NCBI GenBank assembly: GCA_963730605.1
Contig: CAVSSM010000001.1
Span: forward strand, 192,001 to 256,000
DNA: 64,000 bases
Direction of reading: 5' to 3'
Origin: an uncultured Chlamydiae bacterium
GTDB taxonomy: Bacteria; Chlamydiota; Chlamydiia; Chlamydiales; SM23-39
The notes under the pieces are model-generated. The model saw only the letters and a program-made list of their open reading frames with translations. It ran no database searches and was not told the DNA's origin. The translations under genes and the position numbers were made by a program. Positions 1 through 64,000 of this stretch are shown here, one piece after another (position 1 is the first letter of the stretch; every line of letters starts with the position of its first letter).

Positions 1-3000
1 GAATTTGGCGGAAGCAGCCGTCCCTTCCCTCAAAAAGAAAAGGAGATCCTCCAACTGATCTCAGGTCTCAACCAGTATGTCCCCCATCACGCTCCCCCAT
101 TGACCGCGCTTCGAGCCCTCGCGAGCGCGGTCTTAGTCCAAAACGAGGGGGGCAAATTAGGCAAACCAGTCGCGGACGAATATTTCAAAACTCTTCCCAA
201 GCTCGGGCTCTTCCGCCTGGACCTCGATGAAGAACTGGCGCTCCTCGAAATTTCCGATATCGATCCGAAAGATCTCCAAATCCTGAAAGAGCTGAAAATA
301 AAAAATCCCGATCGGGCCAAAGATGCCATCGCCTCCCTAGCCTCCGGCAACAAGCTCGATTTGAAACAGATCAATCAATGGCTTCATGCACCCGTAGGGA
401 ACGGAAAAACGGCCGCTCCTCACTCGCTCTTGCTGCAACCCATTCTTGACGATCCTCTCGATTTTGTCACCCCAGCCCCTAAAAAAGCAAATGGCGGCCT
501 TACAGAGGCCGACCTCAAAGACCTTCTCCTCGGACAAGAGACCACCTCGCTCGAAAAGAAGGCGTTCGACTTCTATTATCAAGACGCCCTCTTCTATCTC
601 GAATCTAAGGATACAAATCATTACACATTGAAAAATCTGGCTTTTTTCAAAGAAAAGCGTCTCGAGCTCGAAAAAACGCACTATTACATGCGGGAGGCGC
701 TTGCCGGGATAGAACTTGCCATCTTGCGCCTCTTTGCGAAAGCGCCCAACGATCCTGAAAAAGCGGCCCGCTCGCAGCCCCCGATGGATGGCGATGCATC
801 GGCGCCTGTCGAATTGAATGAGCTGATCGTCCTCTATAGGAAAAATGCGCTCGGGACCCTCAAGTCGAGAAATCCCGAATTGAAAGCGGATGATATCGCC
901 AACCTCGACCGAGGGATCGCCCTTTATCTCGATATGGCGATCCAAAACGGGCAAAGGGCCAAAGTGATCGAAAAGATGGTGGAGGTCGAACGGGTAGGCT
1001 TTTTGAAAGAGGACGATCCGCTCCTCCAACTGGCCCTAACGGAGTTCGTTCAGGCGGCTAACGTCAAACGGCACTACATCCCCACCGAGAAGAACCGCTT
1101 CTTGAAAGTGTTCGAATACCATAACGGCAATTATTACTTAGAAGAACAGATCAAAAACCTGCCTGGGCTCGCGGTCGAAATCGAAGGATCCTTGGAAGCG
1201 CTCATCCTAGAGAATTTGATCCAAGAAATGATGGTAGGGAAAGGGAAAACTACTTACCAACTGCCGACATTCGCCTTTTGGTGCGCAGACGGCACCCGCC
1301 TTTGCATGGCCATTATGCCTGAAGCCCTCATCGATAATATGAAGAAAGGCGAACAAATTCTCGGCAAGTCCTTTATGCAAAAGGTGAAACGGTTCCAATT
1401 CAATATCAATACCGATTTGAGCGAAGAGAACTTGAAAGGCCTCTTGAAGATGTTCGAGGATGCCATCGTAAATCGGGAATTCGTCATGACCACCGACCGC
1501 GATATCAAAGCGTTCCGCAACCAATTCGTCCGGATCTTACGGCTCTGGAACCAGTCTCCCACCCCTGAGCGGGAAATGCAAGCCGAACTCATGCGCAAGA
1601 TCTTCAAACTCTTCAAAGAAAAAGGCTACGTGCTTTGCGATGAGGCCGACATGATCTTCAATCCTCGCTCCGAGCTCAACTTTCCAGCCGGAGAGGCGCA
1701 GCCGATCGGAGAGAGCTACCTCTCGCTTACCCTAAAAATATATGAGCTTTTGACAAGTCCCGAGATCCTTGAAATCGCCAGCTTTGAATTCTTTCCGAGC
1801 AAAGCCAAGGCGTGCACACCAAAAGTTTTCGAGAAAAAAATCAAACCGGCCTTGACGGCAAAACTTTTGTCATTTCTAGAAAATGGGAAAGAGTTCCCCT
1901 TGCTGCATCAGTTCTACCGAAACTGCTCCGCTCCCGAAAAAGAGCGGCTCAAGAACTATTTCTTGGGCGATGACCCGACTCACGAGGCAGAAATTTGGGT
2001 CGAAAAAATTTCCGACGTTGAGCTCCGCGACCAGCTCGGCCTCATCCGAGGGCAGCTGAACATCCTCCTTCCTCTCACGCTGGAGAAAAATTTTGGGGAA
2101 AACTACGGATTCCATACCCATACGAGCGTGCTCGCAGATCCATTCAGCGGCAGCAACGCGCCGAATCTCGGCTCGCAACGCAGCGATCCGTTTGAGCGGG
2201 TCAACGAATCGATCCAAGCCTATTTGAAAGAGCCGGCGTTTCGACGGCCGATCCTCGAAAAACTCGTCTTTGACCTTCAAGGAAAAGCCTTGAAGGAGAT
2301 GAAAGAGAACACTGAAGAGGTCAAGAAAAATCCCAATTATAAGACGAAAGCCCACGTCGAGTTCGAGAGCTATTTCGGAGAGAGGGACGATCTTCCTTTA
2401 TTCAATCCCGACATCGTCGACAGGTTAATGAAAGTTCTCGACGCCGATCCGAAACAAAAATTTGCCCTTCTTGGAAAATATGTGTTGCCGCAAGCGAAGG
2501 TCTATCCGGAAAACCTCAAAGCCACCTCGCAAATCTTCGGCTTTCTTTTCCATACGGTAAAAGGGTTCGCCGGAGCCTTGTGGGACTCAGGCGCTTTCCA
2601 TGACGCGCTCCCCCCCAAATTCGAAAAGGGGGCAAGGGGGCAAATCGTCGCATTAGCCTATGCCCAAGCGAAAAACAAAGTAACGACTTTCCCGAGAGCG
2701 AAAGAGCTCAGGGACGAAATGATCGACGGCTCAAAATTCCGCCACATCTTGGCGTTCATCGACGGCGGCGGCGCCCTCAAAGAATTCGACCTAGAAGAAA
2801 CGGGCAAGGAGTGGCTGGAGGCCCGCATAAAGAACGGATCCTCCGCGGAGTGCGCCATCGTGTTCGATAAACAAGACCTCGCCAAGATTTGGGAAAAAGG
2901 GGAATCAACGCTGATCCCATTGGAAAGAAGCTCCTGCCCCGTCGAAAAACAGCTCACGATCTATGATCAAAAACATACGTTTGGGATCGACATCAAACAA

Positions 3001-4485
3001 GCGATCGACGCCGTTGCCCTAGGTACCGTGAGCAAGAAGATGATCATGCGCGACTTCATCCAGGCTGTGGGCCGGATGAGGAAGATCGCAGGAGGACAGA
3101 GGATCGAAATCGCCCTCTTAGAGAGCGATGCGCTGGCCATCCGGGAGTTCCTCGGCCTTTCGCCGGATGCCCCTGTGGGTGAGAAAGAAGTGATCCGGTA
3201 TTTGATCCGGCATGAAGCGCGCCGCCAAGGCGAAAACAACGAGGTCGCAACGACCCACAAACTCAGCGGCGTCGTCGAAGAATGGTTCATGGGAAAACTC
3301 CTTCAGCTTAAAAATATCGGATTCATAAACGATCTTGTCAAACTGGTCGAGCCTCTCTTTTTCCAGAAACAGACGATCTCCCCTTTCCTCAACTACGGCC
3401 AAGGGACCGACCTCGTGGACGCTCAGGAAGCCTACAAGGATAAAATCGACCGGCTCATCGATCGGCTCGGGCTGAATGGCGGCCTTGCGCAATATAAAAA
3501 TGAGATCCATGCCCTCATGAACCAGACGGTGAGCCGCGCGGAGCTGCCAGACAAGGTGAGAAAATCGATTTTCTCCTCCGGTATGGAGCAGCAGGTCGAG
3601 GTTCAGCAAGAGCAGCAGCAACAGCAGCAGCAAGAACAAATGGTGCAGCAAGAAGAAAGCCAAGCAAAACGGCTTGACGTTCATCCCGCGACCCATTACA
3701 GTTGGGCGCTCGACGCCTCGAGCGTTGAAAAATCGGAAATGTACGAGGAGGCTCGTTCGTGGTCGTCGGCGGCGTATTTTATGACGACAAACCGAATCGT
3801 CGCTGAAATGCCTATCTTCGATGAGGAATTTTTGCTCAGCACCAATTTTCAACTCACGCCTACTCATGGCCTCCCCTTCAGCCAATTCCAGAAACCCATG
3901 CTAAACATTATGATCGTAAAAAACCGAAGGACGAATCAATTCAAGCTCATCGCCTTGGAGCCCTTCGATGCGGCGGCCTTCAAAGCGGCCCTCCAGGAAA
4001 AACAGGGACTTTCGCGCAAACGAAAAGATCCAGACCTTCTAAAAACCCGGTGGACCGGCGAGGATTATTTTACCGAGAAGCACTCGTGGTACAACTTATT
4101 TAGCGATGCCGCTGTCTCTCCACAGGCCGGCGGCGATGATGTGCAGGTATGGATCGGGGATCTCGATTTGAAAAGCCTCTATGAAAGCAATCCGCCAATC
4201 CCCAAGGGCGAATTGGAGAAAAATCCACAACTAGCTCGCCTTCTTGTCCAAGCCAAGTATTTCGACGGCCAGGTTCATTACAATGAAAAAGAACAGGCCA
4301 TTTTAAAAACTTGGCTGGGCAGCGCTGGAAGCGCCTCGTTCTTCAGTTGGGAAAAAGGCAAAATCGAAGAAATGGAAAAACATTTTAAAGAGTCCGTTTG
4401 CGCCTTCAAGGAGCAGTCGAAACGGGATTATAAAAATAGCGCGCTTGGCCAAATTTATCAGGAACTACGGAAAGGTAAGCCATGA
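1..4485 (+). CDS. Very large DUF3638-like / SF2 helicase-like protein, 5' end outside the window; poly-Q tract
   Basis: Frame is open from base 1. Motifs QEMMVGKGKT (Walker A-like), CDEAD, FIDGGG, YDQKHTFGIDI, FIQAVGRMR, then EQQVEVQQEQQQQQQQEQ. Confidence 0.7.
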   Translation, partial: EFGGSSRPFPQKEKEILQLISGLNQYVPHHAPPLTALRALASAVLVQNEGGKLGKPVADEYFKTLPKLGLFRLDLDEELALLEISDIDPKDLQILKELKIKNPDRAKDAIASLASGNKLDLKQINQWLHAPVGNGKTAAPHSLLLQPILDDPLDFVTPAPKKANGGLTEADLKDLLLGQETTSLEKKAFDFYYQDALFYLESKDTNHYTLKNLAFFKEKRLELEKTHYYMREALAGIELAILRLFAKAPNDPEKAARSQPPMDGDASAPVELNELIVLYRKNALGTLKSRNPELKADDIANLDRGIALYLDMAIQNGQRAKVIEKMVEVERVGFLKEDDPLLQLALTEFVQAANVKRHYIPTEKNRFLKVFEYHNGNYYLEEQIKNLPGLAVEIEGSLEALILENLIQEMMVGKGKTTYQLPTFAFWCADGTRLCMAIMPEALIDNMKKGEQILGKSFMQKVKRFQFNINTDLSEENLKGLLKMFEDAIVNREFVMTTDRDIKAFRNQFVRILRLWNQSPTPEREMQAELMRKIFKLFKEKGYVLCDEADMIFNPRSELNFPAGEAQPIGESYLSLTLKIYELLTSPEILEIASFEFFPSKAKACTPKVFEKKIKPALTAKLLSFLENGKEFPLLHQFYRNCSAPEKERLKNYFLGDDPTHEAEIWVEKISDVELRDQLGLIRGQLNILLPLTLEKNFGENYGFHTHTSVLADPFSGSNAPNLGSQRSDPFERVNESIQAYLKEPAFRRPILEKLVFDLQGKALKEMKENTEEVKKNPNYKTKAHVEFESYFGERDDLPLFNPDIVDRLMKVLDADPKQKFALLGKYVLPQAKVYPENLKATSQIFGFLFHTVKGFAGALWDSGAFHDALPPKFEKGARGQIVALAYAQAKNKVTTFPRAKELRDEMIDGSKFRHILAFIDGGGALKEFDLEETGKEWLEARIKNGSSAECAIVFDKQDLAKIWEKGESTLIPLERSSCPVEKQLTIYDQKHTFGIDIKQAIDAVALGTVSKKMIMRDFIQAVGRMRKIAGGQRIEIALLESDALAIREFLGLSPDAPVGEKEVIRYLIRHEARRQGENNEVATTHKLSGVVEEWFMGKLLQLKNIGFINDLVKLVEPLFFQKQTISPFLNYGQGTDLVDAQEAYKDKIDRLIDRLGLNGGLAQYKNEIHALMNQTVSRAELPDKVRKSIFSSGMEQQVEVQQEQQQQQQQEQMVQQEESQAKRLDVHPATHYSWALDASSVEKSEMYEEARSWSSAAYFMTTNRIVAEMPIFDEEFLLSTNFQLTPTHGLPFSQFQKPMLNIMIVKNRRTNQFKLIALEPFDAAAFKAALQEKQGLSRKRKDPDLLKTRWTGEDYFTEKHSWYNLFSDAAVSPQAGGDDVQVWIGDLDLKSLYESNPPIPKGELEKNPQLARLLVQAKYFDGQVHYNEKEQAILKTWLGSAGSASFFSWEKGKIEEMEKHFKESVCAFKEQSKRDYKNSALGQIYQELRKGKP

Positions 4486-5417
4486 CATCTGCCATCTCTA
4501 AACAAAGCGAACCTCCACTCATTTTTCCCAAACTGGAGACCGGCTCGCTCAAAGGTCGAATGATTACGAGACAGGCGGTGGAAAAACCAATGGAAGCCGT
4601 TTGGGAAAAGATTTGCCGCTGGTTTTTGGAATTTGTCCATTGGCTCCAAAGCATTTTCTTTGGCGCTGCCGCTTCTCCTCTGAAAAAAGAACCGGCGCTC
4701 GAACCCATCACCCCGCCGGCTCCCCTTGACACTGCATTTTTACGGCCGAACGATCCCTCTTATAACCTCCGGCGGCTGGGCGTTATGACCTCAAGCAATG
4801 CGATCCAATCAATCGCAACCGTTGAGGTATTTAAGCGGGTGCCCCGCCAAAATGCGATCCGCCTCGGCTACGACGACCCTGTCCATTACCAAACGGCCCT
4901 CGGCGACCGGGCGATTGCGGCGCAAACGGGGCTCACCGGCCTTGCCATTTTTGTCCTTGCGAGAGTCCTGAGGATCGCTTGTCTCCAAGGGCAGAACTCA
5001 TCCGAAAAGGCCCGCGCCTATGCTATTTGCAGTAAAGAGGCCGCCGACTTTTGGCAAAATACCCCTGGGAAGACCGTGCTTGCCGGAGCAGGGCTCCTTT
5101 TGGCCGCTTCCCTCTATGCCCACAGGAAGGGTTGGCTCGGAAAATTCCTTCACGACCCATCTTTGGGCTGGAGGCAGTCCCGGCTTGAAACCCTATTCTT
5201 AACGGCCGCCAACAACCTGAGAGAGCTGTCAAAAACCGATTCCTCTTTGGCAGAGGACTTAGGCAGTCGCATCCAAAAAAATTCCGAACTGATCGAAGCC
5301 ATTCTTCATGTAGAGCTGCAAATCCCGAAAAAGGAGGCCCTAAAACTTACGAATCACTTAAAAGCGGCCTGCCAAGAAGTTCTCGATCCAAATCCTCTTT
5401 TTGAGAGGACGCCATGA
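4482..5417 (+). CDS. Hypothetical membrane protein
   Basis: 311-aa ORF with an ATGA overlap to the upstream gene and two hydrophobic segments. Confidence 0.7.
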   Translation: MTSAISKQSEPPLIFPKLETGSLKGRMITRQAVEKPMEAVWEKICRWFLEFVHWLQSIFFGAAASPLKKEPALEPITPPAPLDTAFLRPNDPSYNLRRLGVMTSSNAIQSIATVEVFKRVPRQNAIRLGYDDPVHYQTALGDRAIAAQTGLTGLAIFVLARVLRIACLQGQNSSEKARAYAICSKEAADFWQNTPGKTVLAGAGLLLAASLYAHRKGWLGKFLHDPSLGWRQSRLETLFLTAANNLRELSKTDSSLAEDLGSRIQKNSELIEAILHVELQIPKKEALKLTNHLKAACQEVLDPNPLFERTP

Positions 5418-6181
5418 GCCTATTAAAATTTTACGGCGCCCTTCCTATCCTTTCGGTCACGTACGGGCTGACGAGCTTTGCCTACCAAAAAATGAAATAT
5501 TGGATCCTCCCTAAACAGCCTGAATGGGACGAGAAATTCGCCTGGCAGAATTTCAAACTGATTTCCCAGTCCAAGCCGGAAGAGATCCAATACCGCGTAT
5601 GTCCTAAGAACATCTCCAGGTTGTCCCCTTATCTTCATCAGGGCAATCTCGGCTTCGATACCAAGGCGGAATGCGACGCCGCCATCGACAGCACTATGCA
5701 ACTCGTCGGGCTTGCTCTCGGAGCCGGAGCTTTCCTCCTCCCGGTCGCCCGCTATTTCACAAGCTGCCTTTCTCAAGGAAGCCTCGGAGTTTGCGTAAAG
5801 AGCGGCATAGAAGATCTATTTTCTTTTTCTGGCTTGAGGCTCTTTGTCGGGGCCTATCTGATTTCCATATTTGCCAATTTCATCATCTTTCCCGCGGTCG
5901 CGCCCCTGATCGTAGACCCCTTACCTCAAGAGCGGCTCCGCCTGCTTGCCGTCGAATATGGGAAAATGCTCAAGGCTTTGCACGAAGTTCTCGACCTTCC
6001 GGCAAACGATCCCAAGTTTATCGAAACGGCAGAGCTTGCTAAATTATTCTTGCGCCTCTCCCCTCACATCGAACAAGAAATTCACAAATCGGCCGCGATG
6101 GACACTCATGAGGCCCAAAGCATCATGCTCCTCCTCAAAAACGTCTGCCGACAAATCCTCGTCAAGCAAGCTTATCCTTAG
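5414..6181 (+). CDS. Hypothetical membrane protein, weakly similar in its C-terminus to the upstream ORF
   Basis: 255-aa ORF with an ATGA overlap and hydrophobic segments. Confidence 0.7.
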   Translation: MSLLKFYGALPILSVTYGLTSFAYQKMKYWILPKQPEWDEKFAWQNFKLISQSKPEEIQYRVCPKNISRLSPYLHQGNLGFDTKAECDAAIDSTMQLVGLALGAGAFLLPVARYFTSCLSQGSLGVCVKSGIEDLFSFSGLRLFVGAYLISIFANFIIFPAVAPLIVDPLPQERLRLLAVEYGKMLKALHEVLDLPANDPKFIETAELAKLFLRLSPHIEQEIHKSAAMDTHEAQSIMLLLKNVCRQILVKQAYP

Positions 6182-7485
6182 CGATACAGGGATGTTTCGA
6201 TCTCCTCGAGGCTCTTGCCTTTTGTTTCCGGGATGATCCATTGGAAAAGGAAGAACGCTCCGATGGCGATCAGGGTATAAAGGCCAAAGGCTCCAGAGCC
6301 TGACCAGGCGGCAAGGAAGCGGGGGAAGGTAAAGACAACGAGGAAGTTGCAGAGCCAGTTCAAAAACGTCATCAACGCGATGCCATGGGCGCGGATGGAT
6401 AAAGGATAGATCTCCGAAACCAAGACCCAAGGGATCGGACCCAGTCCAATGGCGTATGAGACGATGAAGAGGATGAGGCAAAGGACGCAGATGAAAAAAT
6501 GGCTGGGAAAAATAAATGTCGCCGTAAAGAAAAGAAGGCTCAAAGCCACTCCGCCTTGACTGAGGAGGAGAAGGGTTCTTCTCCCAAGCCGGTCGATCAA
6601 AAATAATGCGAGAACGGTGGCAGAGAAGTTAATGCAGCCTAAACCCAAGGTCGCCGCGATCGCCCCTTTCACGCTCTCAAACCCCGCTTCTTGGAAGATC
6701 TTTGGTGCGAAATAGATGATCGCGTTGATGCCGCACCACTGCTGCAGGACGACGACGGAGATGCCAATCAATACCCCTTTGCGAAAAAAGGGAGAAAAAA
6801 GGCGCTTCCAACTCGAACTTTCCAGTTCATGGTTTTTCCGAGGAGGATCATCGCCCGTGTGGAGAGCTTTCAAAGCGGCGGCGGCTTTTTTCGTTTGCCC
6901 TGATCCCAAAAGCCACTTGGGGCTTTCAGGAATCGTAAACAAGAGCGCCGCCTGAAAAGCTGCCGGAATGGCGGTAAAAAAAAGCATGAACCGCCAATTT
7001 TCAGAAACTGTGAATCCTAAATTGATAGCATAGGCGATGAGAGTGCCGACCGTCACGGCCAACTGAAAACAGCCAACGAACGCCCCGCGTTTTGCAGACG
7101 GGGCGATTTCAGCCAAATAGAGAGGGCAAGAAAGAGAGGTAATCCCTGCTGCGATCCCGGTTGTAAAGCGAAGGAAAAGAAGCAAAGGGAAACTGGAAAT
7201 AAAAAGGATGGGGATATTCGAGGCCGCATACAAAACAGCGGCAAAGAGAAGTACCGCCCGTCTTCCGAACTTGTCGGCAAAATATCCGGTAGAAAGAGAT
7301 CCTAAGATGGCGCCTAAAATGATGATCGAGGCGGCCAGTCCCTCAGATGTTGGCGTTAAGCTGAACTCTTTGACGATGAAAAGAAGCGCGCCTGCAATGA
7401 TGCAGGTCGCGTAGCTTTGCAGAAAGCCCGATAGGGATGCCACGAACCCCGACCAGATCGCAAGACTGTGCCGCTGCTTTGCCAT
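6178..7485 (-). CDS. MFS sugar porter family transporter
   Basis: Motifs DKFGRR, YLAEIAP..KRG, PESPKWL, QQWCGINAIIYFAP, PETKGKSLEEI. Confidence 0.92.
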   Translation of the reverse strand: MAKQRHSLAIWSGFVASLSGFLQSYATCIIAGALLFIVKEFSLTPTSEGLAASIIILGAILGSLSTGYFADKFGRRAVLLFAAVLYAASNIPILFISSFPLLLFLRFTTGIAAGITSLSCPLYLAEIAPSAKRGAFVGCFQLAVTVGTLIAYAINLGFTVSENWRFMLFFTAIPAAFQAALLFTIPESPKWLLGSGQTKKAAAALKALHTGDDPPRKNHELESSSWKRLFSPFFRKGVLIGISVVVLQQWCGINAIIYFAPKIFQEAGFESVKGAIAATLGLGCINFSATVLALFLIDRLGRRTLLLLSQGGVALSLLFFTATFIFPSHFFICVLCLILFIVSYAIGLGPIPWVLVSEIYPLSIRAHGIALMTFLNWLCNFLVVFTFPRFLAAWSGSGAFGLYTLIAIGAFFLFQWIIPETKGKSLEEIETSLYR

Positions 7486-7535
7486 CCCCCCATTTTAGTC
7501 CAAAAACTCAGACATGACAATGCTTTTAAGAGGAC

Positions 7536-8291
7536 CTATTCTGGATAAGGACTTTGAGCAAGTTGCAATAAAGATTCGGCTTTTTCGTTATGTTCCACTT
7601 GCTTTTCTCTGTAAGACTCCGCCGTTTCTTTGTAATACTCCGCCATTCCTTTGTGAGATGCGGCTTCTTCTGCTAAAACATTATTTTCAGAGGAGCAGGT
7701 AGGAGATCTTGCGATCGATTCCAGAGTACACATGTTCCGATCTAGAAATGGATTGGTCGGATCGCTCTCAAAAGGAGACGGAGGTGGATCGCTCTTAAAG
7801 AGAGAGCATGCATTCGTTGCGAGCCATAGATTCGGTATGGACGCGGCGAGAGCATTATAAAGGCCGTGTAATCCCATGGCAGCTAAAACGGACCCTGTGT
7901 CCTTTCCTTTACAGCCGCAGCAGCAATTCCGAGCCCCAGTACATTGGCTAACTGAAATTTTACTTGCTCTACTGGGTAAATCATGAAATTGCCTAAATGG
8001 AGAGCTACAAACGCCGCTGCTGATAGGCATACTCTTACAACTTGTGCAGGTCGAGAGTCAACCCAATGGTTTCTTCCAAAAATTCCTAAGACTGCTTTTG
8101 GCACTCGAGTGAGTAGCCCATCCTGCAAAATTCCACGTATGATCACCTCTTCTCCAGTGCCCATGCCGACCAGTTGACCTCCTTGTACAAACATTAAGAC
8201 TTTTTGCAAAAGCGAGGAATTGTTAACAGCATCGCACGTATTAGAGTTCGACGGGAAGAACACTTCCTTTACTGAACGGTTGAATAGACAT
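7536..8291 (-). pseudogene. CPBP/CAAX (Abi) intramembrane metalloprotease-like gene, frameshifted
   Basis: EEVIIRG and FVALH lie in one frame; GSVLAAMGLHGLYN lies in another frame after about 7900. Confidence 0.6.
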
Positions 8292-8464
8292 ATTCTTATT
8301 ATCTCATTTTTTACATTGTTTATAATGTATTTTAAAAAAACTGAATATTAATTTCAAGAAAAAATGGGTAATTATTATCCCGGCGCCTGGTCAATCCACG
8401 AACCTATCAAAATAAATTTTTGATTTGATATGCTGCCTACCTGATCGTTACCCCATCTTCAGAA

Positions 8465-9331
8465 TCAGCCTACTGAGGTTATGCAACCATTGCGGAGCCA
8501 ACGTATAAGCTCTTGACTGCTACATTCTTCCCGAATACTTGCAACGATCTCTTCTCTCATAAGTCCGCTTCCTGTACCGTGGCTTGAGTTAGAGCCATGC
8601 GAATCACAACGAACTAAGACTTCTTCCTGATATCCGTCTCGAGTACATCTTTCTGTTGGTTCCATCCGCGCAAGTGAATAATGAGGATCTTCTATAACAC
8701 AAAGACCACTATTATAGAATAATTCTTTGGCTTTCTTTTCACAACAAGCATCCACGTATGCATTGTCCAATGAGTAATAATGCGTCGTCCCATCGGGCGC
8801 GGCGCATGTCACATCAACATCTCCTAAAGCTCTCAGTATCGTTTTGACATAAACACGCGCGGATTGATCAAATTTGGCAAGGGTGGCTGGATTCAATGAG
8901 TGCCCTATTTGTCTGAGTCCAATGGTTCCTATGAATAATCCCATGATCTTGTTCGGTATCCCAATTTCTCTTGTTACATAGTATCCGAGTTGTGTTATGA
9001 GAAATCCGTTTCCGATGTTAGAGAGCCAAGCGAGCAGCTCTCTGGGCTTTTCTAATGCCGGTTGAGATCCAATGGTGGCATATGCTACTTGCGCAGATCC
9101 CAACAGTGTGTTGAGGGTTCCGATCATTGCATTGCCAATGCCTCCTTGTCTTACTTGAGAAACTCCATTTTTCATTTGAAGGCATCCAAAACCAAGCTGG
9201 GTGGTCTTCTCTAGGACAGCTCGAGTCATTTCGTTCCCGAATTGGGATGCAATTGAGATACTTGTTAAAGTTAGAACGGGGTGGTTGGCAAGCATTTGAG
9301 CGCCATTTACAATATTATTTTGAATAAACAC
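8465..9331 (-). CDS. Hypothetical protein with hydrophobic N-terminal half and Cys-rich C-terminus
   Basis: 288-aa ORF with an AGGAG Shine-Dalgarno upstream of GTG. Confidence 0.65.
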   Translation of the reverse strand: MFIQNNIVNGAQMLANHPVLTLTSISIASQFGNEMTRAVLEKTTQLGFGCLQMKNGVSQVRQGGIGNAMIGTLNTLLGSAQVAYATIGSQPALEKPRELLAWLSNIGNGFLITQLGYYVTREIGIPNKIMGLFIGTIGLRQIGHSLNPATLAKFDQSARVYVKTILRALGDVDVTCAAPDGTTHYYSLDNAYVDACCEKKAKELFYNSGLCVIEDPHYSLARMEPTERCTRDGYQEEVLVRCDSHGSNSSHGTGSGLMREEIVASIREECSSQELIRWLRNGCITSVG

Positions 9332-9427
9332 GACAACTCCTTTAAATTAATTTATAAAATTATACAAAAAAAACCAAAATCTTTTCAATATAAAAGATAA
9401 TTTTAAGATTGCGCCCTTGAGTATTAT

Positions 9428-9592
9428 CTCGACTTTGTACAATTTTTGGCGAGCAGATCCAGAGGAAGCGCTCTGCAATTTTTTTCTTTTTTTGCGAAAT
9501 TCATAGCCGAAGGCACTATTTATGAGCAAAAAAAGGAAAAAAGGGCCAGCGATTCTCTCGGAGATGCCGTCACAAAATTGTACAAAGTCGAG
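9428..9592. mobile_element. MITE-A copy 1 (165 bp)
   Basis: 19-bp TIR CTCGACTTTGTACAATTTT; 5-bp TSD ATTAT, which contains the hflX stop codon. Confidence 0.92.
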
Positions 9593-9593
9593 A

Positions 9594-10927
9594 TTATACC
9601 TCGAAGTGGGCGACTTTCCGCTCTAGATGGACCGGGATCTCCACTTCGAGAAGAATATCGTTCTCATCATATTCCCTCGTGATGATTTTGCCATCCCTCA
9701 TCACCTCGCTCAAAGAGGCGTATTGGCTTTGGGGAACGCGGAGGTGAACCCTCTTGCGCAGCAGCATGGTCTCCCGGATCATGAGTTCCAGCAACCGATC
9801 GAATCCCGTTCTCTTCAGGGCGGAGATTTCGACCGTTTTGGGATATTTGAAACGGAGACGGTCGATATCGAGGCGGCTTTTGCATTGGTCGATTTTATTC
9901 AGCACTGTGATGATCGGCCGGCCCGCTGCTCCAAGCTCTTTCAAAATGCCAAGCACAGCCTCCGATTGGGCGGGCGCCACCGGATTGCTCGCATCAATCA
10001 GGTGGAGCAGGATATCGGCCTGGACCGCTTCTTCCAGGGTACTCTTGAAGGCGGCGACGAGTTGATGGGGAATTTTCCGGATAAATCCGACCGTGTCGAT
10101 CAAGAGGATATCCTGCTTATTCGGAGAGGAGTGAATTTGCGTGTCGTCGTGTCGAGAGTGGCAAAGAGCTTGTCTTCGACCAGAGACATCCGCTTCGGTC
10201 AGGGCGTTCAACAGCGTCGATTTGCCCACATTGGTATAGCCGATGATGGCGAAAGTCCGGAATGTCTGTCCTTTCCCTCGCGCTCCGCTGGGTTTCGCGA
10301 TGCTCTGTCACTTGTTCGAGCTCTCCTTTTGCAGCTGGTCGATCTTGCGCTTCTTCAAGATCGCCGGTCGATCTCGATCTGCTTCTCCCCTTCCCCTTTC
10401 AGGTATCCGCCGCCAGCGCCGCCCATCCTTTGACGGCTCAAGTGGGTCCAAAGACGCCTCAGACGCGGCATCTGATAACGAACGCTGGCGAGCTCGATTT
10501 GGAGCTTCGCTTCCTTCGTTTGCGCCCTTTGCGCAAAGACCCCTAGGATCAGCTCCGTTCTATCGATGACAATTTTTTCGAAAGACTTTTCCAGATTGCG
10601 CTGCTGCTGAGGAGAGATCTCATCGTCGAAAATGACGATATCGCACTTGTGCTCTATGGCCAGTTGCCGGATCTCTTCAACCTTCCCTTTACCAAAAAAT
10701 GTCCCCGGATTGTATTCGCGAAGCGGCGCCGGAAGCTTGAGAACTGTTGCCAAGCCGAACGTTCGCGTCAAATTCTCCAATTCATCGAGCTGTTCGATCG
10801 TTTGTGGCTTGAGCTCCGCTGTCAAATAAGCCCCGATAAGGAGCGCCCTCTTTTCTTGGCTGCCAAGAATTTGGAGACGTCCCTCCCGAACGATTGTTTC
10901 AGATTCCAAATTCGATCTCCAATCCAT
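9594..10927 (-). CDS. hflX: GTPase HflX, split by several frameshifts (probably sequencing errors)
   Basis: GKGKVEEI, IDRTELILGVFAQRAQTKEAKLQIELA, GKSTLLNALT, DTVGFIRKIPHQLVAAFKSTLEE and NKID, spread over different frames. Confidence 0.9.
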
Positions 10928-11681
10928 CGTAGGCTAATTGTACACCAAGGGGAAGTTTCCGATTTACGCTCTCGTAGTCCACCTCATGGTTCATATGGGT
11001 GATCAGAGACCTCTTAGCTCCCGCCGCTTTAGAAAAAGCTGCCGCCTCGTCGAATGAAAACATCAGCTTGGAAACCCCGTCCCGAAGGGCGCTGACAACC
11101 AAGGTGCCAACGCCGGCAAGCGCTTCAAAAATCTCTTGAGGGTAATCCTTGATGTCCGAGACGTAGGCAAAATCGCCAATTCTGTATCCAGTGACTCTCA
11201 TCCTTCCTTGAAAATAGCTGAAATAGCGGATCTTTTCCCCTAAAAAGTCAACCTCTCCCCTCTCCCCTGCCAATCTATGCAGTTCAATCTGGGCAGTCAA
11301 TGACGCTTGAGGCTCCACCGGCTTGAAGAGGTAGTGATACCGAACAGCCAAGTCCTCGGAACTCTCTTTGGAGAGAAGGAAAGGCATAGCCTTATTTTGC
11401 GTCAAATAATAGGTCCTCAGTTCGTCGATGCCGGAAATATGGTCGTAATGAGTGTGCGTCAGCAATACGCCATCGAGACGGTCGATTTTATATTTTAGCG
11501 CTTGCTGGCGATAATCGGGGCCGACGTCGATGAGGAGCGACTTCTGCCCGATCTGGACAAGCCCTGCTGGACGGAGCCTCTTGTTGTAGATGGAAGTGGA
11601 GGAGCAAACGGCGCAGCTGCATCCGATGACGGGCACACCCGTCGAGGCCCCAGTCCCCAGAAACAAAAACTTCCCGTACAT
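10899..11681 (-). CDS. phnP: MBL-fold metallo-hydrolase (PhnP-like)
   Basis: LGTGASTGVPVIGCSCAVC and THTHYDHISGIDELR; adjacent to hflX as in Chlamydiae. Confidence 0.88.
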   Translation of the reverse strand: MYGKFLFLGTGASTGVPVIGCSCAVCSSTSIYNKRLRPAGLVQIGQKSLLIDVGPDYRQQALKYKIDRLDGVLLTHTHYDHISGIDELRTYYLTQNKAMPFLLSKESSEDLAVRYHYLFKPVEPQASLTAQIELHRLAGERGEVDFLGEKIRYFSYFQGRMRVTGYRIGDFAYVSDIKDYPQEIFEALAGVGTLVVSALRDGVSKLMFSFDEAAAFSKAAGAKRSLITHMNHEVDYESVNRKLPLGVQLAYDGLEIEFGI

Positions 11682-11740
11682 AGCAAGAGATCATACGGAA
11701 TTCCCCATATTCTCCGGTAGGACGATCGAAGCATAGTCCA

Positions 11741-13174
11741 CTACATCATTGCATGGTGGTTAAAGAGAAATTTTTTGCAAAGAAGCTCCATAGCCCCATT
11801 GAGAGTGATTGAAGCTGCGGTCGCTTCTTCTCGCCGATCTTGATTCTTGTCAGCGGCAACCTCTCGACTAAGCTTGCGGTAAATTGGCTTGAGATAATTA
11901 CACCCCTCTTTTTCGTAGCGGGCGTGATCGAACGTAGTCCCATTGGGCGTCATGATGATTTTCGCATGGTCAAGGCAGTTTGGATTTAGATTGTTTTGAA
12001 TTAGCCGTGTGATATTGTCAGAATCTTGTAAATCAGAAGGATCAATTTTATTACAGTCCGTTTTTGTAGTTGGCGTGTCATCTCTAAGGGAGTTTAGTAT
12101 TTCTTCAGTGATTTCATCGATTTTTTTATGTTGTTCTTCTAATTCGGCCATTTGTTTTGCCACTTCTTCTTCCGATTCTTGTTGTCCCTTAATTGTATTA
12201 TTATAATAATCAATGAATTTCTCATGATCGGATTGATATTTTTTTAGATTTTTATTTGCTTCTTCCATTTCTTTATGATATTCTAGGCTTTTGTGTTTAA
12301 ATTCCAACCATTGAGCAGTTGTAGCATTTGCAGATTCAAGGCATCCCCCTACGTTGCTCGAATAATCCGAACACAGATTCGAAGGGGTTTCGGGCACTTT
12401 AACAACATCTAAGTTGTAGGGCGATATGGGCAGATCGAGTTTTGCATTTTTGATGCGCTCGCCCTGACGCAGATCTTGGCTGTTTATGTATAAGTTTATG
12501 CGATTCCGCTCCTCTTGAAGTCGCTCCTGGAGTTGATCTTGAATGTCAGGTTTAGTAGATCCAGGCAGTGGGGGGGGGCGGATCGTTTTTCCCCAATTTC
12601 CAGGATCGATCAACTGAATCATTCCCAGGGTATCGAGAGTAGAGATTGCAGCTCCGGAAGCATTGAATAGATGGATGAGAAATTTCCAGGCAGGCTCGTT
12701 GCGACTCATTTTAGAATAGGCATTCGCTGCTATGAAATATGTCGATAATAACGACATGGGGATTTCAAAAATCCGATTGTCAGTCCAGTATGATAAGCCA
12801 ATTGCTACCGCAGCTCCAAGGGGGCTGGCGATCCAACGAAAACTCTTTCTTGTATCGGAAGGCAAAATTTGAGAGACGAGGGACTGTTTCCAGATTTTAT
12901 TCATTTGTATAATTAGATACACGCATCTTGCCGCCGCTCTTCTTTTCGGATAAGGATCCATACATTGGGACTTTAAAATGGCGTTTAATCCGATAGTCAT
13001 CACCCCATGCAGTGCAGTGTTTAAGCAGATCCATCTATCACTTTTGGAAAAACTAGGGATGGCATCTTTCTTTATACCCAAATCACTGGAAAGGCTGTTT
13101 GGATATATTGAAAAAGTATCTTTTGGCACTTGTCCGTTTGAACTGACCCACATAAAATGTTTCGTGATTTTCAA
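11741..13174 (-). CDS. Membrane/coiled-coil protein with a C-terminal J-domain-like module (HPD replaced by AAD)
   Basis: Hydrophobic segments, a coiled coil, then LKPIYRKLSREVAADKNQD...ATAASITLNGAMELL. Confidence 0.65.
   Translation of the reverse strand: MKITKHFMWVSSNGQVPKDTFSIYPNSLSSDLGIKKDAIPSFSKSDRWICLNTALHGVMTIGLNAILKSQCMDPYPKRRAAARCVYLIIQMNKIWKQSLVSQILPSDTRKSFRWIASPLGAAVAIGLSYWTDNRIFEIPMSLLSTYFIAANAYSKMSRNEPAWKFLIHLFNASGAAISTLDTLGMIQLIDPGNWGKTIRPPPLPGSTKPDIQDQLQERLQEERNRINLYINSQDLRQGERIKNAKLDLPISPYNLDVVKVPETPSNLCSDYSSNVGGCLESANATTAQWLEFKHKSLEYHKEMEEANKNLKKYQSDHEKFIDYYNNTIKGQQESEEEVAKQMAELEEQHKKIDEITEEILNSLRDDTPTTKTDCNKIDPSDLQDSDNITRLIQNNLNPNCLDHAKIIMTPNGTTFDHARYEKEGCNYLKPIYRKLSREVAADKNQDRREEATAASITLNGAMELLCKKFLFNHHAMM
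13075..13105. repeat. 31-bp MITE remnant with TA duplication, in frame inside a CDS
   Basis: TA|TACCCAAATCACTGGAAAGGCTGTTTGGATA|TA; its ends match the element at 14150. Confidence 0.6.
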
Positions 13175-13224
13175 GGTTCTTGGTCGATTTTTAAGAAAAT
13201 CAAGGTTTTACTGCATTTAGGCAT

Positions 13225-14145
13225 TTAGGCCGGTCTTTTGTATCGACAAAGAGTCTGTGCAGCCACATTGAGGTTCCTCGAGGCTACAGTTGCCTCCTTT
13301 TGCCGATCCCGATTTTTATCGGGGGCAGCCAATAAACTGAGTTTCCGATAATTCGATTTGATATAGTTGCACCCGGCTTTTTCGAAAAGCGCTTCATCGA
13401 ATCGCTGTCCTTTCGGGGTCATGATGACTTTCGCGTGGTCAAGGCAGTCTGGATTTAGATTGTTTTGAATTAGCCGTGTGAAATCGTCCAAATCTTGCAT
13501 AGCAGAAACTTGGGGGCAGTCCGTACTGATAGTAGAGTTAGGGTCTCTCAAAAATCTCAGGAGGTCCTCCCAAATTTCATCGAGTTTTTTATGTTGTTCT
13601 TCTAATTCGGCCTTTTGTTTTGCCACTTCTTCTTCCGATTCTTGTGTTTGCGTTCTTATTTTATCGATGTCTCTCATATATTCGTCGATCGGGCCCTCGG
13701 TTTGCGCCAAAAATGTTCTTTCAATTTTTCGAGAATCAAATTCTAGCAACTGTCTTAGTTGTGCAGATTTTATCTGTTTCAATTTCAATTCAAAATTCCT
13801 CTGCCGTTCAGTATCTTGTGCATGTAATATTTCAAGAATACCTTGAGATATACCCAAACGACTTGAAGAGGTGATTTTGAGTGTCGTCGGCTCGTTTTGC
13901 TCATCAGATCTTTTGCAAACGTTTGGAATGAGACAAGAGAGTTTTGAAAAAAGATTGCATATTTGGCTAACTTTATTTAATGAGTAATTACAGATACTTT
14001 GTGTTTTGTATATGGAATAATTATAAAACTTACAGATTTCTGATTTTGGAATAACAGCTCCAGGTATAATGCTCGAGCTGAAGAAAGGAATTTGAATTTC
14101 TGGAATTATAATAATACTTCCCGAAACATTGTTACAATCTATCAT
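13225..14145 (-). CDS. Paralog of 11741..13174 with a J-like C-terminus (HPD replaced by APD)
   Basis: Shares QESEEEVAKQ.AELEEQHKK and TRLIQNNLNP.CLDHAK; IKSNYRKLSLLAAPDKNRD. Confidence 0.65.
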   Translation of the reverse strand: MIDCNNVSGSIIIIPEIQIPFFSSSIIPGAVIPKSEICKFYNYSIYKTQSICNYSLNKVSQICNLFSKLSCLIPNVCKRSDEQNEPTTLKITSSSRLGISQGILEILHAQDTERQRNFELKLKQIKSAQLRQLLEFDSRKIERTFLAQTEGPIDEYMRDIDKIRTQTQESEEEVAKQKAELEEQHKKLDEIWEDLLRFLRDPNSTISTDCPQVSAMQDLDDFTRLIQNNLNPDCLDHAKVIMTPKGQRFDEALFEKAGCNYIKSNYRKLSLLAAPDKNRDRQKEATVASRNLNVAAQTLCRYKRPA

Positions 14146-14149
14146 GTTA

Positions 14150-14309
14150 TACCCAAATCGCTTGAAAAGTTGGAATTTGGAAGAGGGAGTTCCCCAAAAT
14201 TAAATTTTCGTCTGGAGGACACACCTCGTAAATCTCCTCGAAGGGAAAATTTTGAGGCAGATAAGTGAAGCCAGCCGCCGATACCCAAACCCAACTTTTC
14301 AAGCTGTTT
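14150..14309. mobile_element. TA-targeting MITE (TACCCAAA end family), right terminus eroded
   Basis: TACCCAAATCGCTTGAAAAGTTGG ... CCAACTTTTCAAGCTGTTT. Confidence 0.65.
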
Positions 14310-14353
14310 ATTTCCTAATGTATGTATGTATTTGATGTGATTTTGCAAAACTA

Positions 14354-14640
14354 TACTACTCTCGCCCAAAAAGTGTGAATCTGCCGGCGCCCTACCCCAA
14401 AGATGATGCATCTTTGGGGACCCCTCGGACAGCCACTGAATTTGAGACCCGCCTGCACCCCACCCCAAAGACGATGCGTCTTCGGGGACCCCGGCGCTAA
14501 ACTTTTCAAGTTTAGCTGCTTCGACGCCGGCTTCGCCTGGCTCAAATTCAGAGCGCTGCTTCGCATAAAAAAAGTCCATTCAAGAACCTTTTTTATGATT
14601 TCGCAGTGGCATTTTTCACTCTTTTTGAACGGTCGCAGTA
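14354..14640. mobile_element. IS630-type MITE related to 27591..27785
   Basis: Imperfect TIRs TACTACTCTCGCCCAAAAAGTGTGAA / TTCACTCTTTTTGAACGGTCGCAGTA; internal CCCCACCCCAAAA..GATGCGTCTTCG..GCCTGGCTCAAATTCAG shared with the 27.6 kb element. Confidence 0.65.
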
Positions 14641-14643
14641 TGT

Positions 14644-15447
14644 TTAGCACCAGCACAGGTCCTTATCTGCTTTTATTTTTGCTAGACCTGCATTGCAGGT
14701 TGATAGAGCGGTGTTGCAAGATTGGAAACTACGCAAAAATTGATCTTTGTCCTTTCTATTTGACTCTAATGAATCTTGAGTTAATTTTAATTCGCCTTGA
14801 CAAAATTCTTTTTGCGATTTAGTGTATTCATTCGATTGATGACATTTTGTTTTTTCGATCGAACAATCATTCAATAATTGTGCATATTTCACAAACTCCC
14901 GATGAGTTTCTGCTGAATCATTGAGGCAAGACTTGACATTTGTCTGAGCCAGTGTTAAGTGTCCGTTCAACACCTGGCTGTGTTCCTTTTGATTTTGCAA
15001 TGTCTCTCGATAGTTAACAAAATACTCGGAAATTTTTGCAATAGCCTGATGCTGTGGATCGGTTAATGTAACATCGAGGAGACCTGCCCTTTTTATGTTC
15101 TGGACAATGACTTGTCCTGTATCTCTCTCATTTTGAATAGTTCTCAGCCTTTCTTTGCAAGCGGTTATATTATCCTTATCGAAATCGCAGCCAAGAGAAC
15201 CAAGAACATCTTGGTAGTTACTGAGCCTTGCGGAATCTTGATAGAGCCGGTCTTGATATTCATGATTTTGAGAATATAGATGCCTGATTGTTCCAAGCAT
15301 TGTTAGGGTTAGTATACCGACTAGGCCGGCCACTGTACGACCATTGTTCATGAGCGGATTGAACTGCCCCGCTGTCGATAATCCCCCACCATTAAAAACC
15401 CAACCGAAGAACAGGTTCTTCCCGGATAGTGATGATGTTGTTGCCAT
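14644..15447 (-). CDS. Hypothetical protein: N-terminal TM segment plus Cys-studded coiled coil
   Basis: GGAGG SD before ATG at 15447; hydrophobic VAGLVGILTLTMLGTI; heptad-rich remainder. Confidence 0.7.
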   Translation of the reverse strand: MATTSSLSGKNLFFGWVFNGGGLSTAGQFNPLMNNGRTVAGLVGILTLTMLGTIRHLYSQNHEYQDRLYQDSARLSNYQDVLGSLGCDFDKDNITACKERLRTIQNERDTGQVIVQNIKRAGLLDVTLTDPQHQAIAKISEYFVNYRETLQNQKEHSQVLNGHLTLAQTNVKSCLNDSAETHREFVKYAQLLNDCSIEKTKCHQSNEYTKSQKEFCQGELKLTQDSLESNRKDKDQFLRSFQSCNTALSTCNAGLAKIKADKDLCWC

Positions 15448-15490
15448 GATATCCTCCAAATTTTTGTTGTAACTAGAATGCTTTTTTCTA

Positions 15491-15512
15491 TACCCAAACA
15501 GTTGTTTGGGTA
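15491..15512. repeat. 22-bp palindromic MITE footprint
   Basis: TACCCAAACAGTTGTTTGGGTA equals the two joined ends of the TACCCAAA family. Confidence 0.5.
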
Positions 15513-15686
15513 GATTCCATTTTGGAAATCTACTTGCTCAATGTGACCTCTAACGGCTGCTTGCTGGTAAATCCATTTGACCTCTAAAAAAATGTTGGAA
15601 CAGACGTTAAGAAAATTCAAAGAATAAATCAAGTTTTTTTTTAACGGGCAGGGGCAAGGAATTGTGATGCGTCGTTACTGGAGGCG

Positions 15687-16101
15687 CTACCTCAGGACAA
15701 ACTCGGGGTAATATTCGAAGTGAGGGGATGAGTTGGCGCTGCGGTAGAGGGGGTCAATGTCGATGAAACTCTCGTTGGAGAGAAGGAAAGGCATAGCCTT
15801 ATTTTGCGTCAAATAATAGGTCCTCAGCTCATCGATGCCGGAAATATGGTCGTAATGGGTGTGCGTCAACAATACGCCATCGAGACGGTTAATTTTATAT
15901 TTTAGCGCTTGCTGGCGATAATCGGGGCCGACGTCGATGAGGAGCGACTTCTGCCCGATATGGACAAGCCCTGCCGGGCGAAGCCTCTTGTTGTACGAAG
16001 AGGTGGAGGAGCAAACGGCGCAGCTGCATACGATAACGGGCACACCCGTCGAGGCCCCAGTTCCCAGAACTTTCCTTGCATAGGAGAATGTCATACGGAA
16101 T
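15687..16101 (-). pseudogene. Chimeric duplication junction: 5' part of phnP fused to the last 78 bp of the glycosyltransferase gene
   Basis: 15767-16101 matches about 11360-11701; 15687-15764 matches 20306-20383. Confidence 0.88.
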
Positions 16102-16328
16102 GACGCATTAAAATAGTAAAGATCAAAGACGGTCGGGCTGCTCTGGGGACTTTCCCCAAAACAAGACGTTTGGGGCCCCTTTCCCCGCCGCCCCTGTGCA
16201 GCTAGCCCCGTCTTTTTTGCACAGCTTCCGCACACGCTGATTTTCTGGATCGCGGCTTCTGAGAATTTCAAACCCAGGAAATCTCCAGATCTTTTATATC
16301 CATAAGATACTAATTACTAATTATATAC

Positions 16329-16384
16329 ATAAATCAATCGACAGATCGATTGATTTATCACTTTTTTAATCGGCTGATCGATTA
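16329..16384. promoter_or_regulatory. Two AATCG-N6-CGATT palindromes upstream of the AAA ATPase gene (putative operators)
   Basis: ATAAATCAATCG-acagat-CGATTGATTTAT and TAATCG-gctgat-CGATTA. Confidence 0.45.
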
Positions 16385-16394
16385 GAATGAAATT

Positions 16395-17645
16395 ATGGCA
16401 ACACGAGGCGAATTAAAAAAAGCTTTACAGGACTGGCAGCAGTGGCTGAACAAAAACAGTCATTTGATTATCCCCAGGAGCTCCCTTCTTAGCCAACAAA
16501 AGGATCTCTGCCTAGCGCTTACTGGGGTGAGGCGTTCCGGAAAATCCTCCATGACAGTCCAATTGGCGCTGGGGCGATTGGAGGAGACCTTCTTTTTTAA
16601 TTTTGAGGACCCGATTTTTTTCCCAGGGGCCAGCGTAGAAGTACTTGATCAACTTCTCTCACTCTATGAAGAAGAAACGGGGAAAAGCCCTAAGCTAGTA
16701 ATTTTGGATGAGATCCAAAATGTCCAAGGATGGGAGCGGTGGGTACGAAAAGCAATCGACTTAGGGCATTACCAAATCGTTGTAACCGGCTCTTCTTCTC
16801 ATTTATTGAGTTCCGAGATCGCGACAGCTATTTCCGGACGGGTTATCGAACAAACTATCTGGCCCCTTTCCTTTTCCGAATATTTAATATTTTTGGGTAA
16901 AACGCCATCTACAAAGGGAGCTTGGTTACGCGCATTAGAAAATTATCTCCGTTGGGGAGGCTTTCCAAAAGTCATCTTAACACCGGACGAGAATGATCGA
17001 ATCATTTTATTAAAACAGTACCTTAGTGACATTGTGCTACGAGACGTTGTTGCAAGACACTCCATTAAAAACCAACAAGCCTTGCATCAAATAGTTAGTT
17101 TCTATTTCACAGGTCTGAGTTGTTTACATTCCTATAATTCTCTGAGAAAAGCTTTTGAAATTTCGATTGAACTAGCCTCAACTTTGACAAATTATTTGAC
17201 ACAAGCTTTCCTTGTCTTTGAAATGAGCCGTTACCATCCCAATCTCAAAGTACAAGCCCGCGACTCTAAAAAAATTTACGTGATTGACACAGGCCTGCGT
17301 ACAGTATCCTTGCAATCCGATCGAGAGGACTGGGGCCGTTTGGCGGAAAATGCTGTATATTTAGAATTAAGGCGCAATAAAAAACAAGCATTCTATTATA
17401 AACAAGCGCAAGAAGTCGACTTTGTAATTACAGAATTTGGAAAACCTGTAGATGCAATACAAGTGTGCTACTCCGATCTTGAGAATCAAGAAACGCGCAA
17501 CCGCGAGATCAATGCTTTGCTAGAATGTTTGCAGGCCTTAGAACTTCCATCAGGAAAAATCTTAACACTGTCTTTGGAAGATGTGCTCTTAAAGGAGGAG
17601 AAAGAGATTCATCTCATCCCTCTCTATCAATGGCTATCTAAATGA
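16395..17645 (+). CDS. AAA_14-type ATPase with DUF4143-like C-terminus
   Basis: GVRRSGKS, LDEIQ, TGSSS, GGFP, KKIYVIDTG, ENAVYLEL, EVDFV. Confidence 0.88.
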   Translation: MATRGELKKALQDWQQWLNKNSHLIIPRSSLLSQQKDLCLALTGVRRSGKSSMTVQLALGRLEETFFFNFEDPIFFPGASVEVLDQLLSLYEEETGKSPKLVILDEIQNVQGWERWVRKAIDLGHYQIVVTGSSSHLLSSEIATAISGRVIEQTIWPLSFSEYLIFLGKTPSTKGAWLRALENYLRWGGFPKVILTPDENDRIILLKQYLSDIVLRDVVARHSIKNQQALHQIVSFYFTGLSCLHSYNSLRKAFEISIELASTLTNYLTQAFLVFEMSRYHPNLKVQARDSKKIYVIDTGLRTVSLQSDREDWGRLAENAVYLELRRNKKQAFYYKQAQEVDFVITEFGKPVDAIQVCYSDLENQETRNREINALLECLQALELPSGKILTLSLEDVLLKEEKEIHLIPLYQWLSK

Positions 17646-17683
17646 GAGAGCTTTCAGCCAGAATTATGATTACCTCGACTTTG

Positions 17684-18212
17684 GCGCGACTGGCAGGAAT
17701 ATGACACTCAGTCACAAACAGTGAGGAGGCAATAAAACCACCAAAGCTTACCTATGCGGATCCGAGTCCGTGTAGAACTCGATCTCAGAACCCTGCGGGG
17801 GGATGCAGCTAGCTATACTGGATAACCAGTATTGACGAAGGAGCCAGGGATCGAGACTCAGGGAGGTGCCACATTTCGGCCTACATGATGCGCCAGTCCC
17901 CCAAAGTGGATGAAGCGTTGAACGGAGCAATCCGTTTCCTCTGGAACGAAACGGTTATGTCCAGAGAGACATGAGGGTGACTGGTGACATCGCCTCGAGA
18001 AAATGGTGACATATTCTGACCCAGACAGAACCCACACTAACCTACACCAGTGGGAAGCATAGTCTATAAGGCCAGTCCGAAGGGGCTATGTATACAGTGG
18101 TGAGCGCGGAACGCTCCAGTTCTTGCTCATTAGGGTTAACGAGCATGTCCGGAGGAGGCGATCGCAAGGAAAGCCAAAAGGACACACTGACATTATGAAG
18201 AGAGCAAATCTA
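17684..18212 (+). ncRNA. Probable group II intron 5' remnant (about DI-DIII plus first codons of the ORF); no DV/DVI or RT
   Basis: Starts GCGCGAC (GUGCG-like); ACTGG can pair with CCAGT near 18047; GGATCCGAGTCC, GGTGAC loops, AACGGA-GCAA-TCCGTT, a TGTCC..GAAAGCC..GGACA stem, then ATG AAG AGA GCA AAT CTA. Confidence 0.6.
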
Positions 18213-18214
18213 TC

Positions 18215-18338
18215 CAATTGCAAAACTCTTCACCGCGCAAAACCGCTCGTCGCTGCTGTCAGAACGGCATGCCGGTTCTGACGAGAGGTCGCCAAAATCA
18301 TCGATTTTTCGCAGGTGTGGAGTTTTGCAACTGCCTCT
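18215..18338. mobile_element. Palindromic MITE (GAGGCAGTTGCAAAACTC-type end) truncating the intron remnant
   Basis: TTGCAAAACTC ... GAGTTTTGCAACTGCCTC; internal hairpin GTCAGAAC..GTTCTGAC. Confidence 0.65.
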
Positions 18339-18357
18339 ATCGTGTTGAATATTTTTG

Positions 18358-18699
18358 CTATGTTAAAAGAGGACGTGATTCCGGAGGTTCATTATAATTT
18401 CTGAAAATCGCATGTCTAGCAATGGCACATATCCCTGCTATCGAACATATTGCACTAAACACAGTTAGAGTTATTGATGCTGGAGATTCAATATCATTAT
18501 TATTGATTTTGACCTCGAAACCCCAGATAGCAAATCCCACACTGCCTACGAATGCTGATACCACCTGTATGGAGGTCATTGCAAGAGCACGGCACCTCCG
18601 TGCCTCATCTCCTTGCATTGTACCCCATGCAAATTTCAATGGACCAGTAGATGCATATTTTTCCGGAAAACAGAAAGCAGCCATAGCACTTGCAACCAT
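18358..18699 (-). CDS. Small two-hydrophobic-segment membrane protein, copy A
   Basis: 113 aa, GAGGGG SD; paralog of 19695..20066. Confidence 0.72.
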   Translation of the reverse strand: MVASAMAAFCFPEKYASTGPLKFAWGTMQGDEARRCRALAMTSIQVVSAFVGSVGFAIWGFEVKINNNDIESPASITLTVFSAICSIAGICAIARHAIFRNYNEPPESRPLLT

Positions 18700-18845
18700 A
18701 TTTTTAAACCCCTCTATATTTTTGGTTTATATTTCGTCCTGTTCTAGGAGAGGAGGATCTCCCTTTTTACCAAAGGCAAAACCTTACTCGACTATCATAT
18801 TTGTTGCCAACGCTTTTTTCTTCACTCACATAAGCCCCCACCTTC

Positions 18846-19137
18846 ATGGGTGTGCGTCAGCAATACGCCATCGAGACGGTCGATTTTATATTTTAGCGCT
18901 TGCTGGCGATAATCGGGGCCGACGTCGATGAGGAGCGACTTCTGCCCGATCTGGACAAGCCCTGCTGGACGGAGCCTCTTATTGTAGATGGAAGTGGAGG
19001 AGCAAACGGCGCAACTGCATCCGATGACGGGCACACCCGTCGAGGCCCCAGTTCCCAGAAATAAGAACTTCCCATTCATAGGAGAATATCATACGGCATT
19101 CCCCATATTCTCCAGTAGGACGATCGAAGCACAGTCA
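18846..19137 (-). pseudogene. Second 5' fragment of phnP with its upstream region
   Basis: Near-identical to about 11448-11738; breaks off at THTH. Confidence 0.88.
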
Positions 19138-19227
19138 GCACTGAGGCGTATATAAAACTTCTTTCACTTCTTTATAACGAACTTATCGCCATTTTCCCCC
19201 ATGATAGATGCTTGTCTTTTGCCAATG

Positions 19228-19478
19228 GTATTTGTTCAGGGGGGTATAGCAAATTTTTTAGGTGAATATTCGCCAACATGCTAAGCTAGAACAGCATGAA
19301 CGCCAGTTACGAAGAGCTGCTCACAGAAATTCGATTGCTCCGTTACTGTTGTAACTACCCTGAAGCGTCAGGGGAAGAAATGCCTAGATTATCTTGTGGA
19401 AGCCCTAGGCGCCTGGAAAACAGGTTCGTCGGCCCACACCATTTTTAGCCAGCCCTGCTATACCCCCTGAACAAATAC
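19228..19478 (+). mobile_element. Internally deleted IS66-like element (251 bp)
   Basis: TIR GTATTTGTTCAGGGGG..TATAGCA / TGCTATACCCCCTGAACAAATAC; contains a transposase-like start MNASYEELLTEIRLLR and end LDYLVEALGAWKTG. Confidence 0.65.
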
Positions 19479-19694
19479 AAAAACACCGACATGGCCTACC
19501 CTTCAGAAACCAATTCGGTAGGGCTGCAATCCAGAGCCTTGGCAAACAAAAAAATATTTTCTAAAAATAGATTCCTCTCGCCTCTTTCAACGCTGCCCAT
19601 GTAAGCACAGTAAAGGCCCGCTGCGAAAAGCAAGCTCTTCCTGAAAAATGCACCATGACTACAAAGCTGTGGACTATCGTGTTGAATATTTTTG

Positions 19695-20066
19695 CTATGT
19701 TAAAAGTGGACTTGATTCCGGAGGTTCGTTTACAACATAATTTCTGAAAATCGCATGTCTAAGCATGGCACCTATCCCTGCTATCGCACATATTGCACTA
19801 CACACACTTAGAGCTGTTGATGCTCGAGATTCATTATCATCAAAGATATGGATTTTGACCTGGGAAGACAAGCTAGCAAATGTTATAGTGCCTCCGAATG
19901 CTAATACACCATGTATGCAGGTCATTGCAAAAGCGCGAAACCTCCGTGCCTCACTCCCTTCCATTATTGACGGAGAACTACCCCTTATAGCAAAGTCTAC
20001 CATAATTTGACCAGTAGATGCATATTTTTCCGGAAAACAGAAAGCAGCCATAGCACTTGCAACCAT
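19695..20066 (-). CDS. Small two-hydrophobic-segment membrane protein, copy B
   Basis: 123 aa; first 19 aa identical to copy A. Confidence 0.72.
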   Translation of the reverse strand: MVASAMAAFCFPEKYASTGQIMVDFAIRGSSPSIMEGSEARRFRAFAMTCIHGVLAFGGTITFASLSSQVKIHIFDDNESRASTALSVCSAICAIAGIGAMLRHAIFRNYVVNEPPESSPLLT

Positions 20067-20305
20067 ATTTTTAAACCCCTCTATATTTTTGGTTTATATT
20101 TCGTCCTGTTCTAGGAGAGGAGGATCTCCCTTTTTACCAAAGGCAAAACCTTACTCGACTATTATATTTGTTGCCAATGCTTTTTTCTTCACTCACATAA
20201 GCCCCCACCTTCATGGCCAGAGCTAAACACAGCCTTACTTCCGAAGGCAGAAAGGAGCACGGGGGTTCCCCCGCGCACACGACCCTCCCGAAGCATAATG
20301 CAGTC

Positions 20306-21952
20306 CTACCTCAGGATGAACTCGGGGTAATACTCGAAGTGAGGGGATGAATTCGCGATGCGATAGAGGGGGCCAATGTCGATCTTGAGGCCCTGCTCGA
20401 ATTTGGTTTGCAATTCGGGAGCCGTGAGGTAGTTCATATGTGGATTGCCCGTGCGGCCCACGACATTGAGTGGAATATTCACCACCTTGGAGTGGTCGAA
20501 GTAAAGCCCGATCTCATGTTCGTTGATGTATTCTTTGGCCCAGCAAAACTCGAGGCTGTTCGGGGTTTTGTAGCGCATGTTTTCGAACGGCTCTTTCAAG
20601 ACGCTCTTTTGAAAAAGGGTCATATCGACGCTATGGGGAAAATCCCAATCGCAATATCCGGCCTTGAGGTTCCAGGCATAAATCCCTTTGCCAAGATCTA
20701 TGCTTTTTGGCACCGGCTGGTCTCGGCCCGCTTGGTACGAATAGGTGATATTACACCCCAGCCGCAAATAGAACCCGTAGGCTCCCGTTCTCGACATCGT
20801 TTCCATGCACGTTTTGAGATCCACGAAATCTTTAACGATCTGGTCGTCGGTGCCGAACATGACATACTCGCTGGATGAGTCGAAGAGGATTTTCAAAAGC
20901 AGGGGTTTAAAATCTTTTTTCGGCTCTTTTCCCTGGAATACGAAATGCACTTCGGGAAATTCCGCCGCAATCTTCTCGTAACTCTGAAAATACTTTGGGT
21001 CTCTCGCACGGCAAAGGACATGGATCTTCTCGAAACCGGTCATGTAGCGATGGATCGACTCAAGGCAGGCAAAAAGTTGCAAAGGACGATCGCAGGAAAA
21101 AAGGACGATGTCGGCCCTCTCCTCAACATTTAGACTCTTTGGGAATTCGGGCAAAGCCTGATAAGAGGAAAGCGACTCGCTCGCCTCTTCCCTGCAAGAT
21201 CTCGCGAGATTTGCGATGAAGAGGGGTTCATTCAAGACGCGGTGTCTTCCTTGGGACATCTGGAGAAGCGGCTTGAGATAGGCATCCTTGCCGAAAGTGA
21301 ATCGGCCATCCCTCACAAGATCGGCGAGGCGGACTTGCTTGAAAAGAGCCGAATAAAAAGAGATAGGGATGTGAGGCTCCAAGTTCTCTAATTTCGATGC
21401 ACAGTTCGCTTTCTCATAACTTGGATAAAGGATGGGGCCGGCGGCGGTAAGCCAAACATCTGGATTTTGGTAAACGGCATTCAGGCGGCTCAAAACCCTC
21501 GGATGGGCCATCCAGTCCTTTACATCGAGAGGGATCGCGATCTCAAGGTCTTGCAACGTGGCGACCGCACGGTAAAGGCAAGCAACGGGCCCGAGCCGCT
21601 CTGGATTCTGGATCAAGATCACCCTATGGTCCTGCTTATTGTCTAAGACGAAAGATTGGACTTTTTCAAACGTCCCATCCTTGGAGCCGTCATCGATGAA
21701 AATAACGCGGAAGCGGTCGTACTCTTGTTCGAAGATCGATTTCAGCGTCCTTTCGCAAATCTTGCCATTTTTGTATGCGTAGACTATGAGAGCAAACGGC
21801 TTTTCTTCCATCAGAGGAAAATCTCTCTCAGGGTGGGGACTCTCTCTTAAGACGATTTTTTCTTCTTTTTTAGCGTCATGGCTGCCGCCCATCCAATATC
21901 CGAATAGAGTCGCAGCCAAAATAGGGAGTAAGTAGAAAAATTTCGGTCTCAT
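20306..21952 (-). CDS. Glycosyltransferase family 2-like two-domain protein
   Basis: N-terminal TM; RVIFIDDGSKDGT; second domain FSCDRPLQL...FGTDDQIV. Confidence 0.8.
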   Translation of the reverse strand: MRPKFFYLLPILAATLFGYWMGGSHDAKKEEKIVLRESPHPERDFPLMEEKPFALIVYAYKNGKICERTLKSIFEQEYDRFRVIFIDDGSKDGTFEKVQSFVLDNKQDHRVILIQNPERLGPVACLYRAVATLQDLEIAIPLDVKDWMAHPRVLSRLNAVYQNPDVWLTAAGPILYPSYEKANCASKLENLEPHIPISFYSALFKQVRLADLVRDGRFTFGKDAYLKPLLQMSQGRHRVLNEPLFIANLARSCREEASESLSSYQALPEFPKSLNVEERADIVLFSCDRPLQLFACLESIHRYMTGFEKIHVLCRARDPKYFQSYEKIAAEFPEVHFVFQGKEPKKDFKPLLLKILFDSSSEYVMFGTDDQIVKDFVDLKTCMETMSRTGAYGFYLRLGCNITYSYQAGRDQPVPKSIDLGKGIYAWNLKAGYCDWDFPHSVDMTLFQKSVLKEPFENMRYKTPNSLEFCWAKEYINEHEIGLYFDHSKVVNIPLNVVGRTGNPHMNYLTAPELQTKFEQGLKIDIGPLYRIANSSPHFEYYPEFILR

Positions 21953-22839
21953 TCAAACCCACCTGTCAGTGGCTCATGGGGAGGTTGCGACCGGATCTCT
22001 TTTTCACAAAATGCATGGAGTTCGCGATCCTCCGTTTTCAAACTGTCCCGATTGCAAATGTAGAGGACGTCCTGAAGGCATTGAGAGTGACCGTCGGCCA
22101 TTTCGAGCATCGGAAACATGTAGGCAAGATCGGCGGCCCCTTGAAAATACTCCCCTTTGTATTGCAAATCGGCATCGTCGATCTTTTTGAACAGGCCGGC
22201 ATAAAACGTCTTCAAATGAGTGGCTGTTAACGGCTGGGAGCGGATCGGTTTGCCTCTTCCATTCAACGGCCTTGCGTTTCCCAGCTGATAGGTCGGATAG
22301 TCGCGCGCCTCTCCATACGTCAGCCAAAGATCGGGATCGGCATAATACTGGTTGAGACGCGCTATCACCCATTCATGCGCAAGCCAATCGTCTCCATGCA
22401 ACACAGCTACGATCTCTTCATCGGGAAATCCTCGCACGGCGCTTGCCAGGCTGGCCAGGGACCCAAGCGGCTTCTCGTTCTGGTGGAATTGGATTTTTGT
22501 AAAACAAGGGCTGTCATAAATCAGATCCCTTGCCAAATCGCCGCTCCCATCGTCGGAGGCGTCGTCGATATACAAAATCCGAAAATTCTCATAATTTTGC
22601 AAAAAAACCGATTGGAGGGTTTTTTCCAAGTTAGCGCCATTGTTTCTTCCGACGATCACAATGTGAAACGGGTGATTTTCCAAAGGATACGGGGTAGGGC
22701 GAAATTCCATGGGTCGATGCGAGAGTTTGGATGCTGTTACCTTCGCGGCAAAGAGCTCGACCGCCTTCCAGCGCGCCGCGCCAAAGCCGGCGGTAAAACC
22801 CGCCGTAAGCAAAATCAAAAAAAAGAGAAACCGTCTCAT
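21949..22839 (-). CDS. Glycosyltransferase family 2 protein
   Basis: YIDDASDDGS, LHGDDWLAH, WLTYG, DLAYMFPMLEMA. Confidence 0.85.
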   Translation of the reverse strand: MRRFLFFLILLTAGFTAGFGAARWKAVELFAAKVTASKLSHRPMEFRPTPYPLENHPFHIVIVGRNNGANLEKTLQSVFLQNYENFRILYIDDASDDGSGDLARDLIYDSPCFTKIQFHQNEKPLGSLASLASAVRGFPDEEIVAVLHGDDWLAHEWVIARLNQYYADPDLWLTYGEARDYPTYQLGNARPLNGRGKPIRSQPLTATHLKTFYAGLFKKIDDADLQYKGEYFQGAADLAYMFPMLEMADGHSQCLQDVLYICNRDSLKTEDRELHAFCEKEIRSQPPHEPLTGGFE

Positions 22840-23023
22840 ACTAAATTCTGATTTTTCACAAAAACCCTGAAAGAATTCAAGAAAAAAGCAGTTCCTCGGC
22901 AAGCTGCCAATACTGTCAACTTAAGGTTTTACTGCACAACCGATCGTGATATCCTCTTGTCCTAAGTTACTTAGGAAAGACTATGTAGACAATCGAAACT
23001 GATAGTCAGTAACTTAAGATTCT

Positions 23024-23063
23024 ATTATGCTCAAAATTGACAAATGTCGATTTTGAGCATAAT
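23024..23063. promoter_or_regulatory. 14-bp-arm palindrome upstream of the ATPase gene
   Basis: ATTATGCTCAAAAT-tgacaaatgtcg-ATTTTGAGCATAAT. Confidence 0.45.
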
Positions 23064-23102
23064 GAATTGACTTAAACATCATGCTCATTTAATATAGACT
23101 AT

Positions 23103-24529
23103 ATGAAACCATTTGTCGGAAGAGATAACGAGTTACGAAGACTGGAAGACCTATCAAAATCAGGTCGAGCCTGTCTTGTTGTCATTAAAGGGCGTCGTCG
23201 GATAGGGAAAAGTCGTCTTGCCGAAGAATTCGGAAAAGATAAGGTTTTCTTGCCTTTTAGTGGGTTGGCTCCCGTTAAAGGGGTAACGGCGCAGGATCAG
23301 CGGGATGCCTTTGCACGCGAACTTGCGACTTTATTTCATCTTCCCCCTTTTACTTTCACAGATTGGAGTGATGCTTTTGCGCATCTATCAAGACATCTCA
23401 CAGCAAAACCCACTGTCATTCTCTTTGATGAGATTTCGTGGATGGGTTCAAAAGATCCAACATTTATCTCTAAATTAAAAGTTTGGTGGGATCTTGTCTT
23501 GCAGAACCATCCATCTACCATTCTTATTTTATGCGGCTCTATTTCGACTTGGATCGATAAAAACATCATCAATAGCACGGCTTTTTTTGGTCGAGTTTCT
23601 CTCTATCTAGAACTTACAGAACTATCGATTCCGCAATGCAAAGAATTATTGAATCTTCAAGGCTTCAAAGGATCGGATCTCGACTTTTTTAAGATTTTGA
23701 GCGTGACTGGCGGAGTGCCTTGGTATCTCGAGCAGATTCAGACTCATCAAAGCGCTGATGAAAATATTAAACGCCTCTGTTTTGAAAAAAACGGCCTTTT
23801 GGTTCATGAATTTGACCGGATTTTTAATGATCTTTTCAGCTCAAGAGGAGAGATCTATAAAAAGATCATTACAATACTTAAGTCAAGGCATGAAAGACCG
23901 GAGCTACTCTGCAAAAGACAATGGCTTATTCGCCAAGCGGCACATTGAGCCATCATCTTAAGGCCCTTGAAATCTGTGGATTTGTCAGCAAACATCCAGA
24001 CTGGTCTTTAAAAACAGGTAAGCCAGGAAAACTGACCCTGTATCGGCTTTCCGACAATTATCTTCGCTTTTATATCCATTATATCGAACCCAATCTTACA
24101 AAAATTGAACAAGGGTCGTTTTTAGAAGTCCCGCTTTCTAGTTTACCTGGATGGGAACCTATGCTCGGCTTCCAACTTGAAAATCTTCTGCTGAAAAATA
24201 GATCTCTTCTTTACCAGGCACTTGGAATTCATGCTCAGGATGTCGTTATTGATAATCCCTATTTTCAAAAAGCCTCAGGTCGCAAAAAAGGATGCCAAAT
24301 CGATTATCTGATTCAAATGCATTCCAACACCCTTTTTGTCTGTGAAATCAAAATGCGCCGTCGTGAATTGGGACTTGAAGTGATCGATGCAATGAAAACC
24401 AAAATAGCTTCTCTTGCTCTTCCAAAAGGCTTCGGGATTTCGCCTGTTCTGCTTCATTTAGGCCCAGTCTCCGATGCTCTTTTAAGCAGTCGCTATTTTT
24501 ATCGTATCATCGATATCGCTGATTTATGA
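23103..24529 (+). CDS. Archaeal-type AAA ATPase with wHTH and PD-(D/E)xK-like C-terminus; frameshift near 23880-23910
   Basis: FVGRDNEL, GRRRIGKS, FDEISW, CGS, TGGVPWYL; QIDYLI..VCEIK. Confidence 0.8.
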
Positions 24530-24541
24530 ACAATATGGTTA

Positions 24542-24701
24542 TACCACGCCCGCTTAGGTTGTGTGAATTTTGACAGCGGATTTTGCGTTCCAGTAGCGTT
24601 GCGGAGATCGCCGTAAACTTTAGTATGTTAACAAGATCGAGCAATGCGCTGGGGCGCAAAAGGCGCTCAACAAAATTCACTCAAAATGAGTGGGCGCGGT
24701 A
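24542..24701. mobile_element. MITE-B copy 1 (diverged, 160 bp)
   Basis: TACCACGCCCGCT ... AGTGGGCGCGGTA flanked by TA. Confidence 0.85.
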
Positions 24702-24712
24702 TATCTCCGTAA

Positions 24713-25657
24713 TTAATGCATAAGTTGACAGCATTGGGCAAGCTGCTTGCCGAGCCAGGCATGATAGAGCATCCCCCTCGAGCCAAGACCCGTGAACACC
24801 CAGGTCTTCGCATTGAGCCTTTCCAGAATCGGCCGGTAGCCTTTTGGCCGCGAGATCCGCGCCCCAGCTCGGATCTCGATAACTTCGTACTCGCGGGCGG
24901 GCGGATAAATTCGAGCCGCTTTGCCAAGTAACTCTGAGATAGCAATTTCTTCGGGCTCAAGCGTTGAAAACGCATGCTCATACGTCGACCCGATTTGGCA
25001 GATCGAGGGATCCTCGGTCAAAGTGATATGCCCCTGCGACACGACGCTGCAAGGGAGTTTTTCCGGCCAGCGGCAAAGGAGCGTCTGCCCTTTCGTCACC
25101 TGCAGAGGCAGATGGGGAGCGAATTTGAGCGTCTCAAATCCGGCAGTCAAGACGATCCGATCGAACGCCCCCAAATCTTCAAGGGAGAAAATCGATTCTT
25201 GAATGAGACTTGCGCCGAGAGATTGGCACGCCTTCCATAGCCCTTCCAAATAGAGGCGTGAATAGAGGGTAATTCCGCTCGGGATCCAAATCCCGCCGCC
25301 AAAAATCGGGTGCTCTTGCCAAATGGCCTCCGGGTCCTTTTTCGCGCGCAAATCAAAATCCGCTTTCTGCTGTAACGTTTGCGCGGGGCGGAAAATCCCT
25401 GTCCTCGAAGATACGGGGCGCCCCATAGCAACTTCCGAGACAGCGATGAGTGCGCGGGTTTCCATCATCCCCTCCCCGGCCCCCCAGGAACGGAGCGCGC
25501 GCCGACCCGGAAACGGGTGCAAAAGACCTGTGGAGATTCCAGAAGCTCCTCCACCGATTCCTTTCATGTCGAAGAGCGTCGGTTGAATATGCGAGCTGCA
25601 AAGATGCCATGCGACGCTCAAACCCGCAAGCCCCGCTCCAACGATGGCGATTTTCAT
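24713..25657 (-). CDS. FAD-dependent oxidoreductase (DAO family)
   Basis: IAIVGAGLAG, GASGISTGLLHP, GLGSRG. Confidence 0.85.
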   Translation of the reverse strand: MKIAIVGAGLAGLSVAWHLCSSHIQPTLFDMKGIGGGASGISTGLLHPFPGRRALRSWGAGEGMMETRALIAVSEVAMGRPVSSRTGIFRPAQTLQQKADFDLRAKKDPEAIWQEHPIFGGGIWIPSGITLYSRLYLEGLWKACQSLGASLIQESIFSLEDLGAFDRIVLTAGFETLKFAPHLPLQVTKGQTLLCRWPEKLPCSVVSQGHITLTEDPSICQIGSTYEHAFSTLEPEEIAISELLGKAARIYPPAREYEVIEIRAGARISRPKGYRPILERLNAKTWVFTGLGSRGMLYHAWLGKQLAQCCQLMH

Positions 25658-26523
25658 AGTTTTGAATGGGACGGTTCGCGGCTTTTTTCTCCATAGATGG
25701 CATCCGCCGGAGATGGGATCCCTTGCAAAAGCTGGTAGCTTTCCGCTGCGAAATTAAAGAAGAAAACGACGGCGGGAGCCAAGATGGCGCAAAAAGGGAG
25801 CATGATGAAGAACCACTCGAGAGCCACGGAGAGAGAGCGCTCGCCGACCAAAAAACTGACATCGGTCAAAAAGGCGGCAAAGCTTAAGAGTCCGGCGACA
25901 AAACCAATGGGAATAAGGGCGACAAACAAAAGGATGAGGGCCGTGAAGAGCTTGCGGTTGAGGACATTCCACACCCTTTTGGCAAGGGGGATGTTTTTTA
26001 AGGGCTGCAAGGCGGCTGCGGGAGCCACGAAAAAAAGAAGCCCTAAATTGAATAAGCAGAGGAGGAGCGATCCGAAGATGAGAAGAAAGGGGCCGAAAGA
26101 AAAGACGACGCTGAAAAAATCGCCCAGCACAGGAACTTCTTGTAAAAGGAAAAAGATGCCGAGGAGCGTCCAAAGGAATAAATAGGCGAGGATCGGAAGG
26201 ATCGACAAGTAGGAGATCCCGACGATGAGATCGATCGATCCCCCGATCAGCTTCCTGAAATCGAGCGCGAGGTTTTTCGCCTCATGATGGTGCATACGGA
26301 TGACAAGGACGCCGAGGGCAAGCATTATCCCGGAAGAAAAGAGGATGGGGAAAAAGGCAAGGCTCATCGAAACCCATTCTCCCGATTCGAAGGAGACGGC
26401 TTTGCAAAAAACCGAGAGGATCCCGCATAAGACTAGGATCGGAAATGTGAGGGCAAGCTTTTTCCGGGATGCCGAAAGGAGGATGGCGCGGTTGAAGGCT
26501 TTCTCAAGATCGTTCCAATGCAT
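25654..26523 (-). CDS. Polytopic membrane protein, function unknown
   Basis: 289 aa with about 6 hydrophobic segments; ATGA overlap with the oxidoreductase. Confidence 0.75.
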   Translation of the reverse strand: MHWNDLEKAFNRAILLSASRKKLALTFPILVLCGILSVFCKAVSFESGEWVSMSLAFFPILFSSGIMLALGVLVIRMHHHEAKNLALDFRKLIGGSIDLIVGISYLSILPILAYLFLWTLLGIFFLLQEVPVLGDFFSVVFSFGPFLLIFGSLLLCLFNLGLLFFVAPAAALQPLKNIPLAKRVWNVLNRKLFTALILLFVALIPIGFVAGLLSFAAFLTDVSFLVGERSLSVALEWFFIMLPFCAILAPAVVFFFNFAAESYQLLQGIPSPADAIYGEKSREPSHSKL

Positions 26524-26781
26524 AGAAATTATTCTACAATGAGGGTATTCACTACTATGCTATAATGGACGTAGAACAATCAAGGCTCAAAAAAAATGTA
26601 TCCAGTCTGCCGCTCGTCCCCTTGCTGCTGCTCTCCTGGTTTAGGGGGCTATAGAAAGCTCCTCCTCCCCGCCGCGCTGCTCGCAGCCGGACTCATGCTA
26701 GCGGCCGTTGGCATGTTCCGGGTGGATGAGGATCGCATTGTTTTACGGGATACTACAGAGGCTCTTTCGTTCGTTCAGGAA

Positions 26782-27480
26782 TTAGTCGGCCTCATGGGCA
26801 TGATCCTGCCGCGGTAAAGTACGTTCGTAGTACGTTTTCAATGTTCTTAAGGTGATCAAGGCCCCTTCGAGGACATGGACTCCAATGGCAAGCCCGCTGA
26901 GGAGATGACCCCATGGGTGATCCTTTGGGATGATTTTCGTCATTTGTCCTATTGAGGCCAAGGTACCGGCCACGGAAATGAGCGACGCAGCCAGGGCAGC
27001 GATTCTTTGAATGCGGGATCCGAGCGTAGGAGGAGCGGCGCGGACGGGCCTTGCGTCATAATGCATTTGCATGCCTCTGCTTGCTATCTGATGAACGCTT
27101 TGATAGAGGTTCGATCCGGGATGGTCAAAGAAAAGGCTGGGGATCTGGCTGAATGTGAAAGTCGCTAAATGTTCGTGCCGTTTTTTTTCCGCGCGGGCAG
27201 CTAGATAATCTCCTCTTCGCAGTTGGACTTTCTCGGCAACTTCCCCATTCAGCACCCCTGAATTGAGCATTTGGCTGAGCCGGGTGATCTTTTTCTCTAA
27301 CTGAGCGATTTCTCGTTTCAGAGACCTTTGCTTGTAGATCTGCCAACCTATTTTCCCGAGGATGAGCGCAGCGGCAACCGCAGGCTGGTAGGGCTCCATG
27401 GTTCTGATCGCGCCTTTGAGCGGTTTCCACATCAGGGAACCCAATGAAGGGATTTGCTGGATATGATAAATCATAAACAT
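26782..27480 (-). CDS. Hypothetical membrane protein
   Basis: 232 aa with hydrophobic segments and an AT-rich upstream region. Confidence 0.6.
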   Translation of the reverse strand: MFMIYHIQQIPSLGSLMWKPLKGAIRTMEPYQPAVAAALILGKIGWQIYKQRSLKREIAQLEKKITRLSQMLNSGVLNGEVAEKVQLRRGDYLAARAEKKRHEHLATFTFSQIPSLFFDHPGSNLYQSVHQIASRGMQMHYDARPVRAAPPTLGSRIQRIAALAASLISVAGTLASIGQMTKIIPKDHPWGHLLSGLAIGVHVLEGALITLRTLKTYYERTLPRQDHAHEAD

Positions 27481-27590
27481 TTTTTAGTTATTTATATATA
27501 TTATAACACATAAGTTAAATTAACGTAATAAAAATAATTATCTAAATATATTTTATATATTTTTGACTGCTTTTTGGCATTGTTCGACTA

Positions 27591-27785
27591 TACCGCTCGT
27601 GATTGAAAAATCGGTTCTGGCGACGCCCCACCCCAAAACCGATGCGTCTTCGAGGACCCCGGACCCGGCGCCGGCAAGGCCTGGCTCAAATTCAGGTCTG
27701 CTTCCCTTAGAAAAAGCTCGAACCTCCGAACTTTTTCAAGTGTCCGCAGCCTTGCCATATTCCGATTTTTGAATCCCTCTCGGTA
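27591..27785. mobile_element. IS630-derived MITE (195 bp)
   Basis: Left end TACCGCTCGTGATT is identical to the left end of the IS630 at 48185; right end TTTTTGAATCCCTCTCGGTA; TA flanks. Confidence 0.82.
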
Positions 27786-27919
27786 TAAAAAATTTGTTCA
27801 CTTTCAGAATATATTAAATTTTAACTTTGTACAACAGTTGTTTTTACACAAAACAAATTGACATTAACTAGTAAATTATATATAATAGTGACATATTTTT
27901 TAGAAAAAGGATGTTCTTA

Positions 27920-29422
27920 ATGATCTGCAGCGCAAACACGACCGTTTCACTCCCCTTCACAGTCGGGGAAGAGGGCCTTATACCTGGTATCGCCTTAGCT
28001 CCTACTATTTTACCCGAAGCAGGCCGAGTCGAGGAGCTATTCGAACAAGCATCGAACGCTTTGGGCTTTGCCCTGAATCCAACCCACTCCTGCAAGGAAA
28101 TCGAAGATCTGTTGCTCACCAATCTGCTCGCTTGCGACTCCAACCCCCGATACCAAAAAGCAAGTCTTTTTTTGCCATCTGACGGGGGGCGTTGCGCAGT
28201 AGTCGGGACAGAGGGAACCATCGAAAAGATAAGAATTCTGCTAAGTCAGAGTTGCGCTTCCCGCCCCACCGCTGGATGCGAAGAGAAACTATGGAGCTCG
28301 AAGGATACCTTTACAAAATCTCTTGCTTTGAGGATGGAAGACTTGGCGAGGATCACGGAACGTTTCCAGTTCTTCGATGATGCAAAAAACAGGAAAGAAA
28401 TACTTGCCATTGGACGCGAACTTCTTGATCTTCAAAGGAAGTTTTCGGACTCGCACTATCTTTTTACTCATGGGATGAGTCGAGTACATGCTCTCCTTCC
28501 CAAACTTATTACTAAGTTAGATCATCGTTTATGGCCCAAACGGGATTCGAAGGATTTTATCTTTGCCCGTGCGGTTCCTCCTAAAAAACCAACAACTCCA
28601 CTCAATGAAATTTTCCGAAAACTAGAGCTTGGTGGAGACGACTGGAGTTTGCGATCCGAATTGCTTTGTGCAGATGCAGATCTGCTCAACAAAGAATTCA
28701 CTGAATCTGCATTGTATTTCTATCTAGCGAACTCAAATATCTTTAAGAATATTCAATTTATTACTTGCGATATCCTAGCAAGGTTTGCTGAAGAATTTGG
28801 CTTGGATTATTCCATAACAAAATGCGAAGGAGATTTGGGTTCCAGGGTTATAAGGATGTCTGGGGGGAGGGGGAATGGGTACGGTGCGCTTCTCGCCTAC
28901 GCGGTGCCAAAACCTCTCGTTCATAATCCTAACACCAACCTAGTCTACACATCTTTCCCTTTAGGTATGCCTGTGGATAAAGAGAATCCATTGGCCCGCC
29001 TGGAGGAATTGGTGGCAGGTCCGGATCAAGAGACCGGTATTTCCGTTCGCCTTCTCACTTCTCATCTCAGGCCAGAAAACGGCATTAAAGCCTTTTGGGT
29101 CGGGGAGAATAAAATTCAAGACGAACGCGAACAAAAATGGTCAGACAAGTTCACTGAGATCGCTGAATCTTTTTTCAACATAATTCTTCAACACTTCAGC
29201 CCAGAATTTAAAGCCTTTTGGGTCGGGGAGAAGAAAAAAGAAGACGAATACGATCTGAAATGGACAGACGAGTTCTCTGAGATCGCTGAATCTTTTTTCA
29301 ACAAGATTCTTCAACACTGCCATGCGCAAGCAGCGCCTGACTTTCCGGGAGCAAAGAACGCAGAGTGCGAGCGATTGCTGAGAGAGACCGATATAGGGAC
29401 TGAAAAGGTTGGTGCTTCATGA
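27920..29422 (+). CDS. Hypothetical protein, tandem paralog 1, with an internal 41-aa duplication
   Basis: Highly similar to 29419..30819; 123-bp repeat starting at 29085 and 29208. Confidence 0.8.
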   Translation: MICSANTTVSLPFTVGEEGLIPGIALAPTILPEAGRVEELFEQASNALGFALNPTHSCKEIEDLLLTNLLACDSNPRYQKASLFLPSDGGRCAVVGTEGTIEKIRILLSQSCASRPTAGCEEKLWSSKDTFTKSLALRMEDLARITERFQFFDDAKNRKEILAIGRELLDLQRKFSDSHYLFTHGMSRVHALLPKLITKLDHRLWPKRDSKDFIFARAVPPKKPTTPLNEIFRKLELGGDDWSLRSELLCADADLLNKEFTESALYFYLANSNIFKNIQFITCDILARFAEEFGLDYSITKCEGDLGSRVIRMSGGRGNGYGALLAYAVPKPLVHNPNTNLVYTSFPLGMPVDKENPLARLEELVAGPDQETGISVRLLTSHLRPENGIKAFWVGENKIQDEREQKWSDKFTEIAESFFNIILQHFSPEFKAFWVGEKKKEDEYDLKWTDEFSEIAESFFNKILQHCHAQAAPDFPGAKNAECERLLRETDIGTEKVGAS

Positions 29423-30819
29423 TCTGCAGCGCAAACACGACCGTTTCACTCCCCTTCACAGTCGGGGGAACGGGTCTTATACCTGGTATCGCCTTGGCTC
29501 CTACTGTTTTACCCGAAGCAGGCCGAGTCGAGGAGCTATTCGAACAAGCATCGAACGCTTTCGGCTTTACCCTGAATCAAACCCACTCCTACAAGGAAAT
29601 CGAGGATCGGTTGCTCACCAACCTGCTCGCGTGCGATTCCAACCCCCGATACCAAAAAGCAAGTCTTCGGCTGCCATCTGAAAGAGGCTGTTGCAATGGA
29701 GAATCAGACGAAACCATTGAAGAGGTAAGAAACCTACTAAGTCACAGTTGCCGCTTGCGCCCTACCGCCGGATGCGAAGAGAAAAAATGGAGTTCGAAAG
29801 GCACCTTCACAAAATCCCTCGCTCTGGGGATGGAAGACCTGGCGAGAATCGCGGAACGTTTCGAATTCGTTGACGATCCAAAAACCAAGGAAGAAATACT
29901 TGCCATCGGGCGCGAACTTCTTGATCTTCAAAGGAAGTATGCGGACTCGCACTATCTTTTTACTCATGGGATGAGTCGAGTACATGCATTGCTTCCAAAA
30001 CTCATTACCAAGTTAGATCATCGTTTATGGCCCAAACGGGATTCGAAGGATTTTATCTTTGCCCGTGTGGTTCCTCCTGCTAAACCAATGACACAACTTA
30101 GTGAAATTTTTCAGGAACTAAAACGTAAGAATGATCATGCTTTGCGATACGAATTGCTTTGTGCAGATGCGGATCTTCTCAATAGAGATGGGTCTGAATC
30201 TGCATTGTATTACTATCTAGAGAACACCAATATCTTTCGAGAAATTCATTTAATTGTTTGCGATATCCTAACAAGGTTTGCTGAAGAGTTTGGTATGGAT
30301 TTTTCCACGACAAAATGCAAGGGAGATTTTGGTTCCAGGGTTATAATGGATACGAGTACATGGCATCTCTTCTGGAGGAGGGGGGAATACGGTGCGCTTC
30401 TCGCCTATGCGGTGCCAAAAACTCTCATTCGCGATCCTAACACCAATTTTGTCTACACATCAATCCCTTTTGGCAAGCCTGTGGATGAAGTGGATCCATT
30501 GGCCCGACTGCAGGAATTGGTGTCAGGTTCGGATCGAAACACCGGCCTGTCTGTCCGACTTCTCACTTCTCACCTCAGACCAGAAAACGGCATTAAAGCC
30601 TTTTGGGTCGGGGAGAAGAAAGTTCAAAACGAACACGAGCAAAAATTCACAGACAAGTTCACTGAGATCGCTGAGTCTTTTTTCAACAAGATTCTTCAAC
30701 ACTGCCATGCGCAGTCGGCGCCTGGATTTCTCGGCTTTTTTGGAACAAAGATTAATCCGGAATGCGAGCGATTGCTGCGAGAAACCGCTGCAGTGACTGA
30801 CAAGGTCGGTGCTCTATGA
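29419..30819 (+). CDS. Hypothetical protein, tandem paralog 2
   Basis: ATGA-coupled to paralog 1; shares HYLFTHGMS, ELLCADADLL, ESALY, GALLAYAVPK, SVRLLTSHL. Confidence 0.8.
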   Translation: MICSANTTVSLPFTVGGTGLIPGIALAPTVLPEAGRVEELFEQASNAFGFTLNQTHSYKEIEDRLLTNLLACDSNPRYQKASLRLPSERGCCNGESDETIEEVRNLLSHSCRLRPTAGCEEKKWSSKGTFTKSLALGMEDLARIAERFEFVDDPKTKEEILAIGRELLDLQRKYADSHYLFTHGMSRVHALLPKLITKLDHRLWPKRDSKDFIFARVVPPAKPMTQLSEIFQELKRKNDHALRYELLCADADLLNRDGSESALYYYLENTNIFREIHLIVCDILTRFAEEFGMDFSTTKCKGDFGSRVIMDTSTWHLFWRRGEYGALLAYAVPKTLIRDPNTNFVYTSIPFGKPVDEVDPLARLQELVSGSDRNTGLSVRLLTSHLRPENGIKAFWVGEKKVQNEHEQKFTDKFTEIAESFFNKILQHCHAQSAPGFLGFFGTKINPECERLLRETAAVTDKVGAL

Positions 30820-30848
30820 CAGTTCTCACTCAAGCCATTTGGGACATA

Positions 30849-31009
30849 TACTGCGCCCGCTTAGGTTGTGTGAATTTTGACAGCAGATTTTTGGCTCCAG
30901 TAGCATTGCGGAGATCGAGTCCAACTTGCACAATGTTAATGAGATCGAGCAATGCGCTGGAGCAAAAAAGATGCTCAACAAAATTCACTCAAGATGAGCG
31001 GGCGCAGTA
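30849..31009. mobile_element. MITE-B copy 2 (161 bp), interrupting a short ORF that starts at 30816
   Basis: TACTGCGCCCGCT ... AGCGGGCGCAGTA with TA duplication. Confidence 0.88.
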
Positions 31010-31259
31010 TAGCTTCCCATCCCATCGTTCACAGGCCCTCCCACCAAGCGATTGGGCTTGGAAGCTTTTTAGTACGCCATGGATTTGGGCTCCTCCAATC
31101 GACTCTAAATGAAGGGACTCTGAGGCGCAAAAATCGGTCTTTACTGCAAAAATGGGACTATCGGCCCTCCTTGGGCTTTTTATCGCTTACGAATTGACTC
31201 GCATCCCCTTGACGGCGCTATCTCTGACCTACGCTTTAATTTCCAAAGTTCGGGAATAC

Positions 31260-32205
31260 TTACCCTAAAAATGAATCGGTCGCCTGGATTAAAGCATCGG
31301 TGACGCCCGGCTCGCTGGCCGCGTGTCCCGCGTCTTTCACGACAACGAATTCGGCCTTTGGCCAGGCTTTATGCAGCTCCCAGGCGCTCTCGAAAGGGCA
31401 GACGATGTCGTAGCGCCCTTGAATGATGACTCCCGGGATTTGAGACAAAGCGCCCGCATGTTCGAGGATCCACTGATCCGTCTTGAAAAAACCCTGGTTG
31501 ATGAAATAATGGCACTCGATCCGGGCGAGCGCGTCGGCATGCTCGTCTTCGGTGAATTGCTGATAGAGCAGAGGATCGAAGATGAGCTTTAAAGCCGCCC
31601 CTTCCCATGAGGCCCATGCGAAGGCCGCTCGTTTTCGCACCGCGGGATCGGGAGAAACGAGCCGCTTATAATAGGCGGCGACAAGATCTCCTCTCTCTTC
31701 TTCTGGGATCGGATCGAGGTATTTTTCCCATTTGTCCGTAAAAATGCGATCCGCTCCAGACTGGTAAAACCAGTCAATCTCTTTTTTCCGGACAAGAAAA
31801 ATGCCCCGCACAATCAACCCCAAGACTCTGTCAGGATGCGTTTCAGAATAAGTCAGGGCGAGCGTGCTGCCCCAAGAGCCGCCGAAGACGACCCAGCGGT
31901 CGATATGTAATTGGATACGTAAGTGCTCGATATCGGCGACAAGATGCCAGGTCGTATTTTTTTCAAGGCTCGCGTAAGGGCGGCTTTTTCCCGCCCCCCT
32001 CTGATCCATCAAAATGATCCGGTAGCCATCAGGATTGAAATAACAGCGGTGGCTGGGCTCGGTGCCCGATCCGGGGCCGCCGTGGAGGAAAATAACTGGC
32101 AACCCCTTAGGATTTCCCGACTCTTCCCAGTAAATGGAGTGTCCAGACCCGACCTCCAGAAACCCTGTCCGGTAGGGAACGATTGCCGGGATATCTCGTC
32201 CTCAT
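31260..32205 (-). CDS. pip: Prolyl aminopeptidase; one-base frameshift near codon 6
   Basis: LHGGPGSG, DQRGAGKS, GGSWGS, GRYDIVCP, AGH; removing one C near 32188 gives MRTRYPAIVPYRTGFLEVGSGHSIYWEESGNP. Confidence 0.9.
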
Positions 32206-33365
32206 GATTTTCTTGGGCGGTAGAGATATTCGGGCCTAACGATCGGCGTCCCTTTGCCGCCGCGCGCCTCCACCCGCTCATAAACGATCTGGATCGCGAT
32301 TCCGACCGAGCGGGAAAGTCCAAAAAGGATCGTGAAATAATCAGGGTAAGGGAAGCCGGCGGCGACGAGCATCGATCCTGTGATGGCGTCGATATTCGGA
32401 TAAGGATCGGAGATTTTCGGGTTTTCTTTCAAGACGCGGCTTCCTTCCGATCCGAGAAGGAGAGCGATCTTGACGAGGGGATGATTTGAAAAATGCTTTT
32501 GGCAATACGCATAGCAGAGGCGAGCGCGGGGGTCTTCCACTCGCAGCACTGCGTGGCCAAAACCAAAGACAAGTTCCTCGTTTTGCAATTTTTTCCGGAT
32601 GAGCTTCTCAATATCGGAAGCGGTAGCTTTTTCTCCTGCTTCCTTTAGGACTTTTTCGACGAATTCAAGGCAGTCTTGGTTCGCGCGGCCGTGCCTGGGC
32701 CCCGCAAGGGCCGTGATCGCAGCGGCAAGAGAGCCAAACATGTTCTCAAGCCCTGATGCGACGGCTTTGCCGACAAAGGTCGAGAGGTTGCCGCCGGAAT
32801 GATCGAAATGGAGGACGTTGAAAAGCTTCATCGTCTCGATCAGCTCAGGAGTTTTTTTGCCCGGCATCTTGAGCATCTGGACGAAATTTTCCATATAGCC
32901 TAATTCCGGATGCGAGGCAGGCGTATCGCCCCATCCGGCCCGATGGTTGATGACCGCTGCTGCGATTTGGGGGAGTTTCGCGATCGCGTTTAGACAATCT
33001 TGCCGGTAATCGCCCGTCCCTTCGCACATCCCGGCAATGAGAAGCGCGGCGGCGAAACTGTCCATGGGATGGCCCGCCCGGGGCAAAGATGCGATATGCC
33101 GGAGAGTATCGGGTTTGCAAGCGGCCCGCTTGGCTAAATCGGCCTGAAATTGCGCGATCTTCTCTTTCGTGCCCATCTCCCCGTGATAGAGGAGATAGAT
33201 AACCTCGATCGAATCACGCTTTGCCAGCTCGGCGATCGGGTGTCCCACGTAGGTCAGCCCTTTCATGGGATCCACGTCCGATGTCACGCAATATCCCACC
33301 GGCACCCCTCTTAATCCCGTATCCAGAGTCTCCTTCGTGATCTCGAAAAGAACGCCCTCGCGCAT
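32202..33365 (-). CDS. gltA: Citrate synthase
   Basis: DHSGGNLSTF, LAGPRHGRAN, GFGHAVLRVEDPR, PNID. Confidence 0.92.
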   Translation of the reverse strand: MREGVLFEITKETLDTGLRGVPVGYCVTSDVDPMKGLTYVGHPIAELAKRDSIEVIYLLYHGEMGTKEKIAQFQADLAKRAACKPDTLRHIASLPRAGHPMDSFAAALLIAGMCEGTGDYRQDCLNAIAKLPQIAAAVINHRAGWGDTPASHPELGYMENFVQMLKMPGKKTPELIETMKLFNVLHFDHSGGNLSTFVGKAVASGLENMFGSLAAAITALAGPRHGRANQDCLEFVEKVLKEAGEKATASDIEKLIRKKLQNEELVFGFGHAVLRVEDPRARLCYAYCQKHFSNHPLVKIALLLGSEGSRVLKENPKISDPYPNIDAITGSMLVAAGFPYPDYFTILFGLSRSVGIAIQIVYERVEARGGKGTPIVRPEYLYRPRKS

Positions 33366-33368
33366 AGA

Positions 33369-34355
33369 CTACCTCTCAAGTAAATGAGAAACTAAATCCC
33401 GTTCCTCCATGAGTTCTTTTTGCGTCAGCCGCAGCTTTTCTTTCAAGAAAGGATCGAGGGCAAGGCCTGCCGCGATGGCCCAGTCCCCTTTTCCTTGGCT
33501 TTTGCACGGGAAAGAAAAAACGAGATCTTCCGGTATCCCGTAAGGGTTCCCAACGGATGGAACAGCGAGAGAAAACCATTGCCCAGGCAAAGTCGGGGTA
33601 AGAAGGGAGCGGATGGTGCCGACAATCGCGTTGGCCGCGGAGGCTGCAGAGGACTTGCCCCTGGCAGCGATCACTTCGGCTCCCCGCTTCTGGATTTTCT
33701 GGACAAATTCCCCTTCCAGCCACTTCCGATCGTGGATCGCATCAATGGCAGGACGGCCTCGGATTTTCGCATTCAAGAAATCGGGCACCTGAGTGGAAGA
33801 GTGGTTGCCCCAGATCGTCACGTTTGTCACTTCTTCAACGGAAACGTTGGCTTTAGACGCCAATTGAAAAACGGCCCGGTTTTGATCGAGCCTCGTCATC
33901 GCGAAAAAGTTTTTCCTCGGCAAAGCGGGCGCATGGTGCATGGCGATCAAGCAATTGGTATTGCAGGGATTGCCTACGACAAAAACGAGAACGTCTTTCG
34001 ATGCGACTTTGTTCAAGGCGCTCCCCTGGCCGACGAAAATCTTTCCATTGTCCGCCAAAAGGTCTTTCCTCTCCATGCCAGGACCCCGAGGTTTGGCTCC
34101 GACCAAGAGGGCGTAATGGACCCCGCCGAACGCCTCTTCTGGGTCGGTGCAGATCTTGACCTCTTTGAGAAGAGGAAAAACGCAGTCGTTCAGCTCCATC
34201 TCAACGCCTCTCAACGTCGTTGCAGCCTCGGGAACATCCAAAAGATGAAGAGCGATAGGGGCGTTTGGGCCCAACAATTCCCCGGCCGCGATGCGGAAGA
34301 TCAAACTATAGGCGATCTGTCCGGCGGCGCCCGTCACCGCTACTCGTTTTAGCAT
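33369..34355 (-). CDS. mdh: Malate dehydrogenase
   Basis: [42 protein letters not shown]. Confidence 0.95.
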
Positions 34356-35165
34356 CTATCCTCCGCAAAATTTGGCCATCAGGGGGCCCTTGCAAAGAGA
34401 AGCGAAGCCATTGACCGCGGCGCCGTGCGCGTCGCTTACCCAAGTTTCAAATCCTTGGGGGCTCATGGGAATATGTCCTTCCGCTGAAACCACTTGGATT
34501 TGAAAAATGTAGGCCTGTTTTCCATCCATTTGCCCCAAATGGGCGCTGATGCCGATGTTCCCGTTCGGCTTTTTGAGCGGGTAGCCCACGGTCACATTCA
34601 CGGCGTTTGGCGGATCGACGATCTGTTTCGTGAGAAATAGATCGGGATCGAGATCCACTTTTATGTGCAGCTTGTCGGCAAGGAAAGCAAGGGGGTTTTC
34701 TTTTTCTCCCAAACGGATCCCGTTGAGGAAACGGATTTCGCATTTTGTAAATTGCAGAGGCGTTTCCGCCGTTGGGAAAAGATGAGAAACCGCTTCGGCC
34801 AAATGCAAAATATGCCCCTTGAAAGCGGTCCATGAATAGCCTTGGGCGTAATTGGCTGTCGCAATGCCCGGCCCGATCTGGATGAGGGGATAGCCATTTT
34901 TTTCTTTGCGGATCCGATGGCGCACGACATAGGGGCTCGCTTCCGGATGGACATTCACTGCGGGCAAATCCTCGATATGGGGGAAATCTTTTTTCAGCCT
35001 TTCGTAAATGCGCCCATACATCATCGGATAAGAAGGGTCGAAGAGACGCCCCGTTTGCTTATCTTCCTGCAATTTCCAATGGAGCTCGAAGATGGACTCA
35101 ATGAGCGGCGGATAGAGTAAAGGAGGGATTTTTTCCTTTTGTTTCACAGCGGGCAAAATAGGCAT
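34356..35165 (-). CDS. TIGR04255-like protein
   Basis: PPLIESIFELHW, YPLIQIGPGI..N...Y.W..F, IRFLN. Confidence 0.65.
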   Translation of the reverse strand: MPILPAVKQKEKIPPLLYPPLIESIFELHWKLQEDKQTGRLFDPSYPMMYGRIYERLKKDFPHIEDLPAVNVHPEASPYVVRHRIRKEKNGYPLIQIGPGIATANYAQGYSWTAFKGHILHLAEAVSHLFPTAETPLQFTKCEIRFLNGIRLGEKENPLAFLADKLHIKVDLDPDLFLTKQIVDPPNAVNVTVGYPLKKPNGNIGISAHLGQMDGKQAYIFQIQVVSAEGHIPMSPQGFETWVSDAHGAAVNGFASLCKGPLMAKFCGG

Positions 35166-35241
35166 AAAAAAGACACCTTGAATATGTTGAAACTCGAACT
35201 TATACCACGAGGCAAATTTTTAAACCAAGAGAGAGCACACA

Positions 35242-36369
35242 CTAGATCCGGCAGCAAGAGATATCGTCTCGGAACTTTTTCATCCTCTCCACCATGACAT
35301 GCAAATTGTGGACGGTTGCTAAAATGTGCGCGGTCGCTTCTTTGGCCTTGAATAAGTGGTGGAGATAAGCGAGGGAAAAATGTGTGCAAGTCCAACAGGT
35401 GCAGTCCTTTTCGATTGGGCCGAAGTAGTTGGCGTTGCTTGCCTGTTCGGCCTTCAATTTCCTTTCCCGAGTGAGCAAGAGGCCGTGGCGCGCCGCGCGG
35501 GTCGGATAGGAACTGTCGAACGTGTCGATCCCAAGCGGGACGCACATTTCCAAAGACTCGAGATCTCCAATCCCAAGAAGATGGTTCGGCTTTTCTTCGG
35601 GGGTTTGCGGCAAGACGGCAGCGAGCATTTGGAGCATCTCGGGCTTGGTCTTTCCTAAAGAGCCGCCGATCGCATAGCCATCGAAGGGCAGGCGGGAAAG
35701 AGTGGCGCAGCTCTCCATTCGCAAATCAGGGTCGATCCCGCCGTGGATCACCGCATAAATGGCCTGTCCTTGAGGATTTTTCAGATGCTCTTCCAAAGAC
35801 CGCTTCTCCCAGCGGTGAGTCCTCGCTAGAGAGAGCTTTAGTTTTTCCGGCCCGATGTGATACGGAGGCAGCTCATCGAGAGGGATGATGATATCGGCGC
35901 CGAACGCCTTTTGGGCTGCGATCGTGCTTTCAGGAGTCAGCATAACAGGCGCTCCATCTCGGTAGGAGCGGAAAAGAACGCCCTCTTCATCGATTTTCAG
36001 CACATGTCCGCCCTGCTTTTTTTTCCCTTGGCTTTTCAATTCATCGGCAATTGAGCCGTAAGAGAGGGAAAAAACCTGAAAACCGCCCGAGTCGGTGATG
36101 ATCGGCATCGTCCTGTTGATAAACCGGTGAAGCCCCCCTGCGTGCCGCACCGTCTCGGGGCCTGGCTGAAGGAGAAGATGATAGGTGTTGCAGAACATGA
36201 GTTGCAGGCCGATCGAATCGACCATCCTGTTATCGAGGGCTTTGAGAGTCCCATTCGTTCCGACCGCGACGAAATTCGGCGTGTCGATGACGCCGTGAGA
36301 CGTGTGGATCCGCCCGATGCGGGCGCGCGATTTTGAGGAGCGGTGGAGGATCTCGAAGCGAAAGCTCAT
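35242..36369 (-). CDS. tgt: tRNA-guanine transglycosylase
   Basis: TDSGGFQVFSL, NHLLGIG, GIDTFDS, CTCWTC...YLHHL; start MSFRFEIL at 36369. Confidence 0.93.
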   Translation of the reverse strand: MSFRFEILHRSSKSRARIGRIHTSHGVIDTPNFVAVGTNGTLKALDNRMVDSIGLQLMFCNTYHLLLQPGPETVRHAGGLHRFINRTMPIITDSGGFQVFSLSYGSIADELKSQGKKKQGGHVLKIDEEGVLFRSYRDGAPVMLTPESTIAAQKAFGADIIIPLDELPPYHIGPEKLKLSLARTHRWEKRSLEEHLKNPQGQAIYAVIHGGIDPDLRMESCATLSRLPFDGYAIGGSLGKTKPEMLQMLAAVLPQTPEEKPNHLLGIGDLESLEMCVPLGIDTFDSSYPTRAARHGLLLTRERKLKAEQASNANYFGPIEKDCTCWTCTHFSLAYLHHLFKAKEATAHILATVHNLHVMVERMKKFRDDISCCRI

Positions 36370-37041
36370 GCGGCATCTCTTCGCACTATAAAGGGCTTTG
36401 AGAGGGCGGCAAGAGGGGCGCTGCATCCAATGACGAGGCATTTTACAGCGAAGCTGACGAGGATGACATCGAAAAGAGCTGCGACGATCCCATAGAGGCC
36501 TGCAAAACTGAAAAGGACGGTATCGATCCCTTGGGAAAAGGAGGAGGGTCGCCCCCATCCTAAGCGCGAGATGGCGGCCGCCGAGCTTACGCTTAAGATA
36601 GCCGAAAAACAGCAAATCGATCTTCTGCACAAGGAAAAAGACGGCAATCGACGCGAAAACGATGCGGGGTGTCGCAGTAAGGACTCTAGCAAATGCGGGA
36701 TGCGCCACGTCTTGCGGCGACGGCGCATACCAAAGATGGATTTGGGAGACCAAAACAAAAAAGACCATGGAAAAGAAGGAGATCGCAATGGTTTTTTTAG
36801 CAGCCCCGAAACCGAAATGCTCCTGCATCAGGTTCAGCCCTACAATGCACCCTACCGCGAAAACGTCGCTGCAAGTCACGGTAAGCCCAAAAAGCTCCAT
36901 CTGCTTGACGACAAATAGGTTGGCCAAGACACCCTGCAAAGAGACGAGAGCGGCCAAGGCGCTCTGACCGATCCGGGCGGCGCCGATCGTAAACCCGATG
37001 ACAATCAAAACTTGAGTTAAGAAAAATATTTCATTCGACAT
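36366..37041 (-). CDS. yhhQ: Queuosine precursor transporter (YhhQ/VUT family); frameshift near 36535
   Basis: ANLFVVKQ, TPRIVFAS..FFLVQKID, SQGIDTVLFSF; ATGA overlap with tgt. Confidence 0.82.
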
Positions 37042-37111
37042 GTAGGGCGCCTATTTTACATTACCACCCCTTTCTTGACCAAATGCGCCTCTCTTGGTAT
37101 CCTGCAAGGCC

Positions 37112-38063
37112 ATGTCGATTTTCATCCTCATTTCTACGTTCGCTATCTGGTCTAGCGTATTTTCTCTTGGAAAAATGGCCCTCGAGGTCTCCCCTCCCCT
37201 TTTTCTGACCGCTTCTAGAATGGTGATCGCCGCTTGCCTGATCCTCGGATATCTCGCACTGAAGAACCGCAACGCCTTCAAGATCACAGGCAAGCAGCTT
37301 GCATCCGTCGGCGTCCTTGCGGTTTTTAGTATTTATTTAACGAATGCCTTTGAATTTTGGGGCCTCAAGCACATGACGGCGGCCAAGACCTGCTTTTTCT
37401 ATAGCTTCACCCCGTTTTTTTCAGCCCTCCTGTCCTACCTCCACTTCGACGAGAAAATGAATGGAAAAAAGTGGCTGGGGATGGCCATAGGCTTTGCAGG
37501 GTTCATCCCCGTTTTGGCCGCTCAAAAAGGGCTCCGAGGAGCTCCTCTCCAGCTTGACCTTCCTCTCCTGGCCGGAACTGGCCGTCATCGGAGCCTCAGT
37601 CTGTTCGGCCTATGGCTGGATTTTGCTGCGCCTTCTTGTGAAAAACCAATCGATTCCGATTCTGATGGTCAATGGGTTGAGCATGTTGATGGGTGGCCTT
37701 TTGGCCCTGGTCCATTCTTTCCTTGTCGATACTTGGGCCCCTCTTCCGGTCGCAAAAGAAAATTTAGGCTCCTTTTCTCAGGGCCTTTTCATAATCATCT
37801 TTATTTCGAACATCCTCTGCTATAACCTTTACGGCCTTCTATTGAAGAGGTTTACCGCTACATTCCTCTCCTTCATGGGCCTCCTATTCCCCATTTTCGC
37901 CTCTTTCAACAGTTGGCTGTTCCTCGGGGAGCCGTTTTCGCCCACGATCCTCTTTTCCACCGGAATCGTCTCGATCGGCCTTTGGCTGTTCTACAGCGCA
38001 GAATTGCGCCAGGGTTATACTCAAAACGTGAAAATCCCAAAAGACTCAAAGATCAGCCTTTGA
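37112..38063 (+). CDS. EamA/DMT family transporter; frameshift near 37530
   Basis: Two EamA-like halves in adjacent frames: PLFLTASRM, PFFSALLSYLHFDEK, WLFLGEPFS. Confidence 0.82.
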
Positions 38064-38099
38064 GTCTTTTTGCGGGCATCCAATACGGAGAAGAAACTG

Positions 38100-38303
38100 T
38101 TAGTGTTCGGTTCTGGCCCAGACAAGAATGCGATAGACAGCGGCCACACCGGCCAAAGAATAGATCGTTCTTGTAAATACTGAGGTATAACCGAAGATGT
38201 TAGCGATGAAATTCCATTCAAAAATCCCGATCAACCCCCAATTGAGGCCGCCGATCAATAGAAAAATCATAGCGATTGTTTGAACGACCTGAGCGTTTTT
38301 CAT
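38100..38303 (-). CDS. DUF378-like small membrane protein
   Basis: LLIGGLNWGLIGIF...TRTIYSLAGVAAVY; AGGAG SD. Confidence 0.85.
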   Translation of the reverse strand: MKNAQVVQTIAMIFLLIGGLNWGLIGIFEWNFIANIFGYTSVFTRTIYSLAGVAAVYRILVWARTEH

Positions 38304-38384
38304 AAATGAGCAACTCCTTCCTTTAAGAGCCTTTACTTAACTATTAGAAGGTATCCCCGTATTTTGTAAACAAAAAATTTAAAA

Positions 38385-38533
38385 ACGCGAGTTTCGGATA
38401 ACAAAGGCTGAGATGCAAAGGGATCGCTCTGCAGATTTTAAGCGGCCGCGCGAAGCCCATAGCGGAACGCCCCTCCAAAATCTGCCAGCGAAGATTTGCA
38501 GATCAGCTCTACTTTGTTATCCGAAACTCGTAT
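38385..38533. mobile_element. IS982-like MITE (149 bp)
   Basis: CGAGTTTCGGATAACAAAG / CTTTGTTATCCGAAACTCG; 5-bp TSD TAAAA. Confidence 0.8.
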
Positions 38534-38541
38534 TAAAAGGA

Positions 38542-40146
38542 TCAATCGGATGCAACGGCAACGTCGTGGCTTGGAAGGGGTTCCCTTTTCCTCCCTTTGC
38601 TCCAAAAGAAATACCCCAGAGCGCCCCCTAAACACAAGACATAGAGCCATCCCATGAGGATAAAGGCGTCATTGATCGCGAGCATGGAAGCCTGGACATC
38701 CAACGCTCGATTCAAGACCTCCAAAGCGGCGGGATCTTGCGCCTCTGGCGTGAAGGGATTGAAGGGCGTCAGGACTGAGCCCACCCTCTCGTGGTGGAAA
38801 ATCGACCTTCTCTCCCAGATCGTTGTGAATACCGAAGCGCCGATCGCGCCCGATTGAGCGCGGAAAAAATGGAAAATCCCCACAGAGCTCGAAAGGTCTT
38901 GGGGCCGGATGTCCTGGATGCTGATTTGGATAAGCGGAGTGATGTAGCAGATAAATCCGAGCCCCATGAGAAACCGCGAAAATCCAACGTGCTCGATATC
39001 GACTGAGGTCAAGAAAGTGGAAGTATAAAAAGCTGAAACGGCGAAGGCGAAAAAACCCAGGGTGAGAGTCAGGAGATTTCCGATTCTGCGGATCAGGGCT
39101 GGCGTCATGAAAGAAAAGAGCATCGGACCAATGCCAAGAGGGGCAACGGCGATCCCGGCCTTGATTGCATCATAGTCCATAAATTCCTGAAGCCAAAGAG
39201 GGACGATGACGATGGAGCCGAAATAGATCCCGTACGACACGATGATCAGCAGGTTCGCAAATGTGAAGGAAAAAATTTTCAGCAGTCTCACTTGGAAAAA
39301 AGGATAAGGGGTTTCGAGCTCCCGGATGATGAAAAAGACTGCCGCGACGATAAACGCGATGAACGAGGTCACGATCGCTCTCGAATTCCACCAATCCCAT
39401 TGCTGCCCTTTATCGAGAAAGATCTGAAAACACGTGACGGCCACGCAAAGGAGAAAAATTCCAAGGAGATCGCCGCGTACGGCTTCAATCTCGGATTCCC
39501 GGCCCCGCAAAAGCCACCATAGAGCAACAAAGCATCCGATCCCTATTGGGATATTGATATAGAAAATCCACGACCAACCGTACCAGTAGGCGATGTATCC
39601 GCCAACCAACGGGCCGAGGACGGGACCCATGATGACCGTTGAGCTCCAAAGAGATAAATCCCTGGATCGGCTCTCCGGCTTGCCCTCTTTGATGAGAATC
39701 GCTTGGCTCAAGGGGATCATCGGCCCTCCCACTAAACCCTGGATAAAGCGGGCGCTGACCAGCGTAAGGAGATTCGGCGAGAGGCCGCAGATCCAAGAAA
39801 AAAACGTGAATAGGGCGATCGAGAGGAGGAGGAGCCGTACCTGTCCGATTTGCCGGGTCAGCCAACCCGTCACCGCAAGCCCGATCGCATTGCCGATCGA
39901 AAAGAAGGTGATCACATAGATCCCTTCATCGACGCTGACCGACAACCCGCCTGCAATGTAAGGGATCGCGATGTTGGCAACCGAATAGTCGATGACGAGC
40001 AAAAGAGTGACGAGTGCGATGAAGAACAAAAAAAGGAAACGCTGCACTGAGGTAAAAGGGGGCGGATTAAGGTTCCTCGACTTTGTACAATTTTGTGACG
40101 GCATCTCCGAGAGAATCGCTGGCCCTTTTTTTCTTTTTTTGCTCAT
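38542..40146 (-). CDS. emrB: DHA2-family MFS efflux permease (EmrB-like); first about 24 codons come from MITE-A
   Basis: IDYSVANIAIP, RFIQG, GPVLGPLVGGYI, WSWIFYINIPIG, LDKGQQWDW. Confidence 0.88.
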   Translation of the reverse strand: MSKKRKKGPAILSEMPSQNCTKSRNLNPPPFTSVQRFLFLFFIALVTLLLVIDYSVANIAIPYIAGGLSVSVDEGIYVITFFSIGNAIGLAVTGWLTRQIGQVRLLLLSIALFTFFSWICGLSPNLLTLVSARFIQGLVGGPMIPLSQAILIKEGKPESRSRDLSLWSSTVIMGPVLGPLVGGYIAYWYGWSWIFYINIPIGIGCFVALWWLLRGRESEIEAVRGDLLGIFLLCVAVTCFQIFLDKGQQWDWWNSRAIVTSFIAFIVAAVFFIIRELETPYPFFQVRLLKIFSFTFANLLIIVSYGIYFGSIVIVPLWLQEFMDYDAIKAGIAVAPLGIGPMLFSFMTPALIRRIGNLLTLTLGFFAFAVSAFYTSTFLTSVDIEHVGFSRFLMGLGFICYITPLIQISIQDIRPQDLSSSVGIFHFFRAQSGAIGASVFTTIWERRSIFHHERVGSVLTPFNPFTPEAQDPAALEVLNRALDVQASMLAINDAFILMGWLYVLCLGGALGYFFWSKGRKREPLPSHDVAVASD

Positions 40147-40240
40147 AAATAGTGCCTTCGGCTATGAATTTCGCAAAAAAAGAAAAAAATTGCAGAGAGC
40201 TTCCTCTGGATCTGCTCGCCAAAAATTGTACAAAGTCGAG
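40076..40240. mobile_element. MITE-A copy 2 (165 bp, inverted relative to copy 1)
   Basis: Same TIRs; 5-bp TSD GGTTC overlapping the emrA stop / ancestral emrB start. Confidence 0.92.
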
Positions 40241-40243
40241 GGT

Positions 40244-41410
40244 TCATGTTTCGATTTCACAAGAGCAGTTTTGGGAAAGGATCTCTTGGATCATCTCCTC
40301 GACCCCATTAAGCTCATCCATGTAGACGTCCGTTTGATAAATCGGCCGGACGGGTTGAACCGCCTCGGGGAGCCTCCTTCCCGATCTCTCATGCGTGTCT
40401 ACCTTGACCGTCATAGATAGGCCAAGAACAAGCGGGTGCTCTTTGATCTCTTCGGCGTTCAAGTTGATTTTCACAGGAACTCTCTGGATAATCTTGATCC
40501 AATTGCCTGTCGCGTTCTGGGGAGGCAAGATAGAAAACACGCTTCCGGTTCCAGGATTTAGCCCTGCGATCCGCCCGTGGAAAACTGGATCATGGCCGTA
40601 CATATCGGCAACGAGCGACACCGGCTGGCCGATCCGGATATTTTTCAGCTCCACCTCGCGGAAATTCGCATCGACCCAAATTTCTTCAAGGGGAACAAGC
40701 GCCATCAAGGGCTCCGATGCTCCTACCCACTGCCCCACTTGCGCTTTTCTTTGAGTGATGATCCCCGATACCGGCGCCAGCACCTTGCACCTGTGAAGGG
40801 CCAAATAGGCTTGTAACACTTTGGCTTTGGCCATCTCGACTCTCGGATGGGTGAATGGCGTCGTATTCTGGATTTCGGCTACGGCCTCCGCCCATTCTTT
40901 TTGGGTCTCTTCCAATGCTGCCGTCGCTTGCATAAGGTCCGTTTCGCTATGCTCAAAATCTTCGCGGGAAACGCTTCCATCCGAAACGAGGTCCGCTCGA
41001 TGTTCGTAATCCAATCTTGCCCGAATCACCTGCGACTCGAAGACCCGGATCTTGGATTGGAGCTCTTCCGTTTTCAAAAACATCTGAACGACGTCGCGGA
41101 CCGCAGTCCCAAGTTCTGCCTTCGACCTCTCCAAGGCAATCTCAGAATCGTGCGGATTGAGCTCTACGAGAACGCTCCCTTTTTCGACTCTTTGCGCGTT
41201 GTCTGCCAAAACGGAGACGACGATCCCTTCTTCAAACGGCTTGACGATGATCATGTTCCCATTGACGTAGGCGTCATCGGTCGTTTCTCGAAACTGCCCC
41301 CAAATAAGCCAATAGCCAAGCCATCCAATTCCGATGAGAAGAAAAAAGAGAATGGTTCCGATCCAGATCTGCCGGTAATGATTTTTTTTCACTGGCTGAG
41401 GATCACTCAT
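40244..41410 (-). CDS. emrA: EmrA/HlyD-family periplasmic adaptor
   Basis: TDDAYVNGN, WVDANFRE, FSILPPQNATGNWIKIIQRVPVKI. Confidence 0.92.
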   Translation of the reverse strand: MSDPQPVKKNHYRQIWIGTILFFLLIGIGWLGYWLIWGQFRETTDDAYVNGNMIIVKPFEEGIVVSVLADNAQRVEKGSVLVELNPHDSEIALERSKAELGTAVRDVVQMFLKTEELQSKIRVFESQVIRARLDYEHRADLVSDGSVSREDFEHSETDLMQATAALEETQKEWAEAVAEIQNTTPFTHPRVEMAKAKVLQAYLALHRCKVLAPVSGIITQRKAQVGQWVGASEPLMALVPLEEIWVDANFREVELKNIRIGQPVSLVADMYGHDPVFHGRIAGLNPGTGSVFSILPPQNATGNWIKIIQRVPVKINLNAEEIKEHPLVLGLSMTVKVDTHERSGRRLPEAVQPVRPIYQTDVYMDELNGVEEMIQEILSQNCSCEIET

Positions 41411-42842
41411 GGAACCCTCCGCCAAGCTCCCTGATGAGGTCGATCTCGGCAAGCTGGGTCCCATATTCCACGGCAGCTAAGATCAACTGTTTTTGAAAGA
41501 CCGTGTCTTCTGCCTTCAAAGTATCGGTATATGCGGCCACAGCCCCTAAATAGCGGCGCATGACGATCGCTTCTTGAGAAAGGGCAATATTGAGCGATGT
41601 TTTCCTTGTTTCAATCTCTTGAAGAAGTTTTGAGATTTTCGTTAGGCTGTCGGCGATTTCCTTGGCCGCTTGCAAAATCAATTCGTTATACGAATAGACA
41701 GCTTGATTAAAGATGGAAAGTTTTTCATAAAGCTGCGCCCGGATCCTTCCAGCGGTAAAAATCGGCAGATGGAGCGCGGGCAAAGCAGCTACATTCCAGC
41801 TATTTCCAGTGAAAAGCTTTGACCAAAACACGCTTTCCGTCCCAACGATAGCCCGCAAATTGATGTTCGGATAAAAATCGGTCTTTGCCGCATCCACCTC
41901 TTTGCCTGCCGCCTCTAAGCGTCTTCTCAAGGCGATCAAGTCGGGCCTTCTCGCAATCAAATCCAACCCGAGAGTATCAGGCAAGCCCAGCCTAAGCGGT
42001 TTCAGGCTGACCTTTCGAACTTCCAAATTTTCATCTTGCTGCATGCCGGCGAGCGCCTTCAGCTTGTGGATATGTCCGGCTATATCGATCTCCAACTCTT
42101 GGATTTCAGCCTCTATATCCAATGTGTCCGAGTCCGCCGCAAGCGGTTCGAAGGATGTGTCGAGAGCCCCATTCAGCCGCCGAACCGTAACCATAGCAAC
42201 CGATTGCCGGTTCTTCTTCCGAGCCGCGAGGATCTCTTTTTTCTTCAATAAAAATTGCAATTCGAAATAGGTGTAGGCGATCGAGGTGGTCATGATCAGT
42301 TCGGCCTGCATCGCTTCGGCCGCGCTCGCTGCCGCCTCCCCTAAAGCCGCATTCATCAAATCCCGATTTTTTCCCCAGAAGTCGAATTCGTAACTAAATG
42401 ATAGGCCGACGTAAAAATCGTTGACGACCGCTGGAATCGTTGGGGCGTAGGCCCGAAAAAAGCCATCTTTACTTAAATGGACCCATAAATCGACTGCGTC
42501 AAGATCGAGTTCGGGATATAGAGCCGCTTGTTTTTGCAAAGCCACTTGAGAGGCGGCCTTCAGTCGCTCACGGGCAAAAGCCAAGGTTGGGCTAGAGCGG
42601 ATGCCCCGCTCGATCAAGCCGGTCAAGACAAGGTCATCGAACCGCTCCCACCATTTTTGCTCGACCCACTCCCCTGCTTCAAAGCTTCCCTCCCGGATCG
42701 CTTCCTCTGCCGCTCTCGAAACGCTAAGCCAAGTTTCGGGCATGGCCTGTTCCGACTCCGGGATCCGGACACACCCGCAAAAGAGAAATAAACAAAGGAA
42801 AAAACAATCCCTGATTCTCAATGGCCACCTAATTTGGCTCAT
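41403..42842 (-). CDS. Outer-membrane efflux lipoprotein (TolC/NodT family)
   Basis: Lipobox-like FCGC, WWERFDD, YEFDFWGK, RRPDL, LPIFTAGR, LGGG. Confidence 0.9.
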   Translation of the reverse strand: MSQIRWPLRIRDCFFLCLFLFCGCVRIPESEQAMPETWLSVSRAAEEAIREGSFEAGEWVEQKWWERFDDLVLTGLIERGIRSSPTLAFARERLKAASQVALQKQAALYPELDLDAVDLWVHLSKDGFFRAYAPTIPAVVNDFYVGLSFSYEFDFWGKNRDLMNAALGEAAASAAEAMQAELIMTTSIAYTYFELQFLLKKKEILAARKKNRQSVAMVTVRRLNGALDTSFEPLAADSDTLDIEAEIQELEIDIAGHIHKLKALAGMQQDENLEVRKVSLKPLRLGLPDTLGLDLIARRPDLIALRRRLEAAGKEVDAAKTDFYPNINLRAIVGTESVFWSKLFTGNSWNVAALPALHLPIFTAGRIRAQLYEKLSIFNQAVYSYNELILQAAKEIADSLTKISKLLQEIETRKTSLNIALSQEAIVMRRYLGAVAAYTDTLKAEDTVFQKQLILAAVEYGTQLAEIDLIRELGGGFHE

Positions 42843-42872
42843 AAAAGAATCTAGGCTTAAATAAAAGCTTCT

Positions 42873-44804
42873 CTACAAAAATTTAGAGAAGAGGCGCGCG
42901 ATGTCTTGATAAGTGATATAGATGAAAAAGGCGATCAGGAGCCCGATAAAGGGAAGAACAAGCCTTTCCATTGTTTTGGAGCGCAAAGGGCGTTTTCTCA
43001 CCATTTCGAGGAGAGAGAACATGATATGCCCGCCATCGAGCACCGGAATTGGAAGGAGGTTGACGATCCCTAGGTTGAGGCTGATGATTCCCATCCAGAA
43101 GAGAGCTTCCTTCATCCCCACCATCCAGCTCTGATGGACGACATGGACGATCCCGACAGGACCGCTCATGTACTTGGGATTGAGCATCCCGGAAAAAAGG
43201 CCCGTCAGCGTGCGCCACGTATCGACCACCACAGCTTTGAATTGCTGAATCGGATTCGGATTGTAGATCACTTCCCGGTCCCTCATGGAAAGGCCTAAGA
43301 CCAGCCGCTTCTGCGCACTTTCGAGCTGCTTGAGGGCCGCGCTCCTTTTTGCAGGATCTCGGATCGACTCGATCTCTTTTTTGGTCGCCGCCAGTTCTTT
43401 AGAAAGAGCCGCTTGCTGCTCGGCCCCTAGAAATAATTCGCTTTTGGATTTAGGGACGATCGGCTTCAAAAGATAGAGAGAGCCGTCATGATCGATCTGC
43501 CTCTCCGTCCCAATCGATGCGATGATCGAAGAGAGATCCTTGCGGTTGAAATTTTCAAATTGCCCATCAGCCCGGATCCATAGGGTTTTTTCAATGGAAG
43601 CAGGGTCTCTTTCCACAACAACGAGAACGTGCCTGGTTTGAAGAGCCTGCAGAAGTTCGTGGGAAAATTGGAGAGCCTTTCCATCCACGGCGATGACCCT
43701 GTCGCCTTCTTCAAGAGGAGTGAAATAGGTGCATCTTTGGCATTTTTGGAAGGCGGCCGCTTGCTCTCCCGGATCCAAAAAGTCGATCCGGTTTTCTACG
43801 ACATTTTGCGGAGAAAGGTTGTACGGAATGAAATAGAGATCTTGCAGCTTTCCTCTTAAGCCCGCTTCATACTGCCAATCGCCCACTTCGGCCCGTTCTG
43901 GAGAACTCATTTTGAGATCTTTCAATTGGATGCGGGGCACTTTTGTTTGGAAGATTCGATCCCCTCTTTGGACTGTTAAAAATGCTGTCGACTGGTTCGT
44001 GAGGGTGCTGAGCTGCTGGACGGAAAAGACCAATTCCCCATCGACCCAAAGGACTCGATCTCCCGTCTCAATCCCACTCCCTTCGATGGGAGATCCGGAA
44101 AAATCGAACCCGCGGCCGTCATAAATCAAATACTGGGCGGGAGAGAAAACGCCAATGGTATTGAGCTTATCTTGAGTCATTTGAGGGTTTTCATAGGTCT
44201 TCAACGTATAATCGAAATCGGTCCTTTTCCCTGAAAGGGCATCGATTTTATAGCCTTCGATTCTCATGGTCTTGTCATCCATGAGAGAAGCGACGAGAAG
44301 ATCCTTGAATCCATGGAACGGACGGTTGTCGTATCTTTCGATGACATCGCCGGGGCGCACTCCAAGGTTGTACAAGGCGGAATGCGGATCGACCCAACCG
44401 ATGCGGCTCGTGAATTCAGAAAACTGCTTGGATCTTCCCCCTGTCGCCCAAAGAAAGGTAAAGACCGCAAATGCGAAAACGATGTTGACCCCTGGACCAG
44501 CCAGAGCTACTTTGATCCGCTGCCAGGGTTTCTTGGCATAGAACCCGTCCGAAATTTCATAAGGCTCGCGGCTTCCTTCCGGCTGCATGCCGGCGATCCG
44601 CACGTAGCCGCCGAAAGGGAGGATGCAGATCATCCACTTGACCCCATCCCGCACCCAAGTGTAGATCGGCTTGCCGAAACCGATCGAAAAAGCAATGACT
44701 CGCATCCCTTCCCTGCGGGCAATCCAATAATGGCCGAGCTCATGGATGAAAACGAGAAAACCTAATCCCAAGATAGCAAGAAGAGCGTATAATATACTTT
44801 CCAT
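42873..44804 (-). CDS. rseP: RIP metalloprotease RseP (PDZ-containing)
   Basis: IHELGH, AGPGVN, NLLPIPVLDGGH. Confidence 0.92.
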   Translation of the reverse strand: MESILYALLAILGLGFLVFIHELGHYWIARREGMRVIAFSIGFGKPIYTWVRDGVKWMICILPFGGYVRIAGMQPEGSREPYEISDGFYAKKPWQRIKVALAGPGVNIVFAFAVFTFLWATGGRSKQFSEFTSRIGWVDPHSALYNLGVRPGDVIERYDNRPFHGFKDLLVASLMDDKTMRIEGYKIDALSGKRTDFDYTLKTYENPQMTQDKLNTIGVFSPAQYLIYDGRGFDFSGSPIEGSGIETGDRVLWVDGELVFSVQQLSTLTNQSTAFLTVQRGDRIFQTKVPRIQLKDLKMSSPERAEVGDWQYEAGLRGKLQDLYFIPYNLSPQNVVENRIDFLDPGEQAAAFQKCQRCTYFTPLEEGDRVIAVDGKALQFSHELLQALQTRHVLVVVERDPASIEKTLWIRADGQFENFNRKDLSSIIASIGTERQIDHDGSLYLLKPIVPKSKSELFLGAEQQAALSKELAATKKEIESIRDPAKRSAALKQLESAQKRLVLGLSMRDREVIYNPNPIQQFKAVVVDTWRTLTGLFSGMLNPKYMSGPVGIVHVVHQSWMVGMKEALFWMGIISLNLGIVNLLPIPVLDGGHIMFSLLEMVRKRPLRSKTMERLVLPFIGLLIAFFIYITYQDIARLFSKFL

Positions 44805-44858
44805 CGAACCTCGTCCTGGTCGAGGCGCCAGCGCTAGGGGCTGCTCCAACTGGCTGCC

Positions 44859-46004
44859 CTAGCTTGCCGCCGCAAGTTGCCTAGCAATGCTGTCGACCTC
44901 AAGAATTGCCTCCAAGGTTAACATATTCTGAGGTAGGTGTGAAGAGATTAATTTGTCGAGCTTCTCGCCAATTGCAATCCAAGGAATCTTTCCTTGGATG
45001 AACTTCTCGACTAAAACTTCGTTGGCCGCATTGAGAAAACAAGGATAGCTCTTCCCCGCCTTCAGCGCATTAAGAGCGAGCTGCATGCAAGGAAATCTTT
45101 TGTTATCAGGGGGATGAAATGTCAGGGTGCCATTTTTCAAAAAATCGTAAGGTTTCAGCATCCCGGTTTTCCTTGCAGGATAGGTCAGTGCGTATTGGAT
45201 CGGGAGGACCATATCGGGCTCGGCGATCTGGGCCAAAAGGGAGCCGTCTACGAATTCTACGCAGCTATGGAGCAGGCTTTGAGGGTGGATCACCGCATGA
45301 ATCCGCTCAGGTTCGATATCGAAGAGAAACCGCGCCTCGATCATTTCAAGGCCTTTATTCATGAGGGTCGTGCAATCGACGGTCACTTTTGCGCCCATGT
45401 GCCAAGTGGGGTGGGCCAGGGCATCTTGGACGGTCACCTTTTTCAGCTCTTCGGCCGTTTTGTCGCGCAAAGCTCCCCCTGAAGCGGTCAGAATAAGGCG
45501 GCGGACTGCCGATTTTTCTTGGCCTCGCAAACATTGATGCAGCGCGCAGTGCTCGCTATCGACAGGAATCAATTCGGTTCCTTTCTGTTTGGCCAGAACG
45601 CTGATCCACTCTCCTCCGCAAACGAGAATTTCCTTATTGGCAAGACCGATCTGTTTACGAGCCTCTATGGCAGCAACCGCAGGGAGCAAACCGGCGCTTC
45701 CGGTCATAGCGAGCATCGTAAAGTCGGCCCCCTCAAAAGAAGCTGCCGCAATGAGGCCTTCCATACCAGGGATAACGGGAATATGGGGAAGCCTTTTTTG
45801 GAGCAGGAGGGCTTGACCCTCATCGTAAACAGCGATGAGTTTTGGGTGAAATTCCAAGGCTTGGTGATAAAGAGCGTCGATGTTGGATTTAGCGGCCAGC
45901 GTCGCGATTTCGAGATCCTCCGGCAGATGGCGCACGACGCGGAGGGTGCTTTTGCCGATAGATCCGGTGCTTCCGAGCAAGGCTATCCGTTTTCTTTTAC
46001 GCAT
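44859..46004 (-). CDS. dxr: 1-deoxy-D-xylulose-5-phosphate reductoisomerase
   Basis: LGSTGSIG, LANKE, PVDSEH, HPTWHMG, NKGLE, NAANE. Confidence 0.96.
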   Translation of the reverse strand: MRKRKRIALLGSTGSIGKSTLRVVRHLPEDLEIATLAAKSNIDALYHQALEFHPKLIAVYDEGQALLLQKRLPHIPVIPGMEGLIAAASFEGADFTMLAMTGSAGLLPAVAAIEARKQIGLANKEILVCGGEWISVLAKQKGTELIPVDSEHCALHQCLRGQEKSAVRRLILTASGGALRDKTAEELKKVTVQDALAHPTWHMGAKVTVDCTTLMNKGLEMIEARFLFDIEPERIHAVIHPQSLLHSCVEFVDGSLLAQIAEPDMVLPIQYALTYPARKTGMLKPYDFLKNGTLTFHPPDNKRFPCMQLALNALKAGKSYPCFLNAANEVLVEKFIQGKIPWIAIGEKLDKLISSHLPQNMLTLEAILEVDSIARQLAAAS

Positions 46005-46897
46005 GCTGGCACTTTACCATGCCCCAGCGCCGATCTCAATAAAAAACCTTTGCGCATCAGGACTATCTCTTTTATTTTCTATTGAAAATCAATGACTTGT
46101 GATTACAAAAAAGGGTGACATTTCTAAAAAACGGAAAGGGGATATTTCAATAAAACGCTTACAGACCAGTTAAATTTGTTGACAAAAATATTTTAAATGT
46201 TTATAATTATCATAAAATTTTTTTTAAAACTAATGTAGGGACTTATGTCAATATGGATAAGAAACCAGGATTCAATGGGGTATTGCAAATTGGTGACCGG
46301 GTTTGTAGGAGGAGCAGGTCTTGCGGTCGCTTATCAAATAGGAGCGATTGGGCCGGCTCTCACTGCCATCGGAGCGATCGGTTGTTTGTGGGCCATTGCC
46401 TCAAGCAGAAACACATCAGGGGAAAGAGATTTGATTAACAACAGGACCGTTTCAAATAATTGCGAGCAAATTGCTGCCCAAGCACCCAGTCTTACAGCGA
46501 TTCCCCCTGCTCTCGAAAAAACGGACGATTCTTTCACACACTCTCTCCCCGAAGCCCCGGGAGAAGGAATTGTTGATCCATCAGCAATTGATTATGCAAT
46601 CGGATTTCATTACGTAGTGAAACGAGAGGGTAATATTATTGCGGATATCATCGGAACTTGTCATGGAGATGAAGTAAAAAATACTCGGCTCAATCCAACA
46701 ATAGAACAAGCTGTAAAACGAGCCAATAAGGTAGCGTTGGAGGCGCCTTTTTGTATAAATGAGAGAGCGGCATTGAGCAAAGTCGCGACGATGTGGGATA
46801 ATTATAACAAGGAATATCTGGATTTTCATCAGAAAAATTTTGATGAGAATAAAATAATTATCTATCCTGAATTGAAAGAAATGTCTCGAAAAGAATT

Positions 46898-48140
46898 CAG
46901 GGCGAGCGCATCAAAAAAACAGCATTTTTCTAGTCCGTACCTCCCTACTTTATTGACTGTTGAGTAAAAATTTTACGATCATAGACGCCTTTTTCAGGAG
47001 GCACTATGATTCAAGCAACCAACATTAGCATTTACATCGAGATGATTCCCGATCCACGAACCTGTCGGTTGGACCACGACTTCGTTGGTATTGTGACGAT
47101 TGCGTTACTGGCCAAGATTTGTGGCGCTGAGGGATGGGAAGATATGGAGGAATTTGGGTTAAGCCGTATCGATTGGCTCCAATCCTTCCTCGAGTTACGA
47201 GCTGGTATCCCATCACCAGACACCTTTCGGCGGGTTATTTGCCACATTGATCCGACCGCATTTCTAGAGGCATTCTTGGAATGGATTAAAGCGGTACAGA
47301 ACATCGTTCCTGAATTGATAAATATAGATGGGAAGACTCTCCGATCTGCGTCAAAACGAGGAGAACACTCCCTCCATATTGTCTCTGCCTGGTGTGATAA
47401 AAACCATATGGTTTTGGGACACCTTCGCAATGATTCCAAGTCCAATGAGGTCAAGGCGATCCCCGAGTTGCTCAAGCAACTGGTGTTGCCGGAAGGTAGC
47501 ATCGTCACGATAGACGCAGCAGGCACACAGAAAAATATCGCCAGTCAGATACGCGATATGGGAGCGGATTATGTATTAGCCCTGAAGGCAAATCAACCCA
47601 CCCTTCAGGATGAAGTGGCGAATTATTTCGACCAGGCAGCAGAGGCCGGAGATGAATATGCACCGTTGAACATTTTTCAAACGGAGGAGAGAGGTCATGG
47701 ACGAATGGAGTTCAGAAAGATTTATGCGACGGATGATTTGGACTGGTTGCCTCAGAAGAACGAGTGGGTGGGCCTACGGTCTATCATCAAATTAGACTCG
47801 GTGAGATGGGCAGAGGGCAAAAGACAACAGGAAATCAAGTATTACATCAGCAGTTTACCACCCGAAGCGGAAACCCTCTCTCGTGTGATTAGAGGGCATT
47901 GGAGCATTGAGAGCAGATGTCATTGGGTATTGGATGTGGTATTCGCCGAAGATCGCAATCCGATAGTAGAAGGGCACGCTCCAGAAAATCTGAGGGCTGT
48001 GAACTTGTTAGCGGCAAAAATGTTGAAAGAGGAAAAATCGTGTAGAAAGGGCATTAGAGCCAAACGGTTTAAGGCGGCGCTTGATAATGACTACCTACAC
48101 AGGGTGTTGCTGGCCGCTAACTTTTGATGCGCTCGCCCTG
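46898..48140 (+). mobile_element. ISAs1-family insertion sequence
   Basis: Perfect 19-bp TIR CAGGGCGAGCGCATCAAAA; 9-bp TSD AAAAGAATT. Confidence 0.93.
47006..48127 (+). CDS. ISAs1-family transposase
   Basis: IDGKTLR, KSNE, TIDA, DYVLALKANQ, HWSIE..HWVLDVVFAED. Confidence 0.95.
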   Translation: MIQATNISIYIEMIPDPRTCRLDHDFVGIVTIALLAKICGAEGWEDMEEFGLSRIDWLQSFLELRAGIPSPDTFRRVICHIDPTAFLEAFLEWIKAVQNIVPELINIDGKTLRSASKRGEHSLHIVSAWCDKNHMVLGHLRNDSKSNEVKAIPELLKQLVLPEGSIVTIDAAGTQKNIASQIRDMGADYVLALKANQPTLQDEVANYFDQAAEAGDEYAPLNIFQTEERGHGRMEFRKIYATDDLDWLPQKNEWVGLRSIIKLDSVRWAEGKRQQEIKYYISSLPPEAETLSRVIRGHWSIESRCHWVLDVVFAEDRNPIVEGHAPENLRAVNLLAAKMLKEEKSCRKGIRAKRFKAALDNDYLHRVLLAANF

Positions 48141-48184
48141 AAAAGAATTGGATATAGATTCACGAAACGGAACGGAAAGTCTTA

Positions 48185-49301
48185 TACCGCTCGTGATTCA
48201 AAATTTTGATGCGTGAAAATTTCCCTTGACTGCACAATGGCTGCGTGAATTTTTTAACCGACTCAGAACGACAGGAACTCAAACTCCGGCACCGGGGGGA
48301 CCGCGATGGGCGGGTGCGTGATCGAATAAAGGCTGTTCTCCTCTATGATGAGGGGTGGGCTCCCAAAGACATTGCCAGGGTTCTGTTGATTTCTGACGAA
48401 GCAGTTCGTCACCATGTTGACGCATACAAAACGTCGAAAAAATTGCGCCCCGAAAGCGGCGGCTCCGAGGAGAAACTATCCCAAACGCAGTCCGAGCAAC
48501 TTGAGGCTCATCTTCAAGAACACACGTACCTTTACGTCAAGGATATCGTCGCATATGTAGAAGTGACTTTCGGTATTGTCTATACCGTCCACGGATTGAG
48601 GGATTGGCTGCGAAGACACGGATTTTCCTACAAAAAACCCGCCGTTGTACCCGGGAAAGCCAACAAAGAGCAGCAACAAAAGTGGCTCGCCGGATACGAG
48701 AAACTCAAGGCAGAACTCCTCGAGGATGAGACTATCTGCTTTATTGACGGCGTTCATCCAACGCACAATGTGCAGCCTGCTTATGGGTGGATCAAAAAAG
48801 GCGTGCGTAAAGAGATCCCAGCAAACACAGGACGTGCCAGGCTCAATCTTTCAGGGAGCATCGATGTCATCACCCACAGTGTGGTAATCCAAGAAGACGA
48901 GACTTTAAACGCAGAATCGATAATCCGGTTTTTCCAAAAGATCGAAGAATTTTACCCGAGTAAACGAAAGATCCATGTATTTTGCGATAATGCACCGTAC
49001 TATCGGAATAGGGCTGTGAGGCAGTACCTAGAAACGGCAAAAGTTTGTTTGCACTTTTTACCGCCCTATAGCCCCAATCTAAACCCGATAGAACGACTGT
49101 GGAAATGGATGAAGGAGCGGGTAGTTTACAATACTTATTACGAGTACTTTGAAGACTTTAGAGGAGCGATTCTTGGTTTTTTCGCTGTATTGGCGACTGT
49201 GACCGCGGAGTCAACTTTAGGCCGGGATTTAAGAAGCCGGGTTAGGGATAAATTTAGTCCCTTTCAGGCACCTGCTGCCAAGTTTTGAATTTCCTTGGGT
49301 A
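48185..49301 (+). mobile_element. IS630-family insertion sequence
   Basis: Imperfect TIR TACCGCTCGTGATTCAAAA / TTTTGAATTTCCTTGGGTA; TA duplication. Confidence 0.9.
48245..49288 (+). CDS. IS630-family transposase
   Basis: FIDGVHP, CDNAPYY, LPPYSPNLNPIERLW. Confidence 0.95.
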   Translation: MNFLTDSERQELKLRHRGDRDGRVRDRIKAVLLYDEGWAPKDIARVLLISDEAVRHHVDAYKTSKKLRPESGGSEEKLSQTQSEQLEAHLQEHTYLYVKDIVAYVEVTFGIVYTVHGLRDWLRRHGFSYKKPAVVPGKANKEQQQKWLAGYEKLKAELLEDETICFIDGVHPTHNVQPAYGWIKKGVRKEIPANTGRARLNLSGSIDVITHSVVIQEDETLNAESIIRFFQKIEEFYPSKRKIHVFCDNAPYYRNRAVRQYLETAKVCLHFLPPYSPNLNPIERLWKWMKERVVYNTYYEYFEDFRGAILGFFAVLATVTAESTLGRDLRSRVRDKFSPFQAPAAKF

Positions 49302-49523
49302 TACATCACGCCAAATTAATCTTCAAACTACTCCAGTAATTCCGCTGGAAACTATTGAAGAAAATGGAAGAACATTTTTTTACGGAGGATGCGATAACTC
49401 TATTATGAGAGATCATGAATGTAAAGGTCGTATTTCCAAGAGAGAACGGTTCGCGCTGTTCCCTTGCTGCGAAACGCGACACAGGATGAGCGGGTGTTAA
49501 TCGCTGTTGGATGTAGCCATCTA

Positions 49524-49684
49524 TACCGCGCCCGCTCATCTTGAGTGAATTTTGTTGAGCATCTTTTTTGCTCCAGCGCATTGCTCGATCTCGTTAACAT
49601 TGTGCAAGTTGGACTCGATCTCCGCAATGCTACTGGAGCCAAAAATCTGCTGTCAAAATTCACACAACCTAAGCGGGCGCGGTA
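49524..49684. mobile_element. MITE-B copy 3 (161 bp, inverted)
   Basis: TACCGCGCCCGCT ... AGCGGGCGCGGTA with TA duplication; nearly identical to copy 2. Confidence 0.9.
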
Positions 49685-49716
49685 TATTTGGAAAAAATGA
49701 AATGATCTCCCTTTTG

Positions 49717-50691
49717 TCAGAATCTTTGGGCTCCCAATATTCGATAGAAAAAGCATAGAAACTTGGGAATTGAAATTTTCGAAACAATCCCCGCCACATA
49801 AAACAAACCGATGACGCAGACGACGATACCTCCTGTGGAAAGAGGCATCCCGAATGCGCTCAGCGAGTAGCGGGAAAGGGCCACTCCAATCGCGGAAGCC
49901 AAGACGCCTAAGGCGGGGCTGAGCCACAAAAGGCGGGACAAGCGGTGGCTAAAGAGTCGCGCCGTCAGAAATGGTCCCGTGAGAAATGCCAAAACAAGCA
50001 AGACCCCGACCGCCCGGAAGGCTCCCACACAGACGGCGGACGAGAGGAATAAGAGCAAATAATGGAAAAAAGAGGAAGAGACGCCGAGGGTCGAGGCGTA
50101 TTGGCGATCAAAAGCAGAGATTTTGAATTGCCTGTAAAATACCATAAACACAGCAAGATTCAAAATGGCAAGCAACGAGGCGAATTTGAAATCGCCGCTT
50201 TGAAGAGCGTCTGCGTTTCCCATGATGGCTTCGACGCCCAGATGGACATCCCTCGTATAGAGAGTAACCAAAAGGATTCCCAGGGCAAATAGCGCAGAGA
50301 AGACAAGGCCGACGCTTGCATCTTCAGATAAACGAAATAGCCGGGTAAGCCCTTCGGTAATGGCAGCAGTGAGAAAGGCGGCAACGAGGCTGCCGAGCAT
50401 TAAGGTTGACGGGGAAAACATCTCGCCTCCCCAAGCCCTCGCCGCGAAAAGGAACGCCAAGACGATGCCGACGAGAATCGTATGAGAAAGGGAATTGGCG
50501 AACATCGTCATCCGCTTCAAGACAAGGAACGGACCGAGAAGGCCGCATGAAAGAGCCACCGCCGAAAGCACCGCCAGTTGTATCTCATCGGAGGCAGGCG
50601 TCACTTCCACTCCGGATAAAAATTCGGCCGCCCTTGAAAAAAGGATCCCGAAAAACTCAAAAAAACCGCTGTTCCAATAGGGATTATTCAT
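49717..50691 (-). CDS. ytgD: Metal ABC transporter permease (YtgD/TroD)
   Basis: ANSLSHTILVG, EDASVGLVF, AFRAVGVLLV. Confidence 0.88.
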   Translation of the reverse strand: MNNPYWNSGFFEFFGILFSRAAEFLSGVEVTPASDEIQLAVLSAVALSCGLLGPFLVLKRMTMFANSLSHTILVGIVLAFLFAARAWGGEMFSPSTLMLGSLVAAFLTAAITEGLTRLFRLSEDASVGLVFSALFALGILLVTLYTRDVHLGVEAIMGNADALQSGDFKFASLLAILNLAVFMVFYRQFKISAFDRQYASTLGVSSSFFHYLLLFLSSAVCVGAFRAVGVLLVLAFLTGPFLTARLFSHRLSRLLWLSPALGVLASAIGVALSRYSLSAFGMPLSTGGIVVCVIGLFYVAGIVSKISIPKFLCFFYRILGAQRF

Positions 50692-52006
50692 AGAACGCCC
50701 TTGCGGGAATGGGTTGGCTATGCGGGTCGACTTTGGGATTCGCAAGAAGCCGGGTTAGCCTCTCCTCGATATCGGGAGTCAAAATGTGCTCCATCTCCTC
50801 GGCATGCAGATGAATTTTTTCGTTGGAAAAGCCAAGTTCGCTGGCCAAATAAAGCTCCCAGAGGCGGTGGAGACGGACGATAGAGGCCGCCTTCCGGCGG
50901 CCATCTGGGGTGAGGGTGTACCTTTTCGATTCTTGCTTGTCGATCCATCCGCCCTGTTTTAAACGCCAGAGGATCCCCCGAAGAGTCAAGAGAGAAATCC
51001 GGTGGATTTTTTGCAGTTCTTCCAAAGAAAAGGAATCTTTTTTCCACATCGCTTTCAAAACATTTTCTTTTAAGCACCGGAAGCGGAAAGCTGCGATCCT
51101 GCAAATGCGGAAAATCCATCCTCTTTTCGGAGCAAAAAATAAGGAAAGCAATGCGACAGAGGCTCCCGCCAAGATGATGGAAGGGCCGGTTGGAAGGGTC
51201 AGCCGCTCCCCTTCTTTGGAAAGGGCGATTGTTCCCAGAACGGAGATGATGTTTCCCGCAAGGCCGCTCAACGCCCCGAAAAGTGCGGAAAGACAAAAAA
51301 ACCAATGGAGGCGATCGGTGAATTGCCGCGCCGCGACCGCAGGGGCGATCGCCATTCCCGATATCAATACGATCCCGACGCTGCGCATCCCCAAGATGAG
51401 AGAAAGAAGGAAAAGCCAGAAAATGGCCCGCTCGATCCCTCGGACAGGCAGGCCTGAGATCTTTGCGTAATCCGCATCGAACAGGACGGCTTGAAGACGG
51501 CGGTACCCGAAAATGAGAAACAAAACGACCGCGGAGGTCAGAGTTGCATAAAGAACAATGTGGAAGTCGGACATTGTCGCGGCTTGGCCGAACATAAGCG
51601 TCTGTACCTTATTGCGCCAAGAAGGAAGAACCGATTGCATGGCGCTCGCGGCCACCGTTCCGATTCCAAAAAAAAGGGCTAATACGAACGCGAGCGCCGC
51701 ATCGGAGCGGACTTTTCCTTTTTTCTCCATCCAGTCGATAGCTCTGAAGCCTAGATATGAAGTGGCAAACGCCCCTCCCAGTACGCCGAAAAAAGCGCTC
51801 TCGCCATATTCGGGGAAAAGGAGGGCAAACAGGCTCACTCCTACGACGATCCCCGGATATGAGGCATGGGAAAGAGACTCTCCGAGAAGACACCGCCGCT
51901 TCAACATCAAGACAGCCCCCATTAAGGAAGAAGCGATGCACATGAAAAGAGTGCCCCAAGTCGGTCCGCGTAAAACAGGATCGGTGAAAAATTCGAAGAG
52001 GCTCAT
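50684..52006 (-). CDS. ytgC: Metal ABC permease fused to a C-terminal DtxR-like repressor (YtgCR)
   Basis: ESLSHASYPG permease domain plus LTPDG..VRLHRLWELYL..AEEMEH..DPHSQPIP. Confidence 0.9.
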   Translation of the reverse strand: MSLFEFFTDPVLRGPTWGTLFMCIASSLMGAVLMLKRRCLLGESLSHASYPGIVVGVSLFALLFPEYGESAFFGVLGGAFATSYLGFRAIDWMEKKGKVRSDAALAFVLALFFGIGTVAASAMQSVLPSWRNKVQTLMFGQAATMSDFHIVLYATLTSAVVLFLIFGYRRLQAVLFDADYAKISGLPVRGIERAIFWLFLLSLILGMRSVGIVLISGMAIAPAVAARQFTDRLHWFFCLSALFGALSGLAGNIISVLGTIALSKEGERLTLPTGPSIILAGASVALLSLFFAPKRGWIFRICRIAAFRFRCLKENVLKAMWKKDSFSLEELQKIHRISLLTLRGILWRLKQGGWIDKQESKRYTLTPDGRRKAASIVRLHRLWELYLASELGFSNEKIHLHAEEMEHILTPDIEERLTRLLANPKVDPHSQPIPARAFYE

Positions 52007-52052
52007 GAGTCTATCCGCAAAGTAGGGAAAAGATACGCATTTGCGGATAGGC

Positions 52053-52823
52053 TCATAGGATTCCGCTTTGTCTCTTCCTTAACGAATCTGCCGCTTCATC
52101 GAACAGCATCTGGCCCTTTCCGATAGTCCGGGTCAGATTTTCCTTAGTAAAGACTTCAGCTATTGGGCCGCAGGCAATAAGCCGTGTGTTGAGGAGAAGG
52201 ACCCATTCGAAATATTCCTCGACAGTCGTTAGATCGTGGTGTACAACCAGAATCGTCTTGCCTTTCCTTCTTTGCGCTCTCAAAATTTCCATGATCGCTT
52301 TTTCGGTCCCCATGTCGACGCCGGCAAAAGGTTCGTCTAAGAGGAAAAGATCGGCGTCCTGCACGAGAGCGCGGGCGATGAAAAGGCGCTGCTGCTGTCC
52401 GCCCGAAAGCTGGCTGATCTGCCGTTTTGCCAAGGGGAGCATCCCGACAAGCTCGAGCGCGTTTGCAGCCGCTTCCCTGTCCGCCTTGCGCACGCGGCCA
52501 AAAAGCCCCAAGCGGCCGTAGCGGCCCATCAGCACGACCTCTTCAGCCGTGATCGGAAAATCCCAGTCGATGGACTCCCTCTGCGGCACATAGGCAATCT
52601 TTTGCCGCACATCGGAGACCAAATTGCCTCCCAGTAAATCGATTTTCCCCGAAAGAGGTTTGACAAGCCCCAAAATCGCTTTGAACAAAGTGCTCTTTCC
52701 CGCCCCGTTGGGTCCGAGCATACCTACGATACAGCCTTTTGGAATTTTAAAACTGACGTCCCACAAAACTGCCGTCTTTCCATAGTTTACATGTAGGGAT
52801 TCGGCTTCGATTGCAACATCCAT
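52053..52823 (-). CDS. ytgB: Metal ABC transporter ATP-binding protein (YtgB/TroB)
   Basis: [27 protein letters not shown]. Confidence 0.92.
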
Positions 52824-52827
52824 GTAT

Positions 52828-53790
52828 TTACTCTTGCAAGTGTTTGAATATGACTTCGGCATTGCTGCGGGCCACCTCGAGATAGGGCCGCCCCCCCGTC
52901 GAATCGCCGTAAAGAGCATCTTTGCAAAGCCGTACCTCGAATCCCTGCTCGCGGCACGCGGATGCGATTTTAGCGACCGCATCGCGGCTCACGTTCGATT
53001 CGGGAAATACGACGCTCACCTGATGCTCGCGAAGAAAATCGATCGTGCGCCGAATGTCGGCCGGGTTGAGCTGGCCGTCCGGAGCCAGCCCTTCGGGCGC
53101 GGTGAACCGTCTCGGCCAATCTGCCTCTCCCGCCTCGGCCAAATAACTTCTAACGAAATAGCGAAACGCATCGTGGCTCGTCACAAGAAAACGGCGGCTT
53201 TCCGGAATTTTATGTAAAAGATCCCTCATGTAGATATGCGTGCTTTCCATCTCCTTTTCCAATAAAGCCGCCCGGGCTTGGTAGTACGCCGATCCCTCGG
53301 GGTCCGCGATCGTTAGTTTTTCGGCGATTCGCGCAGCCGCTCTTTGCCATAGCGACACATCCATCCATATGTGGGGGTCGGAAACTCCGTTCCTCTCCAA
53401 AATTTCATCAGGCGCTACCCTGCGGATCTCATCGCCTAGAGCCGCCGCTTTCGGACTCGATTTCAGAAGGGCAAAGAGGCCGGCCCCGTGCTCCAGTCCT
53501 AGGCCATTGTATAGGATCAGATCGGCCCTAGAAAACTTCTCCGCATCCCCTTTCACGAGTTCGTAGCTATGGGGGTCCATTTCGCCTGGAACAAGAACTA
53601 AGCTATCGACCCGCTCCCCGCCGACTGCCGCAGCAAGATCTCCGATCTGGGCAATTGTAGAAAGAATTTTTATTTTACCATTTTCACTCATCCATTCTGT
53701 AAGAGGAGATGCAGATTTTTTTTGAGCGCAGGAAACGGTCATCATCACGATGAAGAGGGCCAAAAGAATATTTTTTATTACGGTGGTCAT
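52828..53790 (-). CDS. ytgA: Metal ABC substrate-binding lipoprotein (YtgA/TroA)
   Basis: Lipobox TVSC, DPHSYE, NGLGLEH, DPHIW, TSHDAF. Confidence 0.92.
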
Positions 53791-54073
53791 ATTTCAATCT
53801 CTATGAATGAAGAATAGAGCTTAACAAAGATGAAAAAAAGAAAAAATGCAAATTCTTGCAAAAAATACAGAGCCTTTATATAATCCCCAATAATTTCCGG
53901 AACCATAGGAGATCGCCGAAGAGGAAATAGAAATTAATTCCATCGGTTAGATCATAAACCTTTTTCCGAACCGGGGTCCCCAAAAACGCATCGTTTTTGG
54001 GGTGGGGAGAAATAGAATTAACAACTCCAGGAGCATGAGGCTCCTCGTTAAATTTAAATTTAGGATGGTATTC

Positions 54074-54607
54074 ATGAGCGTATTAAACAAAGAAACAGAC
54101 ACAAAAGCAATGAAAGGCGCCAAAGATATTGAAGATGTAATAGCCAGGGCGATCAAAAAAGTCAGTGCTAAAAAAGAAAATGAGCTCTGTAAATATCTCC
54201 CTATGAAATCAGGGGGCTATATGCACCACTTCACTTTGAAAAAAATGAAGAACAAACAACCCTCCGAACTGGCCAGCATCATCGAACGCCACGTCGTCCA
54301 GGCTGATAAACCCGCCGTGATCGCTCCAAAGCAAAGAGCCGCCCGGGGATCCCGCAAGCGCCGCGAACACATGAACTTCACGAGGATTCAACTCGAGCGG
54401 ATGCTCAACATTGCCCGTTTGGCCGGCGACAAAGAAATTATTACCATTCTGAGCCCGAGAAAATCGGTTTCGACCTGCAAAAGAGAATTGATCCAATCCA
54501 TCCGCCACAATAAGATCGAATCTGAACTCTGGAACAGCTATGTCGAGTCGATACAGGCTCAGCAGGCGATCCACGCAGATCCATCTCTCGTGCTGAACCA
54601 CAACTAA
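54074..54607 (+). CDS. Conserved chlamydial hypothetical protein (CT066-like)
   Basis: ENELCKYLP..GGYMHHFTLKKMK; position between ytgA and npt1. Confidence 0.78.
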   Translation: MSVLNKETDTKAMKGAKDIEDVIARAIKKVSAKKENELCKYLPMKSGGYMHHFTLKKMKNKQPSELASIIERHVVQADKPAVIAPKQRAARGSRKRREHMNFTRIQLERMLNIARLAGDKEIITILSPRKSVSTCKRELIQSIRHNKIESELWNSYVESIQAQQAIHADPSLVLNHN

Positions 54608-54630
54608 TTTTTTTCCTTCCCTTTAGGCAA

Positions 54631-54665
54631 AATCCCTGAGGTCTCAATAATCTCGGGGTTTTTTT
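54631..54665 (+). terminator. Probable intrinsic terminator
   Basis: CCCTGAG...CTCGGGG followed by a T-run. Confidence 0.55.
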
Positions 54666-54761
54666 CGCTTGCATTTTAAGACGATCGGCGTATGATGTCA
54701 GGTTGGAAAGTTAAAGAGCTATCCAATTAGAAACATTAAGAATTTTTCTGAGGACAAACTG

Positions 54762-56342
54762 ATGTCGCAACCCGCAACGAAAGAATTTGGGAAATGGCGC
54801 TCTCTTCTCTGGCCCATCCACGGTTTCGAGCTGAAGAAGTTTCTGCCCATGTTCTTTCTATTTTTCTTTATCAACTTCAACTACACGATCTTAAGAGACA
54901 CGAAAGACACGCTGATCGTAACGGCGACTGGCGCCGAAACGATCCCCTTCTTGAAATTCTGGGGAGTCGTGCCGGGCGCGATCATTTTCATGCTTATTTT
55001 CACTAAGTTGAGCAATATAGTGAAGCGCGAACACCTCTTCATGGGCCTGATGGCCACCTTCGGCATATTCTTCGGCATTTACGCCCTCGCCCTTTATCCG
55101 AACCGGGAGGCTATTTCCCCGATCGCCATGACGAACTGGATGTATGAGCATTTCCCGCAAGGATTACGCGGAATGATCGGAATGATCCGATACTGGCCCT
55201 CCTCGCTCTTTTACATCATGGCCGAATTGTGGGGCTCCGCTGCCATTTCCCTCCTTTTCTGGGGATTTGCGAACCAGATCACCAAAGTCGCTGAATCGAA
55301 GCGCTTCTACGCCCTTTTTGGAATCGGCGCCAACATCGCTATGTTCCCCTCGGGCATGCTCATCAAAAAATTCGCTAACATCAAAGACACCCTCTCAACT
55401 GGAGTGGATCCATGGGGTGTCACGCTTCTCTATACGATGAGCGCCGTCATGGTCGCTTGCGCCGCCGCGATCGCGATCTATTGGTGGATCAATAAAGAAG
55501 TTTTAACCGATGCCCGTTTCTATGATCCGAACGAGGTCAAAAAAGACAAGAAATCGAAGCCGAAAATGTCGATCAAGGAGAGCATGCTCTACCTTTTGAA
55601 ATCCCCCTACCTCGGCTGTATTGCGATGCTCGTGATCGGGTACGGGATGTCGATCAACCTCGTCGAAGTGACCTGGAAAAAACAGTTGAACATGCAATAT
55701 CCTAACCCGAACGACTATCAGAACTTCATGGGAAGTTTCTCGATGGTTACCGGGGCTTTGACCATCTTCATGATGCTGTTCGTCGGCGGCAACGTGATCA
55801 GGAAGCTCGGTTGGGGAGTTGGAGCTCTTTTTACTCCAGTGATCCTGACAGTCACAGGGCTTGCGTTCTTCACCTTCGTCATTTTCAACGAACAACTCGG
55901 CGGGTTCATCGCAATGTTCGGAACCTCTCCTCTCATGCTGGCTGTCATATTCGGTATGATCCAGAACGTGATGTCGAAGGCGACCAAGTATTCGATGTTC
56001 GACCCGACCAAAGAGATGGCCTACATCCCCCTTGACTCAGAAGTGAAACTCAAGGGAAAGGCCGCGATCGACGTCGTCGGGGCTCGCCTCGGCAAATCGG
56101 GCGGATCGCTCGTTCAGCAGGGCTTGCTGATCTTGTTCAATGCCGCGAGCATTGTTCAGGTGGCGCCTTATATCGCCCTGATTCTCGTTCTTGTATTAGC
56201 TGGGTGGATCGTTGCTGTCCGTGCCCTGAACCGTCGCTTTACCGCCCTTTCAGCTGAAAAGGAGAAAGAAGCTGCGGCTGAAAAAGCAGCTCCTGCGATT
56301 GAGTCCCGCGGAAAAGCGGAAGCCATCACTTCTCACCGCTAA
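54762..56342 (+). CDS. npt1: ATP/ADP translocase (NTT/Tlc family)
   Basis: ELKKFLPM, YTILRDTKD, AELWG, FWGFANQI, KEMAYIPLD, KGKAAIDVVGARLGKSGG. Confidence 0.93.
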   Translation: MSQPATKEFGKWRSLLWPIHGFELKKFLPMFFLFFFINFNYTILRDTKDTLIVTATGAETIPFLKFWGVVPGAIIFMLIFTKLSNIVKREHLFMGLMATFGIFFGIYALALYPNREAISPIAMTNWMYEHFPQGLRGMIGMIRYWPSSLFYIMAELWGSAAISLLFWGFANQITKVAESKRFYALFGIGANIAMFPSGMLIKKFANIKDTLSTGVDPWGVTLLYTMSAVMVACAAAIAIYWWINKEVLTDARFYDPNEVKKDKKSKPKMSIKESMLYLLKSPYLGCIAMLVIGYGMSINLVEVTWKKQLNMQYPNPNDYQNFMGSFSMVTGALTIFMMLFVGGNVIRKLGWGVGALFTPVILTVTGLAFFTFVIFNEQLGGFIAMFGTSPLMLAVIFGMIQNVMSKATKYSMFDPTKEMAYIPLDSEVKLKGKAAIDVVGARLGKSGGSLVQQGLLILFNAASIVQVAPYIALILVLVLAGWIVAVRALNRRFTALSAEKEKEAAAEKAAPAIESRGKAEAITSHR

Positions 56343-56366
56343 TTCGGGCAGTAGAAAAGAAGTGCG

Positions 56367-56397
56367 AAAGGTCTGGCCAAACGCCAGGCCTTTTTTT
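56367..56397 (+). terminator. Intrinsic terminator, possibly bidirectional
   Basis: AAAGGTCTGGC-caaac-GCCAGGCCTTTTTTT. Confidence 0.75.
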
Positions 56398-56410
56398 ATC
56401 CCGAGAAGGC

Positions 56411-57439
56411 TCATGCGCGCTCAGCTAAGCCAACTCTCTTGTAGTGGAGCAGGATGGCGCGGCGAAGCGGGACGTTAAGGCAATTGGAGCGAAACCGGAT
56501 GACCCGCTCTTCGTCGCATTGATACCAGGTTCCATCCCTTTTCAAATAGGCGATGTAATGATCTCCAATCTCGCCATCGGGCCGCAGTTCGACGAAAGAG
56601 TCGAGCTCGTAAGAGACCCCCTCTGAGAAGGCAAAGTAGTGGCACTTTAGAGGGCAAGGGGCGCCTTTGAGCCCAACGAGGATCTCCGGAGGGCTTTCGC
56701 CTATTTTTTTTTTGAATGCCTCTTCGAAACGCTCGCGATCCGAATGCAGATTTTCCGTCCGATAGTGGCAGAGGACATGCCATTCCGGATGGAGGGCCAC
56801 CGGGTGGATCTCTCCCGGCAACTCAAAAAGGCAATGGGGAAACATCGCCTTCATCCATCCGCACAAGATCTCATAGAGTATCGGCTTCCCCTCTAGGAAA
56901 TGAGGAAGAAGTTTCCAAATCAAACAGCGGATGAGTTCCGCGCTATCGGCAGACGATACGGGACGATTTTCTTCCTGGTCCGTATAGTACTGGTCGGCAA
57001 ACTCCCGAAGAGGTTGAAAACTTCTTGGGATCAAAGAAAAGAGATCCCATGACCCGGGCAAAAACAGAAGGAACTGGACAAGGCTGTTGATCCAGTTGTA
57101 GGGTTCGCAGCGGTGCAAACCGATGGGAATCCGTTTTGTTGCGACACGGTGTGAGGGAGGAGGAAGGCGCCGCTTGGCTGGCATCAACTGGATCCGCTCC
57201 TCCCTCTTTTTTTTAGGGAAGCGGAGTGACGAGAGGATGCCGATCACAACCCTTGGAGCGGTCGCCGAAGGAAAAAGGGCCCCGGGTTTTCCCTCCATTG
57301 CTGCCACGATCTGCTGCTGCACTAACGTCTTGATTTTCGAATCGGTGGGCTTTTTAATCTGGCGGAACTGCCAATCCCTCTCTTCCGGGAAAGCATTTGA
57401 CAACGCTAAGATCGACTGGACCGTGAGATCGGCCGGCAT
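56411..57439 (-). CDS. USP (peptidase C19)-like protein with a degenerate Cys box
   Basis: GLHRCEPYNWINSLVQFL; YELDSFVE..GDHYIAYLKRDGTWYQCDEERV..ILLHYKR. Confidence 0.65.
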   Translation of the reverse strand: MPADLTVQSILALSNAFPEERDWQFRQIKKPTDSKIKTLVQQQIVAAMEGKPGALFPSATAPRVVIGILSSLRFPKKKREERIQLMPAKRRLPPPSHRVATKRIPIGLHRCEPYNWINSLVQFLLFLPGSWDLFSLIPRSFQPLREFADQYYTDQEENRPVSSADSAELIRCLIWKLLPHFLEGKPILYEILCGWMKAMFPHCLFELPGEIHPVALHPEWHVLCHYRTENLHSDRERFEEAFKKKIGESPPEILVGLKGAPCPLKCHYFAFSEGVSYELDSFVELRPDGEIGDHYIAYLKRDGTWYQCDEERVIRFRSNCLNVPLRRAILLHYKRVGLAERA

Positions 57440-57556
57440 TTTAAAAAATCCTTATAGTTGAGGTTAAGGGAATTTAAAGCTACGTCAAATTAATGGCAAT
57501 TATTTTTAAAGTCCCTCCCTTGAAAAGATCTGGAGGGTCCATTAATATCCATGGTC

Positions 57557-59366
<1,810 letters not shown>

Positions 59367-59682
59367 AAATTAAATTGAAGAATCGGGCTGCGATGGCGCG
59401 TCCGCTCTGCTCACGTCGCACATCGCAGAACCAGGTAAAGTCTTATCAACTTATACTGTATGTTCGAACGAGTTTGAAATGGATGAAAGGGAGAGTAATA
59501 TAACATATATCGGGAATTCGAGGACTTCCATAGAGCAATCTTCGGGTTCCTGTGCACACTCTCAACTCTTGATCCGGGATCGTCCATAGGCAGAACATTT
59601 GCTTCCCGGATTAGAAACCATTTTCAGGCCGATCGGATCTCCTGTCTATCCATAGAAGCGTTTACTGCAAAAGAATCTAGTA

Positions 59683-60017
59683 ACCTGAGTTTTGGGTTCA
59701 TTTGTCTATCTCGACTTTGTACAATTTTGTGACGGCATCTCCGATAGAATCGCTGGCCCTTTTTTCCTTTTTTTGCTCATAAATAGTGCCTTCGGCTATG
59801 AATTTCGCAAAAAAAGAAAAAAATTGCAGAGCGCTTCCTCTGGATCTGCTCGCCAAAAATTGTACAAAGTCGAGTCTATGAGATTCAAGGATATTTCGAG
59901 CATATTTTTGCGCTTTGGAGCCGAGAGCAATATCGGGACGAGCATCTTGCCGAGGCGAAAAGTCAAAAAGATGCCGAAAGAAATTGAAGCTCAGGCAAAT
60001 GAACCCAAAACTCAGGT
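59683..60017. mobile_element. IS982-like MITE carrying a nested MITE-A
   Basis: ACCTGAGTTTTGGGTTCATTTG / CAAATGAACCCAAAACTCAGGT; 5-bp TSD TAGTA. Confidence 0.85.
59710..59874. mobile_element. MITE-A copy 3 (165 bp)
   Basis: Same TIRs; TSD TCTAT. Confidence 0.92.
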
Positions 60018-60091
60018 TAGTAGCACTGCGATGTGCGACGTGAGCGAAGCGAACACGCCATTGCAGCCCGATTCTTCATTGATTATCTGGA

Positions 60092-61537
60092 TCAGACGTT
60101 ATATGTGCTCGAGCTGACGTCCCCGCCCTTGCCTGTCCAGTTCGTATGGAAAAATTGGCCGCGCGGTTTGTCGGTCCGCTCATAAGTATGGGCGCCGAAA
60201 TAGTCCCGTTGGGCCTGTATTAGGTTCGCAGGCAACCTTGCGCTCCTATAGCCGTCAAAGAAAGATAGCGCGGTGGAAAAACAGGGTAAAGGGATGCCCG
60301 CCAAGGCCCCTTCCGACACCACTTTTCTCCACGAAGGGGCCGCAGAGGTAATTTCTCCAATGAAGAACGGGTCGACGAGTAAACTGGCGAGCTTGGGATT
60401 TTGATCGTAGGCATGCTTGATCTTATTCAAAAACCGGCTCCGGATGATGCAGCCGCCGCGCCACATCAGGGCTACATTTCCGAAATTGAGGTTCCATTTA
60501 TTCTCGTCGGATGCGCTTTGCATCAGCATGAATCCTTGGGCATAGCTGATGATTTTAGAGGCGTAGAGGGCCTTTGCGATGCCGTCGGAATACTCTTTGC
60601 GGCTCTGCATTGGCGGCTGAGGAGGCTCTTTGTATAGGCGGCTTGCCGCTACCCGCTGGTCTTTCAATGATGAGAGGCAGCGAGCAAACACCGCTTCGCC
60701 GATCAAAGTCAGCGGCTGGCCGCGGTCAAGGGCATCGATCCCGGTCCATTTACCTGTCCCTTTTTGACCTGCGACATCCAAAATTTTCTCCAGAAGCGGT
60801 TTTCCGTCCGCATCGAGTTTATTGAAAATATCTGCCGTAATTTCGATGAGATAGCTATCCAAAGCCCCCTGGTTCCACTCAAGAAAGGTTTTGTGAAGTT
60901 CCGAATAGGTAAATTGGGCGCTTTTCAAAAGATCGTACGCTTCGCAAATCAGCTGCATATCGCCGTATTCGATCCCGTTATGGACCATTTTCACATAGTG
61001 GCCCGCCCCTCCGATCCCGACCCAATCGCAGCATGGGGCTCCGTCGTCGGAGCGAGCTGCAATCGCTTGAAAAATGGGTTTCACATGAGGCCAAGCGTCC
61101 GGATTACCGCCGGGCATAATCGATGGGCCATGGCGAGCTCCCTCTTCTCCTCCCGAAATCCCCGTTCCTATAAAGAGGATCCCCTTTTCCTTGAGAGCTT
61201 CGAATCTCCTCTGGCTGTCGGGAAAGTGGCTATTGCCCCCGTCGATGATGATGTCCCCTTTTTCCAAAAGGGGAACGAGTAGGTCGATAAATTCGTCGAC
61301 CGGATCTCCCGCCTTCACCATCAGCATAACCCGCCTTGGGCGTTTGAGAGCCGCCACGAACCCCTTGAGGTCGTGGGAGCCAGAGATCTTTTTGCCTTTG
61401 GCTGGACCTTTGAGAAAATCATCCACCTTGGAAACAGTGCGATTGTAAACCTGGACCACATAGCCGTGGTCTGCCATGTTGAGGACCAAGTTCTGCCCCA
61501 TCACAGCGAGGCCAATCAGCCCGATATCCGCTTGCAT
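60092..61537 (-). CDS. gnd: 6-phosphogluconate dehydrogenase (decarboxylating)
   Basis: GLAVMGQNL, VKMVHNGIEYGDMQ, GQKGTGKW, QAQRDYFGAH. Confidence 0.96.
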   Translation of the reverse strand: MQADIGLIGLAVMGQNLVLNMADHGYVVQVYNRTVSKVDDFLKGPAKGKKISGSHDLKGFVAALKRPRRVMLMVKAGDPVDEFIDLLVPLLEKGDIIIDGGNSHFPDSQRRFEALKEKGILFIGTGISGGEEGARHGPSIMPGGNPDAWPHVKPIFQAIAARSDDGAPCCDWVGIGGAGHYVKMVHNGIEYGDMQLICEAYDLLKSAQFTYSELHKTFLEWNQGALDSYLIEITADIFNKLDADGKPLLEKILDVAGQKGTGKWTGIDALDRGQPLTLIGEAVFARCLSSLKDQRVAASRLYKEPPQPPMQSRKEYSDGIAKALYASKIISYAQGFMLMQSASDENKWNLNFGNVALMWRGGCIIRSRFLNKIKHAYDQNPKLASLLVDPFFIGEITSAAPSWRKVVSEGALAGIPLPCFSTALSFFDGYRSARLPANLIQAQRDYFGAHTYERTDKPRGQFFHTNWTGKGGDVSSSTYNV

Positions 61538-61603
61538 AGTTCCTCTCGTATTTACCTTGAGAGTAAGCGATCTGACCCATTATGATAAAGGACTTGAAAA
61601 AAT

Positions 61604-61676
61604 GTTCTCGTAGCTCAGTGGATAGAGCGGTCGCCTCCTAAGCGACAGGTCGCTGGTTCAACTCCAGCCGAGGACG
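61604..61676 (+). tRNA. tRNA-Arg (anticodon CCT); CCA not encoded
   Basis: Acceptor GTTCTCG/CGAGGAC, D-arm AGCTCAGTGGATAGAGC, anticodon arm GTCGC-CTCCTAA-GCGAC, T-loop GGTTCAACTCC. Confidence 0.95.
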
Positions 61677-61746
61677 AATCTCCGAGAGGGGCGCCTCTAG
61701 GTGCCCTCCTTTATTTGAAGTAGGATAAAAATAGGCAGGCGTAGCG

Positions 61747-62514
61747 ATGTCCCTTTCCCTTATATTTGCAATGTTTTCGTTTTCCTTAGCAATGTCAGTT
61801 TCTCCAGGACCTGTGAATATGATTATTCTTTCATCTGGTGTTGATTATGGTACAAAGAAAACAATCCCTTATGTTTCAGGGGCAACAATAGGCTTTACAT
61901 TGCTATTGCTTTTCGTAGGATTTTTTTAAAAAAATTTATCGAAGCATACCCGTTTCTGCTATCCTTCATTACTATTGCGGGAGTTTTATATATTATTTAC
62001 ATGGGCTATAAAATAGCTGCGTCACATCCTGAAATAAAAGTAAAAAAAGCGGATATTCCTAAATTTTACGAAGGCTTTTTGCTTCAATGGTTAAACCCTA
62101 AAGCATGGATTGCATGTGTATCTGGTGTTTCGATTTCTGAACCTATCCTCCAATTCTTCACGATCCCTTTACGGCACGCTTTTGGGCGCTTTTCGCGCCT
62201 CCGCCCTCGTAAAGATCACCGTCCCGATATTTACTTCGGGCGGTCGACGACGAAAAATCGCCTCAAAATCGACCATAAATGAATCATTAAGAATTGGAGG
62301 ATAGGTTCCTAGACATGAAAGTTCTGGAATTTTTTTAACATTCGTCAGTATCTACTTTGTTGTTTGTTATGCTTCACTGACTATTTGGGCATTTTTGGGG
62401 GAGAAAATTTCTTTTTTATTAAAGAGTCAATTTCGTTTACGTCTCTTTAATATTTTAACCGGCCTATTATTGATTGTAACAGCCATCTACATAGGTTACA
62501 CTCATTTCGCATAA
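61747..62514 (+). pseudogene. LysE/RhtB-family exporter, frameshifted and MITE-interrupted
   Basis: SPGPVNM, LLQWLNPKAW, RLFNILTGLLL; shift at the poly-T near 61921. Confidence 0.82.
62139..62308. mobile_element. MITE (170 bp) inside lysE
   Basis: Perfect 20-bp TIR GAACCTATCCTCCAATTCTT; CT on both flanks (empty site CTAG). Confidence 0.87.
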
Positions 62515-62515
62515 C

Positions 62516-62680
62516 CTCGACTTTGTACAATTTTTGGCGAGCAGATCCAGAGGATTAGCGCTCTGCAATTTTTTTCTTTTTGCGAAATTCATAGCCGAAG
62601 GCACTATTTATGAGCAAAAAAAGGAAAAAAGGGCCAGCGATTCTCTCGGAGATGCCGTCACAAAATTGTACAAAGTCGAG
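62516..62680. mobile_element. MITE-A copy 4 (165 bp)
   Basis: Same TIRs; TSD ATAAC containing the lysE TAA. Confidence 0.92.
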
Positions 62681-62827
62681 ATAACCAGAAAAGTCGTTGA
62701 ACAGATCAGCGCAAGAGGAAAATGCTAGACAAGGGCCAAAAAGCCTCTTAACTAAAAAGCTTCTTAACAAGGATCAGCGCAGAGAAAAATCTTGAGAGCC
62801 AAAATTTACAAGCGTAACCCCTCAGCA

Positions 62828-63883
62828 TCATAGCTCTTGTATGCCTCGAAAAATCGCAACTGCCAGAAGAGCGCACAGAACGATTCGAGGTATTGCATCT
62901 CTTATGCGAACCCTGTTTTCCTCTCTGAGATGCTGTTCCTGGAGCGGACGCTCCTGGTGCAATGCAATACGATGGCGCGCCTCGTCGATGAATCTATACG
63001 TACGGTCTCTCCAGTCTAGATTTTCAATCTCACGAGCGATAGGTGTAAATTCTTCCACGGTTAGTCCGCTGTTGCTGCGCGCCTCGACAAGGATGCCCAG
63101 CGTACTGTCCCTCAAGTATGGATGTTCAATCTGACCAGCGATACGTAAAATTTCTTCTACGGACATGTCCAGCAGCAAGTGACGTTTTCTTTTTAATACA
63201 CTTTCTTCTAGCTCTTGTCGGATGGCCCGATCAGGGATCAAATGAACGATTTGTAAAGCTTCCTCGATGGTTAGGTTTTTGCGAAACGCAACGGACTTTA
63301 GCACTGCGCTCCTGATCTCGTTTGGAAGGCGGCGAGCAATTTTTAACACTTTGACGAAAGGCACTTCTCGCCTTAAGAGGATTGAGCAGAATGCCCTCTC
63401 TTGATACGACGATCCATATGGAAGGGTTTGTGCGAGGATACATGCTTTTTCAAAATCTCCTTCCATGATTGCGATTGTTTCAAGATTTGCTATCTCGGAT
63501 CTGTGCATAGCGACATCCAGTCTTAGCAATACTGTTGCATCATTCATATCGGAGTAGAGTATCAGAGGTTGCTTTTCAAGGGAATTTGTGAGACTTCTGC
63601 TCGATTCTAGGTCGAGTTGCAGTTGCTGCCAGGTTGTTACTACGTGATTCAAAGGCAAATGAATCCCTTGAAATGGGCTGATCCGCATACGATCTTGTTC
63701 GACTCTCGCAAGACGTTCAAAAATACTTACGGGAAAAATATCTCTGCTCATTATCATCCTATGCAAAGTTTGGCAGGCCCGAGAGAACAGACCCAGATCT
63801 TTGCGGGAAAGAAACTTCGCAATGTTGAGCCAGATCTCTTCTGGAAGATAAAAATTCGGGATAACAGTAGGGGTAATAGACAT
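62828..63883 (-). CDS. F-box protein with helical repeats and a C-terminal TM anchor
   Basis: LPEEIWLNIAKFLSRKDLGLFSRACQTLH; repeats of the form L.IA..I.....R; IVLCALLAVAIF. Confidence 0.78.
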   Translation of the reverse strand: MSITPTVIPNFYLPEEIWLNIAKFLSRKDLGLFSRACQTLHRMIMSRDIFPVSIFERLARVEQDRMRISPFQGIHLPLNHVVTTWQQLQLDLESSRSLTNSLEKQPLILYSDMNDATVLLRLDVAMHRSEIANLETIAIMEGDFEKACILAQTLPYGSSYQERAFCSILLRREVPFVKVLKIARRLPNEIRSAVLKSVAFRKNLTIEEALQIVHLIPDRAIRQELEESVLKRKRHLLLDMSVEEILRIAGQIEHPYLRDSTLGILVEARSNSGLTVEEFTPIAREIENLDWRDRTYRFIDEARHRIALHQERPLQEQHLREENRVRIRDAIPRIVLCALLAVAIFRGIQEL

Positions 63884-64000
63884 ATGAAATCTCTTAAATT
63901 TGTTTTTAATTCGTTTGATTATATATCAGAGTGTATTTTAAGTCTATGAGCCTAAAATCGATTATCTTAATGCAGAGCTTCTTGAACCTATCTCTTCAGT

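Follow-up and report, generated by a model that had tools for sequence, protein, structure and literature searches.

The Locus

The window, as we call the whole stretch of DNA analyzed here, comprises 64,000 nucleotides and corresponds to G000:C1:192001-256000, G000 being the genome under study and C1 and so on its contigs. A plus-strand host gene encoding an ATPase with AAA_14 and DUF4143 domains (16395-17645), which forms the context and lies outside the element, is followed on the same strand, after a gap of 38 nt behind its stop codon, by the start of an intron-like RNA. Within this gap, we found ATTAC (17669-17673, plus strand), fitting the profile N-T-W-A-N of the 5-bp target-site duplication of MITE-A, and, directly before the intron-like start, CTCGACTTTG (17674-17683, plus strand), the first 10 nt of the MITE-A terminal inverted repeat and the end of the 5' exon, whose last part (17678-17683) is IBS1. 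Re-reading of the window sequence revealed GCGCGAC from 17684, GAGGTG at 17863-17868, CAAAGT at 17902-17907 in the hairpin given for it before, and ATG at 18195 followed by codons for K-R-A-N-L.

Judged from its sequence and that of its relatives, the plus-strand stretch 17684-18212 represents the first quarter of a group II intron (about 530 nt out of about 2000, with the 5' end GCGCGA), comprising domains I-III and the start of domain IV. L128, the closest intact relative, is identical to the window fragment at 435 of 528 aligned positions; the similarity stops at about 18209, ahead of the start of the reverse transcriptase (RT). A preliminary description of this DNA had placed a group II intron here with its 5' boundary at 17684, and this is borne out by relatives that carry an RT/maturase, a domain V, and covarying exon-binding sites. 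Domain I spans 17690-18028, with outer limits drawn from fold and alignment. Domains II, III, and the first part of IV follow (18029-18212, limits approximate) and include the ATG (18195-18197). In domain I, a loop at 17762-17766 pairs with 17950-17954, as evidenced by the covarying pairs 17762:17954, 17763:17953, and 17766:17950, and may by analogy be named a long-range contact of the alpha-alpha' type. The 5' strand of the ID stem (17857-17871) has its partner at 17985-17999, EBS1 (CAAAGT) occupies the d3 loop at 17902-17907, and EBS3 (A) is found at 17980, all of them on the plus strand. A further long-range pair, 17694 with 17841, is kept in 55 of 55 relatives with 14 double changes and was matched to no nameable group II tertiary contact. 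The hairpin-rich character noted earlier was reflected in a fold of 17684-18212 that is better than 100 out of 100 shuffles (z -2.67). A scan for promoters and terminators upstream of the intron revealed nothing exceeding shuffles.

The fragment is single-copy in G000 according to a genome search, and the joint at 17683/17684 is no assembly seam, since it is bridged by contigs of the runs X1 and X2, which possibly derive from the genome's own sample. At the break stands a plus-strand copy of a second MITE family, MITE-B (18214-18337), which lacks about 3 nt at the left end and has an internal deletion; five further MITE-B copies exist in the genome. The 3' exon is invisible in the window, as the 3' three quarters of the intron and the remainder of this MITE-A copy are gone. 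The copy had been called dead and truncated by a MITE: the loss of its 3' three quarters supports the first part, and, with MITE-B at the break, the truncation would be due to a deletion. The ATG followed by K-R-A-N-L was rejected as the RT start, since in 10 of 10 relatives it is not in frame with the RT or meets a stop codon after 9-33 codons; the RT starts with GTG, 156-164 nt behind the ATG corresponding to 18195.

None of the Rfam group II models matched the fragment; in gathering and E-value modes, the window yielded a tRNA and one chance match only, leaving the fragment unscored by any family. Searches with blastn gave no match in plasmids and only 27-nt chance matches in phages; a single 25-nt chance match was detected in the 60 closest genomes, and two patterns run against viral contigs gave 0 matches each. 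In the neighborhood, three copies of a gene fragment with a metallo-beta-lactamase fold (window 11360-11708, 15767-16108, and 18758-19106) lie in a locally tandem-duplicated region, and a further local tandem duplication involves 18337-18849 and 19674-20216.

The Probable Landing Site in MITE-A

MITE-A has a length of 165 bp and is present in G000 in 20 complete copies with exact 10-mer ends, 15 of which show an identical 5-bp target-site duplication. Being short and multicopy, with terminal inverted repeats and a target-site duplication, it displays the characteristic features of a MITE; no transposase or autonomous partner with MITE-A ends was found. The 10-mer of 17674-17683 occurs 72 times in the genome, as compared with about four expected occurrences, and runs on as a MITE-A-type end in 63 of the 72, while seven other occurrences are non-MITE. 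The ATTAC in front of the window copy scores 4.4 on the profile of the target-site duplication (top 0.3% of random 5-mers), and the seven chance sites score between -3.6 and 2.1. The exact 10-mer, the fit of ATTAC, and a T predicted by EBS3 uphold the earlier reading of the 5' exon as a MITE-A end.

Matches to EBS1 plus EBS3 are found at 329 sites of the genome, 61 of them MITE-A ends; outside long ORFs, the numbers are 173 and 57, respectively. A 7-base guide, together with selection against gene hits, is enough to explain a single landing in MITE-A without any MITE-specific recognition, and exactly one copy of the lineage lies in MITE-A in this genome, among about 60 ends. Two observations are hints in favor of a real preference for MITE-A. 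In a 151-nt contig of a different study (X4 record 18; single record, depth 2), the intron start and the 15 bases ahead of it are those of the window copy, with one difference in 101, and the DNA farther out is another. L003, a relic of an unrelated group II intron (G000:C1:400634-401241, minus strand) with 67% similarity to the intact intron of the genome over 175 nt, begins directly behind base 11 of a MITE-A end (C1:401230); its EBS1 region is deleted, and it encloses a full MITE-A and terminates within the 3' portion of a variant of MITE-A.

Other arrangements of MITE-A were also seen. At C2:69113-69134 and C9:161428-161449, both MITE-A ends form perfect 22-bp palindromes, with the 5-bp duplication kept at C9, which are probably collapsed MITE-A copies that arose by deletion between internal 8-bp palindromes. 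At window 59677-60023, MITE-A is nested in a copy of the MITE family that hosts L128, and this recurs at C1:446775-448363 and C2:229517-229853.

Recognition of the Exons

Relatives were collected by a domain I pattern built on the first members, and the sample is therefore biased to that subgroup. Out of 102 5' ends, 85 reached a length of 330 nt or more and 77 of these were distinct; removal of three tandem and two short-exon cases left 72, represented by 55 sequences under 90% identity. The 5' end reads G(C/T)G(C/T)GA in 55 of 55 relatives, in agreement with the GUGYG start of group II introns, GCG being the commoner beginning (44 of 55).

In 53 of the 55 relatives, the hexamer aligned with EBS1 pairs with its own exon at five or six of six positions, and in the remaining two at four of six; 41 different hexamers are found among the 55 representatives. 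The mean number of Watson-Crick pairs between EBS1 and IBS1 is 5.13, versus 2.01 +/- 0.18 in shuffled combinations (5000 shuffles, best 2.69), and the six EBS1 positions are the top six among 5680 single-column tests, with z values of 7.3-10.0 that are overstated by the non-independence of kin, which leaves the number of different guide sequences unaffected. This pairing confirms the identification of CAAAGT in the d3 loop as EBS1 that had been proposed from the window alone. Just ahead of EBS1, the delta position (17901) holds C in 52 of 55 relatives. A single column, 17980, could be assigned to EBS3: in 30 of 34 relatives, its base can pair with the one that opens the 3' exon (fraction expected, 0.27), and four do not fit. 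As EBS3 is A in the window, the lost 3' exon would have begun with T, like the MITE-A terminus after base 10.

The GAGGTG suggested as EBS2 had to be given up. It showed no covariation with the exons (z -1.1 and -1.4 in the proposed register) and lies paired inside the internal ID helix, where 17862:17994, 17863:17993, and 17867:17989 are pairs involving this region. No 5-mer or single column anywhere covaries with exon positions -7 to -16 beyond a kinship background of about z 4, and no single pair of the EBS2a type rises above background. Exon position -7 is G in 37 of 55 relatives and may be a position read by the protein. As read from these covariation patterns, the lineage is shown to select its DNA targets by a 6-nt EBS1 and a 1-nt EBS3, without an EBS2.

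The Reverse Transcriptase and the Distribution of the Lineage

The RT/maturase of the lineage comprises 392 aa and has the domains RVT_1 and GIIM only, without an endonuclease; two relatives pass TIGR04416 at 392 and 410 bits (cut-off 300), and the best PDB matches are the class C structures 6ar1 and 7uim. A search for full copies of the intron had been proposed, and intact introns with an RT and domains V-VI were indeed uncovered in genomes of the phylum: relatives turned up by a DNA search in 6 of 400 other genomes, and three of these relatives are complete, with a matching 5' RNA, a gene for an RT, and a 3' end that is structured. Scanning GTDB with the protein revealed at least 13 loci at 44-73% identity, the next matches being at about 40% among the matches listed; these loci come from Chlamydiae, Planctomycetota, Nitrospinota, Gemmatimonadota, Lentisphaerota, and others, and those relatives that share the order of G000 are labelled Chlamydiae and Parachlamydiaceae. 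The domain I pattern retrieved at least 123 metagenome stretches, 79 loci of which were used, and the best 120 protein clusters show 76-100% identity to the lineage RT. Among 72,556 plasmids, the best match to the lineage RT reached merely 41%. Two false matches, G164 and L260, were excluded from the counts.

In RT trees of 84 and 38 rows, which are quick searches with SH-aLRT values and no bootstrap, the lineage forms a branch of its own (99 for a core of 32 rows, 93-95 including L028). Six class C rows, labelled by the CGC triad and Rfam scores, fall on a separate branch (99) with a different sister group (97-98). The lineage is also apart from the other Rfam-labelled groups, with ML, F/g2-g6, and U1-U3 standing unlabelled among the outgroups. 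It lies outside the clade of introns scoring on group-II-D1D4-2, which we equate with class D. The trees do not include L161 and L140, where another ORF had been picked, the short L233, and six loci without an intact RT; L229 is missing from the second tree as well.

Some members differ from the complete form. L016, L110, L171, and L148 are ORF-less or internally deleted (600-973 nt) with both ends intact and are possibly non-autonomous introns. Head-to-tail tandem copies were observed in L105, L108, L148, and L153.

G000 itself carries three nearly identical intact group II introns at unrelated sites (C1:286484-288419, C4:1-1936, and C8:29770-31707), with a 445-aa RT and matches to RF00029 and group-II-D1D4-6. 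They were considered as a parent of the window copy and rejected, as they belong to another lineage (36% RT identity) and none lies in MITE-A. No surviving RT of the window's lineage was found in G000; 3' relics of it are present at C9:25755-25978 (RT tail plus domains V-VI) and C7:99264-99199 (partial domains V-VI, cut by MITE-A), which means that the lineage visited the genome more than once. As far as can be told, these relics are not part of the window copy; in particular, the C9 relic was discarded as its missing 3' end, since the 3' exon there begins with A. A lone domain VI hairpin of the lineage is located at C1:722314-722350, with an inverted duplicate near 718740.

Domains V and VI

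Domain V is absent from the window copy; its triad and bulge were seen in the relatives. Among 37 distinct 3' ends, 36 have CGC as their triad, and the G of the triad is paired with C in all 37. Next to the triad come 4 bp, then a bulge of 2 nt, and finally an upper stem of about 5 bp. On the 3' strand, an insert of about 24 nt lies between the 4 bp and the partners of the triad in these 37 ends, consisting of a linker with an invariant AAAT and a 6-bp hairpin. In domains V-VI, 94.3% of the cells are paired and 130 double changes were counted versus 39 in shuffled alignments, while slid controls reached 46-51%, a comparison that favors the model, drawn as it was from the same sequences. The inserted helix is paired in 98.2% and covaries at five of six pairs, and folds of single sequences gave the same three-way junction in four of five cases. 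L028, the deepest-branching member, also has the insert. An additional insert of about 50 nt was noticed in the upper domain V of one member (L109:61-220). In 36 of 37 cases, domain VI has a bulged A at a distance of 7 nt from the intron terminus, and the intron ends with CT rather than AY, as fixed by the tandem copies.

According to this predicted structure, domain V of the lineage is broken just after the CGC triad, where the spliceosome also breaks (helix Ib / U6 ISL). We take the inserted hairpin to correspond to U2/U6 helix II, an analogy that makes no statement on descent.

None of 26 lineage loci (some partial; L014 and L019 are one intron) was matched by Rfam group II models, which matched 38 of 38 control introns. 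The interrupted helix of domain V keeps RF00029 from scoring, and it is the insert in domain V together with the divergent domain I that makes Rfam blind to the lineage. In the literature searched, mostly open-access main texts without their supplements, which may hold such introns, we encountered no group II domain V with an inserted hairpin and no description of retrohoming into REP sequences. An interrupted domain V is likewise absent from the accessible parts of PMC3552965, PMC4028801, PMC8919778, PMC7923331, PMC8632793, and PMC5709842. Domain V is described as the one part of group II introns that is highly conserved in the available text of PMC4028801, which also mentions unpublished introns of new classes whose boundaries are missed by profiles, and these could include the present lineage. 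The pipeline behind U1-U3 requires an Rfam domain V match, as stated in the accessible part of PMC8919778; domain-V-based pipelines of this kind would therefore miss the whole group.

Target Sites across the Lineage

The relatives are not inserted in MITE-A, and every one of them has its own EBS1. L128 is inserted at the terminus of a different MITE family, of which G000 contains 51 ends and the window a copy at 59677-60023. In genome G173, three intron variants have spread: one repeat, whose exon 12-mer is found in 236 copies, holds all eight 5' ends of a single variant as well as 13 of the 16 3' ends that were retrieved (21 3' matches in total), and at least 21 intron 3' ends are at different sites. 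The exon 12-mers of other relatives occur in 10, 3, 3, and 2 copies in their own genomes, so that, with 236 at the other end of the range, not every relative's exon is clearly multicopy. Many metagenome exons, as judged by eye, terminate in REP-like palindromes or short tandem repeats. The idea of repeats as a landing pad, which had been put forward for MITE-A, holds for the lineage as far as insertion sites can tell, with REP-like repeats and the end of another MITE serving as targets; MITE-A is a single case here, and with one copy in the genome its role as a multi-copy pad was not sustained.

Discussion

The window very probably holds the 5' part of a dead group II intron without an endonuclease, a member of a distinct lineage that was reverse-spliced into a MITE-A end and later lost its remainder by deletion. 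The intact element would have measured about 2.0 kb, with a ribozyme, a gene for an RT/maturase of roughly 390 aa in domain IV, and domains V-VI. Reverse splicing would have taken place between bases 10 and 11 of the repeat of what was presumably a MITE-A copy with T at position +1. A later deletion ending at MITE-B may have removed about 1.45 kb of intron, including the RT gene and domains V-VI, along with the rest of the MITE-A copy. In the lineage, EBS1 seems to have been repeatedly retuned to abundant harmless host repeats, namely REP-like palindromes, short tandem repeats, and MITE ends, and the missing endonuclease domain, as well as the examples of RmInt1 and RmInt2, suggests priming at replication forks.

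Other readings of the locus have to be weighed against this one. An RNA of another class, such as HEARO/omega RNA or the RNA of a DGR or retron, might resemble a group II 5' end, and the silence of all Rfam group II models on the fragment would agree with that; its relatives, however, have a group II RT/maturase, a triad domain V, a bulged A, and covarying exon-binding sites, they continue into an RT and not into IscB/HNH, and no further Rfam family matches the fragment, which reduces this possibility, considered in the preliminary description, to a negligible one. It is also improbable, if less extremely so, that the 10-mer is a chance extension of the IBS1 hexamer and no MITE end at all. The seven non-MITE occurrences and the lack of MITE-A sequence after the intron speak for such a coincidence; the 63 of 72 occurrences of MITE type, the superior score of ATTAC over the chance sites, and the T predicted by EBS3 speak against it.

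Two further alternatives concern the way in which the target was chosen, and both appear rather unlikely to us without being far-fetched. The intron could be a dedicated parasite of MITEs that recognizes the MITE-A repeat beyond EBS1 and EBS3, or its fold-back, and spread via both ends of many MITE-A copies. The position of the window copy in a MITE-A end and of L128 in another MITE end, the X4 contig with its different outer DNA, and the unrelated relic L003 behind a MITE-A end would fit this. Yet there is a single copy among about 60 ends, the X4 contig is a single record of depth 2, MITE-A ends account for one in five of the EBS1 plus EBS3 sites and for one in three outside ORFs, and neither an EBS2 nor a hairpin upstream of the window site (z 0.1) was found. 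Alternatively, a DNA hairpin may be needed at the target, as in IIC introns, and repeats would be used since they fold. The CGC triad, the CG bulge, and the missing EBS2 are common to IIC introns as presented in the accessible text of PMC1702495; 15 of 50 upstream 60-mers fold at z <= -2, and at 24 of 50 sites a hairpin includes IBS1 in its 3' arm. The latter number is in modest excess, however, over controls of shuffled upstream sequence (16 +/- 3 of 50, maximum 23 in 20 rounds), and 5 of 25 3' exons fold at z <= -2 as well; IBS1 lies inside the stem, whereas it lies behind it in IIC, and L011, L013, and L128, like the window site, have no upstream hairpin. The guide-directed insertion of an endonuclease-less intron into a MITE-A end remains our preferred reading.

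Among known introns, RmInt2 from Sinorhizobium meliloti GR4 (class D) inserts in both inverted repeats of ISRm17 (PMC4615759; PMC5894124, in their accessible parts), so that the two sites per transposon, one per inverted repeat, which had been highlighted for MITE-A, are already published in the available text of PMC4615759. As described in the same portions of PMC4615759 and PMC5894124, RmInt2 is similar to the lineage in having no endonuclease, in inserting in transposon inverted repeats, in its EBS3, and in its head-to-tail copies, and FRE652 is, like the window copy, a remnant with DI-DIII and part of DIV. In the same texts, RmInt2 possesses an EBS2, and its domain V is of the standard form; the lineage lacks the former, its domain V is interrupted, and the target here is a non-autonomous MITE. 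Class C (B.h.I1, GsI-IIC), going by the accessible text of PMC1702495, shares with the lineage the CGC triad, the missing EBS2, EBS3-IBS3, the lack of an endonuclease, a short RT, and intergenic sites near inverted repeats. In comparison, its EBS1-IBS1 pairing covers 3-4 bp in that text, instead of 6 bp with all six positions covarying, and its domain V is shortened and uninterrupted, instead of longer with an inserted hairpin. The triad G-C in 37 of 37, the CT end, an IBS1 often in a stem, and the separate RT branch set the lineage further apart from class C as portrayed there, and Rfam IIC-type models gave no match to the lineage. The stem-loop upstream of IBS1 in class C is missing at the window site and overlaps IBS1 in about half of the lineage. 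The IIB introns (classes B, D, E, F, and CL) share EBS3-IBS3 and a 6-bp EBS1 but have the EBS2 that the lineage lacks (PMC8643678, accessible part).

The available text of a review (PMC4424553) points to the break of the helix here as a feature that distinguishes the spliceosome from introns and has no explanation so far. The U2/U6 core of the spliceosome resembles the lineage in that its catalytic helix is broken at the same point (PMC4424553, same portion), whereas the lineage has one RNA acting in cis, is a bacterial retroelement, and shows no equivalent of helix Ia. The likeness is topological, and convergence is likely. An extra conserved structure near the 3' end is also known from the class B intron B.c.I4 (domain VII), where, according to the available text of PMC4424553 and PMC2691827, the insert follows domain VI and shifts the splice site, in contrast to the insert inside domain V found here.

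From its sequences, the lineage is apparently an undescribed intron family with a restructured catalytic domain. We find the arguments evenly balanced for the wider claim of an undescribed active class across several uncultured phyla, invisible to Rfam, with a domain V three-way junction split as in the spliceosome. If true, it would offer a natural, self-contained model for a domain V split between two RNAs, and opening the inserted hairpin would be a direct test of a bipartite, U2/U6-like core in a natural ribozyme. It would also represent a retroelement steered by seven base pairs that retunes to host repeats such as MITE ends; compact, with a variable guide of 6+1 nt and no EBS2, it might become a simple targeting tool once the remaining specificity is found. 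The window copy is a fossil, and as introns in both inverted repeats of a transposon are already known, the value lies in the lineage.

Group II introns survive by inserting into mobile elements, including transposases, phages, and other introns (PMC7306698, in its accessible part). Hiding in mobile DNA is a general strategy that the lineage shares, and MITE ends or REP-like repeats were not seen as targets in that text. At L161, the lineage member has another, different group II intron immediately upstream.
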